A program made the position numbers and the translations under genes. This document shows positions 1 to 51,144 of a DNA stretch of 51,144 nt, piece by piece (within the stretch, counting starts at the first letter, position 1; each line of letters begins with the position of its first letter). Origin of the DNA: Candidatus Fervidifonticultor quintus (GTDB lineage: Bacteria; Sysuimicrobiota; Sysuimicrobiia; Sysuimicrobiales; Humicultoraceae); contig JAVKIJ010000012.1 in the NCBI GenBank assembly GCA_031459535.1, positions 1 to 51,144 of the forward strand, given 5' to 3'. The notes beneath the pieces were generated by a model. That model worked only from the letters and a program-made list of their open reading frames with translations. It was not told the DNA's origin and ran no database searches.

Positions 1-35
1 AGCGCCACATTAGCCAGGGCGGTCAGGTATTCCAC
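1..35 (-). CDS. 5' end of a probable second ABC transporter permease (runs off the window)
   Basis: GTG at 35 preceded by a GGAGGGGG RBS; reads MEYLTALANVA... BMP-type nucleoside ABC operons typically carry two permeases. Confidence 0.6.
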   Translation of the reverse strand, partial: MEYLTALANVA

Positions 36-39
36 AGCC

Positions 40-1182
40 CTATCCCCCTCCAGCCGCAACGGCCGCGGAGGGCCCGGTCACGAGCCGTTCGGCCTCGCGT
101 TTGCGCTGCGCGCGGAGGTAGCGGGTGAGGAGTTCATAGCCCACCACGATGGCCAGGATGATCACGGCCTGGAGAATGGTGATGACTTCCCGGGGGACGC
201 CCGCGAAGACCTGCACCCCCTGGGCGCCCCGGTCCAGGAAGCCGAAGAGCAACGCCGACGGGATGATTCCCAGGGGATTGTTGCGGGCCAGCAGCGCCAC
301 CGAGATACCCAGGAACCCGAGCCCCTTGGGAAAGTCGATGTCGAAGTAGCCGAAGAAGCCAAGGATGTCAGACAGTCCCACCACACCGGCGACCGCGCCA
401 CTTGCCATGAACATGACGAACCGGATGCGGTCCAGGCTCACGCCGGCGGCTTCGGCCGCATCGGGGTTGAAGGCCGTGGCACGTACCTCGTAGCCGAAAC
501 GTGTTCGCGCCAGCCACACCGAGGCGGCTACGCACAGGAACACACCTACCGGGAAGAACCAGTTCAAGGCCGAGTGTTCGGGGATGCCCGCGCCAACCCG
601 ATTGAGGAGCGGGCCGAGCGGCGGTACCAGCGCGCTGGGCTCGAACAGGGGGGTCCGCACCCGCGGGGTGCCGGCCTGCGTGGGGTCGCGGAAGACGTCG
701 GCCAGCAGGTAGAGCACGACCGCGCCTGCGATGTAGTTCATCATGATGGTGGTGATGACTTCGTGGGCGCCTCGGCGCAGCTTCAGCGCAATGGGGGCGA
801 ACGCCCACAGGGCTCCCGCGGCGATCGCGGCCAGGACGGCCAGGGGCAGGTGGATCACAGCCGGCAGGCCGCGCACAGCAAAGCCGACGTAGGCCGCCGC
901 GAAGGCACCGATATAGTACTGCCCCTCTACCCCGATGTTCCACACGTTGGCCCGGAACGACAGCGCCACGGCCAGCCCCGCGAAGAGGAGCGGCGTCGCC
1001 TTGAAGAGGATGGCGGCCACGCTGTCCGCTCGCGTCAGGCTGAACCGGACCATGGTGCTATAGACCTGGGCAGGATCCCGCCCGATGGCCAGCATGATCC
1101 CGGCGGCCACGAGCGCACCGAACCCGATGGCCAGCAGCGGCGCGAGCACCTGCAAGAGTCCCAGGCGCCAGCGGGCGCTCAC
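40..1182 (-). CDS. Nucleoside/sugar ABC transporter permease (BPD_transp_2 family)
   Basis: Multi-TM protein with NIGVEGQ, HEVITTIMMNY and GFLGISVALLARNNP motifs; start overlaps the ATPase stop. Confidence 0.92.
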   Translation of the reverse strand: MSARWRLGLLQVLAPLLAIGFGALVAAGIMLAIGRDPAQVYSTMVRFSLTRADSVAAILFKATPLLFAGLAVALSFRANVWNIGVEGQYYIGAFAAAYVGFAVRGLPAVIHLPLAVLAAIAAGALWAFAPIALKLRRGAHEVITTIMMNYIAGAVVLYLLADVFRDPTQAGTPRVRTPLFEPSALVPPLGPLLNRVGAGIPEHSALNWFFPVGVFLCVAASVWLARTRFGYEVRATAFNPDAAEAAGVSLDRIRFVMFMASGAVAGVVGLSDILGFFGYFDIDFPKGLGFLGISVALLARNNPLGIIPSALLFGFLDRGAQGVQVFAGVPREVITILQAVIILAIVVGYELLTRYLRAQRKREAERLVTGPSAAVAAGGG

Positions 1183-2705
1183 GCGGTGGCCTCCCGGGGC
1201 CGCCGGGCACCGGTCATGTAGAGACCGATCTCTCGCAACGAGGCCTGCCCGCGGCCGACCTCGGCGGTCAGGCGGCCGGCGTGGATGACACCGATGCGGT
1301 CGGCCAGGGACAGGATCTCGTCGAGCGCTGCCGAGATCAACACCACCGCCATGCCGCTGGCCCTGGCTGCCAGCAGCTGACGGCGGACGAATTCGGTTGC
1401 GCCGATATCCAGCCCCCGCGTCGGCTGGACGGCAATCAGCACCGTGGGGTCAAACCCGAACTCACGGGCCACGACCACCTTCTGTTGATTTCCACCCGAC
1501 AGGGCCAGGACCGGCGTGGCGAGCGAGGGCGTGCGCACGTCGAACCGCGCCACCCGCTCCCTGGCGAACTCTGCCACCGCTGCCCGGTCGAGGATGGCGC
1601 CCCGGCCGAAGACCCGGCGCGTGTGGTGTCCCAGGATGAGGTTCGCCCAGACCTCCATGGGGAGGACCAGTCCGCGGCGGTGGCGGTCCTCTGGGATGTG
1701 GGCCACCCCCAGCGCCTTGATGCCCCGCACGCCAGCACGGGTCACGTCCTGGCCCCTGATGATCACGCGGCCGGAGACCAGCGGGCGCAGGCCGACCAGT
1801 GCCTCGGCGAGCTCAGACTGGCCGTTGCCTTCAACGCCGGCGATCCCGTAGATCTCGCCGCTGCGGACCTCGAATGACACTCCCCGTACCGCTGGCCGAC
1901 CCCGCGGGCCGGCCACCACGGCGTCCACCACCTGCAGCTGGATGGGGCCGGGTTCAACCGGCTCCACCGGGAGGTCCATCAGCACCGGGCGTCCCACCAT
2001 CATCCCGGCGATCCGTGCCTTGGTCGCACCCGATGCGGGCACCGTGCCGACCACTCTACCGGCGCGGAGCACCGTGATCCGGTCGGCGATGGCCAGTACT
2101 TCCTCCAGGATGTGGCTGATGAAGATGACGGTCTTCTCCTCGGCGCGGAGTCGCCGCAGGTTCGCAAAGAGGTCGTCCACTTCCTGGGGGGTCAGCACCG
2201 CGGTGGGCTCGTCCAGGATGAGGACCTCGGCGCCGCGGTAGAGCACCTTGATGATCTCGACGCGCTGCTGCTCACCTACGGACAGGCTGGCCACCTCCGC
2301 GTCGGGGTCCACGACCAGGCCGTACTGGTGGGCCAGGGCGGCGATCCGCGCCCGCGCGTCGGCCAACCGCAGCCGTCCCAGATGCGCTGGCTCCTGCCCC
2401 AGGATCACGTTCTCGGCCACAGTGAACCTCGGAATGAGCATGAAGTGCTGGTGGACCATCCCGATGCCCAACGCAATCGCCGCGCGCGCGTCGCTGAGCA
2501 CCACGCGCCTGCCGCGAACAGCGATGGTCCCATCGTCGGGCTGGTAGAGCCCGTAGAGGATCTTCATGAGCGTAGACTTCCCCGCACCGTTCTCGCCCAC
2601 GATGGCGTGGATCTCGCCTGGCGCCACCGCCAGCGAGATGCGGTCGTTGGCCAGGACGCCCGGGAATCGCTTGGTGATGCCGGACAGTTCGACGACGGGG
2701 ATCAT
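1179..2705 (-). CDS. Nucleoside/sugar ABC transporter ATP-binding protein (tandem ABC domains, CUT2/NupA-like)
   Basis: Walker A GENGAGKST, ILDEPTAVLT, second-domain signature LSGGNQQK and QPTRGLD. Confidence 0.95.
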   Translation of the reverse strand: MIPVVELSGITKRFPGVLANDRISLAVAPGEIHAIVGENGAGKSTLMKILYGLYQPDDGTIAVRGRRVVLSDARAAIALGIGMVHQHFMLIPRFTVAENVILGQEPAHLGRLRLADARARIAALAHQYGLVVDPDAEVASLSVGEQQRVEIIKVLYRGAEVLILDEPTAVLTPQEVDDLFANLRRLRAEEKTVIFISHILEEVLAIADRITVLRAGRVVGTVPASGATKARIAGMMVGRPVLMDLPVEPVEPGPIQLQVVDAVVAGPRGRPAVRGVSFEVRSGEIYGIAGVEGNGQSELAEALVGLRPLVSGRVIIRGQDVTRAGVRGIKALGVAHIPEDRHRRGLVLPMEVWANLILGHHTRRVFGRGAILDRAAVAEFARERVARFDVRTPSLATPVLALSGGNQQKVVVAREFGFDPTVLIAVQPTRGLDIGATEFVRRQLLAARASGMAVVLISAALDEILSLADRIGVIHAGRLTAEVGRGQASLREIGLYMTGARRPREATA

Positions 2706-2750
2706 GAGGGCCTGGGGGGCGGCGAGGTACCGCCCCCCCCGGACGGCCAG

Positions 2751-3815
2751 CTACTGCCTGAGGCGCTTGACGAACTCTTCGAGCTGCTTGCGGTCCGACG
2801 GCACCTTGATCTTGCCCGCGATGATGTCACGCTTCACTGCCTCGAGGCGCGGCACGATGTCTTTCATCAATTCGCGGTTGTACTGGTTCACGGCGTAGCC
2901 GACGCCGCCCTCCCGCAGGCCGAAGCCATGGACACCGGCCTTGTATTGGTTGTTGACCAGATCCTTGATGGTCTCGTAGACGGCGACGTCCACGCGCTTC
3001 ATCATGCTGGTGAGGATCCGCGCCCGCTGGTCAGGCTTGGCCGTCAGCGACTGATCGGCGTCCACCCCGATGGCCCACTTGGCCTTGGCGACCGCCGCCT
3101 CGAAGACGCCGATGCCCGTCCCGCCCGATGCGTGGTAGATGATGTCGGCGCCTCGGTCATACTGCGCCGTTGCCAGCTCCTTGCCCTTGACAGGGTCACG
3201 GAAGGCTTCTCCCGTCGTGCCTGCGTAGTCCGAGAACACGGTGATGGACGGCTTGATGTACTTGGCGCCGGCGATGTAGCCTGCCTCGAATTTCTCTATG
3301 AGCGGGATCTTCATGCCGCCCACGAAGCCGATCTTGCCGCTCTTGGACTTGAGGGCCGCCGCCGCGCCCACGAGGAACGAGCCTTCGTGCTCGTTGAACA
3401 GCAGGCTGGCCACGTTGGGTTCCTTGTCGATGAACCCGTCCACGATGCCGAACTTGACCCCCCGAAACTGCCGGGCGACCCGGGTGATGCTGTCCGTGAA
3501 CAGGAACCCGATCCCGAAGATCAGGTCGTACCTCTCCCCGGCCAGGAGACGGAGCAGCTCCTCGCGGTTCTCGCCTCCTGCGGTCGGCTCCAGGTCCTTG
3601 ACCTCCACCCTGCCGGCAAAGTCCTTCTGGGCCCTGGACAGGCCCGCGTAGGCCATGTCGTTGAACGACAGGTCTCCGCGCCCGCCGACGTCGTAGACCA
3701 TGCCGACACGCAGCTTCTTCACTTGCGCCGTCGCCGGCGGGGTCGCCGCCACAAGCAGCAGGCCGACGCAGAACACGGTGGCCAGCGACGCCGCGCGCAC
3801 CGCGACGTGCTTCAT
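2751..3815 (-). CDS. BMP family (PnrA/TmpC-like) ABC substrate-binding protein, probably for nucleosides
   Basis: DVGGRGDLSFND, FNEHEGSFLVG and AIGVDADQ motifs, plus a signal peptide. ATG at 3815 follows a purine-rich RBS (alternative ATG at 3836); the track start at 4013 lies inside ftsK. Confidence 0.92.
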   Translation of the reverse strand: MKHVAVRAASLATVFCVGLLLVAATPPATAQVKKLRVGMVYDVGGRGDLSFNDMAYAGLSRAQKDFAGRVEVKDLEPTAGGENREELLRLLAGERYDLIFGIGFLFTDSITRVARQFRGVKFGIVDGFIDKEPNVASLLFNEHEGSFLVGAAAALKSKSGKIGFVGGMKIPLIEKFEAGYIAGAKYIKPSITVFSDYAGTTGEAFRDPVKGKELATAQYDRGADIIYHASGGTGIGVFEAAVAKAKWAIGVDADQSLTAKPDQRARILTSMMKRVDVAVYETIKDLVNNQYKAGVHGFGLREGGVGYAVNQYNRELMKDIVPRLEAVKRDIIAGKIKVPSDRKQLEEFVKRLRQ

Positions 3816-3897
3816 GCTCTCCACCCCTCTCTTCATCTGCAGTCTGGCTGGACGAGTGATACTTCTGGTCGGGAGCGCGCCACTCCTCCGGGCTCGG

Positions 3898-6183
3898 CTA
3901 CGAGGCGCTCTTGCGCCGGAACATCTGCTCGAGCTGATCGAGACCGATGAGCACTTCGCGCGGGTTGCTGCCTTGCACCGGACCCACGATCCCCCGCGCC
4001 TCCAGCTCATCAATGAGGCGGGCGGCCGTGACGTAGCCGATTCGCATCTTTCGCTGCAACAGGGACACGGACCCGTATCCGGACCGGACCACGAGGCGGG
4101 CAGCCTCCATCAACCGCTCGCCGTCCGCGTGTTCCTCTGCCGGTGCCGACCGCTGCGCCTCCACCAGCTGCCGGTCATACGCGGGAGCACCTTGCTGCCG
4201 CCACCAGTCCACGATCCTCCGGATCTCGTCGTCGGCGACGTAGGCTCCCTGTGCTCGAATGGCGCGGGAGGCGCCCAGGGGCAGGAACAACATGTCGCCC
4301 CGTCCCAACAACTTCTCCGCGCCGGTGGTGTCGAGAATGGTCCGGCTGTCAACCTGGCTCGAGACGGCGAATGCCAGCCGTGACGGGATGTTGGCCTTGA
4401 TCAGACCGGTGATGACGTCCACCGACGGGCGCTGGGTGGCGACCACCAGGTGGATGCCGGTCGCCCGGGTCATCTGGGCCAGCCGGCAGATGATGTCCTC
4501 GAAGTCGGCCGGCGCCACCATCATCAGGTCGGCCAGCTCATCGATGATGATGACGATGTAGTACAGCGGCTCCACATCGGTCCGCTGGTTGTAGCTCTGG
4601 ATGTTGCGCGCGCCGATCTGGGCGAACGCTTCGAAGCGCTGCTCCATGATGCGCAGCATGTCCTTGAGCACGCTGGCCGCCTGGCGGGGGTTGGTCACCA
4701 CCGGGGTCAGCAGGTGCGGGATCTCGTTGTAGTCCGTGAGCTCGACCCGCTTGGGATCGATCATCACCAACCGGACCTGCTGCGGTGTGCAGCGGAAGAG
4801 GAGGCTGGCGATCATGGCGTTGAGCGCCACCGACTTGCCCGAGCCTGTGGCACCAGCGATCAGCAGGTGGGGCATCTCGGTGAGGTCGGCCACGACCGGG
4901 TGGCCGGCGATGTCCTTGCCGATGGCCACCACCAGTGGCCCGGGAGCCTTCTGGAATGCCTCAGAGGCCAGGATCTCCCGGAGGTGGACCAGGCTCGCCT
5001 TCTGATTGGGCAGCTCAATGCCCACGGCGGACTTGCCCGGGATCGGCGCCTCGATCCGCACGCTCTGGGCGGCCAGGTTCAACGCGATGTCATTGGTGAG
5101 GCTGGTGATCTTCTGGACCTTCACGCCAGGATCGGGCTGTACCTCGAACCGGGTGACCACCGGCCCGACCTCCCAGTTCACCACCTTGACCCTGACCCCG
5201 AAGCTCTCCAGTGTCTGCTCCAGCGCCCGGGCGGTGTCAGCGGGATCGATGCGCGCCCTCCCGCGGCCACCGTTGGCGTCGCCAAGGATAGACTGGGGCG
5301 GGAGGCGGTAGTCTGCAGCCGCGAACGCTAGCCGCTCCTGTCCGGGGCCCGACTCCTGCCTGCCAGTCTGACGCCTCATCCGTCGGTCCCGGGCGTCTGC
5401 CTGCGGGGCCGGCCCTGGCCCGAGGTTCTCCGAGAGGGCCAGGGGCCCGGCCGTCGGGGTCTGGACCGGGGCCCCGGCCGCCTCGTCCGGTACGCCAGCA
5501 TGCCTGATCTGTTGGCCGGCCGGTGCGGGGATCGCCCCGGGCTGCGCCGGGCGGGCGGTCATCGCCCGCAAGCTCCCTGCGACGAGCTGGCCGAGGCCCC
5601 TAACGGCCGCCGCGACCAGACGAGCGAGGCTGACCATGGAGAGCTGTGCCACTCGCCGCAGCAGCCTCGCCGCCGCCACCGCGACCGCCACGAGGAAGCC
5701 CGCTGCCAGCCGCAAGCTGCCTCCCAGAGAGGTCGTCGTGACTCCCGCCAGCAGCGCAAGGCCGCCCAGGCCGAGCAGGGCGACTGTGGCATACAGCCCT
5801 ACGGGGCCCAACAGCCGCGCGGTCCAGCCGGCCAGGGCCCGGCCGATCAGACCGGCCCCTGCGCCTCGCGGCCCGGCGCCAGCCCCGACGTGCACCGCCA
5901 TGAGCGCGGCGATGCTTGCCAGCGCGACCCCGGCCACGGGCCGGCGGAGGCGCGCCCGCTGGTCGGAAGCGATGAGCACGGACCCAGCCACAAGTACGTA
6001 GACCGGCAGGGCCGGCGCCGCCACCCCGAACAGGCGCCTCTGCCACCACGCCAGAGTCAGCGGCAGGCCGGTCGCCCCTGGCAGGAACGAGAGGCCGAGG
6101 AGCAGGGCCAGCAGCAGCAGTGCCAGGCCGGCGGCGGCCCTCCGGTTGCGCGCAACACGGCGCTGGTCGCGACGGCGCGCCAT
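3898..6183 (-). CDS. ftsK: DNA translocase FtsK/SpoIIIE
   Basis: N-terminal TM segments, PHLLIAGATGSGKS Walker A, IIDELADLMM, ATQRPSVD and gamma-domain SLLQRKMRIGY. ATG at 6183 follows GAGGTAGGAG. Confidence 0.95.
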   Translation of the reverse strand: MARRRDQRRVARNRRAAAGLALLLLALLLGLSFLPGATGLPLTLAWWQRRLFGVAAPALPVYVLVAGSVLIASDQRARLRRPVAGVALASIAALMAVHVGAGAGPRGAGAGLIGRALAGWTARLLGPVGLYATVALLGLGGLALLAGVTTTSLGGSLRLAAGFLVAVAVAAARLLRRVAQLSMVSLARLVAAAVRGLGQLVAGSLRAMTARPAQPGAIPAPAGQQIRHAGVPDEAAGAPVQTPTAGPLALSENLGPGPAPQADARDRRMRRQTGRQESGPGQERLAFAAADYRLPPQSILGDANGGRGRARIDPADTARALEQTLESFGVRVKVVNWEVGPVVTRFEVQPDPGVKVQKITSLTNDIALNLAAQSVRIEAPIPGKSAVGIELPNQKASLVHLREILASEAFQKAPGPLVVAIGKDIAGHPVVADLTEMPHLLIAGATGSGKSVALNAMIASLLFRCTPQQVRLVMIDPKRVELTDYNEIPHLLTPVVTNPRQAASVLKDMLRIMEQRFEAFAQIGARNIQSYNQRTDVEPLYYIVIIIDELADLMMVAPADFEDIICRLAQMTRATGIHLVVATQRPSVDVITGLIKANIPSRLAFAVSSQVDSRTILDTTGAEKLLGRGDMLFLPLGASRAIRAQGAYVADDEIRRIVDWWRQQGAPAYDRQLVEAQRSAPAEEHADGERLMEAARLVVRSGYGSVSLLQRKMRIGYVTAARLIDELEARGIVGPVQGSNPREVLIGLDQLEQMFRRKSAS

Positions 6184-6188
6184 GGCTC

Positions 6189-7001
6189 CTACCTCACCGT
6201 GAGCAGCACGGCCACTGCCGCCGCCCAACAGTACGCCGAGAACCACGCGAGTCGACCACGCCTGACCACGTCCAGTAACCAGGCGATGGCCAACCCGCCA
6301 CTCGCGGCGGCAACCAGTCCGCCAAGCGCCAGCGGTCCGGGTCCAAGTCCCACCTCCGCGGCCTGGCCCAGGTCCTTCAGCGAGAAGATCCCGGCCCCCA
6401 CGATGGCCGGAATCGCCATCAGGAACGAGAAACGGGCGGCTTCCGCCCGCCGCAGCCCCAGCAGGAGCCCGGTCACGATGGTCGTGCCCGAGCGCGAGAT
6501 CCCCGGGATAATGCTCACAGCCTGCGCCACGCCCAGCGCGATGCCTTCGTGCCAACGCACGTCGGTGGCGGCCCGGGCCCCTCGCTCGCGGCTCCACAGC
6601 AGGATGAGGCCTGTGATCATCAATTGCCCGGCCGTGGCGCGAACCTCCCTCGGCCCAGACCCGAACAGGCTTTCCAGCCACCCTTCAAACAGCAGACCCA
6701 AACCGGCCGTGACCGCTGTGGCGATGGCGATAGCCGCCAGCAACCGGCGATCCGCAGCCGCTCCATTCTCTGCAGATGGCCGAACGAGCAGGGCGGGCGC
6801 GATCCGCACCAGCCGGATCACGTCAGGCCAGAACATGACCGCCGCTGCCGTGGCGGTGCCCAGGTGCAGGACAGCCTCCAACACCAAGCCGGGGCGCGGG
6901 ATACCCAGGTAGTGCTCCGCAAACAAGAGGTGAGCGGTGCTGCTGACGGGAAGAAACTCTGTCAGGCCCTGGACGAGCCCCAGCACAACCAGTCCGAGCA
7001 C
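6189..7001 (-). CDS. uppP: Undecaprenyl-diphosphate phosphatase BacA/UppP
   Basis: QGLTEFLPVSSTAH and PGISRSG motifs; hydrophobic protein. Confidence 0.95.
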   Translation of the reverse strand: MLGLVVLGLVQGLTEFLPVSSTAHLLFAEHYLGIPRPGLVLEAVLHLGTATAAAVMFWPDVIRLVRIAPALLVRPSAENGAAADRRLLAAIAIATAVTAGLGLLFEGWLESLFGSGPREVRATAGQLMITGLILLWSRERGARAATDVRWHEGIALGVAQAVSIIPGISRSGTTIVTGLLLGLRRAEAARFSFLMAIPAIVGAGIFSLKDLGQAAEVGLGPGPLALGGLVAAASGGLAIAWLLDVVRRGRLAWFSAYCWAAAVAVLLTVR

Positions 7002-7066
7002 GATCGCGCTCCCACGGATGCCACGTCGAGATGACCGATCGCTGCCACGACGCGCGCTCTTGGCCT

Positions 7067-7095
7067 ATCGTACGTCCGTTCGCCGGGGTCGTCAA
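7067..7095 (-). promoter_or_regulatory. Sigma70-type promoter for uppP-ftsK
   Basis: Minus strand TTGACG-17 nt-TACGAT in the dapA-uppP gap. Confidence 0.65.
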
Positions 7096-7123
7096 CGCCC
7101 CCCGCCCGATCGCCGGTGTTGCC

Positions 7124-8017
7124 CTACGCCATCGCCGGCACCAGGTCCAGCGCGGCCAGCACGACCCGGATCTGTTCCTCTTCCTTGGGCGTGGCGTCCA
7201 CCAGTGGCAACCGGACGCGGCCGCAGTCAAAACCCACCAGGCGCATGGCGCACTTCACCGGCACCGGGTTGGTCGTGATGAAGAGCACCTTGAACAGCGG
7301 CCACAGCCGACGGTGAATTCCCAGCGCCTCCGCCACGCGGCCCTCGAGGAACGCCCGGATCATCTGCTGGATGGGCCGCGCGGTGATGTTGCCAGCCACG
7401 CTGACCACGCCCACGGCGCCCACAGCCAACTTGGGCAACGTCAGGCTGTCGTCCCCGCTGTAGATCAGGAACTGGTCCGGGGTCCGCACCCGGATCTCGG
7501 AGACCTGGTCGAGGCTCCCGGCGGCCTCCTTGACTGCGACGATGTTGGGAATCTGCGCAAGGCGCGCGATCGTCTCCGGCGTGCAGTTGACGCCGGTCCG
7601 GCTCGGGATGTTGTACAGCATGACCGGCAACGGCGTGCTCTCAGCCACGGCGCGGAAGTGGGCGTACAGACCGTCCTGGGACGGTCGGTTGTAGTAGGGG
7701 TTCACCAGGAGCAGCCCGTCGGCGCCGGCCCGGTGCGCTTCCTGCGAGAGGTGAATGGAGTGGGCGGTGTCATACGTGCCCGTCCCGGCGATCACCTTGC
7801 CCGCATCTCCCACGGCGTCCTTGACCGCGCGGAACAGCCTGATCTTCTCCTCGTCAGAGAGCGTCGGGGACTCACCGGTCGTCCCGGCGACCACCAGCGC
7901 ATCACTGCCGTCTTCGATCAGACGCCGGGCCAGCGTGGCTGCCTTCGCGTAGTCCACCTCGCCGCCAGCGTCAAACGGCGTCACCATCGCCGTGACCACG
8001 TGCCCGAAGAGCGCCAT
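7124..8017 (-). CDS. dapA: 4-hydroxy-tetrahydrodipicolinate synthase
   Basis: GTTGESPTL, YNIPSRTG, catalytic Lys in AVKEA, YSGDD and NPVPVK. Confidence 0.95.
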   Translation of the reverse strand: MALFGHVVTAMVTPFDAGGEVDYAKAATLARRLIEDGSDALVVAGTTGESPTLSDEEKIRLFRAVKDAVGDAGKVIAGTGTYDTAHSIHLSQEAHRAGADGLLLVNPYYNRPSQDGLYAHFRAVAESTPLPVMLYNIPSRTGVNCTPETIARLAQIPNIVAVKEAAGSLDQVSEIRVRTPDQFLIYSGDDSLTLPKLAVGAVGVVSVAGNITARPIQQMIRAFLEGRVAEALGIHRRLWPLFKVLFITTNPVPVKCAMRLVGFDCGRVRLPLVDATPKEEEQIRVVLAALDLVPAMA

Positions 8018-8033
8018 CGCCCTGCCTCCTTCC

Positions 8034-9098
8034 CTACGGTGTCGCGGCCCGCAGTCGGCCGCGCAGGCCGTCCAGCTGGATCAGGTGCTCACAGATCTGG
8101 ATGGCATTGAGCGCCGCACCCTTGCGCAGGTTGTCCGAGGCCACCACCAGGCGCAGCCCGCAGGGGTCGAACCGATCAGACCGGATGCGGCCGACAAACA
8201 CCGGGTCCCGGCCGGCTGCCAGCTGCGGCGTGGGCACCTGATCCCGGGCCGGGTCGTCCACCACCTCGACGCCCGGAAACGCCGCCAGCACGCCGCGAGC
8301 TTCCTCGGGCGCCATCGCGCGGTCCAGATCGAGGTGCACGACCAGCGTGTGCCCCACCAGCACCGGGACCCGCATGGTGGTCACGCTCACAGGGATGTCG
8401 GCCTCCAGGATCTTTCGGGTCTCCGCGACCACCTTGGCCTCCTCCTCGGTGTCGCCGTCGGGTTGCCACTTCCACTGGGGCCGCACGTTGAAGGCCACGG
8501 GGTTGGCGGCGCCCGCCGCGGCGCTGATGCGCTCCAGATCGCCCTGCTCGAGGGCTTCCGGATCCCCAAGCAGTCCCCGGGTGTGATCCAGCAAGGCGCG
8601 CATGTTGTCCAGGCCGCCGCCGGAGACCGACTGGTACGTGGCGACGATGCATCGGCGGATTCCCGCAGCATCGTGAATGGGCTTAAGTGCCATCACCAGC
8701 GCCGCCGTGGTGCAGTTGGGATTGGCGATCAGGCCTTGGTGGCGCTGCAGCGCGCAGCCGTTCACTTCGGGCACCACCAGTGGGACACGCGGGTCCATTC
8801 TCCAGGTGGACGAGTTGTCGACGGCGACCGCACCTCGTTCCGCCACCCCCCAGGCGTATCGCCGGCTGGCGTCGTCGCCGCCCGCGAACAGGACGAGATC
8901 CGCCTCAAGGACCCGGTCGCTCGTCTCCTCCACTGTCACGGGCAGCCCGCGGAAGGCGATCGTCCTGCCCGCCGATCGGGCGGTGGCATACAGTCGAAGG
9001 GTACCTACCGGGAAGCGCCGCTCCTCGAGGACTCGGACCATGGCGCCGCCGACAACCCCGGTCGCACCGACGACGGCCACCTGCAGGTGTGATGACAC
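8034..9098 (-). CDS. asd: Aspartate-semialdehyde dehydrogenase
   Basis: GATGVVG, DNSSTWRM, ANPNCTT (catalytic Cys), YQSVSG and DNLRKGAALNA. Confidence 0.95.
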   Translation of the reverse strand: MSSHLQVAVVGATGVVGGAMVRVLEERRFPVGTLRLYATARSAGRTIAFRGLPVTVEETSDRVLEADLVLFAGGDDASRRYAWGVAERGAVAVDNSSTWRMDPRVPLVVPEVNGCALQRHQGLIANPNCTTAALVMALKPIHDAAGIRRCIVATYQSVSGGGLDNMRALLDHTRGLLGDPEALEQGDLERISAAAGAANPVAFNVRPQWKWQPDGDTEEEAKVVAETRKILEADIPVSVTTMRVPVLVGHTLVVHLDLDRAMAPEEARGVLAAFPGVEVVDDPARDQVPTPQLAAGRDPVFVGRIRSDRFDPCGLRLVVASDNLRKGAALNAIQICEHLIQLDGLRGRLRAATP

Positions 9099-9117
9099 GT
9101 GTGCTCTCCTCCGGGAT

Positions 9118-9924
9118 TTACCGCAATCCTAGCAGATGCTCTAACCCGTAGACCAGTCCCTGGAGTCCTCCCACGCGGCGAATCGCCAGGAGCATCCCCG
9201 GCATGAATGACTCCTCGCCAAGAGAGTCGTGCCGGATGGTGAGGATCTGGCCCGGGCCGCCGAAGATCACCTCCTGGTGGGCGATCAGTCCCGGGAGACG
9301 AACGCTGTGCACCCGCACGCCATCGCTCTGCCCGCCCCGGACGCCGGTCACCAGTTCCTCCTCGGTCACCGCCTGCGGTGGTGCCGCACCCCGTTCCGCA
9401 GCGATGAGCCGCGCAGTCTTAACGGCGGTGCCGGACGGCGCGTCGCGCTTGCGATCGTGGTGGAGCTCGATGATCTCCACGTGGGGCATGAACCGGCTCG
9501 CCACTCGGCAGAACTCCATCATCAGCACGGCGCCGATGGCGAAGTTGGGTGCCACGACGGCGCCGAGCCTGCGCTCGGCGGCAGTGACGGTCAGGCGCGC
9601 GAGATCATCGGCCCCGAGGCCGGTGCTCCCGACCACGGGTCGCACGCCGGTCTCAAGGGCGGCCTGGGCATGCTCGGCGGCCACGCGCCCCGGCGCGAAC
9701 TCTACCAGTACCTGGGGCTGCGCGGCCAGCGCCGCGTGGATGTCGGCGGCAACGCGGACGTCCAGGCGTCCCACGCCGGCCACCTCGCCCACGTCTTCTC
9801 CAATGGCGCGCTCGTGCCCGACTGCGGCCACCAGCACCAGGTCAGACTCCCTGACGATGGCACGCACCGCGGCGCGCCCCATGCGCCCTGCCGCCCCACT
9901 GACGGCGACACGAATGCGATCCAC
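9118..9924 (-). CDS. dapB: 4-hydroxy-tetrahydrodipicolinate reductase
   Basis: GAAGRMG, APNFAIG and ELHHDRKRDAPSGTA signature. Confidence 0.95.
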   Translation of the reverse strand: MDRIRVAVSGAAGRMGRAAVRAIVRESDLVLVAAVGHERAIGEDVGEVAGVGRLDVRVAADIHAALAAQPQVLVEFAPGRVAAEHAQAALETGVRPVVGSTGLGADDLARLTVTAAERRLGAVVAPNFAIGAVLMMEFCRVASRFMPHVEIIELHHDRKRDAPSGTAVKTARLIAAERGAAPPQAVTEEELVTGVRGGQSDGVRVHSVRLPGLIAHQEVIFGGPGQILTIRHDSLGEESFMPGMLLAIRRVGGLQGLVYGLEHLLGLR

Positions 9925-9982
9925 AGCAGAGGGGCTTCGACGCGGGAGCGCCTTCTCCCCTTGTGGCGGGAGCGGCGGCTGT

Positions 9983-11299
9983 TCAGAGGACCGACGTCGC
10001 AGCGGGCGCCGGCTCCACCACGCTCAGCGACTCGGTGAATGTGCGCTCCAGGTCCGCGCGCGCGGCGCTGCGCGCGGCAAATGGCCCGATGGCGGCCATC
10101 GCGATCTGCCCGGGAGCAAAGAGCTCCCGGGTCATGGCGGCCACATCCTCGAGCCTGACCGCGTCCACCCGTCCGATGATCTCATCGAGGTCGATCTGCC
10201 GGCCAAAGTACAGCTCCGAGCGACCCAGCTTGAACATCCGGCTTCCCGTACTCTCCAGCGAGAGCATGAGGCTGCCTTTCAGCGATTCCTTTGCCCGGTG
10301 CAGCTCGGGCTCTGCCAGCGTGGTAGGCAGGCGCGCGATCTCCTCGAAGGTCAGGCGCAAGACCTCCGGTGCGTTCTCGGGGCTCATGGCTGCGTAGATC
10401 ACGAAGAGCCCACCCTCACGATACGACGCGGCATAGGACGCGATGGTGTAGACCAGCCCGCGGGCCTCCCGGATCTCCTGAAACAGCCGGCTGCTCATGC
10501 CGCCGCCCAGGATGTTGTCAAGCACGGCGAGGGTGTAGCGGTCGTCGTCACCCTGCGCCCGACCGCGGGTGGCCAGGCAGAGATGCACCTGCTCAATCTC
10601 CTTCATGCGGATGGACACCGTCGGCGTCAGTGCCGGGATCTCCGTGGGGTGCACCGACGCCTTGCCGTCCCAGGTTCCAAAGTGCTGACCGACGAGTTCC
10701 ACAACCGCGTCATGGTGGATGTCACCCGCCACGCTGACCACGATGTTGTCGGCCCGGTACCGTTTCTCGATATACCGGAGGAAATCGTCGCGACCGAGCT
10801 TGGCCACGGCCTTTCGCGTCCCGATGACTGATCGCCCCAGTGGGTGCCCGTCCCAGATGGTCTGGGCAATGAGATCCTGGACGACCTCGTCGGGTGAATC
10901 CTCGTAGGTCTTGATCTCCTCGGTGATGACCTGGCGCTCTCTCTCGATGGCTTCCGGATCAAACGCGGAGTTGAGGAGCATATCGGCGGTCAGTTCCACG
11001 ATGGCGGGCAAGTGGTTGGCGAGCACCTTGACGTAGAAGCAGGTGTGCTCCTTGTCCGTGAAGGCGTTCATCTGTCCCCCCAGGGCATCCACCGCCTGGG
11101 CGATGGCCAGTGCCGAGCGACTGTGCGTGCCCTTGAAGAACAGGTGCTCGAGGAAGTGCGAGATGCCGTGCTGGCTGGCCGGTTCGTAGCGCGAGCCGGT
11201 ACCTACCCAGATCCCCAGGGACGCCGTGCGCACCTGAGGCATGGCCTCGGTGACCACGCGAACGCCGTTGGGCAACACGGACTTTCTGGGCGGCTCCAT
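9983..11299 (-). CDS. M16 family (pitrilysin-like) zinc peptidase, MlpA/YmxG-like
   Basis: Inverted zinc motif HFLEH, NAFTDKE and SSRLFQEIRE..GLVY; conserved position after pnp. ATG at 11299 follows GGAGG. Confidence 0.92.
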   Translation of the reverse strand: MEPPRKSVLPNGVRVVTEAMPQVRTASLGIWVGTGSRYEPASQHGISHFLEHLFFKGTHSRSALAIAQAVDALGGQMNAFTDKEHTCFYVKVLANHLPAIVELTADMLLNSAFDPEAIERERQVITEEIKTYEDSPDEVVQDLIAQTIWDGHPLGRSVIGTRKAVAKLGRDDFLRYIEKRYRADNIVVSVAGDIHHDAVVELVGQHFGTWDGKASVHPTEIPALTPTVSIRMKEIEQVHLCLATRGRAQGDDDRYTLAVLDNILGGGMSSRLFQEIREARGLVYTIASYAASYREGGLFVIYAAMSPENAPEVLRLTFEEIARLPTTLAEPELHRAKESLKGSLMLSLESTGSRMFKLGRSELYFGRQIDLDEIIGRVDAVRLEDVAAMTRELFAPGQIAMAAIGPFAARSAARADLERTFTESLSVVEPAPAATSVL

Positions 11300-11322
11300 C
11301 GGCGCCTCCAGCAAGCGTCCCC

Positions 11323-13578
11323 TTACGGGCGGGGCCGCCGGGCCGGGCGCGGCCCGCCCACGCCGCCGCGGCGGCGCGGTGGCCGGCCTTCTCGGCTTCC
11401 CCCCCGCCCAGGGTGCAGGGGGCGGCGGGACGAAATGTCGGCGGGCTGGCGCTCCTCGTACTCCGCGTTCCACCCTTCAGGCGGAGGCTGCGTGCCGCGG
11501 TGCGTGAGATTGATGCGGCCCATGCTGTCGATCTCCTTCACCTTCACCTCAATCTCGTCGCCCACCTTCACCACGTCTTCCACCTTGTTGACGTGATCGT
11601 AGCTGAGTTCGGAGATGTGCACGAGCCCCTCTTTGCCGGGCAGGACCTCGACGAACGCCCCGAAGTTCATCAGGCGGGTCACCCGGCCCCGGTAGGTCTC
11701 GCCTACCTGCACCTCTCGGACAATGCCCTCGATCATCTGGGCCGCGCGCCGTGCCGACTCTTCGTTGGTCGAGGCGATCATGACGCGGCCGTCCTGCTCA
11801 ATGTCGATCTTGGTCCCGGTGTCTGCTGTAATCTTGTTGATGATCTTGCCGCCAGGGCCGATCACATCACGGATCTTGTCGGGATTGATCTGAATGGTCA
11901 CGATGCGCGGCGCGTGCGCCGACAGCGTCGCCCGCGGAGCCGGGATCACCTGAGCCATGACATCGAGCACCTTCAGGCGGGCCTCCCGGGCCTGCGCCAG
12001 GGCCTCGGCCAGCACCTGACGGGACAGGCCAGCGGTCTTGATGTCCATCTGAAGGGCCGTGACGCCCATGCGGGAGCCGGCCACCTTGAAGTCCATGTCG
12101 CCCATGGCGTCCTCGATCCCCTGGATGTCGGTTAGGATCGCGTACCTGTCATCCGGGCCGGTGATCAGCCCCATGGCGATCCCACCGACGGGCGCCCGGA
12201 TGGGCACCCCGGCATCCATCAGGGCCAGGGTGGACCCGCACACCGATGCCATCGAGGTGCTGCCGTTGGACTCCAGCACCTCGGACACGACCCGGATTGT
12301 GTACGGAAACTGGTCCTCGCTGGGAATGAGGCGCTCCAGCGCCCGCTCGGCCAGCGCCCCGTGGCCGATCTCCCGGCGGCCCGGGCTGCGCAGCGGCCGG
12401 ACCTCGCCCACGGAGAACGGCGGGAAGACGTAGTGGTGCATGTACCGCTTGAACTCCACGATGCCGATGTCATCCAGGCGCTGCTCGTCCTCGCCGGTCC
12501 CGAGCGTCACGATGGACAGGACCTGGGTCTGGCCACGCTGGAACAGCCCCGACCCATGCGTGCGCGGCAGCAGGCCCACGGCGCAGGCCAGAGGCCGGAT
12601 GTCCTCCGGCCGGCGGCCGTCGGGACGACGGCCCTCTTCGAGGATGCGCCGCCGGACCTCGGCCTTCACCACCTCGCCGATGACCTCGCCGATCTGGCCG
12701 GCCTGGTCGGGGAACCGCTCCCCGAGCCTCGCGGCCACCTCGGTCTGCACCGCGCGCAGGGCGCCCTCCCGGCCGATCTTCTCGGGGTTGTTCAGCGCCT
12801 CTCTCACCAGCGGGAGCGCCGCTTCCCGCACCGCCCCCTCCAGGTCGGGATCGGGTGCGACGAGGGTAACCTCTCGAGGGGGTGCGGCGACCAGCGCCGC
12901 CAGGGTACGCTGGGCGGCGACGAGCTTTCTAATTTCGCCATGGGCCAGGTCAATGGCGTCCAGCAGCCGCTCCTCGGGGACCTCATCGGCCCCGGCTTCC
13001 ACCATCAGGATCGCATCCGCGGTGCCGGCCACGACTAGGTCGAGCTTGCTTGCCTCCTCGAGCTGCCGCAGCGTCGGGTTCACGACCAGTCGGTCATCGA
13101 CCAGCCCGATGCGCACGGCACCCACGGGCCCGGCGAACGGGATCCCGGATATGGTCAACGCTGCGGAGGCCCCGTTCATGGCCGCAATCCCTGGATCGTG
13201 CTCCTGATCCGTGGACAGGACCGTCGCGATCACCTGCACGTCGTTCCGGAACCCTTTGGGGAACAGCGGCCTGATGGGCCGGTCGATCAGGCGGGATGTG
13301 AGGATGGCCCGTTCACCCGGTCGGCCCTCTCGCTTGAAGAAACCACCCGGGATCTTCCCGGCGGCGTACATGCGCTCCTCAAAATCGCATGTCAGGGGGA
13401 AGAAATCGATGCCTTCGCGCGGGCTCTCAGACATCGTGGCCGTCACCAGGACCACTGTCTCTCCCATCGTGACGGTCACAGCGCCGTGAGCCTGGCGGGC
13501 GAGCAGTCCGGTCTCAAAGACCACTCCCTCGCCGCCGACCTCAGCCTCGGCACGGCGAACCTGCGCTGCCAAATCCAT
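11323..13578 (-). CDS. pnp: Polyribonucleotide nucleotidyltransferase
   Basis: [40 protein letters not shown] and S1 domains. ATG at 13578 follows GGAAGGA. Confidence 0.97.
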
Positions 13579-13651
13579 GGGGTACCGTCCTTCCTGTGCT
13601 GTTGTCGGATGTCCCTGTCCGATTGCGGAGGGTACCGAGTGTGACGGCACG

Positions 13652-13918
13652 CTACCGGCGCAGCCCCAGCTGGTCTACCAAGCGTCGGTATGCGGCGACA
13701 TCAGCACGCTCCAGATAGGCGAGCAGCCGCCGCCGCTTCCCCACCATCTTGAGCAACCCGCGTCTCGAGTGGAAATCCTTCTTGTGCTGCTTAAGATGCT
13801 CGGAGAGCTGGTTGATGCGCTCGGTCAGCAACGCCACCTGAACCTCTGGGGACCCGGTGTCACCCTCGTGACGCCGGTACTTGCCCAGTACGCTCTGCTT
13901 CGCTTCGCCCTTCAACAT
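13652..13918 (-). CDS. rpsO: 30S ribosomal protein S15
   Basis: [13 protein letters not shown] and [22 protein letters not shown]. Confidence 0.97.
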
Positions 13919-14005
13919 GATCGGCCTCCTGCGGCGAGCCGCTCCTTCACCGTCACCACAGCGGCCGGGGCGCCGCTGGAGGAGCGAGCGTCCCCGCCGG
14001 GGTCA
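13919..14005 (-). promoter_or_regulatory. Structured rpsO 5' leader (candidate S15 autoregulatory RNA)
   Basis: Nested helices GGCGGG/CUCGCC, CGCUCCU/AGGAGCG and CAGCGGC/GCCGCUG directly upstream of the AGGAGG RBS. Confidence 0.55.
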
Positions 14006-14011
14006 CCGCCC

Positions 14012-14040
14012 ATCGTAGCACACCAGCCTGGGGGACACAA
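14012..14040 (-). promoter_or_regulatory. Sigma70-type promoter for rpsO-pnp
   Basis: TTGTGT-17 nt-TACGAT with a TG extended -10. Confidence 0.6.
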
Positions 14041-14102
14041 ACCCGAGTTGACAGTAGTACGACAAAGAAAATGAATTATACACGCATTTCTAATAACTCA
14101 GT

Positions 14103-15047
14103 TCATGCAAGATCATTATTATTTATCAGACTTAGTGTCGTTCTGGTCGTTTGAACATCCTTCGAGAGCTGCGTCCGGAGCGCGTCCACCGAAGGGAACC
14201 GCCGCTCATCCCGAAGGCGAGCCACGAACGCCAGCTCAAGGGTCCGGCCGTATAGATTCACGTCCACGTCGAGAAGGTGCGCCTCCACGCACAGGACGGC
14301 GGATCCAAACGTTGGCCGCACGCCGACGTTCACCGCAGCACCGAACGTCTGCCCGCCCACCCGGGCGTACGCGGCGTAGACCCCCCGTGCGGGGACCAGT
14401 TTGAAGGGCGGCACCCGCAGGTTGGCCGTGGGCACCCCGATCGCTCGGCCCCGCCCCTCACCGGGCACAACTTCTCCGCGCACCGCGTACCAGCGCCCGA
14501 GCCACTCGGCCGCCGTGCGCACGTCCCCGGCCCGCAGCCGATCCCGGATCGCGGAGCTGCTGATGATCATGCCGCCGTTCTCCACCGGAGGCACAACGAC
14601 GGCCTCGACGCCGTGCCGCGCAGCCCACCTCTGCAGACGCTCCGGGGTGCCCTCGCGATTCCGGCCGAACGTGTGCGTAGAGGACGCCACGACGGCACGG
14701 GGCGCAACCGTCGCCTCGAGCCAAGCCAGCCACGCGTCAGCATCCATCTGACGGACCGCCCCGTCGAACCCGACGATCACCACCGCGTCCACGCCCGTCG
14801 CCTCAAAGAGGGCGATCCGTTCCTCGAGAGTGCTCAACAGGAATGCCTCACTAGGGGGAGCGATGACCATGATCGGGTGGGGTTCAAAGGTGACCGCGAC
14901 GGCCTGCCCTGCGATGCGTTGTGCCGCCGCCCGCAGCGCGTCGATGACGGCCTGATGCCCGCGGTGCATACCATCGAATGTGCCCAGAGCCAGAGCCGCA
15001 GGTCTGGTGGGGTTGGGGAAGGCCTCGAGCCCGCGGACGACGATCAT
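14103..15047 (-). CDS. ribF: Bifunctional riboflavin kinase/FAD synthetase
   Basis: GTFDGMHRGH, ISSSAIR, GRAIGVPTAN, NVGVRPTF and EAHLLD. Confidence 0.95.
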   Translation of the reverse strand: MIVVRGLEAFPNPTRPAALALGTFDGMHRGHQAVIDALRAAAQRIAGQAVAVTFEPHPIMVIAPPSEAFLLSTLEERIALFEATGVDAVVIVGFDGAVRQMDADAWLAWLEATVAPRAVVASSTHTFGRNREGTPERLQRWAARHGVEAVVVPPVENGGMIISSSAIRDRLRAGDVRTAAEWLGRWYAVRGEVVPGEGRGRAIGVPTANLRVPPFKLVPARGVYAAYARVGGQTFGAAVNVGVRPTFGSAVLCVEAHLLDVDVNLYGRTLELAFVARLRDERRFPSVDALRTQLSKDVQTTRTTLSLINNNDLA

Positions 15048-15988
15048 AGTCCTCCCGATCCCCGCAGAACCCTGAACGGTCTCAGGCGTCCGGCCTCGAT
15101 CCGGCCCAGAGCCAGCAGGCCGCGGCTGTCGCGCAGGCGAATGGGCCCCGAGACCGGCAACCGGGACCAGCCGGGGATTTGGAAGACCGGCAGCGGCCGG
15201 CCCTCGAGGATGTGGTGGCGCTGCGCAGCGGTCAATTCCACCGCAGGCAGGTCGGCCAGCGCCTCGTCCATACTGGTCAGCATGGCGGGGAGGCGCCCCT
15301 CGGCTGCGGCCGCGCCCAGCTCTTCCAGGGTCACGGCCCCGGCGAGGTCAAAGCGGCCGGACCGGGTGCGGAGGACGAAGGACGCGTGGGCGCCGACGTG
15401 CAGGCGGTCGCCGAGGTCGCGAGCCACCGCCCGGATGTAGGTACCCTTGGAACACTCCACGTGCGCCAGGACGACCGGGTGGGGCCCAGGCCGGAAGTCG
15501 AGGAGACGGCACTCCGTGATCTGCACGCGGCGGGGCGGTACCTCGACCACCTGGCCGACACGCGCGCGCTGGTACAGGCGCCGGCCACCGGCGTGGATAG
15601 CCGAGACCATCGGCGGGACCTGGTCGAACTCGCCCACGAACTCCCCCAGGGTGCGCTCGATGGCCTCGCGATCCAGATGCGACGCGTCCGCCTCGGCGGT
15701 CACCCTGCCGTAGGCGTCCCCCGAGTCGGTGGCGACGCCCAGGGTGAACTCGGTTCGGTAGGCCTTCCGCTGATCCGTGAGGAACTCGGCGATCCTGGTT
15801 GCGTGACCGAGGCACAACACCAGGACGCCACAGGCCCCGGGATCCAGGGTGCCCGCATGGCCGATCCGCCGCATGCCGACCAACCGGCGGACCTCGTCCA
15901 CAACGTCGTGCGACGTGAGCCCGGGCGGCTTGAGCACATTGAGAACGCCCGTGAGCAGGGGCGGCTGATCAGGGACTCGGCGCTTCAT
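15044..15988 (-). CDS. truB: tRNA pseudouridine(55) synthase
   Basis: KPPGLTSHDVV, GHAGTLDP and CSKGTYIR. Start placed at ATG 15988 but approximate. Confidence 0.93.
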   Translation of the reverse strand: MKRRVPDQPPLLTGVLNVLKPPGLTSHDVVDEVRRLVGMRRIGHAGTLDPGACGVLVLCLGHATRIAEFLTDQRKAYRTEFTLGVATDSGDAYGRVTAEADASHLDREAIERTLGEFVGEFDQVPPMVSAIHAGGRRLYQRARVGQVVEVPPRRVQITECRLLDFRPGPHPVVLAHVECSKGTYIRAVARDLGDRLHVGAHASFVLRTRSGRFDLAGAVTLEELGAAAAEGRLPAMLTSMDEALADLPAVELTAAQRHHILEGRPLPVFQIPGWSRLPVSGPIRLRDSRGLLALGRIEAGRLRPFRVLRGSGGL

Positions 15989-16958
15989 CGGGTATCGTCC
16001 CGTGGATTTCGTGCGCCGCAAGATCCAGGGCTCTCCTCATAACGTCCTCCAGCGTCCCGCGAACGTCCGCCCCCGCAGCGGCCGGGTGCCCGCCGCCGCC
16101 GAGGGCCCGGGCCACCCGGTCGGCACGGACCCCGTCGCGAGATCGCAGGGAGACGCGGATCACCCCACCCGCATCTTCCAGGCTCATCGCCAGGCGGACG
16201 CCGGCCACAGTCCGCAGCAGCGCCGCGATTCCCGAGGCCTCTTCCAGCCCGGCTCCGGCCGCCTCGCGCATGGCGGGCGTGACCACCGCCACGGCCACCG
16301 CTCCGCCGTGGTGCAGGGTGAGCCCGGCCAGCGCGCGGCCCAGCAGCCGCAGCGCCGAGGCCGGCTGCTGCTCGTAGACTTCGCGGACGATTCCGTGCAC
16401 CGACGCCCCGCGCTCGATCAAGTCCGCAGCCAGCCTGAGTGCATGCGGCGTGGTGTTCGCGTAGCGAAACGCCCCGGTGTCGGTCACGAGGGCGGTCAGC
16501 AGGCAGATCGCCATGGTCTGGTCAATGGGAGCGCCCAACTGCGTGATCAAGTCCGCAACCTGCTCTCCCACAGCCGCCGCCGATCGGTCCCAGTCCACCT
16601 GGTGAGCGTACGGCTGCAGGTCTGCATGGTGATCGATGGCCACGATCACCCGTGCCCGCCTGACTGCCGCTTCCAGCCGGCCCGTGCGATCCAGCCCACT
16701 GCACTCGAGGGTCACCGCCACGTCCGGCGCCCAGTCCGGGGGCAGTTCGGTCACCACCTCGGCCGCCCCGGGCAGGAACCTCAGGCTGGCCGGCACGCCG
16801 TCGGCGCTGGCCACCGTCGCCAGGGCGCCCAGCGACTGCAGCGCCCACCGCAGGGCTAGCCCCGCACCCAGGCAGTCCCCGTCCGGACCCACGTGGCAAA
16901 CGATCAGGGTGTGGGCGCTACTCCGCAGGGTCTTGGCGATGGCTGCCCGGGGGTTCAC
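15969..16958 (-). CDS. nrnA: DHH family phosphoesterase (NrnA-like oligoribonuclease/pAp phosphatase)
   Basis: HVGPDGD, IDHH, TDTGAF and GGGHPAAAG motifs; located between rbfA and truB. Confidence 0.88.
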   Translation of the reverse strand: MNPRAAIAKTLRSSAHTLIVCHVGPDGDCLGAGLALRWALQSLGALATVASADGVPASLRFLPGAAEVVTELPPDWAPDVAVTLECSGLDRTGRLEAAVRRARVIVAIDHHADLQPYAHQVDWDRSAAAVGEQVADLITQLGAPIDQTMAICLLTALVTDTGAFRYANTTPHALRLAADLIERGASVHGIVREVYEQQPASALRLLGRALAGLTLHHGGAVAVAVVTPAMREAAGAGLEEASGIAALLRTVAGVRLAMSLEDAGGVIRVSLRSRDGVRADRVARALGGGGHPAAAGADVRGTLEDVMRRALDLAAHEIHGTIPDEAPSP

Positions 16959-17307
16959 GGGGCCCGTCCTCTGCGACCTCGCGCATCAGCGCGACCACGC
17001 GTGTGCCGCGTTCGATGGACTCGTCCAGGCGAAAGAGAATCTCGGGCACGAACCGGATGGCCAGCCGGCCGCCCAGCCTGGAGCGCACGTGGCCGCGGGC
17101 GCGTTCGAGGCCTTCCATGGTGCGCCGCTTCGCCTCCGCATCGCCCAACACGCTGACGAAGATCTTGGCGTGGCGCAGGTCGGCGCTGACCACCACGTCG
17201 GTGATCGACGCAAATCCGATCCGGGGGTCTTTCAAGTCTCGCCGGATGATCTCGCTGGCCTCGGCCTTGATGACCTCCGCCAGGCGCTCGGCGCGCGAGG
17301 CGCTCAT
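16918..17307 (-). CDS. rbfA: Ribosome-binding factor A
   Basis: DLKDPRIG, SADLRHAKIFVS and RFVPEILFRLDES; alternative start at 17322. Confidence 0.95.
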   Translation of the reverse strand: MSASRAERLAEVIKAEASEIIRRDLKDPRIGFASITDVVVSADLRHAKIFVSVLGDAEAKRRTMEGLERARGHVRSRLGGRLAIRFVPEILFRLDESIERGTRVVALMREVAEDGPREPPGSHRQDPAE

Positions 17308-17324
17308 GACAGTCCGCTCCATTC

Positions 17325-17606
17325 CTAGCGGATCTCGACCTGGAAGTCCATCAGGACCACGTCGTCCTGATGCTCGACGAAGTTGGCGATCTCCGAGAGG
17401 ATCTCGTGGGCATGGCGCGTGGAGGTGGACACGCAGGCGAATCCCACCGCCGCGCGCCGCCAGGTGTCGTGGTGGTCCACCTCCGCCGCGCTGACGCGAA
17501 ACCGCTGCTGCGCCCGCTCCACCAGACTCTTGATCAGGCGGCGCTTGTCCTTCAGCCCCTTGGCGCCCGGGAGGCTCAGTTCCGCGCGTGCGACGCCGAT
17601 GATGAT
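17325..17606 (-). CDS. ylxP: DUF503 family protein (YlxP), apparent ATC start
   Basis: LKDKRRLIKSL and FRVSAAEVDHHD motifs; located between infB and rbfA. The GGAGGAG RBS is followed by ATC-ATC-ATC-GGC, with no in-frame ATG/GTG/TTG between the infB stop and these codons. Confidence 0.85.
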   Translation of the reverse strand: MIIGVARAELSLPGAKGLKDKRRLIKSLVERAQQRFRVSAAEVDHHDTWRRAAVGFACVSTSTRHAHEILSEIANFVEHQDDVVLMDFQVEIR

Positions 17607-17637
17607 GGACGCTCCTCCGCCAGCGGGTCCGTCGGGC

Positions 17638-20268
17638 CTACGCGGGCACCTGCTGGACCTCATAGGCCTCAACGATGTCCCGCTCCTTGATATCGTTGAA
17701 GCGCTCGAGGCCGATGCCGCACTCGAACCCCTCGGGGACCTCTCGCACATCTTCCTTGAACCGCCGCAGGGAAGCGATGCGCCCTTCGTACACCACAACG
17801 CCATCCCGGATCACCCGGGCCAACATGCCGCGCACGATGCGGCCTCCGGTCACGTATGCACCGGCGATGGCCCCGACCCGGGAGATCGTGAACACTTGAC
17901 GCACCTCGGCCTGCCCGAGCACCACCTCCCGCGTCTTGGGCGCCACGAGCCCGCGCTGCAGCTCCTGGAGGTCCTCCAGGGCCTCGTAGATGATCCGGTG
18001 TAGTCGGATGTCCACACGCTCGGCTTCGGCCATCTTGCGCACCGCCGCCTCGGGGCGGACATTGAATCCGACGATGGTCGCGCGGCTGGCCGCGGCCAGC
18101 ATCACGTCGGACTCGGTAACGTTCCCCACGCCCGCGTGCAGGATGTTGAGCTGGACCTCGGGCGTCGAGAGCCTGGGGATCGCTCCCGTCAGGGCCTCGA
18201 CCGACCCGTGCGTGTCGGCCTTGACGATCAGCCGCAACTCGCGCACGCCCTCTTCGCCGACGGCCTCGGCACCGGCCGGCCGGGCCGCCGCCTGCTCGGA
18301 CGCCCGTCGGCGCTCCCGCCGCTCTTCGGCCACGGCACGGGCCATCCGTTCGTCCCGCACGCCCTCCAGCAGATCACCCGCCGCCGGGGTGTCCACCAGG
18401 CCCAGGACTTCGACGGGCACTGATGGTGTGGCTGCCTCGATGCGGCGGCCCCGGGCGTCCACCATGGCCCGCACGCGACCGTAGGTCTCGCCCGCGACCA
18501 CGGCGTCGCCCACGCGCAGGGTGCCCTCCTGCACCAGGACGGTAGCCACCGGACCACGGCCGCGGTCGAGCCGGGCCTCGATGATCGTACCGCGCGCCGG
18601 TCGGTCGACCTCGGCACGCAGGTCCTGCAGATCGGCCACCAGCAGGATCATCTCCAGCAGGTGATCGAGCCCGGTCTGCTGCCGGGCGGACACGGGCACC
18701 ATGATCGTATCGCCGCCCCACTCCTCAGGCACCAGGCCGAGCTCGGCTAGCCCCTGCCTGACGCGATCGGGGTTGGCCTGCGGCAGGTCCATCTTGTTGA
18801 TGGCTACGACGATGGGTACCCCAGCCGCCCGGGCGTGGTTGATCGCCTCGACGGTCTGAGGCATCACGCCATCGTCGGCCGCCACCACCAGCACCGCGAT
18901 GTCGGTCACTTGCGCCCCACGGGCGCGCAGCGCCGTGAACGCCTCGTGGCCCGGGGTGTCGATGAAGACGATCTCCCGCCCCCCCGACTCGACCACCGAT
19001 GCGCCGATGTGCTGGGTGATTCCGCCGAACTCGCCCTCCGCCACCTTGGTCTGCCGGATCGCATCGAGCAGTGAAGTCTTGCCGTGGTCGACGTGTCCCA
19101 TGACCGTGACGACCGGCGGCCGCACCACCGCCTGTTCGCTGGCCGCCACCGCGAGGCGCTCGATCTTGGACGCGCCTTCGACGGCCACGGCGGGCTGCGG
19201 CCTGCGGACCACGGCCCCAAAGGTCTGGGCCACATCGGCGGCGACGTCGGGTTGCACCTGCTGGTTGATCCCGGCCAGGATGCCCCGTTCGAGCAACCGC
19301 TTCACCACCTCGCCGCTGGTCACGTGCAGGCGCGACGCCAGCTCTCCGACGGTCACAGCGCCGCTCAGCTCAATCTCACTGGCGACCTGCAGGGGCGAGG
19401 TCTCCGCCGGCGCCTCCGGGGCCTCCCGTGCTGGCGGCCGCTTCCGGCGCGGCAAGCGGTGCATCGGCCGCCTCGGTTGAATGCGCGGACGGCTGGGTGG
19501 CCGGCCTTCGGGCGCCCGCCGGCGTTCCGGCGGACTCACTTTGGGAACCGGCGGTCGCTCGGGAACGACTGGAACCTCGGGCGCGGCCACGCCGCGGTCT
19601 CGCGGCTCCCGCTGCGGTTCCCGATCGCGGCGGGGCGGCCGGACCGGTTCGATCCGCACCGTCTCCGGGGGCTCCACCGCCGGCGGCCACGCCCCTGGCT
19701 TCTGAGGTGCCTTCGGGGCCTCCACCGGTGGCGCGGCCGGCCCGACGACAGCTGGCGGCGCCGCGGCGGCCGCCGGGGGTGCTGCGGCTGCGGGCGGCGC
19801 GGCGACTGGGAACGGTGCGACGGCAACGGGCGGCGTGGCGGTCGGGGGCGGCGCTGGAGCCTGCGCCGCAGGCCCCAGGGCCATCGGCGGAGCCTCGAGC
19901 GGAACCGCGGGCTCGGGCTTCGGTGCCGTCTGCGCCACGGGTGCCTCCGCCGCGGCCGCGGGCGAGGCGACGACGGCGGGCCCAGGCGGTGGGATGACGA
20001 TCTTGCGTACGCCGAGGATGCGCTCCCCCGTGGGAGTCTTGCTCTCTGGTCGAGCCGGCGCCGGCGGGCCGGGAGGCGGGGCGGGTGCGAGGACCGGCGC
20101 CCTCTTGCCCTTGGGCCGCGTCGCGGCCACGTGAGCGCGGACCCGTTCCTCCGCCATCATGGTCAGGCTGCTGCTGTGGCTCTTCACGGGGAGCTTGAGC
20201 AATGCCAGGACGTCCAGGACCTCCTTGGCAGTCAGCCCGAGTTCTCTTGCCAGTTCGTACACCCGCAT
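17638..20268 (-). CDS. infB: Translation initiation factor IF-2
   Basis: [12 protein letters not shown]-domain, [17 protein letters not shown] and NKMD GTPase motifs, C-terminal GFECGI; long Pro/Ala-rich linker. Confidence 0.97.
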
Positions 20269-20280
20269 GCCCCGGCCTCC

Positions 20281-20571
20281 TTAAGTTCTTCCCAGCTGCT
20301 GAGCGGCCTGGGCGGTCGCCGCCCGCAGGTCTGTGGCCACAGTGTCCGGCACCGGCATCTGGAGGGCGTGCTCCAGTCGCCGCTCTCGCAACGCCACCTC
20401 GGCACACTCCGTGTTCGGGCACACGTAGGCGCCTCGGCCCGCTACTTTCCCGGTGGCGTCCACCTTCAGTTCACCGACGGGTGTGCGGACCACGCGGATC
20501 AGCTGGCGCTTCGGCCGCATCTGGCGGCACGCGACGCACTGGCGCTGGGGAACGTGTCGAGCCCTCGGCAT
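20281..20571 (-). CDS. ylxR: YlxR/RnpM (DUF448) RNA-binding protein
   Basis: PQRQCVACR and GRGAYVC...C motifs; located between nusA and infB. Confidence 0.92.
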   Translation of the reverse strand: MPRARHVPQRQCVACRQMRPKRQLIRVVRTPVGELKVDATGKVAGRGAYVCPNTECAEVALRERRLEHALQMPVPDTVATDLRAATAQAAQQLGRT

Positions 20572-20585
20572 GATTGCCTCTCACA

Positions 20586-21710
20586 TCAAACCGGCTGCTC
20601 CGGGACGGCGGCCGTCTGGGCGGGCACCTGCTCGTCCTCGGGCAGGTCCACGAAGATCTTCTGAGCTTCGATCTCGCGAATCTGGGATTCGCTCTTGATG
20701 TCGATGCGCCAACCGGTCAACTTCGCGGCCAGCCGGGCGTTCTGCCCCTCGCGGCCGATGGCCAGCGAGAGCTGGTGGTCGGGCACGACCACCAGCGCCG
20801 TCTTCGTCGCTTCGTTGATCTCCACGCGGACCACCTTGGCCGGCGACAGCGCTGCCCCCACAAACGAGGCAATGTCCGGGCTCCACGCCACGATGTCGAT
20901 CTTCTCACCACGCAGTTCGTCCACGATGGCCTGCACGCGGGAGCCCTTGGGGCCGACGCAGGCCCCCACAGCGTCCACGTTGCGGTCGCGGGATGCTACG
21001 GCGATCTTGCTGCGGGTCCCGGCCTCCCTGGCGATGGCCTTGATCTCCACGATCCCTTCGTAGACCTCGGGCACCTCGATCTCGAACAGCCGTTTCAACA
21101 AACCGGGGTGGGTGCGCGAGACCACGATCTGGGGCCCGCGGGTTCCTTGCCGAACCTCCACCACATAGGCTTTCACGCGCTCGCCCTGACGGTACCCCTC
21201 CCGGGGAATCTGTTCCGGGGGTGGCAGCACCGCTTCGATGCGGCCCAGGTCGAGGAAGACGTTCTTGCGTTCGATGCGCTGCACGACGCCGGTCACGATG
21301 TCGCCTTCGCGGTCGCGGAACTCCTTGTAGACCAGCTCGCGCTCGGCCTCGCGGACGCGCTGCACGATCACCTGCTTGGCGGTCTGGGCGGCGATGCGCC
21401 CGAAGTCCTTGGGGGTGACCTCGACCTCCACCATCTCACCCACCTGCGCCGTCGGGTCCCATTCGCGAACCTGCGCCAGCGCGATCTGGGTCGTGGGGTC
21501 GTCCACCTCCTCGACAATGGTCCGCACCTGGTAGGCCCGCATCTCCCCGGTCTTCCTGTCCAGTTCGATGCGCATGCTCTGGGCCGTGGCACCGTAGTTC
21601 TTCTTGTAGGCTGACACCAAGGCGGCTTCGATGGCGTCGAAGATGATGTCTTTGCTGATGCCGCGCTCTTCCTCGAGTTGATCGAGCGCCCGCAGCAACT
21701 CGGCATTCAT
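20586..21710 (-). CDS. nusA: Transcription termination/antitermination factor NusA
   Basis: FGRIAAQTAKQ, S1 and KH domains (GACVGPKGSRV, LAIGREGQNARLA). ATG at 21710 overlaps the rimP stop. Confidence 0.97.
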   Translation of the reverse strand: MNAELLRALDQLEEERGISKDIIFDAIEAALVSAYKKNYGATAQSMRIELDRKTGEMRAYQVRTIVEEVDDPTTQIALAQVREWDPTAQVGEMVEVEVTPKDFGRIAAQTAKQVIVQRVREAERELVYKEFRDREGDIVTGVVQRIERKNVFLDLGRIEAVLPPPEQIPREGYRQGERVKAYVVEVRQGTRGPQIVVSRTHPGLLKRLFEIEVPEVYEGIVEIKAIAREAGTRSKIAVASRDRNVDAVGACVGPKGSRVQAIVDELRGEKIDIVAWSPDIASFVGAALSPAKVVRVEINEATKTALVVVPDHQLSLAIGREGQNARLAAKLTGWRIDIKSESQIREIEAQKIFVDLPEDEQVPAQTAAVPEQPV

Positions 21711-22213
21711 GATCCGGCGTGCCCTCCTCTGGCGAAGTCCTCGCGAAGATCCTCCATGTCCACCGCCAGCCGCGCGCGGGCAATCCCCTCCAGCGGCAGG
21801 CGCACAGTCTGTCCGTCCACGTCCACTGTCACTACCGCGGCCTCCAGCCCCAGGAGCGTGCCCTTCCACCGCCTGCGGCCCTCGATGGGCGCGTAGGTCG
21901 TAATCTCCACCTTTCGGCCGCTGAACCGACGGAAATCCCTCTCGGTGAGCAGCGGGCGATCGAGACCGGGCGAGGCAACCTCGAGGGTGTAGGCGTGTGG
22001 GATGGGATCGTGAAGGTCCAGCGCGCGACCCAGCTCCTCGGCCACTTCTGCACAGCGATCGACACTGACGCCCACTGCGTCCTCCACGATCACCCGCACG
22101 ATAGTCCGACGGCCTTCGCCCAACACCTCTATCCCCGCCAGGGCCAGCCCGTGTCTTTCGGCCACCGCCGCTGCCAGCCGTTCCACCACCACCGCCCACG
22201 CCGGGCGCCGCAT
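21707..22213 (-). CDS. rimP: Ribosome maturation factor RimP
   Basis: YTLEVASPGLDRPL motif; first gene of the nusA-infB operon. ATG at 22213 follows GGGAGGG. Confidence 0.93.
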   Translation of the reverse strand: MRRPAWAVVVERLAAAVAERHGLALAGIEVLGEGRRTIVRVIVEDAVGVSVDRCAEVAEELGRALDLHDPIPHAYTLEVASPGLDRPLLTERDFRRFSGRKVEITTYAPIEGRRRWKGTLLGLEAAVVTVDVDGQTVRLPLEGIARARLAVDMEDLREDFARGGHAGS

Positions 22214-22240
22214 GGCTTGCTGCCCTCCCGCCCCGCCGCC

Positions 22241-22272
22241 ATAAAAAACGAGCGGGCCGATGAACCCACTCG
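22241..22272 (-). terminator. rimP leader attenuator (intrinsic terminator in the 5' UTR)
   Basis: CGAGUGGG-loop-CCCGCUCG stem followed by UUUUUU, between the promoter and rimP; matches the known GAGUGGG/CCCRCUC rimP-leader motif. Confidence 0.8.
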
Positions 22273-22325
22273 CGTCAAGACACCCGGCGGAGAGCCGGTC
22301 GCTTCCAGCAGCGGTTACATGCGAG

Positions 22326-22354
22326 ATGCTATCACAGCGCGCGCAGACAGGCAA
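22326..22354 (-). promoter_or_regulatory. Sigma70-type promoter of the rimP-nusA-infB operon
   Basis: TTGCCT-17 nt-TAGCAT with a TG extended -10, immediately after the asnS stop. Confidence 0.65.
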
Positions 22355-22357
22355 GGC

Positions 22358-23674
22358 CTACGGGTAGAGCCGGTTGAGCAGTCTGGGGAACGGGATGGTT
22401 TCGCGGACGTGCTCGACACCGCAGATCCACGCCACGGTCCGTTCGATGCCGACCCCGAATCCGGAGTGGGGCACCGACCCGTATCGGCGCAGGTCCAGGT
22501 ACCAGCGGTAGGGTTCTGGGGGCAATCCGTGCTCGGCGAGGCGGCGTTGGAGCAGGCCCAAATCGTGGATCCGCTGTCCTCCACCGATGATCTCCCCGTA
22601 TCCCTCAGGCGCCAGCAGATCGGCCCCCAACACCACATCGGGCCGCTCCGGGTCAGGCTGCATGTAGAAAGCCTTGCACTGGGCTGGATACCGATGCACG
22701 AAGACTGGCCGGTCAAAGTCGGTGCTGATCGCGGTCTCCTCGTCTCCACCGAGATCCTCACCCCACGGGACGTGGAGGCCGCGGTCGGCCAACAGCCGCA
22801 ACGCCTCGTCATACGAGATCCGCGGGAACGGGACCACCACTCGCTCCAGGGGCGCCAGGTCCCGTCCCAGCGTGGCGAGTTCCCGCCGGCACCGTTCAAG
22901 GATCCGGACCACGACCCAGGCGATGAAATCCTCGGCCAGCGCCATGTAGTCGTCCAGTTCCATGTAGGCGGCCTCGGGCTCCAGCATCCAGAACTCGGCC
23001 AGGTGCCGGCGTGTCTTGCTTTTCTCGGCCCGAAAGGTAGGCCCGAAGCAGTACACGCGACCGAAGGCCATGGCCGCCGCCTCGTTGTACAGTTGCCCGG
23101 ACTGCGTGAGATAGGCGGGGCCCAGGTCGAAGTACTCGGTCGAGAACAGAGTGGTCGTCCCCTCAGCAGCCGCCGGCGTGAGAATGGGCGCGTCCACGCG
23201 GAGGAAGCCATGGCCATCCAGATAGTCGGTCATAGCCCGGATGACCTCGGCCCGGACCCGCATGAGGGCATGCTGCCGGACGCTGCGCAGCCACAGGTGT
23301 CGGTGGTCCATCAGAAACTCGATGCCGTGCTCCTTGGGCGTGATGGGATAGGCCTCCGCCTTCGACACCACTCGGAGGGCGCTGACGGAGAGTTCCACGC
23401 CGCCGGGCGCGCGGGCGTCCTCACGGACGACCCCGCGCACGATGATGCTGCTCTCCTGCGGCAAGCGGTCTGCAGCCGTGAACACCTCGGGGACCACCTC
23501 GGCCTGAGACATGACGGCTTGAACGATTCCCGTGCCGTCTCGAACCAGCAGGAAGTGGATCCTGCCGCTGCTGCGACGGTTGTACAGCCATCCCCGCACC
23601 TCCACGTGCCGGCCCACGTGGCGCGGCAGCGACTCGACGTACACCCACACGGGTCCCTCGTTCATCTCAGACAC
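22358..23674 (-). CDS. asnS: Asparagine--tRNA ligase
   Basis: OB-fold [27 protein letters not shown], motif 2 [21 protein letters not shown] and motif 3 GVGIER; alternative ATG at 23665. Confidence 0.93.
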
Positions 23675-23728
23675 CTGCCCAACAGGAACTCGCCACCACG
23701 AATGGAATCACCGACCGGGGCACACGAT

Positions 23729-24379
23729 ATGTCTGGCGCTCCGGCGATCCTCCTCATCTTCGACTTCGACAATACGCTGGTCGACTCCCGGATCAACTTC
23801 CCCGAGTTGCGCGCCACGCTGACCGACATGCTGGCGCGCGCCGGACCGCTCCCCGCGGCGCGGGAGGCGCTGCTGCGCCTGCCCATCCTGGATCTCGTCG
23901 AGTGCGGACGCCAGCGATCGCCGGCACTGGCCGCTGCCATGTGGGCCGCCATCGAGACCTTCGAGGCCGAGGGGCTCAAGGATGCCACGGCGATGCCCCA
24001 CGCCCACCGAGTCCTGGCCGGACTGGCGGCGCGGGCGTACCGTCTGGCCCTGCTGACGAACAACGCTCGGCCGGCTACCGTCCGGATTCTGGACGCGCTG
24101 GACCTCACCCAGCACTTCGACCTGGTCGTGACCCGCGACGATGTGCCGCGTCTCAAACCCGATCCCGTGGGCGTGCGCTACATCATCGACCGTCTGGGCC
24201 CGGTACGGACTGCCTTCCTGGTCGGAGACTCGTGGATCGACGGCCTGACCGCCAGGGCCGCTGGCATCCGGTTCGTGGGCTTTGGCCCCCGCCGCGGCGA
24301 TGCCGAAGCCCGGGGGATCACCGCCTGGGCCTGGGTCGCCGAACTGCCGGAACTGCTGGACCTGGACTGGGAATCGTAG
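23729..24379 (+). CDS. HAD superfamily hydrolase (phosphoglycolate phosphatase-like)
   Basis: Motif I FDFDNTLVD, LLTNN, KPDP and GDSWID; alternative ATG at 23702. Confidence 0.88.
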   Translation: MSGAPAILLIFDFDNTLVDSRINFPELRATLTDMLARAGPLPAAREALLRLPILDLVECGRQRSPALAAAMWAAIETFEAEGLKDATAMPHAHRVLAGLAARAYRLALLTNNARPATVRILDALDLTQHFDLVVTRDDVPRLKPDPVGVRYIIDRLGPVRTAFLVGDSWIDGLTARAAGIRFVGFGPRRGDAEARGITAWAWVAELPELLDLDWES

Positions 24380-24429
24380 TCAGACGCCCCCTGGGCCCGC
24401 CCGGAGTGGAGGCGTGCCAGCCCGACGCG

Positions 24430-24936
24430 CTACCAGAGGTGAGCGAACTTGGCGGCGAATCGCCGCTCCAATTCCTCGCGATTCAAGTTGTAGACCGGGC
24501 AGTCACGTAGCATGCAGACGTGGAGCGCCTGGTTGCAGTACGCCTCCTCTATTTCCCAGCAGGAGTGGTTGACGTAGTACGCCGCGCACACGCCCTTCCG
24601 CGGGTGCACACCAGAGGCGTCCGGGGGAATGCCGTAGACCGGCGCCACCTTCGGGACGCCGGTCGCCGGTACCGGCTGGGGCGCTTCTGGCGCAGGCGTT
24701 GGCGGTGCGCTCTCTGTGGCCGGCGCCAGCACCGCCTCGGGCTCGGGCACAGGGCGTGGCCTCACCAGCGGTTCACGGACCAGCCTCAGAATGGGCCGGT
24801 CATCCCGGTCGGCTGTCGTCTCCTCCGGTCTCGGCTCGGTCGCCGACCCCTCGGTGGACAGTGCCTCCATCTCGCGCGAGGCCACCTCGATCAGGTGCCT
24901 AACGCCGCGCCGAAGCTCCTCGCGCCCCCTTGGCAT
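24430..24936 (-). CDS. Hypothetical protein: amphipathic N-terminal peptide, Pro/Glu-rich linker, C-terminal 5-Cys (CW-type) domain; probable ParA partner
   Basis: ATG preceded by GAGGTG and overlapping the parA 3' end; C-terminal CAAYYVNHSCWEIEEAYCNQALHVCMLRDCPVY. Confidence 0.8.
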   Translation of the reverse strand: MPRGREELRRGVRHLIEVASREMEALSTEGSATEPRPEETTADRDDRPILRLVREPLVRPRPVPEPEAVLAPATESAPPTPAPEAPQPVPATGVPKVAPVYGIPPDASGVHPRKGVCAAYYVNHSCWEIEEAYCNQALHVCMLRDCPVYNLNREELERRFAAKFAHLW

Positions 24937-25714
24937 GGGCGATCACCTCTTGGGCAAGACTGCCGTACTCCCGGGCGCCACGAGACTCGGGGTTGGTCAC
25001 AAACAGGGGTACGCCCTTCATGGACGACTCCACCAGCTTGATGTTGAAGTGGATCGTCGACTGGAACACCTTGTTGGGAAAGAAGTCGTGAATGCCGGCG
25101 AGGATCTCCTTGCTGATGGTCGTGCGGGAGTCGTACATGGTGGGGAGCACGCCCAGGATTTCCACGTGATGACCCACTTCCTCGCGCACCATCTTGAGCG
25201 TCTTGAGGAGCTGCCGCATGCCCAGCAACGCGTAGTAGTGGGTCTGAATCGGGATAATGATGGAGTCGCAGGCGACCAGGGCGTTCAGGGTAAGCAACCC
25301 CAGCGACGGCGGCGTGTCGATCAGGATGAACTCGTACCGGTCCCGGACGGACGCGATGCGCCGCCGCAACGAGTTCTCCCGGCCGATGCGGGCAGCCAGC
25401 TCCAGCTCGGCTGCGGCCAGATCGATGGATGCAGGCGCCACCTCCAGCCGTTTCACGTTCGTCGGCCGGATTACCGCGGTCAGCGCCAGGCCCCCCTCGT
25501 GGTCGGGGTCCACCAGGACATGATAGATCGTCCGCTCCTGCGTCGCGGGGTCCACGCCCACGCTGATCGTGGCGTTGGCCTGCGGATCCATGTCCACCAG
25601 GAGCGTCGGATAGCCCGCCGCTGCCAGGGAGGCACTGAGATTGACCGCAGTCGTGGTCTTGCCGCAGCCTCCCTTTTGATTGACCAGGCCGATGACCAGC
25701 GCCTGCGTGTTCAA
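24899..25714 (-). CDS. parA: ParA/Soj family ATPase (orphan, no adjacent parB)
   Basis: Deviant Walker A NQKGGCGKTT, switch I DMDPQANAT and Walker B IDTPPSLG; TTG start after GGGAG. Confidence 0.92.
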   Translation of the reverse strand: MNTQALVIGLVNQKGGCGKTTTAVNLSASLAAAGYPTLLVDMDPQANATISVGVDPATQERTIYHVLVDPDHEGGLALTAVIRPTNVKRLEVAPASIDLAAAELELAARIGRENSLRRRIASVRDRYEFILIDTPPSLGLLTLNALVACDSIIIPIQTHYYALLGMRQLLKTLKMVREEVGHHVEILGVLPTMYDSRTTISKEILAGIHDFFPNKVFQSTIHFNIKLVESSMKGVPLFVTNPESRGAREYGSLAQEVIAHAKGARGASARR

Positions 25715-25869
25715 CGCCTGCTCCCATCACAGGACCGAACTGGGAATACGATCATCCGTTCGCCTGCCTGTTCGACCCCATCAAAACAATATCCTCTCGG
25801 GGGATTTCCTTCGGCACGGAGAGGGGTAGTGGTTGCATCAGACTGCATACGGCTGGAGGGGGTGGGTGT

Positions 25870-27002
25870 ATGCGGGTCACGGTGAGTGTGATCAAGGCGG
25901 ATATCGGCAGCGTGGGCGGCCATACGCTCCCGAGCCGCGAGGTACTGGAGTGCGTCCGGGGTCAGGTGATGGACGCCGTGGGCGCGCTGCTCCTGGACGC
26001 CCATGTGGGTCACACGGGGACGACATCTGCCTGGTCATGAGTCACACGCACGGGGTCGCCGATCCCCGGGTACACGGGCTCGCCTGGGCCGCATTCAACG
26101 CAGGCGCGGACGTCGCCAGGCGGCAGGGGCTGTACGGGCCCGGGCAGGATCTGCTCAAGGATGCGTTCTCAGGTAACGTGCGCGGACTCGGCCCCGGGTC
26201 GGCGGAGATCGAGTTCGACGAGCGTCCCAACGAGGCGTTCATGGTGCTGTGCGCCGACAAGACCGAGCCGGGCGCCTTCAACCTGCCCCTGTACCTGACG
26301 TTCTCCGACCCCATGTATTCACCAGGCCTGCTGCTCTCGGAACCGCTTCACGATGGGTTTCGGTTCCGCATCATGGACGTAGACCACGACGCCGGCGAGC
26401 GAACCATCGTGCTGGACGCTCCCGAGCGGTTGTACGACATCGCAGCCCTGCTCCGTGACACTCATCGGTTCGTGGTGGAAGCCATATGGTCGCGGTGCTT
26501 CCCAACGGAGCAGGCCGCCGCGGTCTCCACCAGCCGTCTGCGCAACATCGCCGGCAGGTACGTGGGCAAGGACGATCCGGTGGCCGTGGTGCGGGTGCAG
26601 AAGATCTTCGCGGCCACCGAAGAGTTCGGGCCGGCCTTTGCCCTCGGCCAGTTCGTGGCCGGGGACGCGCGCGGCAGCCACCACTTGCCGCTGATGCCGG
26701 TCCCCATGAACACGCCGGCGTCGACGTTCTTCTGCTGTCCCATGGTCTCGGCTCTGGGGTTCTCGATGCACGGCGGCCGACTGGCGGCGGTCACCGACCT
26801 GTTCGCCGACCCGTTCTGGTCCCACGTGCGGGACCAGGTGGCGGCCAAGGCCATGGAGATGCGCAAGCAGGGGTTCTTCGGCCCGGCCATGCTGCCCATG
26901 TCCGAACTCGAGTACGGCGGGATTGTCGCGCGCCTGCGTCGTCTGGAACGGGAGTTCAGTGTGGACGCCCACCACCCGGCCGGGCAAGCTGTCCGAGGCT
27001 AG
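25870..27002 (+). CDS. fbp: Fructose-1,6-bisphosphate aldolase/phosphatase (class V FBPase), interrupted by a 1-nt frameshift near 26016-26019
   Basis: The frame from ATG 25870 reads MRVTVSVIKADIGSVGGH...HVGHTG and stops at 26040. The -1 frame continues GDDI..., LYGPGQDLLKDAFSGNVRGLGP, DKTEPGAFN, YVGKDDP and MLPMSELEY. Confidence 0.9.
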
Positions 27003-27151
27003 TGGCCGTGGGGGCCCGCTTCGTCCTCCTGGAGGATGACCCGGTTCACGAACCGGACCAACCCGGGCGCCACCCTTGGCAGCAGGGCGCCCACGATCAC
27101 CATGGCGCCCAGCGCCCACAGGACGATCAGCACAGCCTCTCGCTCAGTCAT
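26999..27151 (-). CDS. Small (50 aa) predicted single-pass membrane protein
   Basis: MTEREAVLIVLWALGAMVIVGALLPR...; GAGGGGAG RBS; start overlaps the cca stop. Confidence 0.6.
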   Translation of the reverse strand: MTEREAVLIVLWALGAMVIVGALLPRVAPGLVRFVNRVILQEDEAGPHGH

Positions 27152-28466
27152 GCTCCCCTCCGCGCGCGCCGGACACCTTGGGCGCGGGAACCGGTTCTCC
27201 GGCCTGCGGAGGCGCTCCTGCCGGGAGGCGCGCGCGTACCCACGCCCGGGCGTCCTGGCGGGTTGCAACCTCGCCCCGCATCCGCGCCTCCTCCACTGAC
27301 TCCAGGATGCTGGCGAACTGCGGACCCGGCGACAGCCCCAACGCGACCAGGTCCCGCCCTGACAGCAAGGGCCTTGGCAGGCCCAGGGAGCCGACCTGGG
27401 CCGCGACGATTTCCGCCGCCCTGACGTACGCCGAGGAGTCACGGCCAGCAGCCAACGCCGCCACACGGTAGACCTCGAGCAGGTCGGCCGGGGCAGCGCG
27501 CGCGAAGAGCGCCCGAACCGCCCCGGGCCGCATGGCCGCCAGATCGGCGACTCGGGCGTGCTCGCGCACCAGGGCCGTAATCGCCCGCCGTTCTACGTTG
27601 GAGAAGCGCAGACGCCGGCAGACCGCGTCGGCTTGGTCAGGCCGTTCCACGGCGAGCAGGAGAACCGCCATGGCCACCACCGCGCTCGGCCGACGCAGGT
27701 GTCCCAGCGCCCTCAGGCTGCGGGCCAGGCGGTCCGTTCCCAGGTCGCCTCCAGGTGACCGCGCCCCCCCACCAGCCGGGACCAGTTCCGGGAGAATCGC
27801 ACCTAGCAGCCCGGTGTGGGCCAGCAGCCGCAGAGCCTGGGCGCGGCCCGGTGCCACCAGCAGGCGCGCCAGTTCCTCGTGAATGCGCTCCGCGCTGACC
27901 GTCCGGACGGTGGCCGAGAGGTCCGTCATGGCTTCCAGCGCTGCGGGATCGATCGCGAACCCCAGTTCCGCACCAAGACGCACGGCCCGAAGCATTCGGA
28001 GCCGATCCTCGCCGAAGCGGACGGTCGGGTCGCCCACAGTGCGAATGCACCGTCGGTCGAGATCTTCTCGGCCGCCCACATAGTCAAGGATGGTGTGGGA
28101 TACGGGGTCGTAGAACAATGCGTTGATGGTGAAGTCGCGGCGCAGCGCGTCCGCCGCGGCATCGGCGGGCTCTACGAACGCCGGGCGACGGCCGTCGAGG
28201 TAGGGCCCTTCCCGGCGGAACGTGGCCACTTGAAACTGACGGCCGTCGAGGATCACCGCCACCACACCGAACTCCGCGCCCACCGGCACCGTGCGATCGA
28301 ACAGGGCTGCCACGGCCTGGGGGGGCGCGGCAGTGACGATGTCCAGATCCGCTGGCGTCCGCCCGAGCAGCAGGTCGCGCACGACCCCGCCGACCAGATA
28401 CGCCTCCCACCCGTGAGCCTGGAGGCGCTCCGCAATCGCGACCCCGGGCCGCAGGGCCGCAGGCAA
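27144..28466 (-). CDS. cca: tRNA nucleotidyltransferase (class II CCA-adding/poly(A) polymerase family)
   Basis: LVGGVVRDLLLG..DLDI, RRDFTINAL, EDRLRMLRAVR and SAERIHEEL. Start uncertain (TTG 28466 or CTG 28493). Confidence 0.88.
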   Translation of the reverse strand: MPAALRPGVAIAERLQAHGWEAYLVGGVVRDLLLGRTPADLDIVTAAPPQAVAALFDRTVPVGAEFGVVAVILDGRQFQVATFRREGPYLDGRRPAFVEPADAAADALRRDFTINALFYDPVSHTILDYVGGREDLDRRCIRTVGDPTVRFGEDRLRMLRAVRLGAELGFAIDPAALEAMTDLSATVRTVSAERIHEELARLLVAPGRAQALRLLAHTGLLGAILPELVPAGGGARSPGGDLGTDRLARSLRALGHLRRPSAVVAMAVLLLAVERPDQADAVCRRLRFSNVERRAITALVREHARVADLAAMRPGAVRALFARAAPADLLEVYRVAALAAGRDSSAYVRAAEIVAAQVGSLGLPRPLLSGRDLVALGLSPGPQFASILESVEEARMRGEVATRQDARAWVRARLPAGAPPQAGEPVPAPKVSGARGGEHD

Positions 28467-28482
28467 CCGCTGGAGGAGCGAG

Positions 28483-28812
28483 CTATCCTTCAGGTTGGTC
28501 CTCGACGTGACGCCGGATCTCCCGCGCCTTCTCCTCGACGGTTTCCCGGCCACGCTCGACGATCTCCCGGATACGCGCCGCGCCCTCATCCAACTTGGAC
28601 CGGCCGCGGGTGGCCAGGTCCTCGGCGGTACCACGAACCTTCTTGACTACGTCGTCAGTACGCTCAAGGGCCCGCTCGCGGAGTTGTTCGGCGGACTCGC
28701 CCAGTTGCCGCCGCGTCTCTTCACCGGACCGCGGTGCGTACAGCAGGGCCAGCGCCGTACCCAGCAGGCCCCCCAGAATGAATCCTGCCACGAAATCACC
28801 ACGGTTGCTCAC
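28483..28812 (-). CDS. YtxH domain-containing protein
   Basis: [26 protein letters not shown] motif followed by a charged coiled-coil. Confidence 0.88.
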
Positions 28813-29911
28813 AACGAGCCACCTCCCCTTCTCTCGACTCTTCCCGCTGGATGATGCCGCCTCCCAGCACGCGATCGCCGTCGTAGAACGCCACGGCCTG
28901 TCCGGGTGCGGCGGCGCGCTGCGCCGCGTCGAAGATCACGTCCACTCCCCCCTCGGACCGCAGCTCCAGCCGGGCCGGCACATCGGCGGCCGCGTGCCGC
29001 ACGCGCACGGTAACCCGCGGCGGCGGCGGTGGGGGCACGATCCAGTTCACCTGTCCGAGACGCACCCGGCTGCGCAGCAGATCGTCTGGGCCGCCTACGA
29101 CCACCGTGTTGCTCTCGGCGTCGATATCGATCACGTACTGGGGGTGAGCCGACGGCAGGCCCAGCCCGCGGCGCTGGCCGACGGTATAACGGCCGATTCC
29201 GGCGTGCAACCCCAGCAGGCGGCCCGAGACGTCGCGAATTGGCCCCGGACGGCCGGCGCCGGGCCGGCGTGCTGCCACCAGATCGCCGTAGTGTCCAGTG
29301 GGTACGAAGCAAATCTCTTGGCTGTCTGGCTTGTCGGCAACTGGCAGCTCGAACCGCCGGGCGAGGTCCCGAACCTCCTCCTTGGTGTGGCCACCGATCG
29401 GGAAGCGAAGGCGCTCCAGGTGCGTGGGGGTGAGCGCAAACAGGACGTAGGACTGGTCTTTGCGCTCATCGGCGCCCCGTAGCAGCAGCGGCTGCCCGGT
29501 CGCCTCGTCACGCCCGATGCGGGCGTAGTGACCCGTTGCCAGCAGGTCACAGTTGAGCGCGTCGGCCCGATCGAGCAGCACGCGAAACTTCACCGCCTGG
29601 TTGCAGGCGATGCACGGGTTGGGCGTCCGGCCCCGGGCGTACTCATCGACGAAGTAGTCAATGACCATGCGCTCGAACACCTCGCGCAAGTTCAGGACGT
29701 AGTGGCGAATTCCGAGCCGAGCCGCCACGGCCCGGGCATCGTCGATGGCGTTGACCCCACAACACGCCCGGCTGGCCCCGTCGGCAGCCGGTATCCAGGC
29801 AGGCCACAGGTTCATCGTCAGCCCCACCACCTGATGCCCCTGCGCCACAAGCAGCGCAGCCGCCACGGCACTATCCACTCCGCCGCTCATGGCCACAGCA
29901 ATGCGCGCCAT
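28796..29911 (-). CDS. mnmA: tRNA 2-thiouridine(34) synthase MnmA
   Basis: PP-loop [33 protein letters not shown] and [10 protein letters not shown]. Confidence 0.96.
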
Positions 29912-29942
29912 CTCGTCGTCACCGTCCCCACGCAGCGCGACG

Positions 29943-29972
29943 ATGGTAGCAACGCCGGACCGCCCCTGTCAA
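29943..29972 (-). promoter_or_regulatory. Sigma70-type promoter for mnmA-ytxH-cca
   Basis: TTGACA-18 nt-TACCAT with a TG extended -10. Confidence 0.65.
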
Positions 29973-29989
29973 AGACCCGACCGCCGCTG

Positions 29990-31333
29990 TCATCTCGGTC
30001 CATCCTCAGGCACCCGCTCGGCGTCACGGGCCCTTCCCCACCAGGCCTCCAGGCGCCGGCGGACTTCAGCCTCGTGCCCGTGTGTAGTCGGCTCGTAGTA
30101 ACGTCGGCGCCCGAGGCCCACAGGCCAGTAGTCCTGGAGCACGAAGCCGCCCGGATGGTCGTGGGGGTACTGATAGCCGACGCCATGACCGATCTGGCGC
30201 ACCTGCGGGTGGCTGGCATCCCGCAGGTGGGCGGGAACCTGGCCGGCCCGCGCGTTCTCCACGTCGCGCATCGCGGCGTCGATGCCCCGGACCACGGCGT
30301 TGCTCTTCGGCGCCGACGCGATGTAGATCGCCGCCTCCGCCATGGGGATGCGAGCCTCGGGGAGCCCCACGTACTCCACGGCATGGGCAGCGGCCGTGGC
30401 CACCACCAGGGCCAGAGGATCGGCCAGGCCGACGTCCTCGGCGGCATGGACGACCATGCGGCGGGCGATGAAACGCGGGTCCTCGCCGGCAGCGAGCATG
30501 CGCGCCAGCCAGTACAGCGCCGCGTCGGGGTCAGAGCCCCGCAGGCTCTTGATGAATGCCGAAATGGTGTCGTAGTGGGCGTCCCCGTCGCGGTCATAAG
30601 GCAGCGCCCGTCGCTGGCTCGCGTCCACCACGGCGGCCAGGGTCACGTGGCGCCCGGCTTCATCCTGCGACGCGACCGCCGCGGCGGCTTCCAGCACGTT
30701 GAGCGCGACCCGGGCGTCTCCATTGCTGATGCGCACTAGGTGCGCCATGGCGTCGTCGTCCACCCGCACCCGCAGGTCGCCCAGCCCCACCGGGTCACGC
30801 AACGCACGGCCGAGGATGGTCCTGATGTCGTCGTCGCTCAACGGCTGCAGTTGCGCCACCCGGGAACGTGACACGAGTGTGGCGTTGACTTCATAGAACG
30901 GGTTCTCGGTCGTGGCCCCAATGAGGATGAGAGTACCATCCTCCACGTGGGGCAGGAGCACATCCTGCTGAGCCTTGTTGAATCGGTGGATCTCGTCGAT
31001 GATGAGCAGGGTACGCTGCTGGTGGAACCGCAGCCGGTCTTTGGCTTCCGAGATGATTCGCTTCAGGTCCGCCACGCCGGCCGTGACCGCGTTGACCTGC
31101 TCCACGTACGAGCGGGTCTTGGCGGCGACGATCAGCGCCAGAGAGGTCTTGCCGGTTCCGGGTGGGCCCCACAGGATGAGGCTGTGGACCTGATCGCCAT
31201 CAATGGCCGCCCGCAGAGCCCTGCCCGGGCCGACCAGGTGCGCCTGGCCCACGAACTCGTCGAGCGTGCGCGGTCGCATGCGCGCCGCCAGGGGCGCACC
31301 AGCCCGCACCGGAGCCTGATCAAACAGCGCCAT
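29990..31333 (-). CDS. rarA: Replication-associated recombination protein A (RarA/MgsA AAA+ ATPase)
   Basis: [46 protein letters not shown] and [11 protein letters not shown] at 31333. Confidence 0.95.
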
Positions 31334-31408
31334 GGGTCTGCTCACCCCTTGTATCGTAGCACGGGGACCGGCGCAGGGGTGCCGCCGCAGCCCTGCGAAG
31401 AGAGCGGT

Positions 31409-32623
31409 GTGACCAGCGCCGCCTTTCGTATCGCCTGCAAGCGGGAGTCCACGGTCATCACCCGCTTCGGCCCCGGGGAGGAAATCTACGCCTTCGACCA
31501 CGCCGGCCGCCTCTTCACCGCCTGGAGAGGCAACCGCCTCTACCGGAGGGCGCTTGACGGTCGGACCATGGAGAAGCACACGGACCGGACCGGCCGGCAC
31601 CCGCGCCGGTTCAGACGCTTCCTCGAACCGGCCGAGTGCCGATCGCTCGTCGAGGAGGCGGCGGCGACGGCGCGGGAGGCCCTGGCCGCGCTGTCCCGGT
31701 CAGAGGCCGAAGTCATCTGGTCGCTGCCGGGCCCCGAACGGTCCGACCAGGTGCGGCAGCTGGTGACCGCTGCCGGCCGGTTCACGGCCGAGGCGGCCGA
31801 GGCGGACCGGAGGCGATTCGAGTCGGTCTACACCCCGGTTGCGATCCTGCCACCCGACCGATACCTGGCGCTCGTGGTGCAGGTCACCGAGGGGTGCCAT
31901 TGGAACCAGTGCACGTTCTGCTCGTTCTATCGCGACCGGCCTTTCCGCGTCAAGCCCTACGAGGAGTTCGTCAGGCACCTAGAGGACGTCATCGCGTTCT
32001 TCGGCAACGGCCTGTCCTTGCGGCGCGGGGTCTTCCTGGGCGATGCGAACGCGCTGCTGCTCCCCACGGAGCTGCTGGTGCCGCGGCTCGACCACCTCAG
32101 GGGTAGGCTTCCGGGTCTGGCCGAAGACATCTCGGCGTTTGTGGACGTGTTCACGGGCCACCGACGGCAGAGTACCGATCTTGCTCCCTTGTCCGGCCGC
32201 GGGCTGCGACGGATCTATGCGGGACTGGAGAGCGGCGACGACGAACTCCTGGCGTTCCTCAACAAACCGCAGACCGCGGCCGAGTGCGTGGAGCTGGTGC
32301 ACGTCGCCAAGGCAGCGGGGCTGCGCGTGGGGGTCATTGTGATGGCCGGGATCGGTGGCCGCGCCTATTGGAAGCGCCACGTCACGGCCACGGTGGCGAC
32401 CATCGCGCAGATGCGGCTCGGGGCCGGCGACCTCGCCTATGTGTCGGCGTTCGAAGCACCGAGCCGGGGCCCGTACGCCGAACGCGCCAGGGCCGCAGGC
32501 ATCGGGGCCCTGGACCAGACCGAGGTGGCCGATCAGGCTGACGAACTCCTGCGGGCGATCGCCGGCGTGGTGGAACCAGGCGCACGGGTGGCGCCGTACG
32601 ACATCCAGGAGTTCCTGTACTGA
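31409..32623 (+). CDS. Radical SAM protein of unknown function with an N-terminal extension
   Basis: CxxxCxxC motif GCHWNQCTFCSFY, VFLGDANAL and YAGLESGD; GTG start at 31409 is approximate. Confidence 0.88.
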   Translation: MTSAAFRIACKRESTVITRFGPGEEIYAFDHAGRLFTAWRGNRLYRRALDGRTMEKHTDRTGRHPRRFRRFLEPAECRSLVEEAAATAREALAALSRSEAEVIWSLPGPERSDQVRQLVTAAGRFTAEAAEADRRRFESVYTPVAILPPDRYLALVVQVTEGCHWNQCTFCSFYRDRPFRVKPYEEFVRHLEDVIAFFGNGLSLRRGVFLGDANALLLPTELLVPRLDHLRGRLPGLAEDISAFVDVFTGHRRQSTDLAPLSGRGLRRIYAGLESGDDELLAFLNKPQTAAECVELVHVAKAAGLRVGVIVMAGIGGRAYWKRHVTATVATIAQMRLGAGDLAYVSAFEAPSRGPYAERARAAGIGALDQTEVADQADELLRAIAGVVEPGARVAPYDIQEFLY

Positions 32624-32653
32624 CAGCCCGGCGGCACCCCCGACCGCCTATGC

Positions 32654-32685
32654 TGGCGGGCGGCCGCTGTTGCGGCCGCCCGCCA
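32654..32685. terminator. Perfect 14-bp GC hairpin between the converging radical SAM gene and 6S RNA (possible bidirectional terminator)
   Basis: TGGCGGGCGGCCGC-TGTT-GCGGCCGCCCGCCA; no clear U-tract. Confidence 0.55.
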
Positions 32686-32689
32686 CATC

Positions 32690-32876
32690 GTTCTCCGCAG
32701 TGCCGTGCAGGCCATAGCCCCCGAACCCTACTCTCGTAGGTGGGTGCCTCCCGACCGCTTCGTCCGCCCGCGGATCACGCGCAGACCCCGTACACGGTCG
32801 GAGGTGGGCTCCCGGGCATGATGTGTTGGATCGGGACTATCGGCCCGCCTCGCACACCGCAGAGAACCCTCTGCCC
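32690..32876 (-). ncRNA. ssrS: 6S RNA
   Basis: About 185 nt; terminal stem GUUCUCUGCGGUG/CACUGCGGAGAAC; internal GGGAGC...GGCACCCACCU...AGGGUUC motifs typical of Firmicutes 6S; own promoter; classic position after aspS and near rarA. Confidence 0.85.
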
Positions 32877-32882
32877 ACTGCC

Positions 32883-32911
32883 ATGGTACCAGATCGACCC
32901 CGCTGCCGCAA
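32883..32911 (-). promoter_or_regulatory. Promoter of 6S RNA
   Basis: TTGCGG-17 nt-TACCAT with a TG extended -10, about 20 nt downstream of the aspS stop. Confidence 0.65.
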
Positions 32912-32930
32912 ACGCCTCCCGCGCCCGCCG

Positions 32931-34711
<1,781 letters not shown>

Positions 34712-34715
<4 letters not shown>

Positions 34716-36019
34716 CGGCCCTCACCTCCGCGCCAGCCCAGCTCGGGTACCACCCGGCCCAGCCGGGCAGTGAGGACCCGGGCGAGCTCGGTCCTCGGCA
34801 CAGCCACCTGCGCGCCGGTCTTCATCTCTCGCACGGTGACCGTGCCAGCGGCCAGCTCGTGGTCGCCCAGTACCAGGGCGAGTCGTGCGCCGATCCGGTC
34901 GGCGTGCTTGAACTGCGCTCGCGCGTCGCGCCTCAGCAGATCGCCTTCGGCGCGCACGCCGGCCTGACGCAGGGCGTCCAGCAGCACCACACCCTCACCC
35001 CGCACGCCCTCGCCGACGATCACCACCATGACCTCCACCGGCCGACCGCCCTGGGGCAGCAGCCCTTCGCCCTCGGCGACCAGCAACAGGCGGTCGAGGC
35101 CAAACCCAAAGCCCACCCCAGGCGTGGGCGGGCCGCCCAACTGCTCGGCCAGCCCGTCGTATCGGCCACCGCCAAACATGGCATTCTGGGCACCGAGCCG
35201 ACCGGAGAAGACCTCAACCGCGGTCCGCGTATAGTAGTCGAGGCCGCGCACGATGAACGGGTCGATCACGTAGCGCACGCCCAGCAGGTCGAAGTACTGC
35301 TTCACCCCTTCGAAGTGCGCGGCGCACGGCTCACACAGGTACTGGATGCTGGGCGGCGCGTCCCGCGCGATCCGGTGGCAGGCCTCCCTCTTGCAGTCCA
35401 GCACCCGCAGCGGGTTGCGCTCCAGGCGTCGGCGGCAGTCGTCGCAGAGCTGGTCGGCGTGCGGTCGGAAGTAGTGCCGCAGGGCGGCCAGATAGCGTGG
35501 GCGGCAAGCGGCATCGCCCACGCTGTTGAGGTGGACCTCCACTTCGGTCAGTCCCATGGCCTGCATGAGCCGGATGGGCAGGACCAGCACTTCGGCGTCG
35601 GCCGCGGGGTCCGGACTGCCAATGATCTCGGCGCCGAACTGGGTGTGCTGCCGGTAGCGGCCCTTCTGCGGCCGGTCGTACCGGAACATGGGCGCGATGT
35701 AGTAGAACTTGACGGGCTGGGGGTGCTGACGCAAGCCGTGTTCCAGGTAGGCCCGCATGACTGCCGCCGTGCCCTCTGGGCGCAGGCTGAGCGAACGCCC
35801 ACCGCGATCGGCAAAGGTGTACATCTCCTTCTCGACCATGTCGGTAGCCTCGCCCACCGTGCGCTGGAACACCTCGGTGTGCTCCACCACCGGTGTGCGG
35901 ATCTCCTGGAAGGCGTATCGGGCGGCGAGATCGTGAATCCTTGCCTCCAGCTCTCGCCAGCGTTCCACCTCGCCGGGCAGGATGTCGCGCATGCCCCGCG
36001 GTGCCTGGATCGTTGCCAT
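34712..36019 (-). CDS. hisS: Histidine--tRNA ligase
   Basis: PRGMRD, LRPEGTA, FRYDRPQKGRYRQH, VRGLDYY and GGGRYD; ATG at 36019 follows GAGGAGGAG. Confidence 0.96.
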
Positions 36020-36042
36020 GCCGCTCCTCCTCGCCACCCGGG

Positions 36043-36300
36043 AAAAGAACAACGCCCTCGTCCTCAGGGACGAGAGCGCTGGTGTCTCCCGCGGTGCCAC
36101 CCTGGTTCCCGACCGGCCACCGCCGCGTCGGACCCTCGGCGCGATCACGGGCGCACCCGGGCGGGCACGCCTGCATCCGTACCCGCCGCCGGCTCAGGGG
36201 TGTCACTCGGACCCGGGAGCCTGAAGACGCTTGCAGCGACCCGCGCCCTCTCTCTGATAGGACCGGGGCCACCCTTCCCCGTCGTTGCCGGCCCGTAGTG
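36043..36300 (-). promoter_or_regulatory. T-box riboswitch (His specifier CAC) controlling hisS-aspS, transcription-attenuation type
   Basis: AG box CAGAGAG, GCUG loop, specifier CAC at 36200-36202, T-box AACCAGGGUGGCACCGCG (36090-36107), and terminator GCGCUCUCGUCC/GGACGAGGGCGU followed by UGUUCUUUU. Confidence 0.92.
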
Positions 36301-36319
36301 GCGGCGAACTTGTCGTCTG

Positions 36320-36349
36320 ATTCTAGCCAGCTCCACGCAAGCCTGTCAA
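36320..36349 (-). promoter_or_regulatory. Sigma70-type promoter upstream of the T-box/hisS
   Basis: TTGACA-18 nt-TAGAAT. Confidence 0.75.
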
Positions 36350-36423
36350 ACTGCGGCCAGGAGGCGCCTGCCCCGGAGGCGAACTAGCACAGCGATCCCA
36401 CTGCCGGGGAGGCGCTGGCTGGC

Positions 36424-37131
36424 GTGCAGGCGATCATACTGGCCGGAGGTAGGGGCGAGCGGCTGCGGCCATTTACCGAGGATCGGCCCAAACCCATGGT
36501 GCAGATTCTCGGCGTGCCGATCCTGGCCTATCAGCTCCACTGGCTGCAGACCCAGGGCGTTACCGACATCGTCATGGCGTGCGGGTACCGGCACGAAGTC
36601 ATCCAGAACTACTTCGGGCACGGAGAGAAATGGGGGCTGTCCATTCAGTACTCCGTCGAGCACGAACCGCTCGGGCGCGGCGGCGCCATCCGTCGGGCCT
36701 ACGGAATGCTGCCCGGCTCCCCCGACCTGGTGCTGGCCACCAACGGGGACATCATTACCAACCTGCGTCTGCCGCCCCTCCTCGCCCACCATCGGGAGCA
36801 GGGGCACCTGGCCACGGTGGTCCTGACCCCCTATGTGAGCGCCTACGGTCTGGTCGAGGTCAGCGACGATGACCGCGTGATCGCGTTCCACGAGAAGCCC
36901 ACGCTGCCGTACTGGGTCAACGCCGGCATCTACGTGCTCTCCCGGGACGCGGTGGTCATGTTCCCGGAGGTGGGTGATCACGAGACGACGGCCTTCCCCA
37001 AACTGGCCGAACAGCGCCGGCTGGGCGCCTTCAAGTCGCGGGACTACTGGCGCTCGGTCGATACGGTCAAGGATCTGAACGAGGTCAGCCAGGAGCTGGA
37101 GCGGCGTCTGCTCACGTCGTTCCTGACGTAG
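36424..37131 (+). CDS. NTP-transferase family (sugar-phosphate nucleotidyltransferase-like) protein, catalytic domain only
   Basis: ILAGGRGERLRPFT..PKPMV, EPLGRGGAI, NGDI and VNAGIY. Confidence 0.9.
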   Translation: MQAIILAGGRGERLRPFTEDRPKPMVQILGVPILAYQLHWLQTQGVTDIVMACGYRHEVIQNYFGHGEKWGLSIQYSVEHEPLGRGGAIRRAYGMLPGSPDLVLATNGDIITNLRLPPLLAHHREQGHLATVVLTPYVSAYGLVEVSDDDRVIAFHEKPTLPYWVNAGIYVLSRDAVVMFPEVGDHETTAFPKLAEQRRLGAFKSRDYWRSVDTVKDLNEVSQELERRLLTSFLT

Positions 37132-37747
37132 CCAGCTCCCCGGGCACCGAGTTCAGCATCACGAGCACCGGACGGCCCCGCGTGACCTCAAAGACGCTCA
37201 GGGATCCCGGCGAGATCTCCATCCGGCGCATGGCGTCCCATGGCAGCTCCAACAGCCGGCAGACGAGAGCCAGCAGGGGATCCTGATGCGAGACTAGCAG
37301 CGTGGTCCCGCCAGCCGTGAGGTACTCCACCGCGGCGGCGGCCATGCGAGCGCCGATGGCCTCAACAGGCTCCATGCCGGGCACGCGGGCCCGGTCCGGG
37401 GCCGTCCGCCACGCGTGCCACTGCTCAGGATACCGGATCATAATCTCGGAAACCGCCACCCCCTCCCAGATACCCATGGCGGTCTCGGTCAGCCGCGCAT
37501 CGGTGGTGACGTCCATCCCCAGGGCGCTGGCGATGATGGCTGCGGTCTGTGCGGCACGCTCGAGGGGACTGGTCACGATCCGGTCGGGCGGATCGGAGGC
37601 CAGCCGCCGGGCCAGCGCCCGAGCCTCCGCCTGTCCCCTCGGGCTCAGGTGTACCCCTGGAAGGCGGCCCGCCAGCCGGTTGATGGGCGGACTCAACCAG
37701 GCATGGTGCCCGTGCCTGACCAGGAGGAGGCGCGCGCCCTCACGCAT
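37112..37747 (-). CDS. Histidine phosphatase (phosphoglycerate mutase) family protein
   Basis: LVRHG, SPLERAAQTA, E..MG.WEG and VSHQDPL. Confidence 0.88.
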   Translation of the reverse strand: MREGARLLLVRHGHHAWLSPPINRLAGRLPGVHLSPRGQAEARALARRLASDPPDRIVTSPLERAAQTAAIIASALGMDVTTDARLTETAMGIWEGVAVSEIMIRYPEQWHAWRTAPDRARVPGMEPVEAIGARMAAAAVEYLTAGGTTLLVSHQDPLLALVCRLLELPWDAMRRMEISPGSLSVFEVTRGRPVLVMLNSVPGELATSGTT

Positions 37748-38183
37748 CGCTGTCGAGGATCAGCGTCACCGGACCGTCGTTGAGTATCTCCACCAGCATA
37801 GTCGCCCGAAACCGCCCTGTCGCCACGTGCAGCCCGTAATGGCGCAGCGCCGCCACGAAGTGGTCGCACAACGGCTCGGCCTGCTCCGGCGGCGCGGCGT
37901 GCACGAATGACGGCCGTCGGCCGCGGCTCGTGTCCCCGTAGAGGGTGAACTGGGAGACAACGAGGACGGACCCGCCCACGTCGAGCACCGACCGGTTCAA
38001 CTTGCCCTGCTCGTCGCCGAAGATGCGCAGGTGGGCCACCTTGTGCGCCAGGGCCGAGGCCTCACCCGGCCCGTCTGCGGTCGAGATGCCCACCAGGACA
38101 CACAGGCCGGATCCTATGGCGGCCACGGTCTGGTCAGCGATGCGCACCGCTGCGCGCTGCACCCGCTGCACAACGGCACGCAT
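37740..38183 (-). CDS. dtd: D-aminoacyl-tRNA deacylase
   Basis: MRAVVQRV, SQFTL, GRRPSF and NDGPVT. Confidence 0.96.
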   Translation of the reverse strand: MRAVVQRVQRAAVRIADQTVAAIGSGLCVLVGISTADGPGEASALAHKVAHLRIFGDEQGKLNRSVLDVGGSVLVVSQFTLYGDTSRGRRPSFVHAAPPEQAEPLCDHFVAALRHYGLHVATGRFRATMLVEILNDGPVTLILDSDA

Positions 38184-38186
38184 CGG

Positions 38187-39365
38187 TCAGGGTGACGGTG
38201 CGGCCACAGCCAGCACCTCAGCGAGGGCCTCGGCAACCAGGCCGTTGTCCTCCAGGGTGTTGTAGAAGTACGGCGACAGACGCACAATTCCCGGGCGGGA
38301 GTCTACGATGATGCCCCGGCGACGCAACCCCCCTACCACCGACGGTGGGTCGGGCACCGGCACGGTGACGATCCCCGCGTGCTCCTCCAGATCGTTCGGA
38401 ACCCTCGGCCTCAATCCGGCGGACCGCAGCCGGTCGACCAGGTCTCCAACCAGCTGGAGCTGGCGCGTGCGCAACCGCGAGACGCCGATCTCCAGCACGA
38501 TGTCCAGGCCCGCGGCAGCCGCGTAGACGGCCGCCACCGATGGCGTCCCGCCCTCGAAGCGCCTGGCATCCGAGGCCGGTTCGAAGCGGTCTGGCACGAA
38601 CGCAAACTGGCTCTTGTGTGCGAACCAGCCCACGTCGTTGGGGTGAAGTCGGTCGTGCAGGCCGCGGCGTACGTACAGGAAGGCAACCCCTGGGCCCCCC
38701 AGCAGCCACTTGAGCCCCCCGCTCACCAGGAAGTCCACGCCGGCAGCGTGCACGTCGGTCGGAAGCTGCCCGGTCGCCTGGTAGGCATCGATGAGGCAGA
38801 GCGCGCCGGCTTGGTGGGCAATTTCGGCTACGCGCTCCACCTGCTGCACGTAGCCGCTCTGGAAGTACACGTGCGAGGCCACGACCAGCTCGGTCCGCTG
38901 ATCGGTGGCCCGGGCGTACTCATCGACGGACACCGTCAGGCCGTCCTGGCCGCTCAGAAGAACCGGCCTGACGCCCGCGTCCTGCTTGGCCAGCCACTGG
39001 TACACGGTGGTGGGGAAGTCCAGCGTGCTGATCACCACCCCGGGACGCTCTCGGTAAGCGAACGCGCTGGCCACCGCGGTGAGCGCCGCCGTGACGGACG
39101 GGAACAGCGCGATCTCGTCGGAGTCGGCACCAATGACCCGCGCGCACCTCTCCCGCAGCCCGCTCAACGTCTGCCACCAGGGGCCGTACCAGGCCGACGC
39201 CCCTTCGCGGTGCCACAGCGCCAAGAACTCGAGCACCGCCCGCTCCACGCGGACAGAGAGCGCGCCCAGCGAGCAGGTGTTGAAGTACAGGCAGCGTTCG
39301 AAGATGGGGAACTCGGCTCGATAGGCCTCCAGCGGGCCCGGCACCGGGCCAGGCTGACCGCTCAC
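38187..39365 (-). CDS. Class V PLP-dependent enzyme (kynureninase-like)
   Basis: IDAYQ, DFLVSGGLKWLLGGPG (PLP Lys), GWFAH, RFEGGTP and RLSPYFYN. Confidence 0.82.
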   Translation of the reverse strand: MSGQPGPVPGPLEAYRAEFPIFERCLYFNTCSLGALSVRVERAVLEFLALWHREGASAWYGPWWQTLSGLRERCARVIGADSDEIALFPSVTAALTAVASAFAYRERPGVVISTLDFPTTVYQWLAKQDAGVRPVLLSGQDGLTVSVDEYARATDQRTELVVASHVYFQSGYVQQVERVAEIAHQAGALCLIDAYQATGQLPTDVHAAGVDFLVSGGLKWLLGGPGVAFLYVRRGLHDRLHPNDVGWFAHKSQFAFVPDRFEPASDARRFEGGTPSVAAVYAAAAGLDIVLEIGVSRLRTRQLQLVGDLVDRLRSAGLRPRVPNDLEEHAGIVTVPVPDPPSVVGGLRRRGIIVDSRPGIVRLSPYFYNTLEDNGLVAEALAEVLAVAAPSP

Positions 39366-40543
39366 GCCCGCAGCGCAGGCGCCAGCGCCCGCAGCCGGCG
39401 CCGGACCTCGTCAAGGGTCTCCGGCTTCTTTGGAAAGGCAAACCGGACCAGCGACCGGCCTGCCCCGGCATCTCGGTAGAAACTGCTGCCGGGCACGCCT
39501 GCCACCCCCACACGCTCGATCATCCGGCTGGTGAAGGTGACGTCATCGTCCCGGGCCAGACCGCTGAAGTCGGCCATGATGTAGTAGGCGCCCTGAGGCA
39601 CCGCACAGCGGAAGCCGGCTTCTGTCAGGATCTCCAGCATTTGGTCCCGCTTGGCCTGGTAGATGCGACTCAGGTCGCGGTAGTACTGGCGTGGGAACGC
39701 CAGCGCTCTGGCTCCGGCCTCCTGCAACGGCGCCGCGGCGCCCACCGTCAGGAAATCATGCGCTCGCCGCACGCCATCGGAGATGGCTTCGTTGGCGGTG
39801 ATGACCCATCCCACCCGCCACCCGGTCACGCTGTAGGTCTTGGACATGCTGTTGATGGTGATGGTGCGGCGGGCCATGCCCGGCAGCGACGCCAGGCTGA
39901 TATGCGCGGCGCCATCATAGAGGATGTGCTCGTAGACCTCGTCCGTGATGGCCAGCACATCCCGCTCCTGGCAGAGCCCCGCGATCAGGTCGAGTTCAGA
40001 TCGGGTGAAGACCTTGCCGGTGGGATTGTGGGGCGTGTTCACAACGATGGCGCGGGTCCTGGGACCGAACGCCTCCCGCAGTTCGTCCCCGTCGAACGGC
40101 ATCCCGGCGTGGCTCAGATCCAGGCGGACGTATCTGAGCCGAGCGCCGGACAGCAGGGCATCTGGCCCGTAGTTCTCGTAGAACGGCTCGAACACCACCA
40201 CCTCATCGCCCGGGTTGAGCACCGCGAGCATGGTGGCCATCATGGCCTCCGTCGCCCCACAGGTCACGGTGATGTGGCGTTCGGGATCCACGTCCAACCC
40301 GTTGCTCCATGCCACCTTGAGGGCGATGGCTTGGCGCAGCCGCGGCGACCCCCACGTGATCGCGTACTGGTTCCAGCCTCCCCGCAGGGCCTCAACGGCG
40401 GCCTCGAGGAGCTCGGCGGGGGGGTCGAAGTCGGGGAAGCCCTGGGCCAGATTGATGGCGCCGTGCTCGTGGCTCAACCGGGTCATCTCACGGATGACCG
40501 ACTCCGTGAACAGGTCAACGCGACCCGCCGTCGTTCGCTGCAC
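39362..40543 (-). CDS. Class I/II aminotransferase (YbdL/kynurenine-methionine aminotransferase-like)
   Basis: INLAQGFPDF, NTPHNPTGKV, DEVYEH and SMSKTYSVTGWRVGW. Confidence 0.9.
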   Translation of the reverse strand: MQRTTAGRVDLFTESVIREMTRLSHEHGAINLAQGFPDFDPPAELLEAAVEALRGGWNQYAITWGSPRLRQAIALKVAWSNGLDVDPERHITVTCGATEAMMATMLAVLNPGDEVVVFEPFYENYGPDALLSGARLRYVRLDLSHAGMPFDGDELREAFGPRTRAIVVNTPHNPTGKVFTRSELDLIAGLCQERDVLAITDEVYEHILYDGAAHISLASLPGMARRTITINSMSKTYSVTGWRVGWVITANEAISDGVRRAHDFLTVGAAAPLQEAGARALAFPRQYYRDLSRIYQAKRDQMLEILTEAGFRCAVPQGAYYIMADFSGLARDDDVTFTSRMIERVGVAGVPGSSFYRDAGAGRSLVRFAFPKKPETLDEVRRRLRALAPALRA

Positions 40544-40570
40544 GCCCAGCCTCCTCGTCAGGCCCTCGGG

Positions 40571-42805
40571 TCACGTAGGGACGACCCGCGCGACACTGAA
40601 CACCTCGGGGACCTTCTCGACTTTCTGGATGACCGCATGGAGCTGCCCCACGTTGCGGATATCCAACACCAGGTTCGTGATGACCACCTTGTCCTTCCGG
40701 ACGCGGGCATTGACCGAGAGCGCGTTGGTCTTCGTCTCCGCCACAGCCGCCATGATGTCCTTCAGCAACCCGACCCGGTCAAAGGCCTCCACTTCAATCT
40801 CGACCTGGTAGGCGCCCTCTGCCGCCGTCTCCCAGTCCACCTCGAGGAACCGTTCGGGATGTGATCGGAGGAAGGTGATGTTGGGGCAGTCTAGGCGGTG
40901 CACGGTCACGCCGCGCCCTCGGGTGATGTATCCGACGATGCGGTCGCCTGGCAGAGGCGTGCAGCAGCGCGCGAAGTTGATGAGCACGTTGTCCACGCCC
41001 CGTACGCGCACCCCCGCCGCCCGCGCCGGCACCGAGGGCGCGCTGGGCAGCGCAGGCTCCACGACCGCCGCCTGGCCCTGACCGCGGAGCGCTTGGGCCA
41101 CCTGGAGGAGCGAGAGGTCGCCGTTGCCCACGGCCGCCAGCAGCTCCTCCTCCGAAGGCATGCCAAATTGCCCCGCGATCTCTTCGAGCCGCTCGGGCTT
41201 CATCGCCGCGGCCACCGCGCCCGTACGCCGCAGCTCCCGCTCCAGCATCTCCCGGCCGCGGGCGACGTTCTCCTGATGGCGCTCGTGCTTGAACCACTGC
41301 CTGATCTTGGCCCGGGCGTTGCTTGTGGCCACGAACGCGAGCCAGTCGCGGCTGGGCCCGGGGCTAGTCTTGCTGGTGACGATCTCGACGATGTCGCCCG
41401 TGTGCAACTTCTGGGATAGCGGGACCAGCCGTCCGTTGACCCTGGCTCCCACGCAGTGGTGACCCACGTCAGTGTGGATGCGGTACGCGAAGTCTACGGG
41501 CGTGGCTCCTGCCGGCAGGTCGACCACATCGCCCTTGGGGGTGAAGACGAAGACCTCGTTCTGGAACAGGTCGAGACGGACCGACTGGACGAACTCGCGG
41601 GCATCGGCCAGGTCCTTCTGCCACTCGAGCAACTGTCGGAGCCAGGCCAGCTTCTGATCCGCGGCCGCCACCACCGCCTTTCCCTGCTTGTACTTCCAGT
41701 GCGCCGCGATGCCCCGCTCGGCTTCCTCATGCATCTGATGGGTGCGGATCTGGATCTCCAGCGGTTCCCCCTCATGGAGAACCGCCGTGTGCAGGGATTG
41801 ATAGCCGCTGGTCTTGGGGTTGGCGATGTAGTCGTCGAACTCACCGGGAATCGGCTTCCAAACCGCATGCACGACGCCCAGGGCAGCATAGCAGTCCCTG
41901 ACGTCGTCGAGCAGGACCCGGACCCCCAGTCGGTCGTAGATGCGAGCGACGGGTTGGCCGGCGTACTTCGGCCGCTGCATCTTCCGCCAGATGCTGTAGA
42001 TGTGCTTGGGGCGCCCGGTGATGTTCCGGGGGTCCACCTTGATCCCGGCGCGGGTGAGCTCCCGGTGGAGGACCGCGCAGACCCGGTCCACGATCTCCTG
42101 GCGGGTGCTCTCGGCCTGCGCCAGCTCCCGTGTCAGGTTGAGATAGGTCTCGGGTTGCAGCTCTCGAAAGGCCAGGTCTTCGAGTTCCTTCTGGATGCTG
42201 CCGATCCCGAGACGTTCGGCCAGCGGCGCGTAGATATCGAGGGTCTCCTGCGAGGTGCGCTGGCGCTTCCACTCAGGCAGCGGGGCGATCGTCCGCATGT
42301 TGTGCAGGCGGTCGGCCAGCTTGATGAGCACGATGCGGATGTCGTTAGCCATGGCCAGGAACATCTTGCGCAGGTTCTCGGCCTGTCGCTGCTCCCGGCT
42401 CTGCCATTCGATTCTTCCCAACTTGGTGACGCCGTCCACGAGCGTGGCGATCTCTGCGCCGAAACGCTCCAGCAGTTCCGCCGGTTCGACCCCGGTGTCT
42501 TCCAGCACGTCGTGCAGCAGCGCCGCGGCCACCGTGATGGGATCCAGGTGGAGGTCCGCCAGGATCCTGGCGACCGCCACCGGATGGGCAATGTACGGAT
42601 CGCCGGAGGCGCGCATCTGCCCCTCGTGTGCGCGGGCTGCGGCCAGGTACGCCTCGCGGACGATGTCCAGGTCGGCCTTGGGGAAGTGCTGACGCAGCGT
42701 GGCAACCAAGCCCTGGACCTCGGAGGGCAGGTCCTGGAAGCTACTCTGCTGTCGTCGCAGATCCAGCCACTTCACAACCGCGGTCGCCTCGCCGTTTTCC
42801 TGCAA
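40571..42805 (-). CDS. rel: Long RelA/SpoT homolog, (p)ppGpp synthetase/hydrolase
   Basis: HD domain (HPVAV, LLHDVLED, KLADRLHNMRT), synthetase (GRPKHIYS, YQSLHT, EIQIRT), TGS, ZFD (ARCCTPLPGD, HRLDC) and ACT domains; start approximate. Confidence 0.95.
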   Translation of the reverse strand: MQENGEATAVVKWLDLRRQQSSFQDLPSEVQGLVATLRQHFPKADLDIVREAYLAAARAHEGQMRASGDPYIAHPVAVARILADLHLDPITVAAALLHDVLEDTGVEPAELLERFGAEIATLVDGVTKLGRIEWQSREQRQAENLRKMFLAMANDIRIVLIKLADRLHNMRTIAPLPEWKRQRTSQETLDIYAPLAERLGIGSIQKELEDLAFRELQPETYLNLTRELAQAESTRQEIVDRVCAVLHRELTRAGIKVDPRNITGRPKHIYSIWRKMQRPKYAGQPVARIYDRLGVRVLLDDVRDCYAALGVVHAVWKPIPGEFDDYIANPKTSGYQSLHTAVLHEGEPLEIQIRTHQMHEEAERGIAAHWKYKQGKAVVAAADQKLAWLRQLLEWQKDLADAREFVQSVRLDLFQNEVFVFTPKGDVVDLPAGATPVDFAYRIHTDVGHHCVGARVNGRLVPLSQKLHTGDIVEIVTSKTSPGPSRDWLAFVATSNARAKIRQWFKHERHQENVARGREMLERELRRTGAVAAAMKPERLEEIAGQFGMPSEEELLAAVGNGDLSLLQVAQALRGQGQAAVVEPALPSAPSVPARAAGVRVRGVDNVLINFARCCTPLPGDRIVGYITRGRGVTVHRLDCPNITFLRSHPERFLEVDWETAAEGAYQVEIEVEAFDRVGLLKDIMAAVAETKTNALSVNARVRKDKVVITNLVLDIRNVGQLHAVIQKVEKVPEVFSVARVVPT

Positions 42806-42838
42806 GACTTCGGTGTCACGGGTGCGGGCCCTGCTGCG

Positions 42839-45800
42839 CTAGGGACGCGCCAGATCCGCCAGGATCGTGGAGGCGGGGCCGCTCGCCCACGCCCTCAGGT
42901 CCGCCAGCGCCGCGCCTTCGCGTACGCCCTCGCGGTAGCGCAACGACCGGTCCAGATCCATGCGCACCGAGGGCGGGACCAGGGTGTAGCGTACCGAGGA
43001 GCCGACGGTGTCCTGTGCGGACGCGATACCCGCCTCCACAAAGATCTCCAGCGCCGCCGCGTGCATCTCGGCGTCGGGCCCGCCAGTGCCGTCCAATGGC
43101 GATCCCTCCGGTGGCCACAGGAAGGCTCCACCCCTGGCTTGCTCCCTGAAGTGATGGTAGCACTGCACCAGGGCCTCTCTGGAGGGGAACCGCCTCCGGA
43201 CTGCGCGGGCCAGCGCCTCCAGGTCCCGGGCCGCGTAGTGCAGGTCGATCACCGTCGGCTGCCCGCCCACCCTGGCCGCGCCCAAACTCTCGGCGGCCAG
43301 CAGCCGCGTAGGGGGCAGGCCGGCCGCGATCACCCGGGATACGTCGGACGGGACGGCTGGCGCCGCCAGGAGTGACCCCGCGACCAGCGCACGGAGGCGA
43401 CCGGCGGCGAACAGGTCCTCCAGGACCCTGCGCAGCGCCGGCGGCAGGCCGTGGTGGTAGTAGGCGACGAGGCCGGTGGGAGCAGGCAGGGCATCCCGGA
43501 GCCTGCTGGCCAGAGCGACGCTCGATACGGGGTCAGAGGCGATGACCAGCGCCCGCTCGGTCGGCCCCAGAACTACATTCCTGCCCTCTCCGTCGGCCGT
43601 GCTCCGGTGGTCTACGACGCGCAGGTTGGTCCGGGGTTCGAGACGCGCCCGCAATGGCGCGACCTCTGAGGCCCCCAAGGCGGCAAATAACCGGTCGACC
43701 GAAGCCGGGCCAACGGCGGCTCTGATGCGATCACCAAAGAGTTCACGCAGGGCGCGCAGCTCGTGGGCGGGCGCCACATCATCCGCGATCACCACGACCG
43801 CGCGCGCCTCGGGTTTGTGATGGCCCGTCCAGGCCGCTGAAGCCAGGAGGACATCCACCGCGCCCTCGTCCAGCCACTGGGCCAGCTCGCCGCGGCGCCG
43901 CGCCGGAAGAGCCCCATGGGCGGCCAGGAGGCGCAGCCCGGCTCCGCGCATCCACGGATCGAGGGCAGCCCACCACATATCGACCTCGCTGGCACGGGGT
44001 AGCACCAGGAGGATGGGGCCACCATCCCGGGCGAACAAGACGGCGCCGATCACCGCCGCCAGCGCGGCAAGCCCCCACCCTGCTCCAATGGGCACCGCTG
44101 CCCGCTTGCCATCTGCGAGCACGCCCAGGACCTCCCGGTGGAACGCCGCTAGCGCCCGTCCGCGCATCAGGCGTGCCTCGGCCCACTCGAGGAACCCGGG
44201 GCCGCGCGGCGGGCGAGCGGCCGGGTCTTCGGCCCCGGGTTCGCCCGACCAGGGTGTCTGCCGCTCAATGTAGATGTTCAGGCCCCAGGCGCGATCACCG
44301 CCGCCGGTCACCGCCGTGGCCGTCGCCGCGTACCGCGCTCCGGCGTCCATGGAGGGCGCGAGTCGCCCCGCAAGCGACGCGCGCAGGAAACCGAGCTGGC
44401 GGCCGTCCCCCAGGCACACCTTGACCGCATGGGGATCGCGGGGATTCCTGGGGTCACGGACGAGGCGAAGGCGTTCACCCTCCCGTACCTCAGCGACCAG
44501 GGCCTGCCGGCCCTCGAAGGTGACCCCGACGACTTTGGTATGGAAGGCCGCGGCATGCTCGATGCCGACGCTGGGGTCACCGAGATAGTCGCCTGCCCGC
44601 TCGAACAGCCGGGCCAGCACCTGGTTGGTGTCGGACGCAATGGTCGCCGCATCCACGTCCGGGGTCCACAAGTGCTCGACGACCAGCTCCACCGAGGGCT
44701 CCTCGCGCCAGCGGTCGAGCTCGACCCTGTACGCCAGATCGAGGCGGGACTGGCTGAAAGCCAGCAGTTCGACCCGGTCGCCGAGTCGAAAGCCGATGGC
44801 ATCGGCGGTGCGGACGCCGTCGGTCACGATCAGCCGTAGGTGCGCACCGCCGCCCACGGTCCGCGTCCCTGCCGCCCGGAGTCCGCGGCTGAGGAACACC
44901 GGGGCGGAATTGCCCACACCAAAGGGCGCGAGCCGCTCCAGCTCGACGGCCAGCGCGCCGGTCAGCTCGCTCAGTCCGATTTCCGCGTCCACCTCTGCCA
45001 CCGGCCGCAAATCGTCCGCCGAAAGCCGGGAAGCCACCACACCCACAAACGCCTCCCTGAAGCGCGGCACTGCGTCGGCACGAAGGGTCAATCCCGCTGC
45101 CATGGCGTGCCCGCCGTAGGCCAGCAGGAACTGCGAGGCGCGCGACAGGGCGTCAACCACGTGCAGGGGCGGGATGCTCCGAGCCGAGCCCTTGCCGATG
45201 CCGTCGTGGAGCGCCACCAGCACGGTTGGTCGGTGATAGCGCTCGACGATCTGTGAGGCTACAATCCCCACCACACCCGGGTGCCAGCCCTCGCGCGCCA
45301 ACACCAATGCGGGCTGGTCCGCCAGTCCGGCGGCCTCGATCTCGTCCACCACCTCGGCGAAGACGCGCTCGCAGAGCGCGCGCCGCTCCCTGTTGAGCCG
45401 GTCCAGCGAGCCGGCGATGCGCCGCGCTTCCTGAGGATCATCCGTGAGAAGCAACTGTACCGCGTCCGCGGCGTGGGCCAGACGGCCCGCGGCGTTGAGC
45501 CTGGGGGCCAGTGCATGCGACAGATCCCGTGCACACAGCGGCGGCTGGACCCCGGCGATGTCCATCAGAGCCCGCAGTCCCGGGATCGCCGTGTGGCCTG
45601 CTTGGTGGAGACCCTGCGCAACGATCGTTCGGTTGTCGCCGCGAAGGGGAACCGCGTCCGCCACCGTGCCCAGGGCTGCCAGCGCCAAGAGCTCATCGTC
45701 GCCGAAGTCGCCGCTCAGGCGATCGCAGAGGCCGCGCACCGCCAGATAGGCCAGCCCCGCGGCAGCGAACTCCGTGGCAGCACCACTCAGCGCAGGGTTC

Positions 45801-46351
45801 ACCAGCGCCACTGCCCGCGGGAGGGCACCGACAGCCAGGTGATGGTCGAGGACGATCAGATCGCACCCGGCGGCGGCCGCACCCTCGGCGGCCGCCGCCG
45901 CGCTGGTGCCGCAGTCCAAGGCCACGATCACCCGGGCGCCAGCCGCTGCGAGCCTCGCCACTGCCGCCGTGTGCAGGCCGTAACCCTCGCCGCGCCGGTC
46001 CGGGATGTAGAAGTCCACGGCCGCGCCCGCGGCACGCAGGCCGCGCACCAGCACGGCCGTGGCGGTCACGCCGTCGGCGTCGTAGTCACCGTAGACGACG
46101 ATCCGGGCGCCGTCGCGCACGGCCTGCGCCAGGCGTTCCACCGCGCCATCCATCCCGTCCAGCGCAAAGGGCGATGGGCGTCCGGCGCTGCCCGCGTCCA
46201 GGAACGTCCTCGCCGCCTGGGGGGTCTCTAGACCCCGGTTGATGAGCACCTGCGCGGTGATGGGGTTCACCCCCAGCGCCGCCGCCAGGCGGCGTTGCTG
46301 ATCGGGACGGTGGGGGTGAAGGCGCCAGCGGGCTTCAACCGGCCCGCCCAT
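42839..46351 (-). CDS. recJ: ssDNA exonuclease RecJ with a C-terminal HIRAN domain and a degenerate SF2 helicase-like region
   Basis: YGDYDADG, DHH, GTVAD, PRLNAAGRL, GGHAMAAG and LAPFG motifs, then about 600 extra residues including TKVVGVTF..NPRDPHAV..GFL (HIRAN) and YYHHGL..R..F..G (helicase C-like). Confidence 0.92.
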   Translation of the reverse strand: MGGPVEARWRLHPHRPDQQRRLAAALGVNPITAQVLINRGLETPQAARTFLDAGSAGRPSPFALDGMDGAVERLAQAVRDGARIVVYGDYDADGVTATAVLVRGLRAAGAAVDFYIPDRRGEGYGLHTAAVARLAAAGARVIVALDCGTSAAAAAEGAAAAGCDLIVLDHHLAVGALPRAVALVNPALSGAATEFAAAGLAYLAVRGLCDRLSGDFGDDELLALAALGTVADAVPLRGDNRTIVAQGLHQAGHTAIPGLRALMDIAGVQPPLCARDLSHALAPRLNAAGRLAHAADAVQLLLTDDPQEARRIAGSLDRLNRERRALCERVFAEVVDEIEAAGLADQPALVLAREGWHPGVVGIVASQIVERYHRPTVLVALHDGIGKGSARSIPPLHVVDALSRASQFLLAYGGHAMAAGLTLRADAVPRFREAFVGVVASRLSADDLRPVAEVDAEIGLSELTGALAVELERLAPFGVGNSAPVFLSRGLRAAGTRTVGGGAHLRLIVTDGVRTADAIGFRLGDRVELLAFSQSRLDLAYRVELDRWREEPSVELVVEHLWTPDVDAATIASDTNQVLARLFERAGDYLGDPSVGIEHAAAFHTKVVGVTFEGRQALVAEVREGERLRLVRDPRNPRDPHAVKVCLGDGRQLGFLRASLAGRLAPSMDAGARYAATATAVTGGGDRAWGLNIYIERQTPWSGEPGAEDPAARPPRGPGFLEWAEARLMRGRALAAFHREVLGVLADGKRAAVPIGAGWGLAALAAVIGAVLFARDGGPILLVLPRASEVDMWWAALDPWMRGAGLRLLAAHGALPARRRGELAQWLDEGAVDVLLASAAWTGHHKPEARAVVVIADDVAPAHELRALRELFGDRIRAAVGPASVDRLFAALGASEVAPLRARLEPRTNLRVVDHRSTADGEGRNVVLGPTERALVIASDPVSSVALASRLRDALPAPTGLVAYYHHGLPPALRRVLEDLFAAGRLRALVAGSLLAAPAVPSDVSRVIAAGLPPTRLLAAESLGAARVGGQPTVIDLHYAARDLEALARAVRRRFPSREALVQCYHHFREQARGGAFLWPPEGSPLDGTGGPDAEMHAAALEIFVEAGIASAQDTVGSSVRYTLVPPSVRMDLDRSLRYREGVREGAALADLRAWASGPASTILADLARP

Positions 46352-46353
46352 GG

Positions 46354-46641
46354 TCAGGTCTTCTGGTCCGGCCGGGCCGCCGACAGTTCGTGGACCCTCG
46401 CCTCGAGCTCTCGGATGCGGGCCTGGAGCTGGTGGAGGCGCGCGCGTTGACTGCGCTGTCCGACGGCGTTGCCCACGAACACGAGAAGGCCACCCAACAC
46501 CGCTGCACCGATCACCGCCAGGGCCACGGTGGTCTGGTACTGCCAGACGAGGAAACGCAAGAGCACCGTGCCCGGATTGGCCAGGGCAAACAATACCACC
46601 ACGACCAGCAACACGAGGCCAAACAGGGTGAACGCCGACAT
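46354..46641 (-). CDS. LapA family (DUF1049) small membrane protein
   Basis: Two TM helices with FALAN..V.LRFL.W and a C-terminal coiled coil; typical position between secF and recJ. Confidence 0.8.
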   Translation of the reverse strand: MSAFTLFGLVLLVVVVLFALANPGTVLLRFLVWQYQTTVALAVIGAAVLGGLLVFVGNAVGQRSQRARLHQLQARIRELEARVHELSAARPDQKT

Positions 46642-46647
46642 GACCGC

Positions 46648-47676
46648 CTACCGCCGCTTTGATTTACGCCGCCGCTGGTTGCCCCCGGCCGCTCGTGCGC
46701 CGGCCCCGACGGAACCGCCCGGCACCCGCACGGGCGACGGCTCGGGCACCACCCGGGCAGCCGCAACCGATTCGGCCGCGCCGGCGCGGCGTGCGCGACG
46801 ATCGGCCCACAGGTGCCAGTCCACCAGCAGGGCACTGGCATTGAAGACCGATGAGTAGGTCCCTGTGGCGATGCCCATCATCAGTCCGAAAGCGAAGTCC
46901 CGAATGGTGCTTCCGCCGAAGAAGTACACCGCCGCGATGGCGAGGATGGTGGTCAGCGACGTGTTGATGGACCGCACCAGGGCCTCGAGCAGGCTGCGGT
47001 TGACCAGCCGGTCGAAGGTCTCTCGGGTGCGCATGGCCAGGTTCTCGCGGATCCTGTCGAACACCACGATGGTGTCATTGATCGAGTAACCGACCACCGT
47101 GAGCAGCACGGCCACGAACGAGCTGTTCACTTCCTTCCGGGTCATGGCAAAGACCCCAACCACGACCAAGATGTCGTGGAGCAGGGCGGCGTCGGCCGTC
47201 AGCGCGTACCGGATGGAACGGAACCGAAACGAGATGTAGACGACCTGGAGCAGCAAGCCAACGATGACGGCGGCAATGGCGATGTTGCGCAGTTCCTGAC
47301 CGATCTTGGGGCCGACCTCGTCCTCGCGCAGGACCGTGATGCGACCGAACCGCTGCTTGAACTCCTCGATCAGTCCCCGCTTCTGTTCGGCGTCCAGCGG
47401 CCTGGTTCGAACCAGCACTTCCTGACCGCTCTTCTGGATGATACTCTCGCCGGTGGCGAAGCGGTCCACCACCGGCCGCACGTCGGCCACCTCAAATGGG
47501 CGCTCCAGGCGCAACTGGAAGTAGTTGCCGCCGGTGAAGTCCACGCCCCAGTTGAGCGCGCCTCTCCCGGTCCGCATGTTGTACGTCAGCGCGACGACTC
47601 CAGGGATGATGATCAACATTGAGAGTGTGTAGCCGATCCAGCGCTTCCCAATGATGTCCCAGACCCTGGGTGTCAT
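46648..47676 (-). CDS. secF: Protein translocase subunit SecF
   Basis: GVDFTGG, VGPKIG, ALLHD and GYSINDTIVVFDRIRE; ATG at 47676 overlaps the secD TGA. Confidence 0.95.
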   Translation of the reverse strand: MTPRVWDIIGKRWIGYTLSMLIIIPGVVALTYNMRTGRGALNWGVDFTGGNYFQLRLERPFEVADVRPVVDRFATGESIIQKSGQEVLVRTRPLDAEQKRGLIEEFKQRFGRITVLREDEVGPKIGQELRNIAIAAVIVGLLLQVVYISFRFRSIRYALTADAALLHDILVVVGVFAMTRKEVNSSFVAVLLTVVGYSINDTIVVFDRIRENLAMRTRETFDRLVNRSLLEALVRSINTSLTTILAIAAVYFFGGSTIRDFAFGLMMGIATGTYSSVFNASALLVDWHLWADRRARRAGAAESVAAARVVPEPSPVRVPGGSVGAGARAAGGNQRRRKSKRR

Positions 47677-49052
47677 GACTTGATCCCCCGAGCCATCCGG
47701 GACACGTACGCTCCCAGGCCCGTCGCCGCCGCACCGTCCACCAGCACCCGGGTGACGACAATGGCGCTGAACATGCTGACCAGCACGCCAATGGTCAGCG
47801 TCACGGCGAACCCTCTGATCGGCCCGCTGCCCAGCAGGAAGAGAACCGCGGCGGCGATGATGGTCGTGACGTTGGAATCCACGATGGTGGTCATCGCCCG
47901 ATGCCACCCGGCGCTGATGGCCGCCCGCAGTGTCTTGCCCGCCCGGAGCTCTTCCTTCATCTTCTCGAAGATGATGACGTTGGCGTCCACGGCCATACCC
48001 ACCGAGAGAACGACGCCTGCAATCCCGGGCAGGGTCAGAGTGGCATTCAATCCGCTGAGGGCAGCCAGCACCAGGAGCACGTAGAGCGCCAGGGCCACGT
48101 CCGCCAGGAACCCCGGCAGGCCGTAGTAGAGCAGCATGAAGAGGACCACCCCGGAAGCCGCGATCCAGGCCGCGCGCAGACTGGCGTCAATGGAGTCGCG
48201 GCCGAGCTGCGGCCCCACCGTCCGGTTCTCCACGACCTGCACTGGAATGGGTAACGCGCCGCCCCGCAGGAGCACAGCCAGATCCCGCGCTTCGTCGATG
48301 GTGCGAAAGCCACCGCTGATCTGCCCTGAGCCGCCGGTGATCCGATCGCGGATGACCGGGGACGAGATGACCTCGTTGTCGAGGACGATGGTGAGGTACC
48401 TGCCGACGTTGGCACCGGTGTGGTCCTCAAACTTCTTCGCCGCCCGGCCCCTAAACCTGAAGCTGACTATGGGCTCGGCGGTCTGCTGGTCGAAGGCAGC
48501 CTGCGCGGTCTCCAGGTCGGCCCCCGTCAGGATGACCTTCTTCTCCAGTGAGAGCGTGCGCGGCCCGGCGGGCTGCCCGGTTGCCGGCGGCTGGAACGGC
48601 TCGGGCAGCGTCACGGTCCTGCCGTCGGCGCTCCACCGGGCGCCCTCGGGCAGCGACTGGGCCCCGGTGTCGACGAACTCCAGCAGCGCCGTCTTGCCAA
48701 TGAGGCTGATTGCCCGCTCGGGATCCTGAATGCCAGGTAGCTCGACGATGATCCGGTTGGTGCCCTGGCGCTGAATCGTCGGTTCGACCACGCCTAGTTG
48801 GTCAACGCGCTTCTCAATCACGCGCATGGCCGCGTCCACGGCCTCCGGTGTCGCCTTGGTGTCCTTGGTATCCTGACCTTCGAGGACCAGCAGGCTACCG
48901 CCCCTCAGATCAAGACCCAGGTTCATGCGCAACCGCGGTGCCTGAAAAGCCGGTAAGCGGCCCACCAGCGTGATCGGTTGGAACGCCAGTTGCACGGCAC
49001 CGAGCGCAACGACGAGAATCAGAATCAGACGGAGGCCGAGGCGCGATCCCAA
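47673..49052 (-). CDS. secD: Protein translocase subunit SecD
   Basis: LGLDLRGG, RVDQLGVVEP, VGPQLG, GMAVDANVIIFE and IVDSNVTT; TTG start at 49052 after GGAAGGGG. Confidence 0.95.
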   Translation of the reverse strand: MGSRLGLRLILILVVALGAVQLAFQPITLVGRLPAFQAPRLRMNLGLDLRGGSLLVLEGQDTKDTKATPEAVDAAMRVIEKRVDQLGVVEPTIQRQGTNRIIVELPGIQDPERAISLIGKTALLEFVDTGAQSLPEGARWSADGRTVTLPEPFQPPATGQPAGPRTLSLEKKVILTGADLETAQAAFDQQTAEPIVSFRFRGRAAKKFEDHTGANVGRYLTIVLDNEVISSPVIRDRITGGSGQISGGFRTIDEARDLAVLLRGGALPIPVQVVENRTVGPQLGRDSIDASLRAAWIAASGVVLFMLLYYGLPGFLADVALALYVLLVLAALSGLNATLTLPGIAGVVLSVGMAVDANVIIFEKMKEELRAGKTLRAAISAGWHRAMTTIVDSNVTTIIAAAVLFLLGSGPIRGFAVTLTIGVLVSMFSAIVVTRVLVDGAAATGLGAYVSRMARGIKS

Positions 49053-49090
49053 GGGCCGTCCCCTTCCGTTCAAGCAGAATCTCTGGGCGC

Positions 49091-49112
49091 AAAAAAAACG
49101 GGCCGAAACCCG
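49091..49112 (-). terminator. Terminator-like hairpin plus U8 at the very start of the secD leader
   Basis: CGGGU-UUCG-GCCCG followed by 8 U. Confidence 0.5.
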
Positions 49113-49116
49113 CCAC

Positions 49117-49146
49117 ATTATAGGCGCGGGCCAAAGGCAGTGTCAA
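49117..49146 (-). promoter_or_regulatory. Consensus sigma70 promoter of the secD-secF-recJ-rel operon
   Basis: TTGACA-18 nt-TATAAT. Confidence 0.8.
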
Positions 49147-49293
49147 ACGGTCGGCCACGGGCCAACGCCACTGCCACCGCCGCGCCCGGGGCACAAGCCG
49201 ACGACCCACTCCGGCTCCGCAGGAAGTGCCTGCGCAGGGGAGCGGCGACCGGGCGCGAACCGATGATCCGTGGAGTTGTTCGAGCGCTCCCGC

Positions 49294-50229
49294 ATGGGCG
49301 ATTCAGCCGCCCCGCTCCGCCTCGGCGCGTGCGAGGTCCTCGTCGGCACCTGTTCGTGGGCGGATCGCGGGATGATAGCCAGCGACTTCTACCCGCGGGG
49401 CACGAAGACGGATCCGAAAGCGCGCCTGCAGTTCTACGCGACCGTGTTTCCCACCGTTGAAGTCGACGCCAGCTACCACGCACTCCAGCCCCCAGAACGC
49501 GCCCGGCAGTGGCTCACGTGGACCGCGCCGCGCTTTCGGTTCAACGTCAAGGCCTTCGCCTGGCTCACCAGGCACGAGAGTGACCCCAGCAGGCTGCCCC
49601 CCGACATCGCGGCGCTGCTACCGACGGATCTGCGCTCGGGCGGACCGGTGCCAGGTGATCGCGTACCCGAAGAGGCGCTGGCCGCGGCCTGGGATGCGTT
49701 CGCGGCCTTCGTTGACATCTTTGCGCGATCGGGCCGGCTTGGCTACGTGCTCTTCCAGTTTCCCAAAGGCCTGGGATTCACCGAGGAACTGTTCAGATAT
49801 CTGGACGCCTGGAAAGCCTACCTCCGCGCCTGGCCGGTGGCCGTGGAGATCCGGCACAAGGACTGGCTGTATCGCCGGCACCGGGAGACGTTCTTGGGCT
49901 ACCTCCGCGAGCACGGCTACGCGTACGTGATTCCCGACGCGGTCCAGGCCCAGTACCTGCCGCCGCCCCAGGTCGAGGTGACCGCCGACTGGTCAGTGGT
50001 GCGCTTTCACGGCCGGAACGCAGCGCTCCTGGAACGCCGCGTGTCCACCGAGCGGGCGTACGACTATCTCTACAGCCCCGATGAGCTCGGCGAGTGGGCC
50101 CAGACCGTGCGGCAGATCGCGCTCCGGGTGGGCACGCTCTACCTCATGTTCAACAACCACGCGAGGGGACAGGCTGCGCGAAACGGCCGCGAGATGCAAG
50201 ACCTCCTGGCCGGCCAGGTCCTTCAATGA
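49294..50229 (+). CDS. DUF72 (YecE-like) domain protein
   Basis: VGTCSW, FYP, TVEVDASYH, LFQFP, VEIRH, VRFHGRN, YDYLYS and FNNH; alternative GTG at 49270. Confidence 0.9.
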   Translation: MGDSAAPLRLGACEVLVGTCSWADRGMIASDFYPRGTKTDPKARLQFYATVFPTVEVDASYHALQPPERARQWLTWTAPRFRFNVKAFAWLTRHESDPSRLPPDIAALLPTDLRSGGPVPGDRVPEEALAAAWDAFAAFVDIFARSGRLGYVLFQFPKGLGFTEELFRYLDAWKAYLRAWPVAVEIRHKDWLYRRHRETFLGYLREHGYAYVIPDAVQAQYLPPPQVEVTADWSVVRFHGRNAALLERRVSTERAYDYLYSPDELGEWAQTVRQIALRVGTLYLMFNNHARGQAARNGREMQDLLAGQVLQ

Positions 50230-50314
50230 AAAACCACGGCTGAGAACGGCACCAATGCAGGATTTCACTCGCAGAGCGTGGGCACTCGAGCCCGCGGCAG
50301 GACGGGAGGACAGA

Positions 50315-51144
50315 ATGAGGCGTCGTCTGACCACTGGTCTTGGGCTTGCCATCGTCGGCGCCGGGCGCGTAGGGCTGTTTCGCGGTAGCGTGGCCTCGCG
50401 TCACCCGGCCGTGGGGTGGATCGGCATTGCCGAGAAGAACCCCGATCGTGGCCGCGCTGTCGCCGAAAAGATCGGCGCCGATTTCGTTACTACCGACCAT
50501 CGGGAGCTCCTCAAGCGGTCCGAGGTTACCTGCGCCATCATCGCGACCGATGAGCACCTGCACGTGGATCCGGCCATGGCTGCGGTTGAACGCGGCCTAC
50601 CCATGCTGATCGAGAAGCCGCTGGCGACCACCCTGGCCGATTCCGCACGCGTCCTCCGGGCGATCGAAGACGCCCGTCTCGACGTGGTCGTGGGGTACAC
50701 CCAGCGCTTTCGCCGCCGATGGCTCGCGGCGAAGGAGAAGTGCCGCAGCGGCGCCCTCGGCGACGTCACCCTGGTCACCTCGCGTGCCTTCATGAACCGC
50801 CTCGTGGCCATCGACAACTACAAGCGCACCGACGATCCCACGACCATCTCGCCCATGGTCATCTCCGGGACGCACGCCCTGGACATCTGCCTGTGGTGCC
50901 TCGAGGGCAAGACCGCGACCGAGGTCTACGCGCGCTCCATCGACAAGGTGCTCGGCCCGCTCTACCAGGGCATCGACGCCACCGCCGGTATGGTCATGTT
51001 CGACGACGGGACCGTGCTCCACTCGAGCATTTCGTGGGCACTCCCGGTGACCTGGCCGGCCGCGGTCTACAGCCTGGAGATCGGCATCGTCGGCACGACC
51101 GGCGTGCTCACCATTGATGACACCCATCGCGACATAGTGCTGGC
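50315..51144 (+). CDS. Gfo/Idh/MocA family NAD(P)-dependent oxidoreductase (partial, runs off the window)
   Basis: Not in the ORF track because it has no stop in the window. ATG 50315 after GGGAGGA reads MRRRLTTGLGLAIVGAGRVG...IEKPLA...VGYTQRF...HALD. Confidence 0.88.
   Translation, partial: MRRRLTTGLGLAIVGAGRVGLFRGSVASRHPAVGWIGIAEKNPDRGRAVAEKIGADFVTTDHRELLKRSEVTCAIIATDEHLHVDPAMAAVERGLPMLIEKPLATTLADSARVLRAIEDARLDVVVGYTQRFRRRWLAAKEKCRSGALGDVTLVTSRAFMNRLVAIDNYKRTDDPTTISPMVISGTHALDICLWCLEGKTATEVYARSIDKVLGPLYQGIDATAGMVMFDDGTVLHSSISWALPVTWPAAVYSLEIGIVGTTGVLTIDDTHRDIVL

Follow-up and report, generated by a model that had tools for sequence, protein, structure and literature searches.

An orphan ParA and a five-cysteine partner with a ParB-like helix: core genes of the phylum Sysuimicrobiota and a candidate positioning module

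The locus and its overlapping genes

The window (the whole stretch of DNA that was analysed: 51,144 nt of contig JAVKIJ010000012.1, assembly GCA_031459535.1, Candidatus Fervidifonticultor quintus) harbours a gene for an orphan Soj-type ParA ATPase and, overlapping its end, a smaller ORF whose product (hereafter the partner) falls into three parts (Table 1). The initial annotation had read these genes as a candidate new positioning system and had noted that they overlap by 38 nt, which the coordinates bear out; the length is exactly 38 nt in 45/46 loci, plus the window. Within the overlap, residues 5-11 of the partner (REELRRG) were invariant in all 46 pairs and the ParA tail varied at the partner's wobble positions; judged by these codons, selection within the overlap acts on the partner frame. 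The Shine-Dalgarno-like sequence before the partner start (GAGGTGAT) recurs, as such or as a near variant, in the loci listed for the overlap survey.

Table 1. Features of the ParA/partner locus (positions are those of the window)
Feature	Position	Strand	Basis
Orphan Soj-type ParA ATPase, deviant Walker A KGGCGKT	24899..25714	-	ORF, 271 aa, TTG start
Partner (candidate adaptor), 168 aa plus stop	24430..24936	-	ORF, ATG start
Partner residues 1-29, amphipathic helix with ParB-like putative ParA-binding motif L8-x-R10-G11-V12-x-x-L15-I16	24850..24936	-	AlphaFold2, motif
Partner residues 30-111, disordered Pro/Ala/Glu/Gly-rich linker with mid motif D-R-P-I-L-R-L-V-R (residues 46-54)	24604..24849	-	pLDDT ~50
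Partner residues 112-168, compact five-Cys 'CW' domain ending in H-L-W	24433..24603	-	AlphaFold2, conservation
Dual-coding overlap of 38 nt, ParA tail and partner residues 1-13	24899..24936	-	ORF coordinates
Shine-Dalgarno-like GAGGTGAT, 5 nt before partner ATG, within ParA codons	24942..24949	-	Sequence
Conserved upstream element AGGATAT-N12-GGGTCGAAC, 55 nt before ParA start	25770..25795	-	Column conservation

The element upstream of the ParA gene forms an island of invariant columns between unconserved flanks. It was found in its full form in 12/45 loci plus the window, and GTCGAACA by itself in 21/45; within the genome it is nearly unique (single-copy), it occurs in part of the phylum only, and it is probably a promoter or operator. 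Searches of 24200-26000 for a sigma-70-like promoter or an intrinsic terminator came back empty, and the Rfam search of the locus returned no match. In the RNA library X4, short contigs (95-99% identity) lie over 24575-24802 and 25116-25740; they would fit a close strain in which both genes are transcribed, may also stem from DNA carry-over, and leave gaps that carry no meaning.

A core gene pair of one phylum

The ParA/partner pair belongs to the core genes of one uncultured phylum (CSP1-3/Sysuimicrobiota, according to the record labels). The partner, for which 158 relatives were found, is present in 91/94 genomes, in 54/54 high-quality genomes and in 31/31 genera (counts that take in the unpublished genomes G016 and G024). 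Co-conservation of the two genes, on which the initial annotation had staked its proposal, is strong: they are adjacent in 47/49 loci (the remaining two are cut by contig ends) and in 28/29 near-complete genomes, and ParA stands directly upstream of the partner in every locus with DNA at hand. No relative was found by tblastn among 72,556 plasmids and 50,697 phages.

The surrounding region (rarA-mnmA-ytxH-cca-...-asnS-nusA-infB) is syntenic throughout the phylum, with variation on both sides of the pair (FBPase and HAD genes come and go, and asnS inverts). The neighbourhood thus amounts to conserved housekeeping synteny that is uninformative on cargo, and no cargo gene linked to the pair was seen in it.

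The orphan ParA is a paralogue of Soj

All three ParA motifs that had been listed at first sight (KGGCGKTT, TMYDSRT and IHFNIKL) are confirmed in the DNA. The deviant Walker A (N-Q-K-G-G-C-G-K-T-T, ParA residues 12-21) has the KGGxxK[ST] pattern with its signature lysine, as defined in excerpts from PMC11407121, and K14 and K19 are invariant across 36 sequences. In Pfam the protein matched AAA_31 (6.5e-56, 189.5 bits) and CbiA (81.7 bits), both above their cut-offs, and its match to MipZ was limited to the P-loop (residues 7-45). The best PDB match was the ParA of M. xanthus (8ray_B, 5.5e-56), with T. thermophilus Soj also among the best.

A separate partition locus, which the initial annotation had expected elsewhere, exists in the canonical order rsmG-soj-parB, ~4.6 kb from dnaA. 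As stated there too, the window holds neither parB (the only ParB_N match of the assembly lies on contig C9) nor parS (0 matches to the parS consensus with as many as 3 mismatches allowed); with 2 mismatches allowed, the same consensus had 0 matches in the 89%-complete assembly, a result of little weight because contig C9 is only 8.2 kb long. An apparent loss of Soj/ParB in genome G002 was rejected, as rsmG is missing there too, which points to an assembly gap.

The orphan ParA shares 45% identity with the Soj of its own genome, forms a clade separate from Soj (SH-aLRT 100) and evolves more slowly (identity 69-89% vs 54-79%). By sequence, it is a distinct paralogue of Soj, set apart by 23 group-specific residues that cluster beside the peptide pocket and on the DNA face. 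The pocket loop itself (PPSLGLLT) is identical in the orphan ParA family and in Soj, and the M. xanthus pocket positions L150/G151/L152/L192 align with L138/G139/L140/V180 of the orphan ParA. Among the DNA-contact positions, R197 is kept and K226 aligns with M. xanthus R238, which we read as a DNA contact. The C-terminal tail (H-A-K-G-A-R-G-A-S-A-R-R) is non-amphipathic and has a mean net charge of +2.6 across loci. Nucleoid binding is not assured, because one DNA-face arginine of Soj (P-R-x-x-R) is replaced by Phe223.

The N-terminal helix of the partner carries a ParB-like motif

The start of the partner, given as MPRGREELRRGVRHLI in the initial annotation, is seen in the DNA, and its likeness to the ParA-stimulating peptide of ParB holds beyond this genome: the peptide is conserved, and L-x-R-G-aliphatic-x-x-L-I is common to the ParB proteins of the phylum. 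In the AlphaFold2 model of the partner (helix, disordered linker, compact domain), residues 3-29 form the helix (pLDDT 78-93), with a hydrophobic moment of ~0.68 and a stripe made of residues 8, 12, 15/16, 19, 23 and 26. The core motif is exact in 140/171 family proteins; another 17 are near-variants and 14 are N-truncated gene calls.

The partner sequence R-x-x-L-x-R-G-[VIL]-x-x-[LF]-I compares with RRALGRGLGALI in the ParB of this genome and with LG[RK]GLxxL[IL], which occurs in the ParB of 28/28 loci of the phylum, and the hydrophobic spacing (i, i+4, i+7, i+8) is identical in the two motifs. The pattern occurs 11 times in the 18,062 six-frame ORFs of the genome (3 of them near an N-terminus), a rarity that overstates its significance because the pattern was written after the sequence had been seen. 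In the ParA/MinD ATPase family, it is usually by a charged N-terminus that partner proteins exert their effect (excerpts from PMC10241942 and PMC11407121), and the ParB motif is described, in part of bioRxiv 10.1101/2025.03.14.642875, as an aliphatic helix with a central R/K that binds L150/G151/L152/L192 of ParA.

A variable linker and a fixed five-cysteine domain

The Pro/Glu-rich linker was rightly predicted to be disordered: AlphaFold2 agrees over residues 30-110 (pLDDT ~50). Its length varies from 39 to 271 aa over the family at ~55% P+A+E+G, and its mid motif is found in 105/147 proteins and is missing from the long forms.

The C-terminal domain, announced as C-x8-CW-x6-C-x6-C-x4-CPVY and present as such in the DNA, comprises 57 residues with short helices (pLDDT 74-92). 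Over the 169/171 family proteins that keep the CW motif, Cys117, Cys126, Cys134, Cys141 and Cys146 (five within 30 residues) are each kept in 168-169/169, the terminal Trp in 167/169 and the distance from CW to the end (43 residues) in 168/169. His166 is kept in 163/169, and His139 is not invariant (H in 130, Q in 38, E in 1 of 169). A CxxC knuckle is lacking, and the domain is a candidate for binding metal (Zn or Fe-S).

That the partner might match an already characterised family had been raised as a way in which the proposal could fall; no Pfam, NCBIfam or PDB entry matched it. The Pfam scan of all 113 members of the partner alignment gave noise only, PDB sequence searches with this alignment and with that of the stand-alone relatives (see below) returned nothing below E 0.49, and the five-Cys domain matched no solved structure. 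In the ESM Atlas, the whole partner retrieved its own cluster and one Chloroflexota hypothetical protein (score 0.76), and the C-terminal domain had no named match (TM <0.5).

Stand-alone relatives of the CW module

The C-terminal domain aligns over 48 columns to stand-alone CW-module proteins, with the five Cys, the CW and the CPVY in register (hhalign probability 97.7%, E 2e-12); on the strength of this alignment, it is distantly homologous to these "two-CW-like" Cys-rich proteins. The only recurrent family match of the latter, sub-threshold throughout, is NF045718 (5/18 distinct sequences, E 6.7e-5 to 0.12, best 23.2 bits against a cut-off of 35). The partner did not match NF045718 at E up to 1, and it differs from the two-CW domain in lacking the first CW motif and one Cys. 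A scan of the genome gave 12.6 bits at an unrelated place, and a scan of the phylum gave 0/61, a count that carries no information because the control was likewise without any match. The term "two-CW domain" was found in no paper, so that no function can be transferred to the C-terminal domain.

The stand-alone homologues adjoin either a CobW-type metallochaperone GTPase with DUF5714/CMD, or superoxide dismutase and a multihaem cytochrome, these neighbours differing between lineages. No ParA lies near them, and hence the C-terminal domain itself carries no 'positioning' signal. With the pair, the CW/two-CW cysteine module, which is uncharacterised, is for the first time seen in a genomic context.

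Probably a familiar type of motor with an adaptor of a new family

We estimate at roughly 0.6 the probability that the two genes form a translationally coupled operon encoding a second ParA-type ATPase and its cognate activator or adaptor. The claim of a new positioning system is partly supported: the co-conservation, the conserved peptide and the lack of a match to a characterised family leave it unrefuted. The novelty does not extend to the motor, and the pair is best read, on sequence grounds, as a positioning module in which a new adaptor family is joined to a ParA, a design already known. Most likely, the partner is an adaptor that positions something essential inside the cell.

The mechanism that we propose is as follows. 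ATP-bound dimers of the orphan ParA would bind the nucleoid through the retained basic positions (R197 and K226) and perhaps the basic 12-residue C-terminal tail. The loop after Walker B (P-P-S-L-G-L-L), identical in the orphan ParA and Soj, would form the pocket for the N-terminal helix of the partner, with Arg10 in the role of ParB's central Arg/Lys. Docking of the helix would stimulate ATP hydrolysis and free ParA from DNA, and the flexible linker (40-270 residues) would tether the helix to the compact five-Cys domain, which may self-associate or bind cargo.

The pair is like chromosomal ParABS (Soj/ParA and Spo0J/ParB) in its Soj-type ParA, in the pocket loop and in the ParB-type motif of the partner, which, unlike ParB, lacks the ParB/Srx (CTPase), HTH and dimerisation domains. 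In McdA/McdB, too, a ParA-type ATPase works with a small adaptor, which is largely disordered and differs widely in length. McdB acts via its N-terminus and has an invariant C-terminal tryptophan (excerpts from PMC11321042), to which the terminal Trp of the partner bears a resemblance, and a resemblance only; a folded Cys-rich domain is not reported for McdB in those excerpts, whereas in the partner the Trp closes a folded domain. With respect to cargo, the analogy with McdAB drawn in the initial annotation fails, since BMC shell genes (PF00936) occur in 1/61 phylum genomes (at least 90% complete) and are absent (0) from this one; a carboxysome or other BMC cargo was rejected on these counts.

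Universal in the phylum and placed among housekeeping genes, the pair must have a cargo that is universal there as well. Our favoured guess, weakly held, is the division site or the FtsZ ring, because the phylum has neither MinC nor MinD and, for the most part, no DivIVA; the idea stems solely from this absence of other systems. MinC was found in 0/61 phylum genomes, MinD over its cut-off in 0/17 and DivIVA over its cut-off in 3/17, FtsZ being present in 33/34. In the genome studied here MinE was not found, and the orphan ParA, at 45.2 bits, scores far below the cut-off of the MinD equivalog (TIGR01968, 212.9 bits), which distinguishes the pair from MinCDE. In excerpts from PMC7993993, PMC13170346 and 10.1101/766287, PomXYZ and MipZ are systems in which ParA/MinD ATPases and the nucleoid place FtsZ without Min, with activators that bear N-terminal peptides; the phylum is likewise devoid of MinC and MinD and mostly of DivIVA, and has FtsZ. 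PomX, PomY, PomZ and MipZ are here likened by description, and the link of the pair to FtsZ is something that we purely infer. That the pair substitutes for Min, its ParA riding on the nucleoid and the partner's CW domain (Fe-S or Zn) and H-L-W end recruiting or marking the FtsZ ring or another core machine, we consider unlikely in this specific form. Were it true, division or segregation would be tied to the redox or metal state of the cell, and the partner would typify a new class of adaptors that activate ParA, in which a ParB-mimicking helix is fused to a metal domain that elsewhere is free-standing.

Alternative explanations

It is similarly unlikely that the partner is a centromere-binding ParB analogue, whose Cys domain binds DNA in the manner of a zinc-type domain, serving a second DNA-segregation system (e.g., for an origin-distant region). 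The architecture would suit such a role, since type Ib plasmid partition systems (ParF/ParG-like) are two-gene operons with a small DNA-binding partner of like layout: in ParG, a flexible region links the N-terminal tail, which is activating, to a C-terminal domain of small size (part of 10.1101/2025.03.14.642875). The C-terminal domain is mildly basic (mean net charge +3.1, range -1 to +7), parA is preceded by a conserved DNA element that is nearly unique in the genome, and in the nearly closed genome G001 (~3.2 Mb) a distance of ~1.66 Mb separates the pair from dnaA/parB, a roughly antipodal placement. However, the upstream element is single-copy and confined to 12/45 loci, neither a repeat array nor centromere-like iterons turned up around the operon, the partner matches no HTH or RHH family (Pfam, NCBIfam), and the stand-alone homologues of its domain lie beside metal/redox genes rather than DNA-handling genes. 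Unlike type Ib systems, moreover, this is a chromosomal core pair with a full-length Soj-type ParA, without RHH, repeat array, or plasmid or phage relatives.

Quite unlikely is a metal/redox switch, in which an Fe-S or Zn centre would control whether the helix activates or sequesters ParA, with no separate cargo; the output of ParA (replication initiation, nucleoid organisation or division licensing) would then be coupled to redox or metal status. Five near-invariant Cys in 30 residues would fit a sensor, as would the free-standing distant homologues beside CobW-type GTPase or superoxide dismutase genes, which match just the NCBIfam two_CW_domain, below threshold. Yet solved structures offer no match to the Cys domain, the genes next to the homologues change with lineage, and the fixed H-L-W end (167/169) is more docking-motif-like than sensor-like.

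YabA is a small regulator built of a helix, a linker and a Zn domain. The partner could be likened to it if its N-terminal helix were an oligomerisation (coiled-coil) element and the protein, co-expressed with ParA, had another target, which we deem very unlikely. The 27-residue amphipathic helix has a continuous hydrophobic stripe, and VIA-align matched partner residues 1-43 to single helices and to coiled coils (Z at most 3.3). A generic coiled coil has, however, no need of the invariant R-G core and ParB-identical spacing, the partner overlaps parA throughout the phylum by an exact length that does not vary, and no match to Pfam YabA appeared among all the families scanned. Lastly, the idea that ParA and the partner are mere neighbours in a slowly rearranging housekeeping region, which the phylum-wide synteny of the whole rarA...infB region might suggest, is highly improbable, as the genes on either side vary and the 38-nt overlap stays.

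Two look-alike peptides in one cell

If the pair is a ParA/adaptor module, as we favour, it bears on a general matter, since for most 'orphan' ParA/MinD systems the ATPase is known and its partner protein is not. The case is unusually clean: there is one universal adaptor family, whose gene is tied to that of its ATPase by a dual-coding overlap of unchanging length, and whose protein joins a folded Cys domain through a tunable linker to a helix with a readable, putative ParA-binding motif. It also gives a first way into the cell biology of an uncultured phylum in which FtsZ is present, MinC and MinD are absent, and DivIVA is mostly absent. In every genome the pair coexists with a canonical ParAB whose ParB uses a nearly identical peptide, and the phylum may be seen as a natural experiment in which each of two ParA paralogues in a cell must distinguish its own peptide from a look-alike; the 23 residues by the pocket that set the two ParA groups apart are candidate determinants of this discrimination.

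Conservation of the ParA-partner gene pair

The orphan ParA (the second ParA gene of the genome) and the putative adaptor encoded by the ORF that overlaps it are supported, as far as genomics goes, as a cognate pair in which the adaptor would present a ParB-mimicking peptide. The initial annotation had proposed a new positioning system: the adaptor family is new, while the system as a whole is not categorically so.

Positions of features in and around the ParA-partner operon
Feature	Position	Strand	Remarks
Partner ORF	24430..24936	-	168 aa, ATG start
Orphan ParA ORF	24899..25714	-	271 aa, TTG start
AGGATAT-N12-GGGTCGAAC element	25770-25795	-	55 nt before parA start
Fructose-1,6-bisphosphatase gene (Pfam FBPase_3)	25833-27002	+	divergent upstream gene, split over two frames
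6S RNA (Rfam RF00013)	32688-32868	-	69.5 bits, full length; sole Rfam match in window

Relatives of the partner number 158 in a 5.8-billion-protein set and 67 among 1.84 billion cluster representatives (57 with E <=1e-10). Records that bear a name all come from uncultured MAGs, under the labels Armatimonadota, CSP1-3, Fervidifonticultor, ANGP1 or 'bacterium', and the partner's Atlas cluster carries the label Sysuimicrobiota. The partner was recovered in 91 of 94 genomes of the phylum (54/54 high-quality genomes and 31/31 genera; the three negatives are 65-72% complete) and coordinate comparison placed it next to ParA in 28 of the 29 genomes at least 96% complete, counts that take in the unpublished genomes G016 and G024 (89/92 and 27/28 without them). 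In the single non-adjacent case (G092), 375 nt separate the partner gene from the beginning of its contig. Co-conservation of the two genes was also evident in contigs drawn from one genome per species, where a ParA orthologue lies immediately upstream in 47/49 loci; in the other two the partner sits at a contig edge. The flanks consist of housekeeping genes (rarA, mnmA, ytxH, cca, FBPase, HAD, asnS, rimP, nusA, ylxR, infB) that change in content and orientation between loci, while the pair itself is constant.

The ORF coordinates bear out the 38-nt overlap described earlier, and its length is exactly the same in 45 of 46 loci (exception, L035), with a GAGGTGAT-like Shine-Dalgarno sequence sitting within ParA codons in the loci compared. 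Because partner residues 5-11 (REELRRG), inside the overlap, are invariant (46/46) while the ParA tail varies at its own codon first positions (i.e. the partner's wobble positions), selection in this stretch is on the partner frame.

Two ParA paralogues in one genome

The intact Walker A (KGGCGKTT) and the TMYDSRT and IHFNIKL motifs attributed to the orphan ParA could all be read from the window DNA. The protein matches Pfam AAA_31 (6.5e-56) as well as CbiA, falls far under the cut-offs of the NCBIfam MinD, RepA and SopA profiles, and has Myxococcus xanthus ParA (8ray, 5.5e-56) and Thermus thermophilus Soj as its closest solved structures. Since the remaining P-loop relatives in the genome are of other classes (three ArsA/Get3-like, one Mrp/ApbC, two tyrosine autokinases) or far under the MinD cut-off (two further 255-aa proteins), it is, judged by profile matches, the sole non-Soj positioning-type ATPase found.

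The reported lack of a nearby parB was confirmed, as the only ParB_N match in the 89%-complete assembly is on another contig. There, a separate locus comprises three consecutive genes: rsmG, soj (AAA_31, 1e-60) and a complete parB (ParB_N, HTH_ParB, ParB_C). A dnaA fragment lies ~4.6 kb away, where the contig ends. ParB is present in 33/34 phylum genomes at least 95% complete, and the one negative (G002) also misses rsmG, which points to an assembly gap. No parS-like site was seen within 2 mismatches of the consensus across the 89%-complete assembly, probably owing to missing sequence or a divergent site. In G001, a nearly closed genome (~3.2 Mb) of the same family, dnaA (1,033,942) and parB (1,026,368; contig C1) are ~1.66 Mb from the orphan parA-partner pair (2,690,206), which is thus roughly opposite the origin. 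GC skew showed no switch over the window.

The orphan ParA shares 45% identity with the genome's own Soj. Identity to the window's copy is 69-89% among orphan ParA orthologues, and identity to the genome's Soj is 54-79% among Soj orthologues. A quick IQ-TREE reconstruction (35 orphan ParAs, 28 Sojs) split the two groups by one branch (SH-aLRT 100), with shorter branches in the orphan clade. Twenty-three alignment columns differ between the groups, each at least 90% fixed within its group, and fall in three clusters, at 158-166 (Q-T-H-Y-Y-A-L-x-G-M in orphan ParAs vs Q-C-E-Y-Y-A-L-E-G-L in Sojs), 175-184 and 222-232 (H-F-N-I-K-L-V-E-S-S-M vs P-R-S-x-R-L-A-E-A-P-S). The loop P-P-S-L-G-L-L-T is the same in both. 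According to the accessible text of a preprint (10.1101/2025.03.14.642875), the ParB peptide touches L150, G151, L152 and L192 of M. xanthus ParA, and binding assays use a ParA-R238E variant; we read R238 as a DNA-binding residue, a role that this text does not spell out. By alignment count (offset 19) these five residues correspond to L138, G139, L140, V180 and K226 of the orphan ParA. On this mapping the orphan ParA retains the canonical peptide pocket, with paralogue-specific residues around it and on the DNA face. Within the Walker A (KGGCGKT), ParA residue 17 (~25664-25666) is Cys, a state shared by at least 90% of orphan ParA orthologues, and Val in the phylum's Soj.

Architecture of the partner

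The N-terminus MPRGREELRRGVRHLI and the motif C-x8-CW-x6-C-x6-C-x4-CPVY were both recovered from the window DNA, and two family alignments and an AlphaFold2 model (mean pLDDT 70.1, pTM 0.36) concur on a three-part architecture. No characterised family claims the protein, which has neither Pfam nor NCBIfam matches (Pfam was also blank for 112 aligned relatives).

The predicted N-terminal helix (residues 3-29, pLDDT 78-93, hydrophobic moment ~0.68) bears R5-E-E-L8-R-R10-G11-V12-R13-x-L15-I16. The counterpart peptide in the genome's ParB reads R-R-A-L-G-R-G-L-G-A-L-I, and the pattern [RK][RK][GA]-L-G-[RK]-G-L-x-x-L-[IL] occurs in all 28 phylum ParBs examined. Helix and peptide share hydrophobic spacing (i, i+4, i+7, i+8) and a central Arg-Gly, but the partner has Arg for two Gly, plus two Glu. 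The peptide is conserved: of 171 family proteins, 140 match the core pattern exactly, 17 have one conservative change and 14 are N-terminally truncated gene calls. Genome-wide the pattern appears 11 times in 18,062 six-frame ORFs (3 within 40 residues of the start), a rarity that is overstated because the pattern was composed after sequence inspection.

The linker is Pro/Glu-rich (~55% P+A+E+G) and predicted to be disordered (pLDDT ~50), in agreement with the first reading, and spans 39-271 residues across the family. Its mid motif, R-P-x-L-x-L-[VI], is found in 105/147 proteins and is absent from the long forms of one family of the phylum (f4). These long-linker partners (200-355 aa, e.g. P0124, P0178) are without R-P-I-L-R-L-V and carry Arg/Lys-rich stretches directly ahead of the Cys domain.

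The C-terminal CW domain (57 residues) is predicted to form short helices (pLDDT 74-92). Its CW motif (C126) lies within the last 50 residues in 169/171 proteins, and conservation of the five cysteines was upheld in these (C117 and C141, 169/169; C134 and C146, 168/169). P147 is likewise invariant (169/169), residue 149 is Y in 164 and F in 5, H166 is kept in 163 and H139 in just 130, the final residue is W in 167, and the CW-to-end distance is exactly 43 residues in 168.

Relatives of the cysteine-rich domain

An exhaustive profile search returned four weak matches limited to this domain (E 2.5e-6 to 1.2e-4 library-wide), all of them small and rich in Cys, built from a single or a double module C-W-E ... 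C-x-A-Y-x5-C-W-E-V-x3-P-C-x6-C-x4-C-P-V-Y. Profile-profile alignment of the partner family with this group gave a probability of 97.7% (E 2e-12, 48 columns) and brought all five Cys into register. The stand-alone group is small (15 proteins at E <=0.01). Its one recurrent family signal is NCBIfam NF045718 ('two_CW_domain'), in 5 of 18 distinct sequences and always sub-threshold (top score 23.2 bits; cut-off 35); the partner itself does not match this model, and the term two_CW_domain is absent from the literature searched. No ParA was found near stand-alone module genes in ten metagenome loci. Since its C-terminal domain is related to stand-alone proteins without ParA, the partner resembles a ParB-like helix and linker fused to a pre-existing, presumably metal-binding, module.

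The stand-alone proteins at these ten loci (L062-L071) are uncharacterised, with 63-290 aa and one or two modules. Their genes adjoin a CobW-type GTPase with DUF5714/CMD on high-GC contigs, and follow the riboflavin operon ribE-ribBA-ribH on low-GC contigs, where the genes downstream are either CheW-CheW-MCP or those for a multihaem cytochrome and Fe/Mn superoxide dismutase.

Candidate roles

Reviews describe the partners of ParA/MinD ATPases as a diverse set, many of them still to be identified, that work via a charged N-terminus (PMC11407121; PMC10241942). FtsZ is present in 33/34 near-complete genomes of the phylum; an FtsZ_C match is absent from the 89%-complete assembly studied here, probably through an assembly gap. 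MinC was found in 0/61 phylum genomes, MinD over cut-off in 0/17, and DivIVA over cut-off in just 3/17. Because the pair is universal in this Min-less phylum, a division-site or chromosome-organisation role would fit, by an argument from absence, with PomXYZ and MipZ as the comparison systems. Plasmid and phage relatives of the partner were absent from the collections searched, and no repeat array was found around the operon. An McdAB system was rejected because BMC shell genes are nearly absent (1/61 phylum genomes), even though the partner's terminal Trp recalls the invariant C-terminal Trp given for McdB in PMC11321042.

A term search of two papers on the phylum (PMC11604079, PMC11962464) returned no ParA, FtsZ or partition terms, and literature searches for cysteine-rich or Fe-S adaptors of ParA-like ATPases retrieved nothing relevant.

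Intergenic element and divergent gene

The element upstream of parA stands out by its conservation from the rest of the intergenic DNA, which is not conserved, and is nearly unique in the genome. Both halves recur in 12/45 loci plus the window, and GTCGAACA alone in 21/45. It resembles a sigma-H-type -35/-10 pair, and could equally be an operator.

In the divergent gene, FBPase_3 profile positions 1-50 map to 25870-26037 and positions 49-360 to the frame of 25833-26999. The break near 26013-26037 is a frameshift, which either arose in assembly or marks the gene as a pseudogene.
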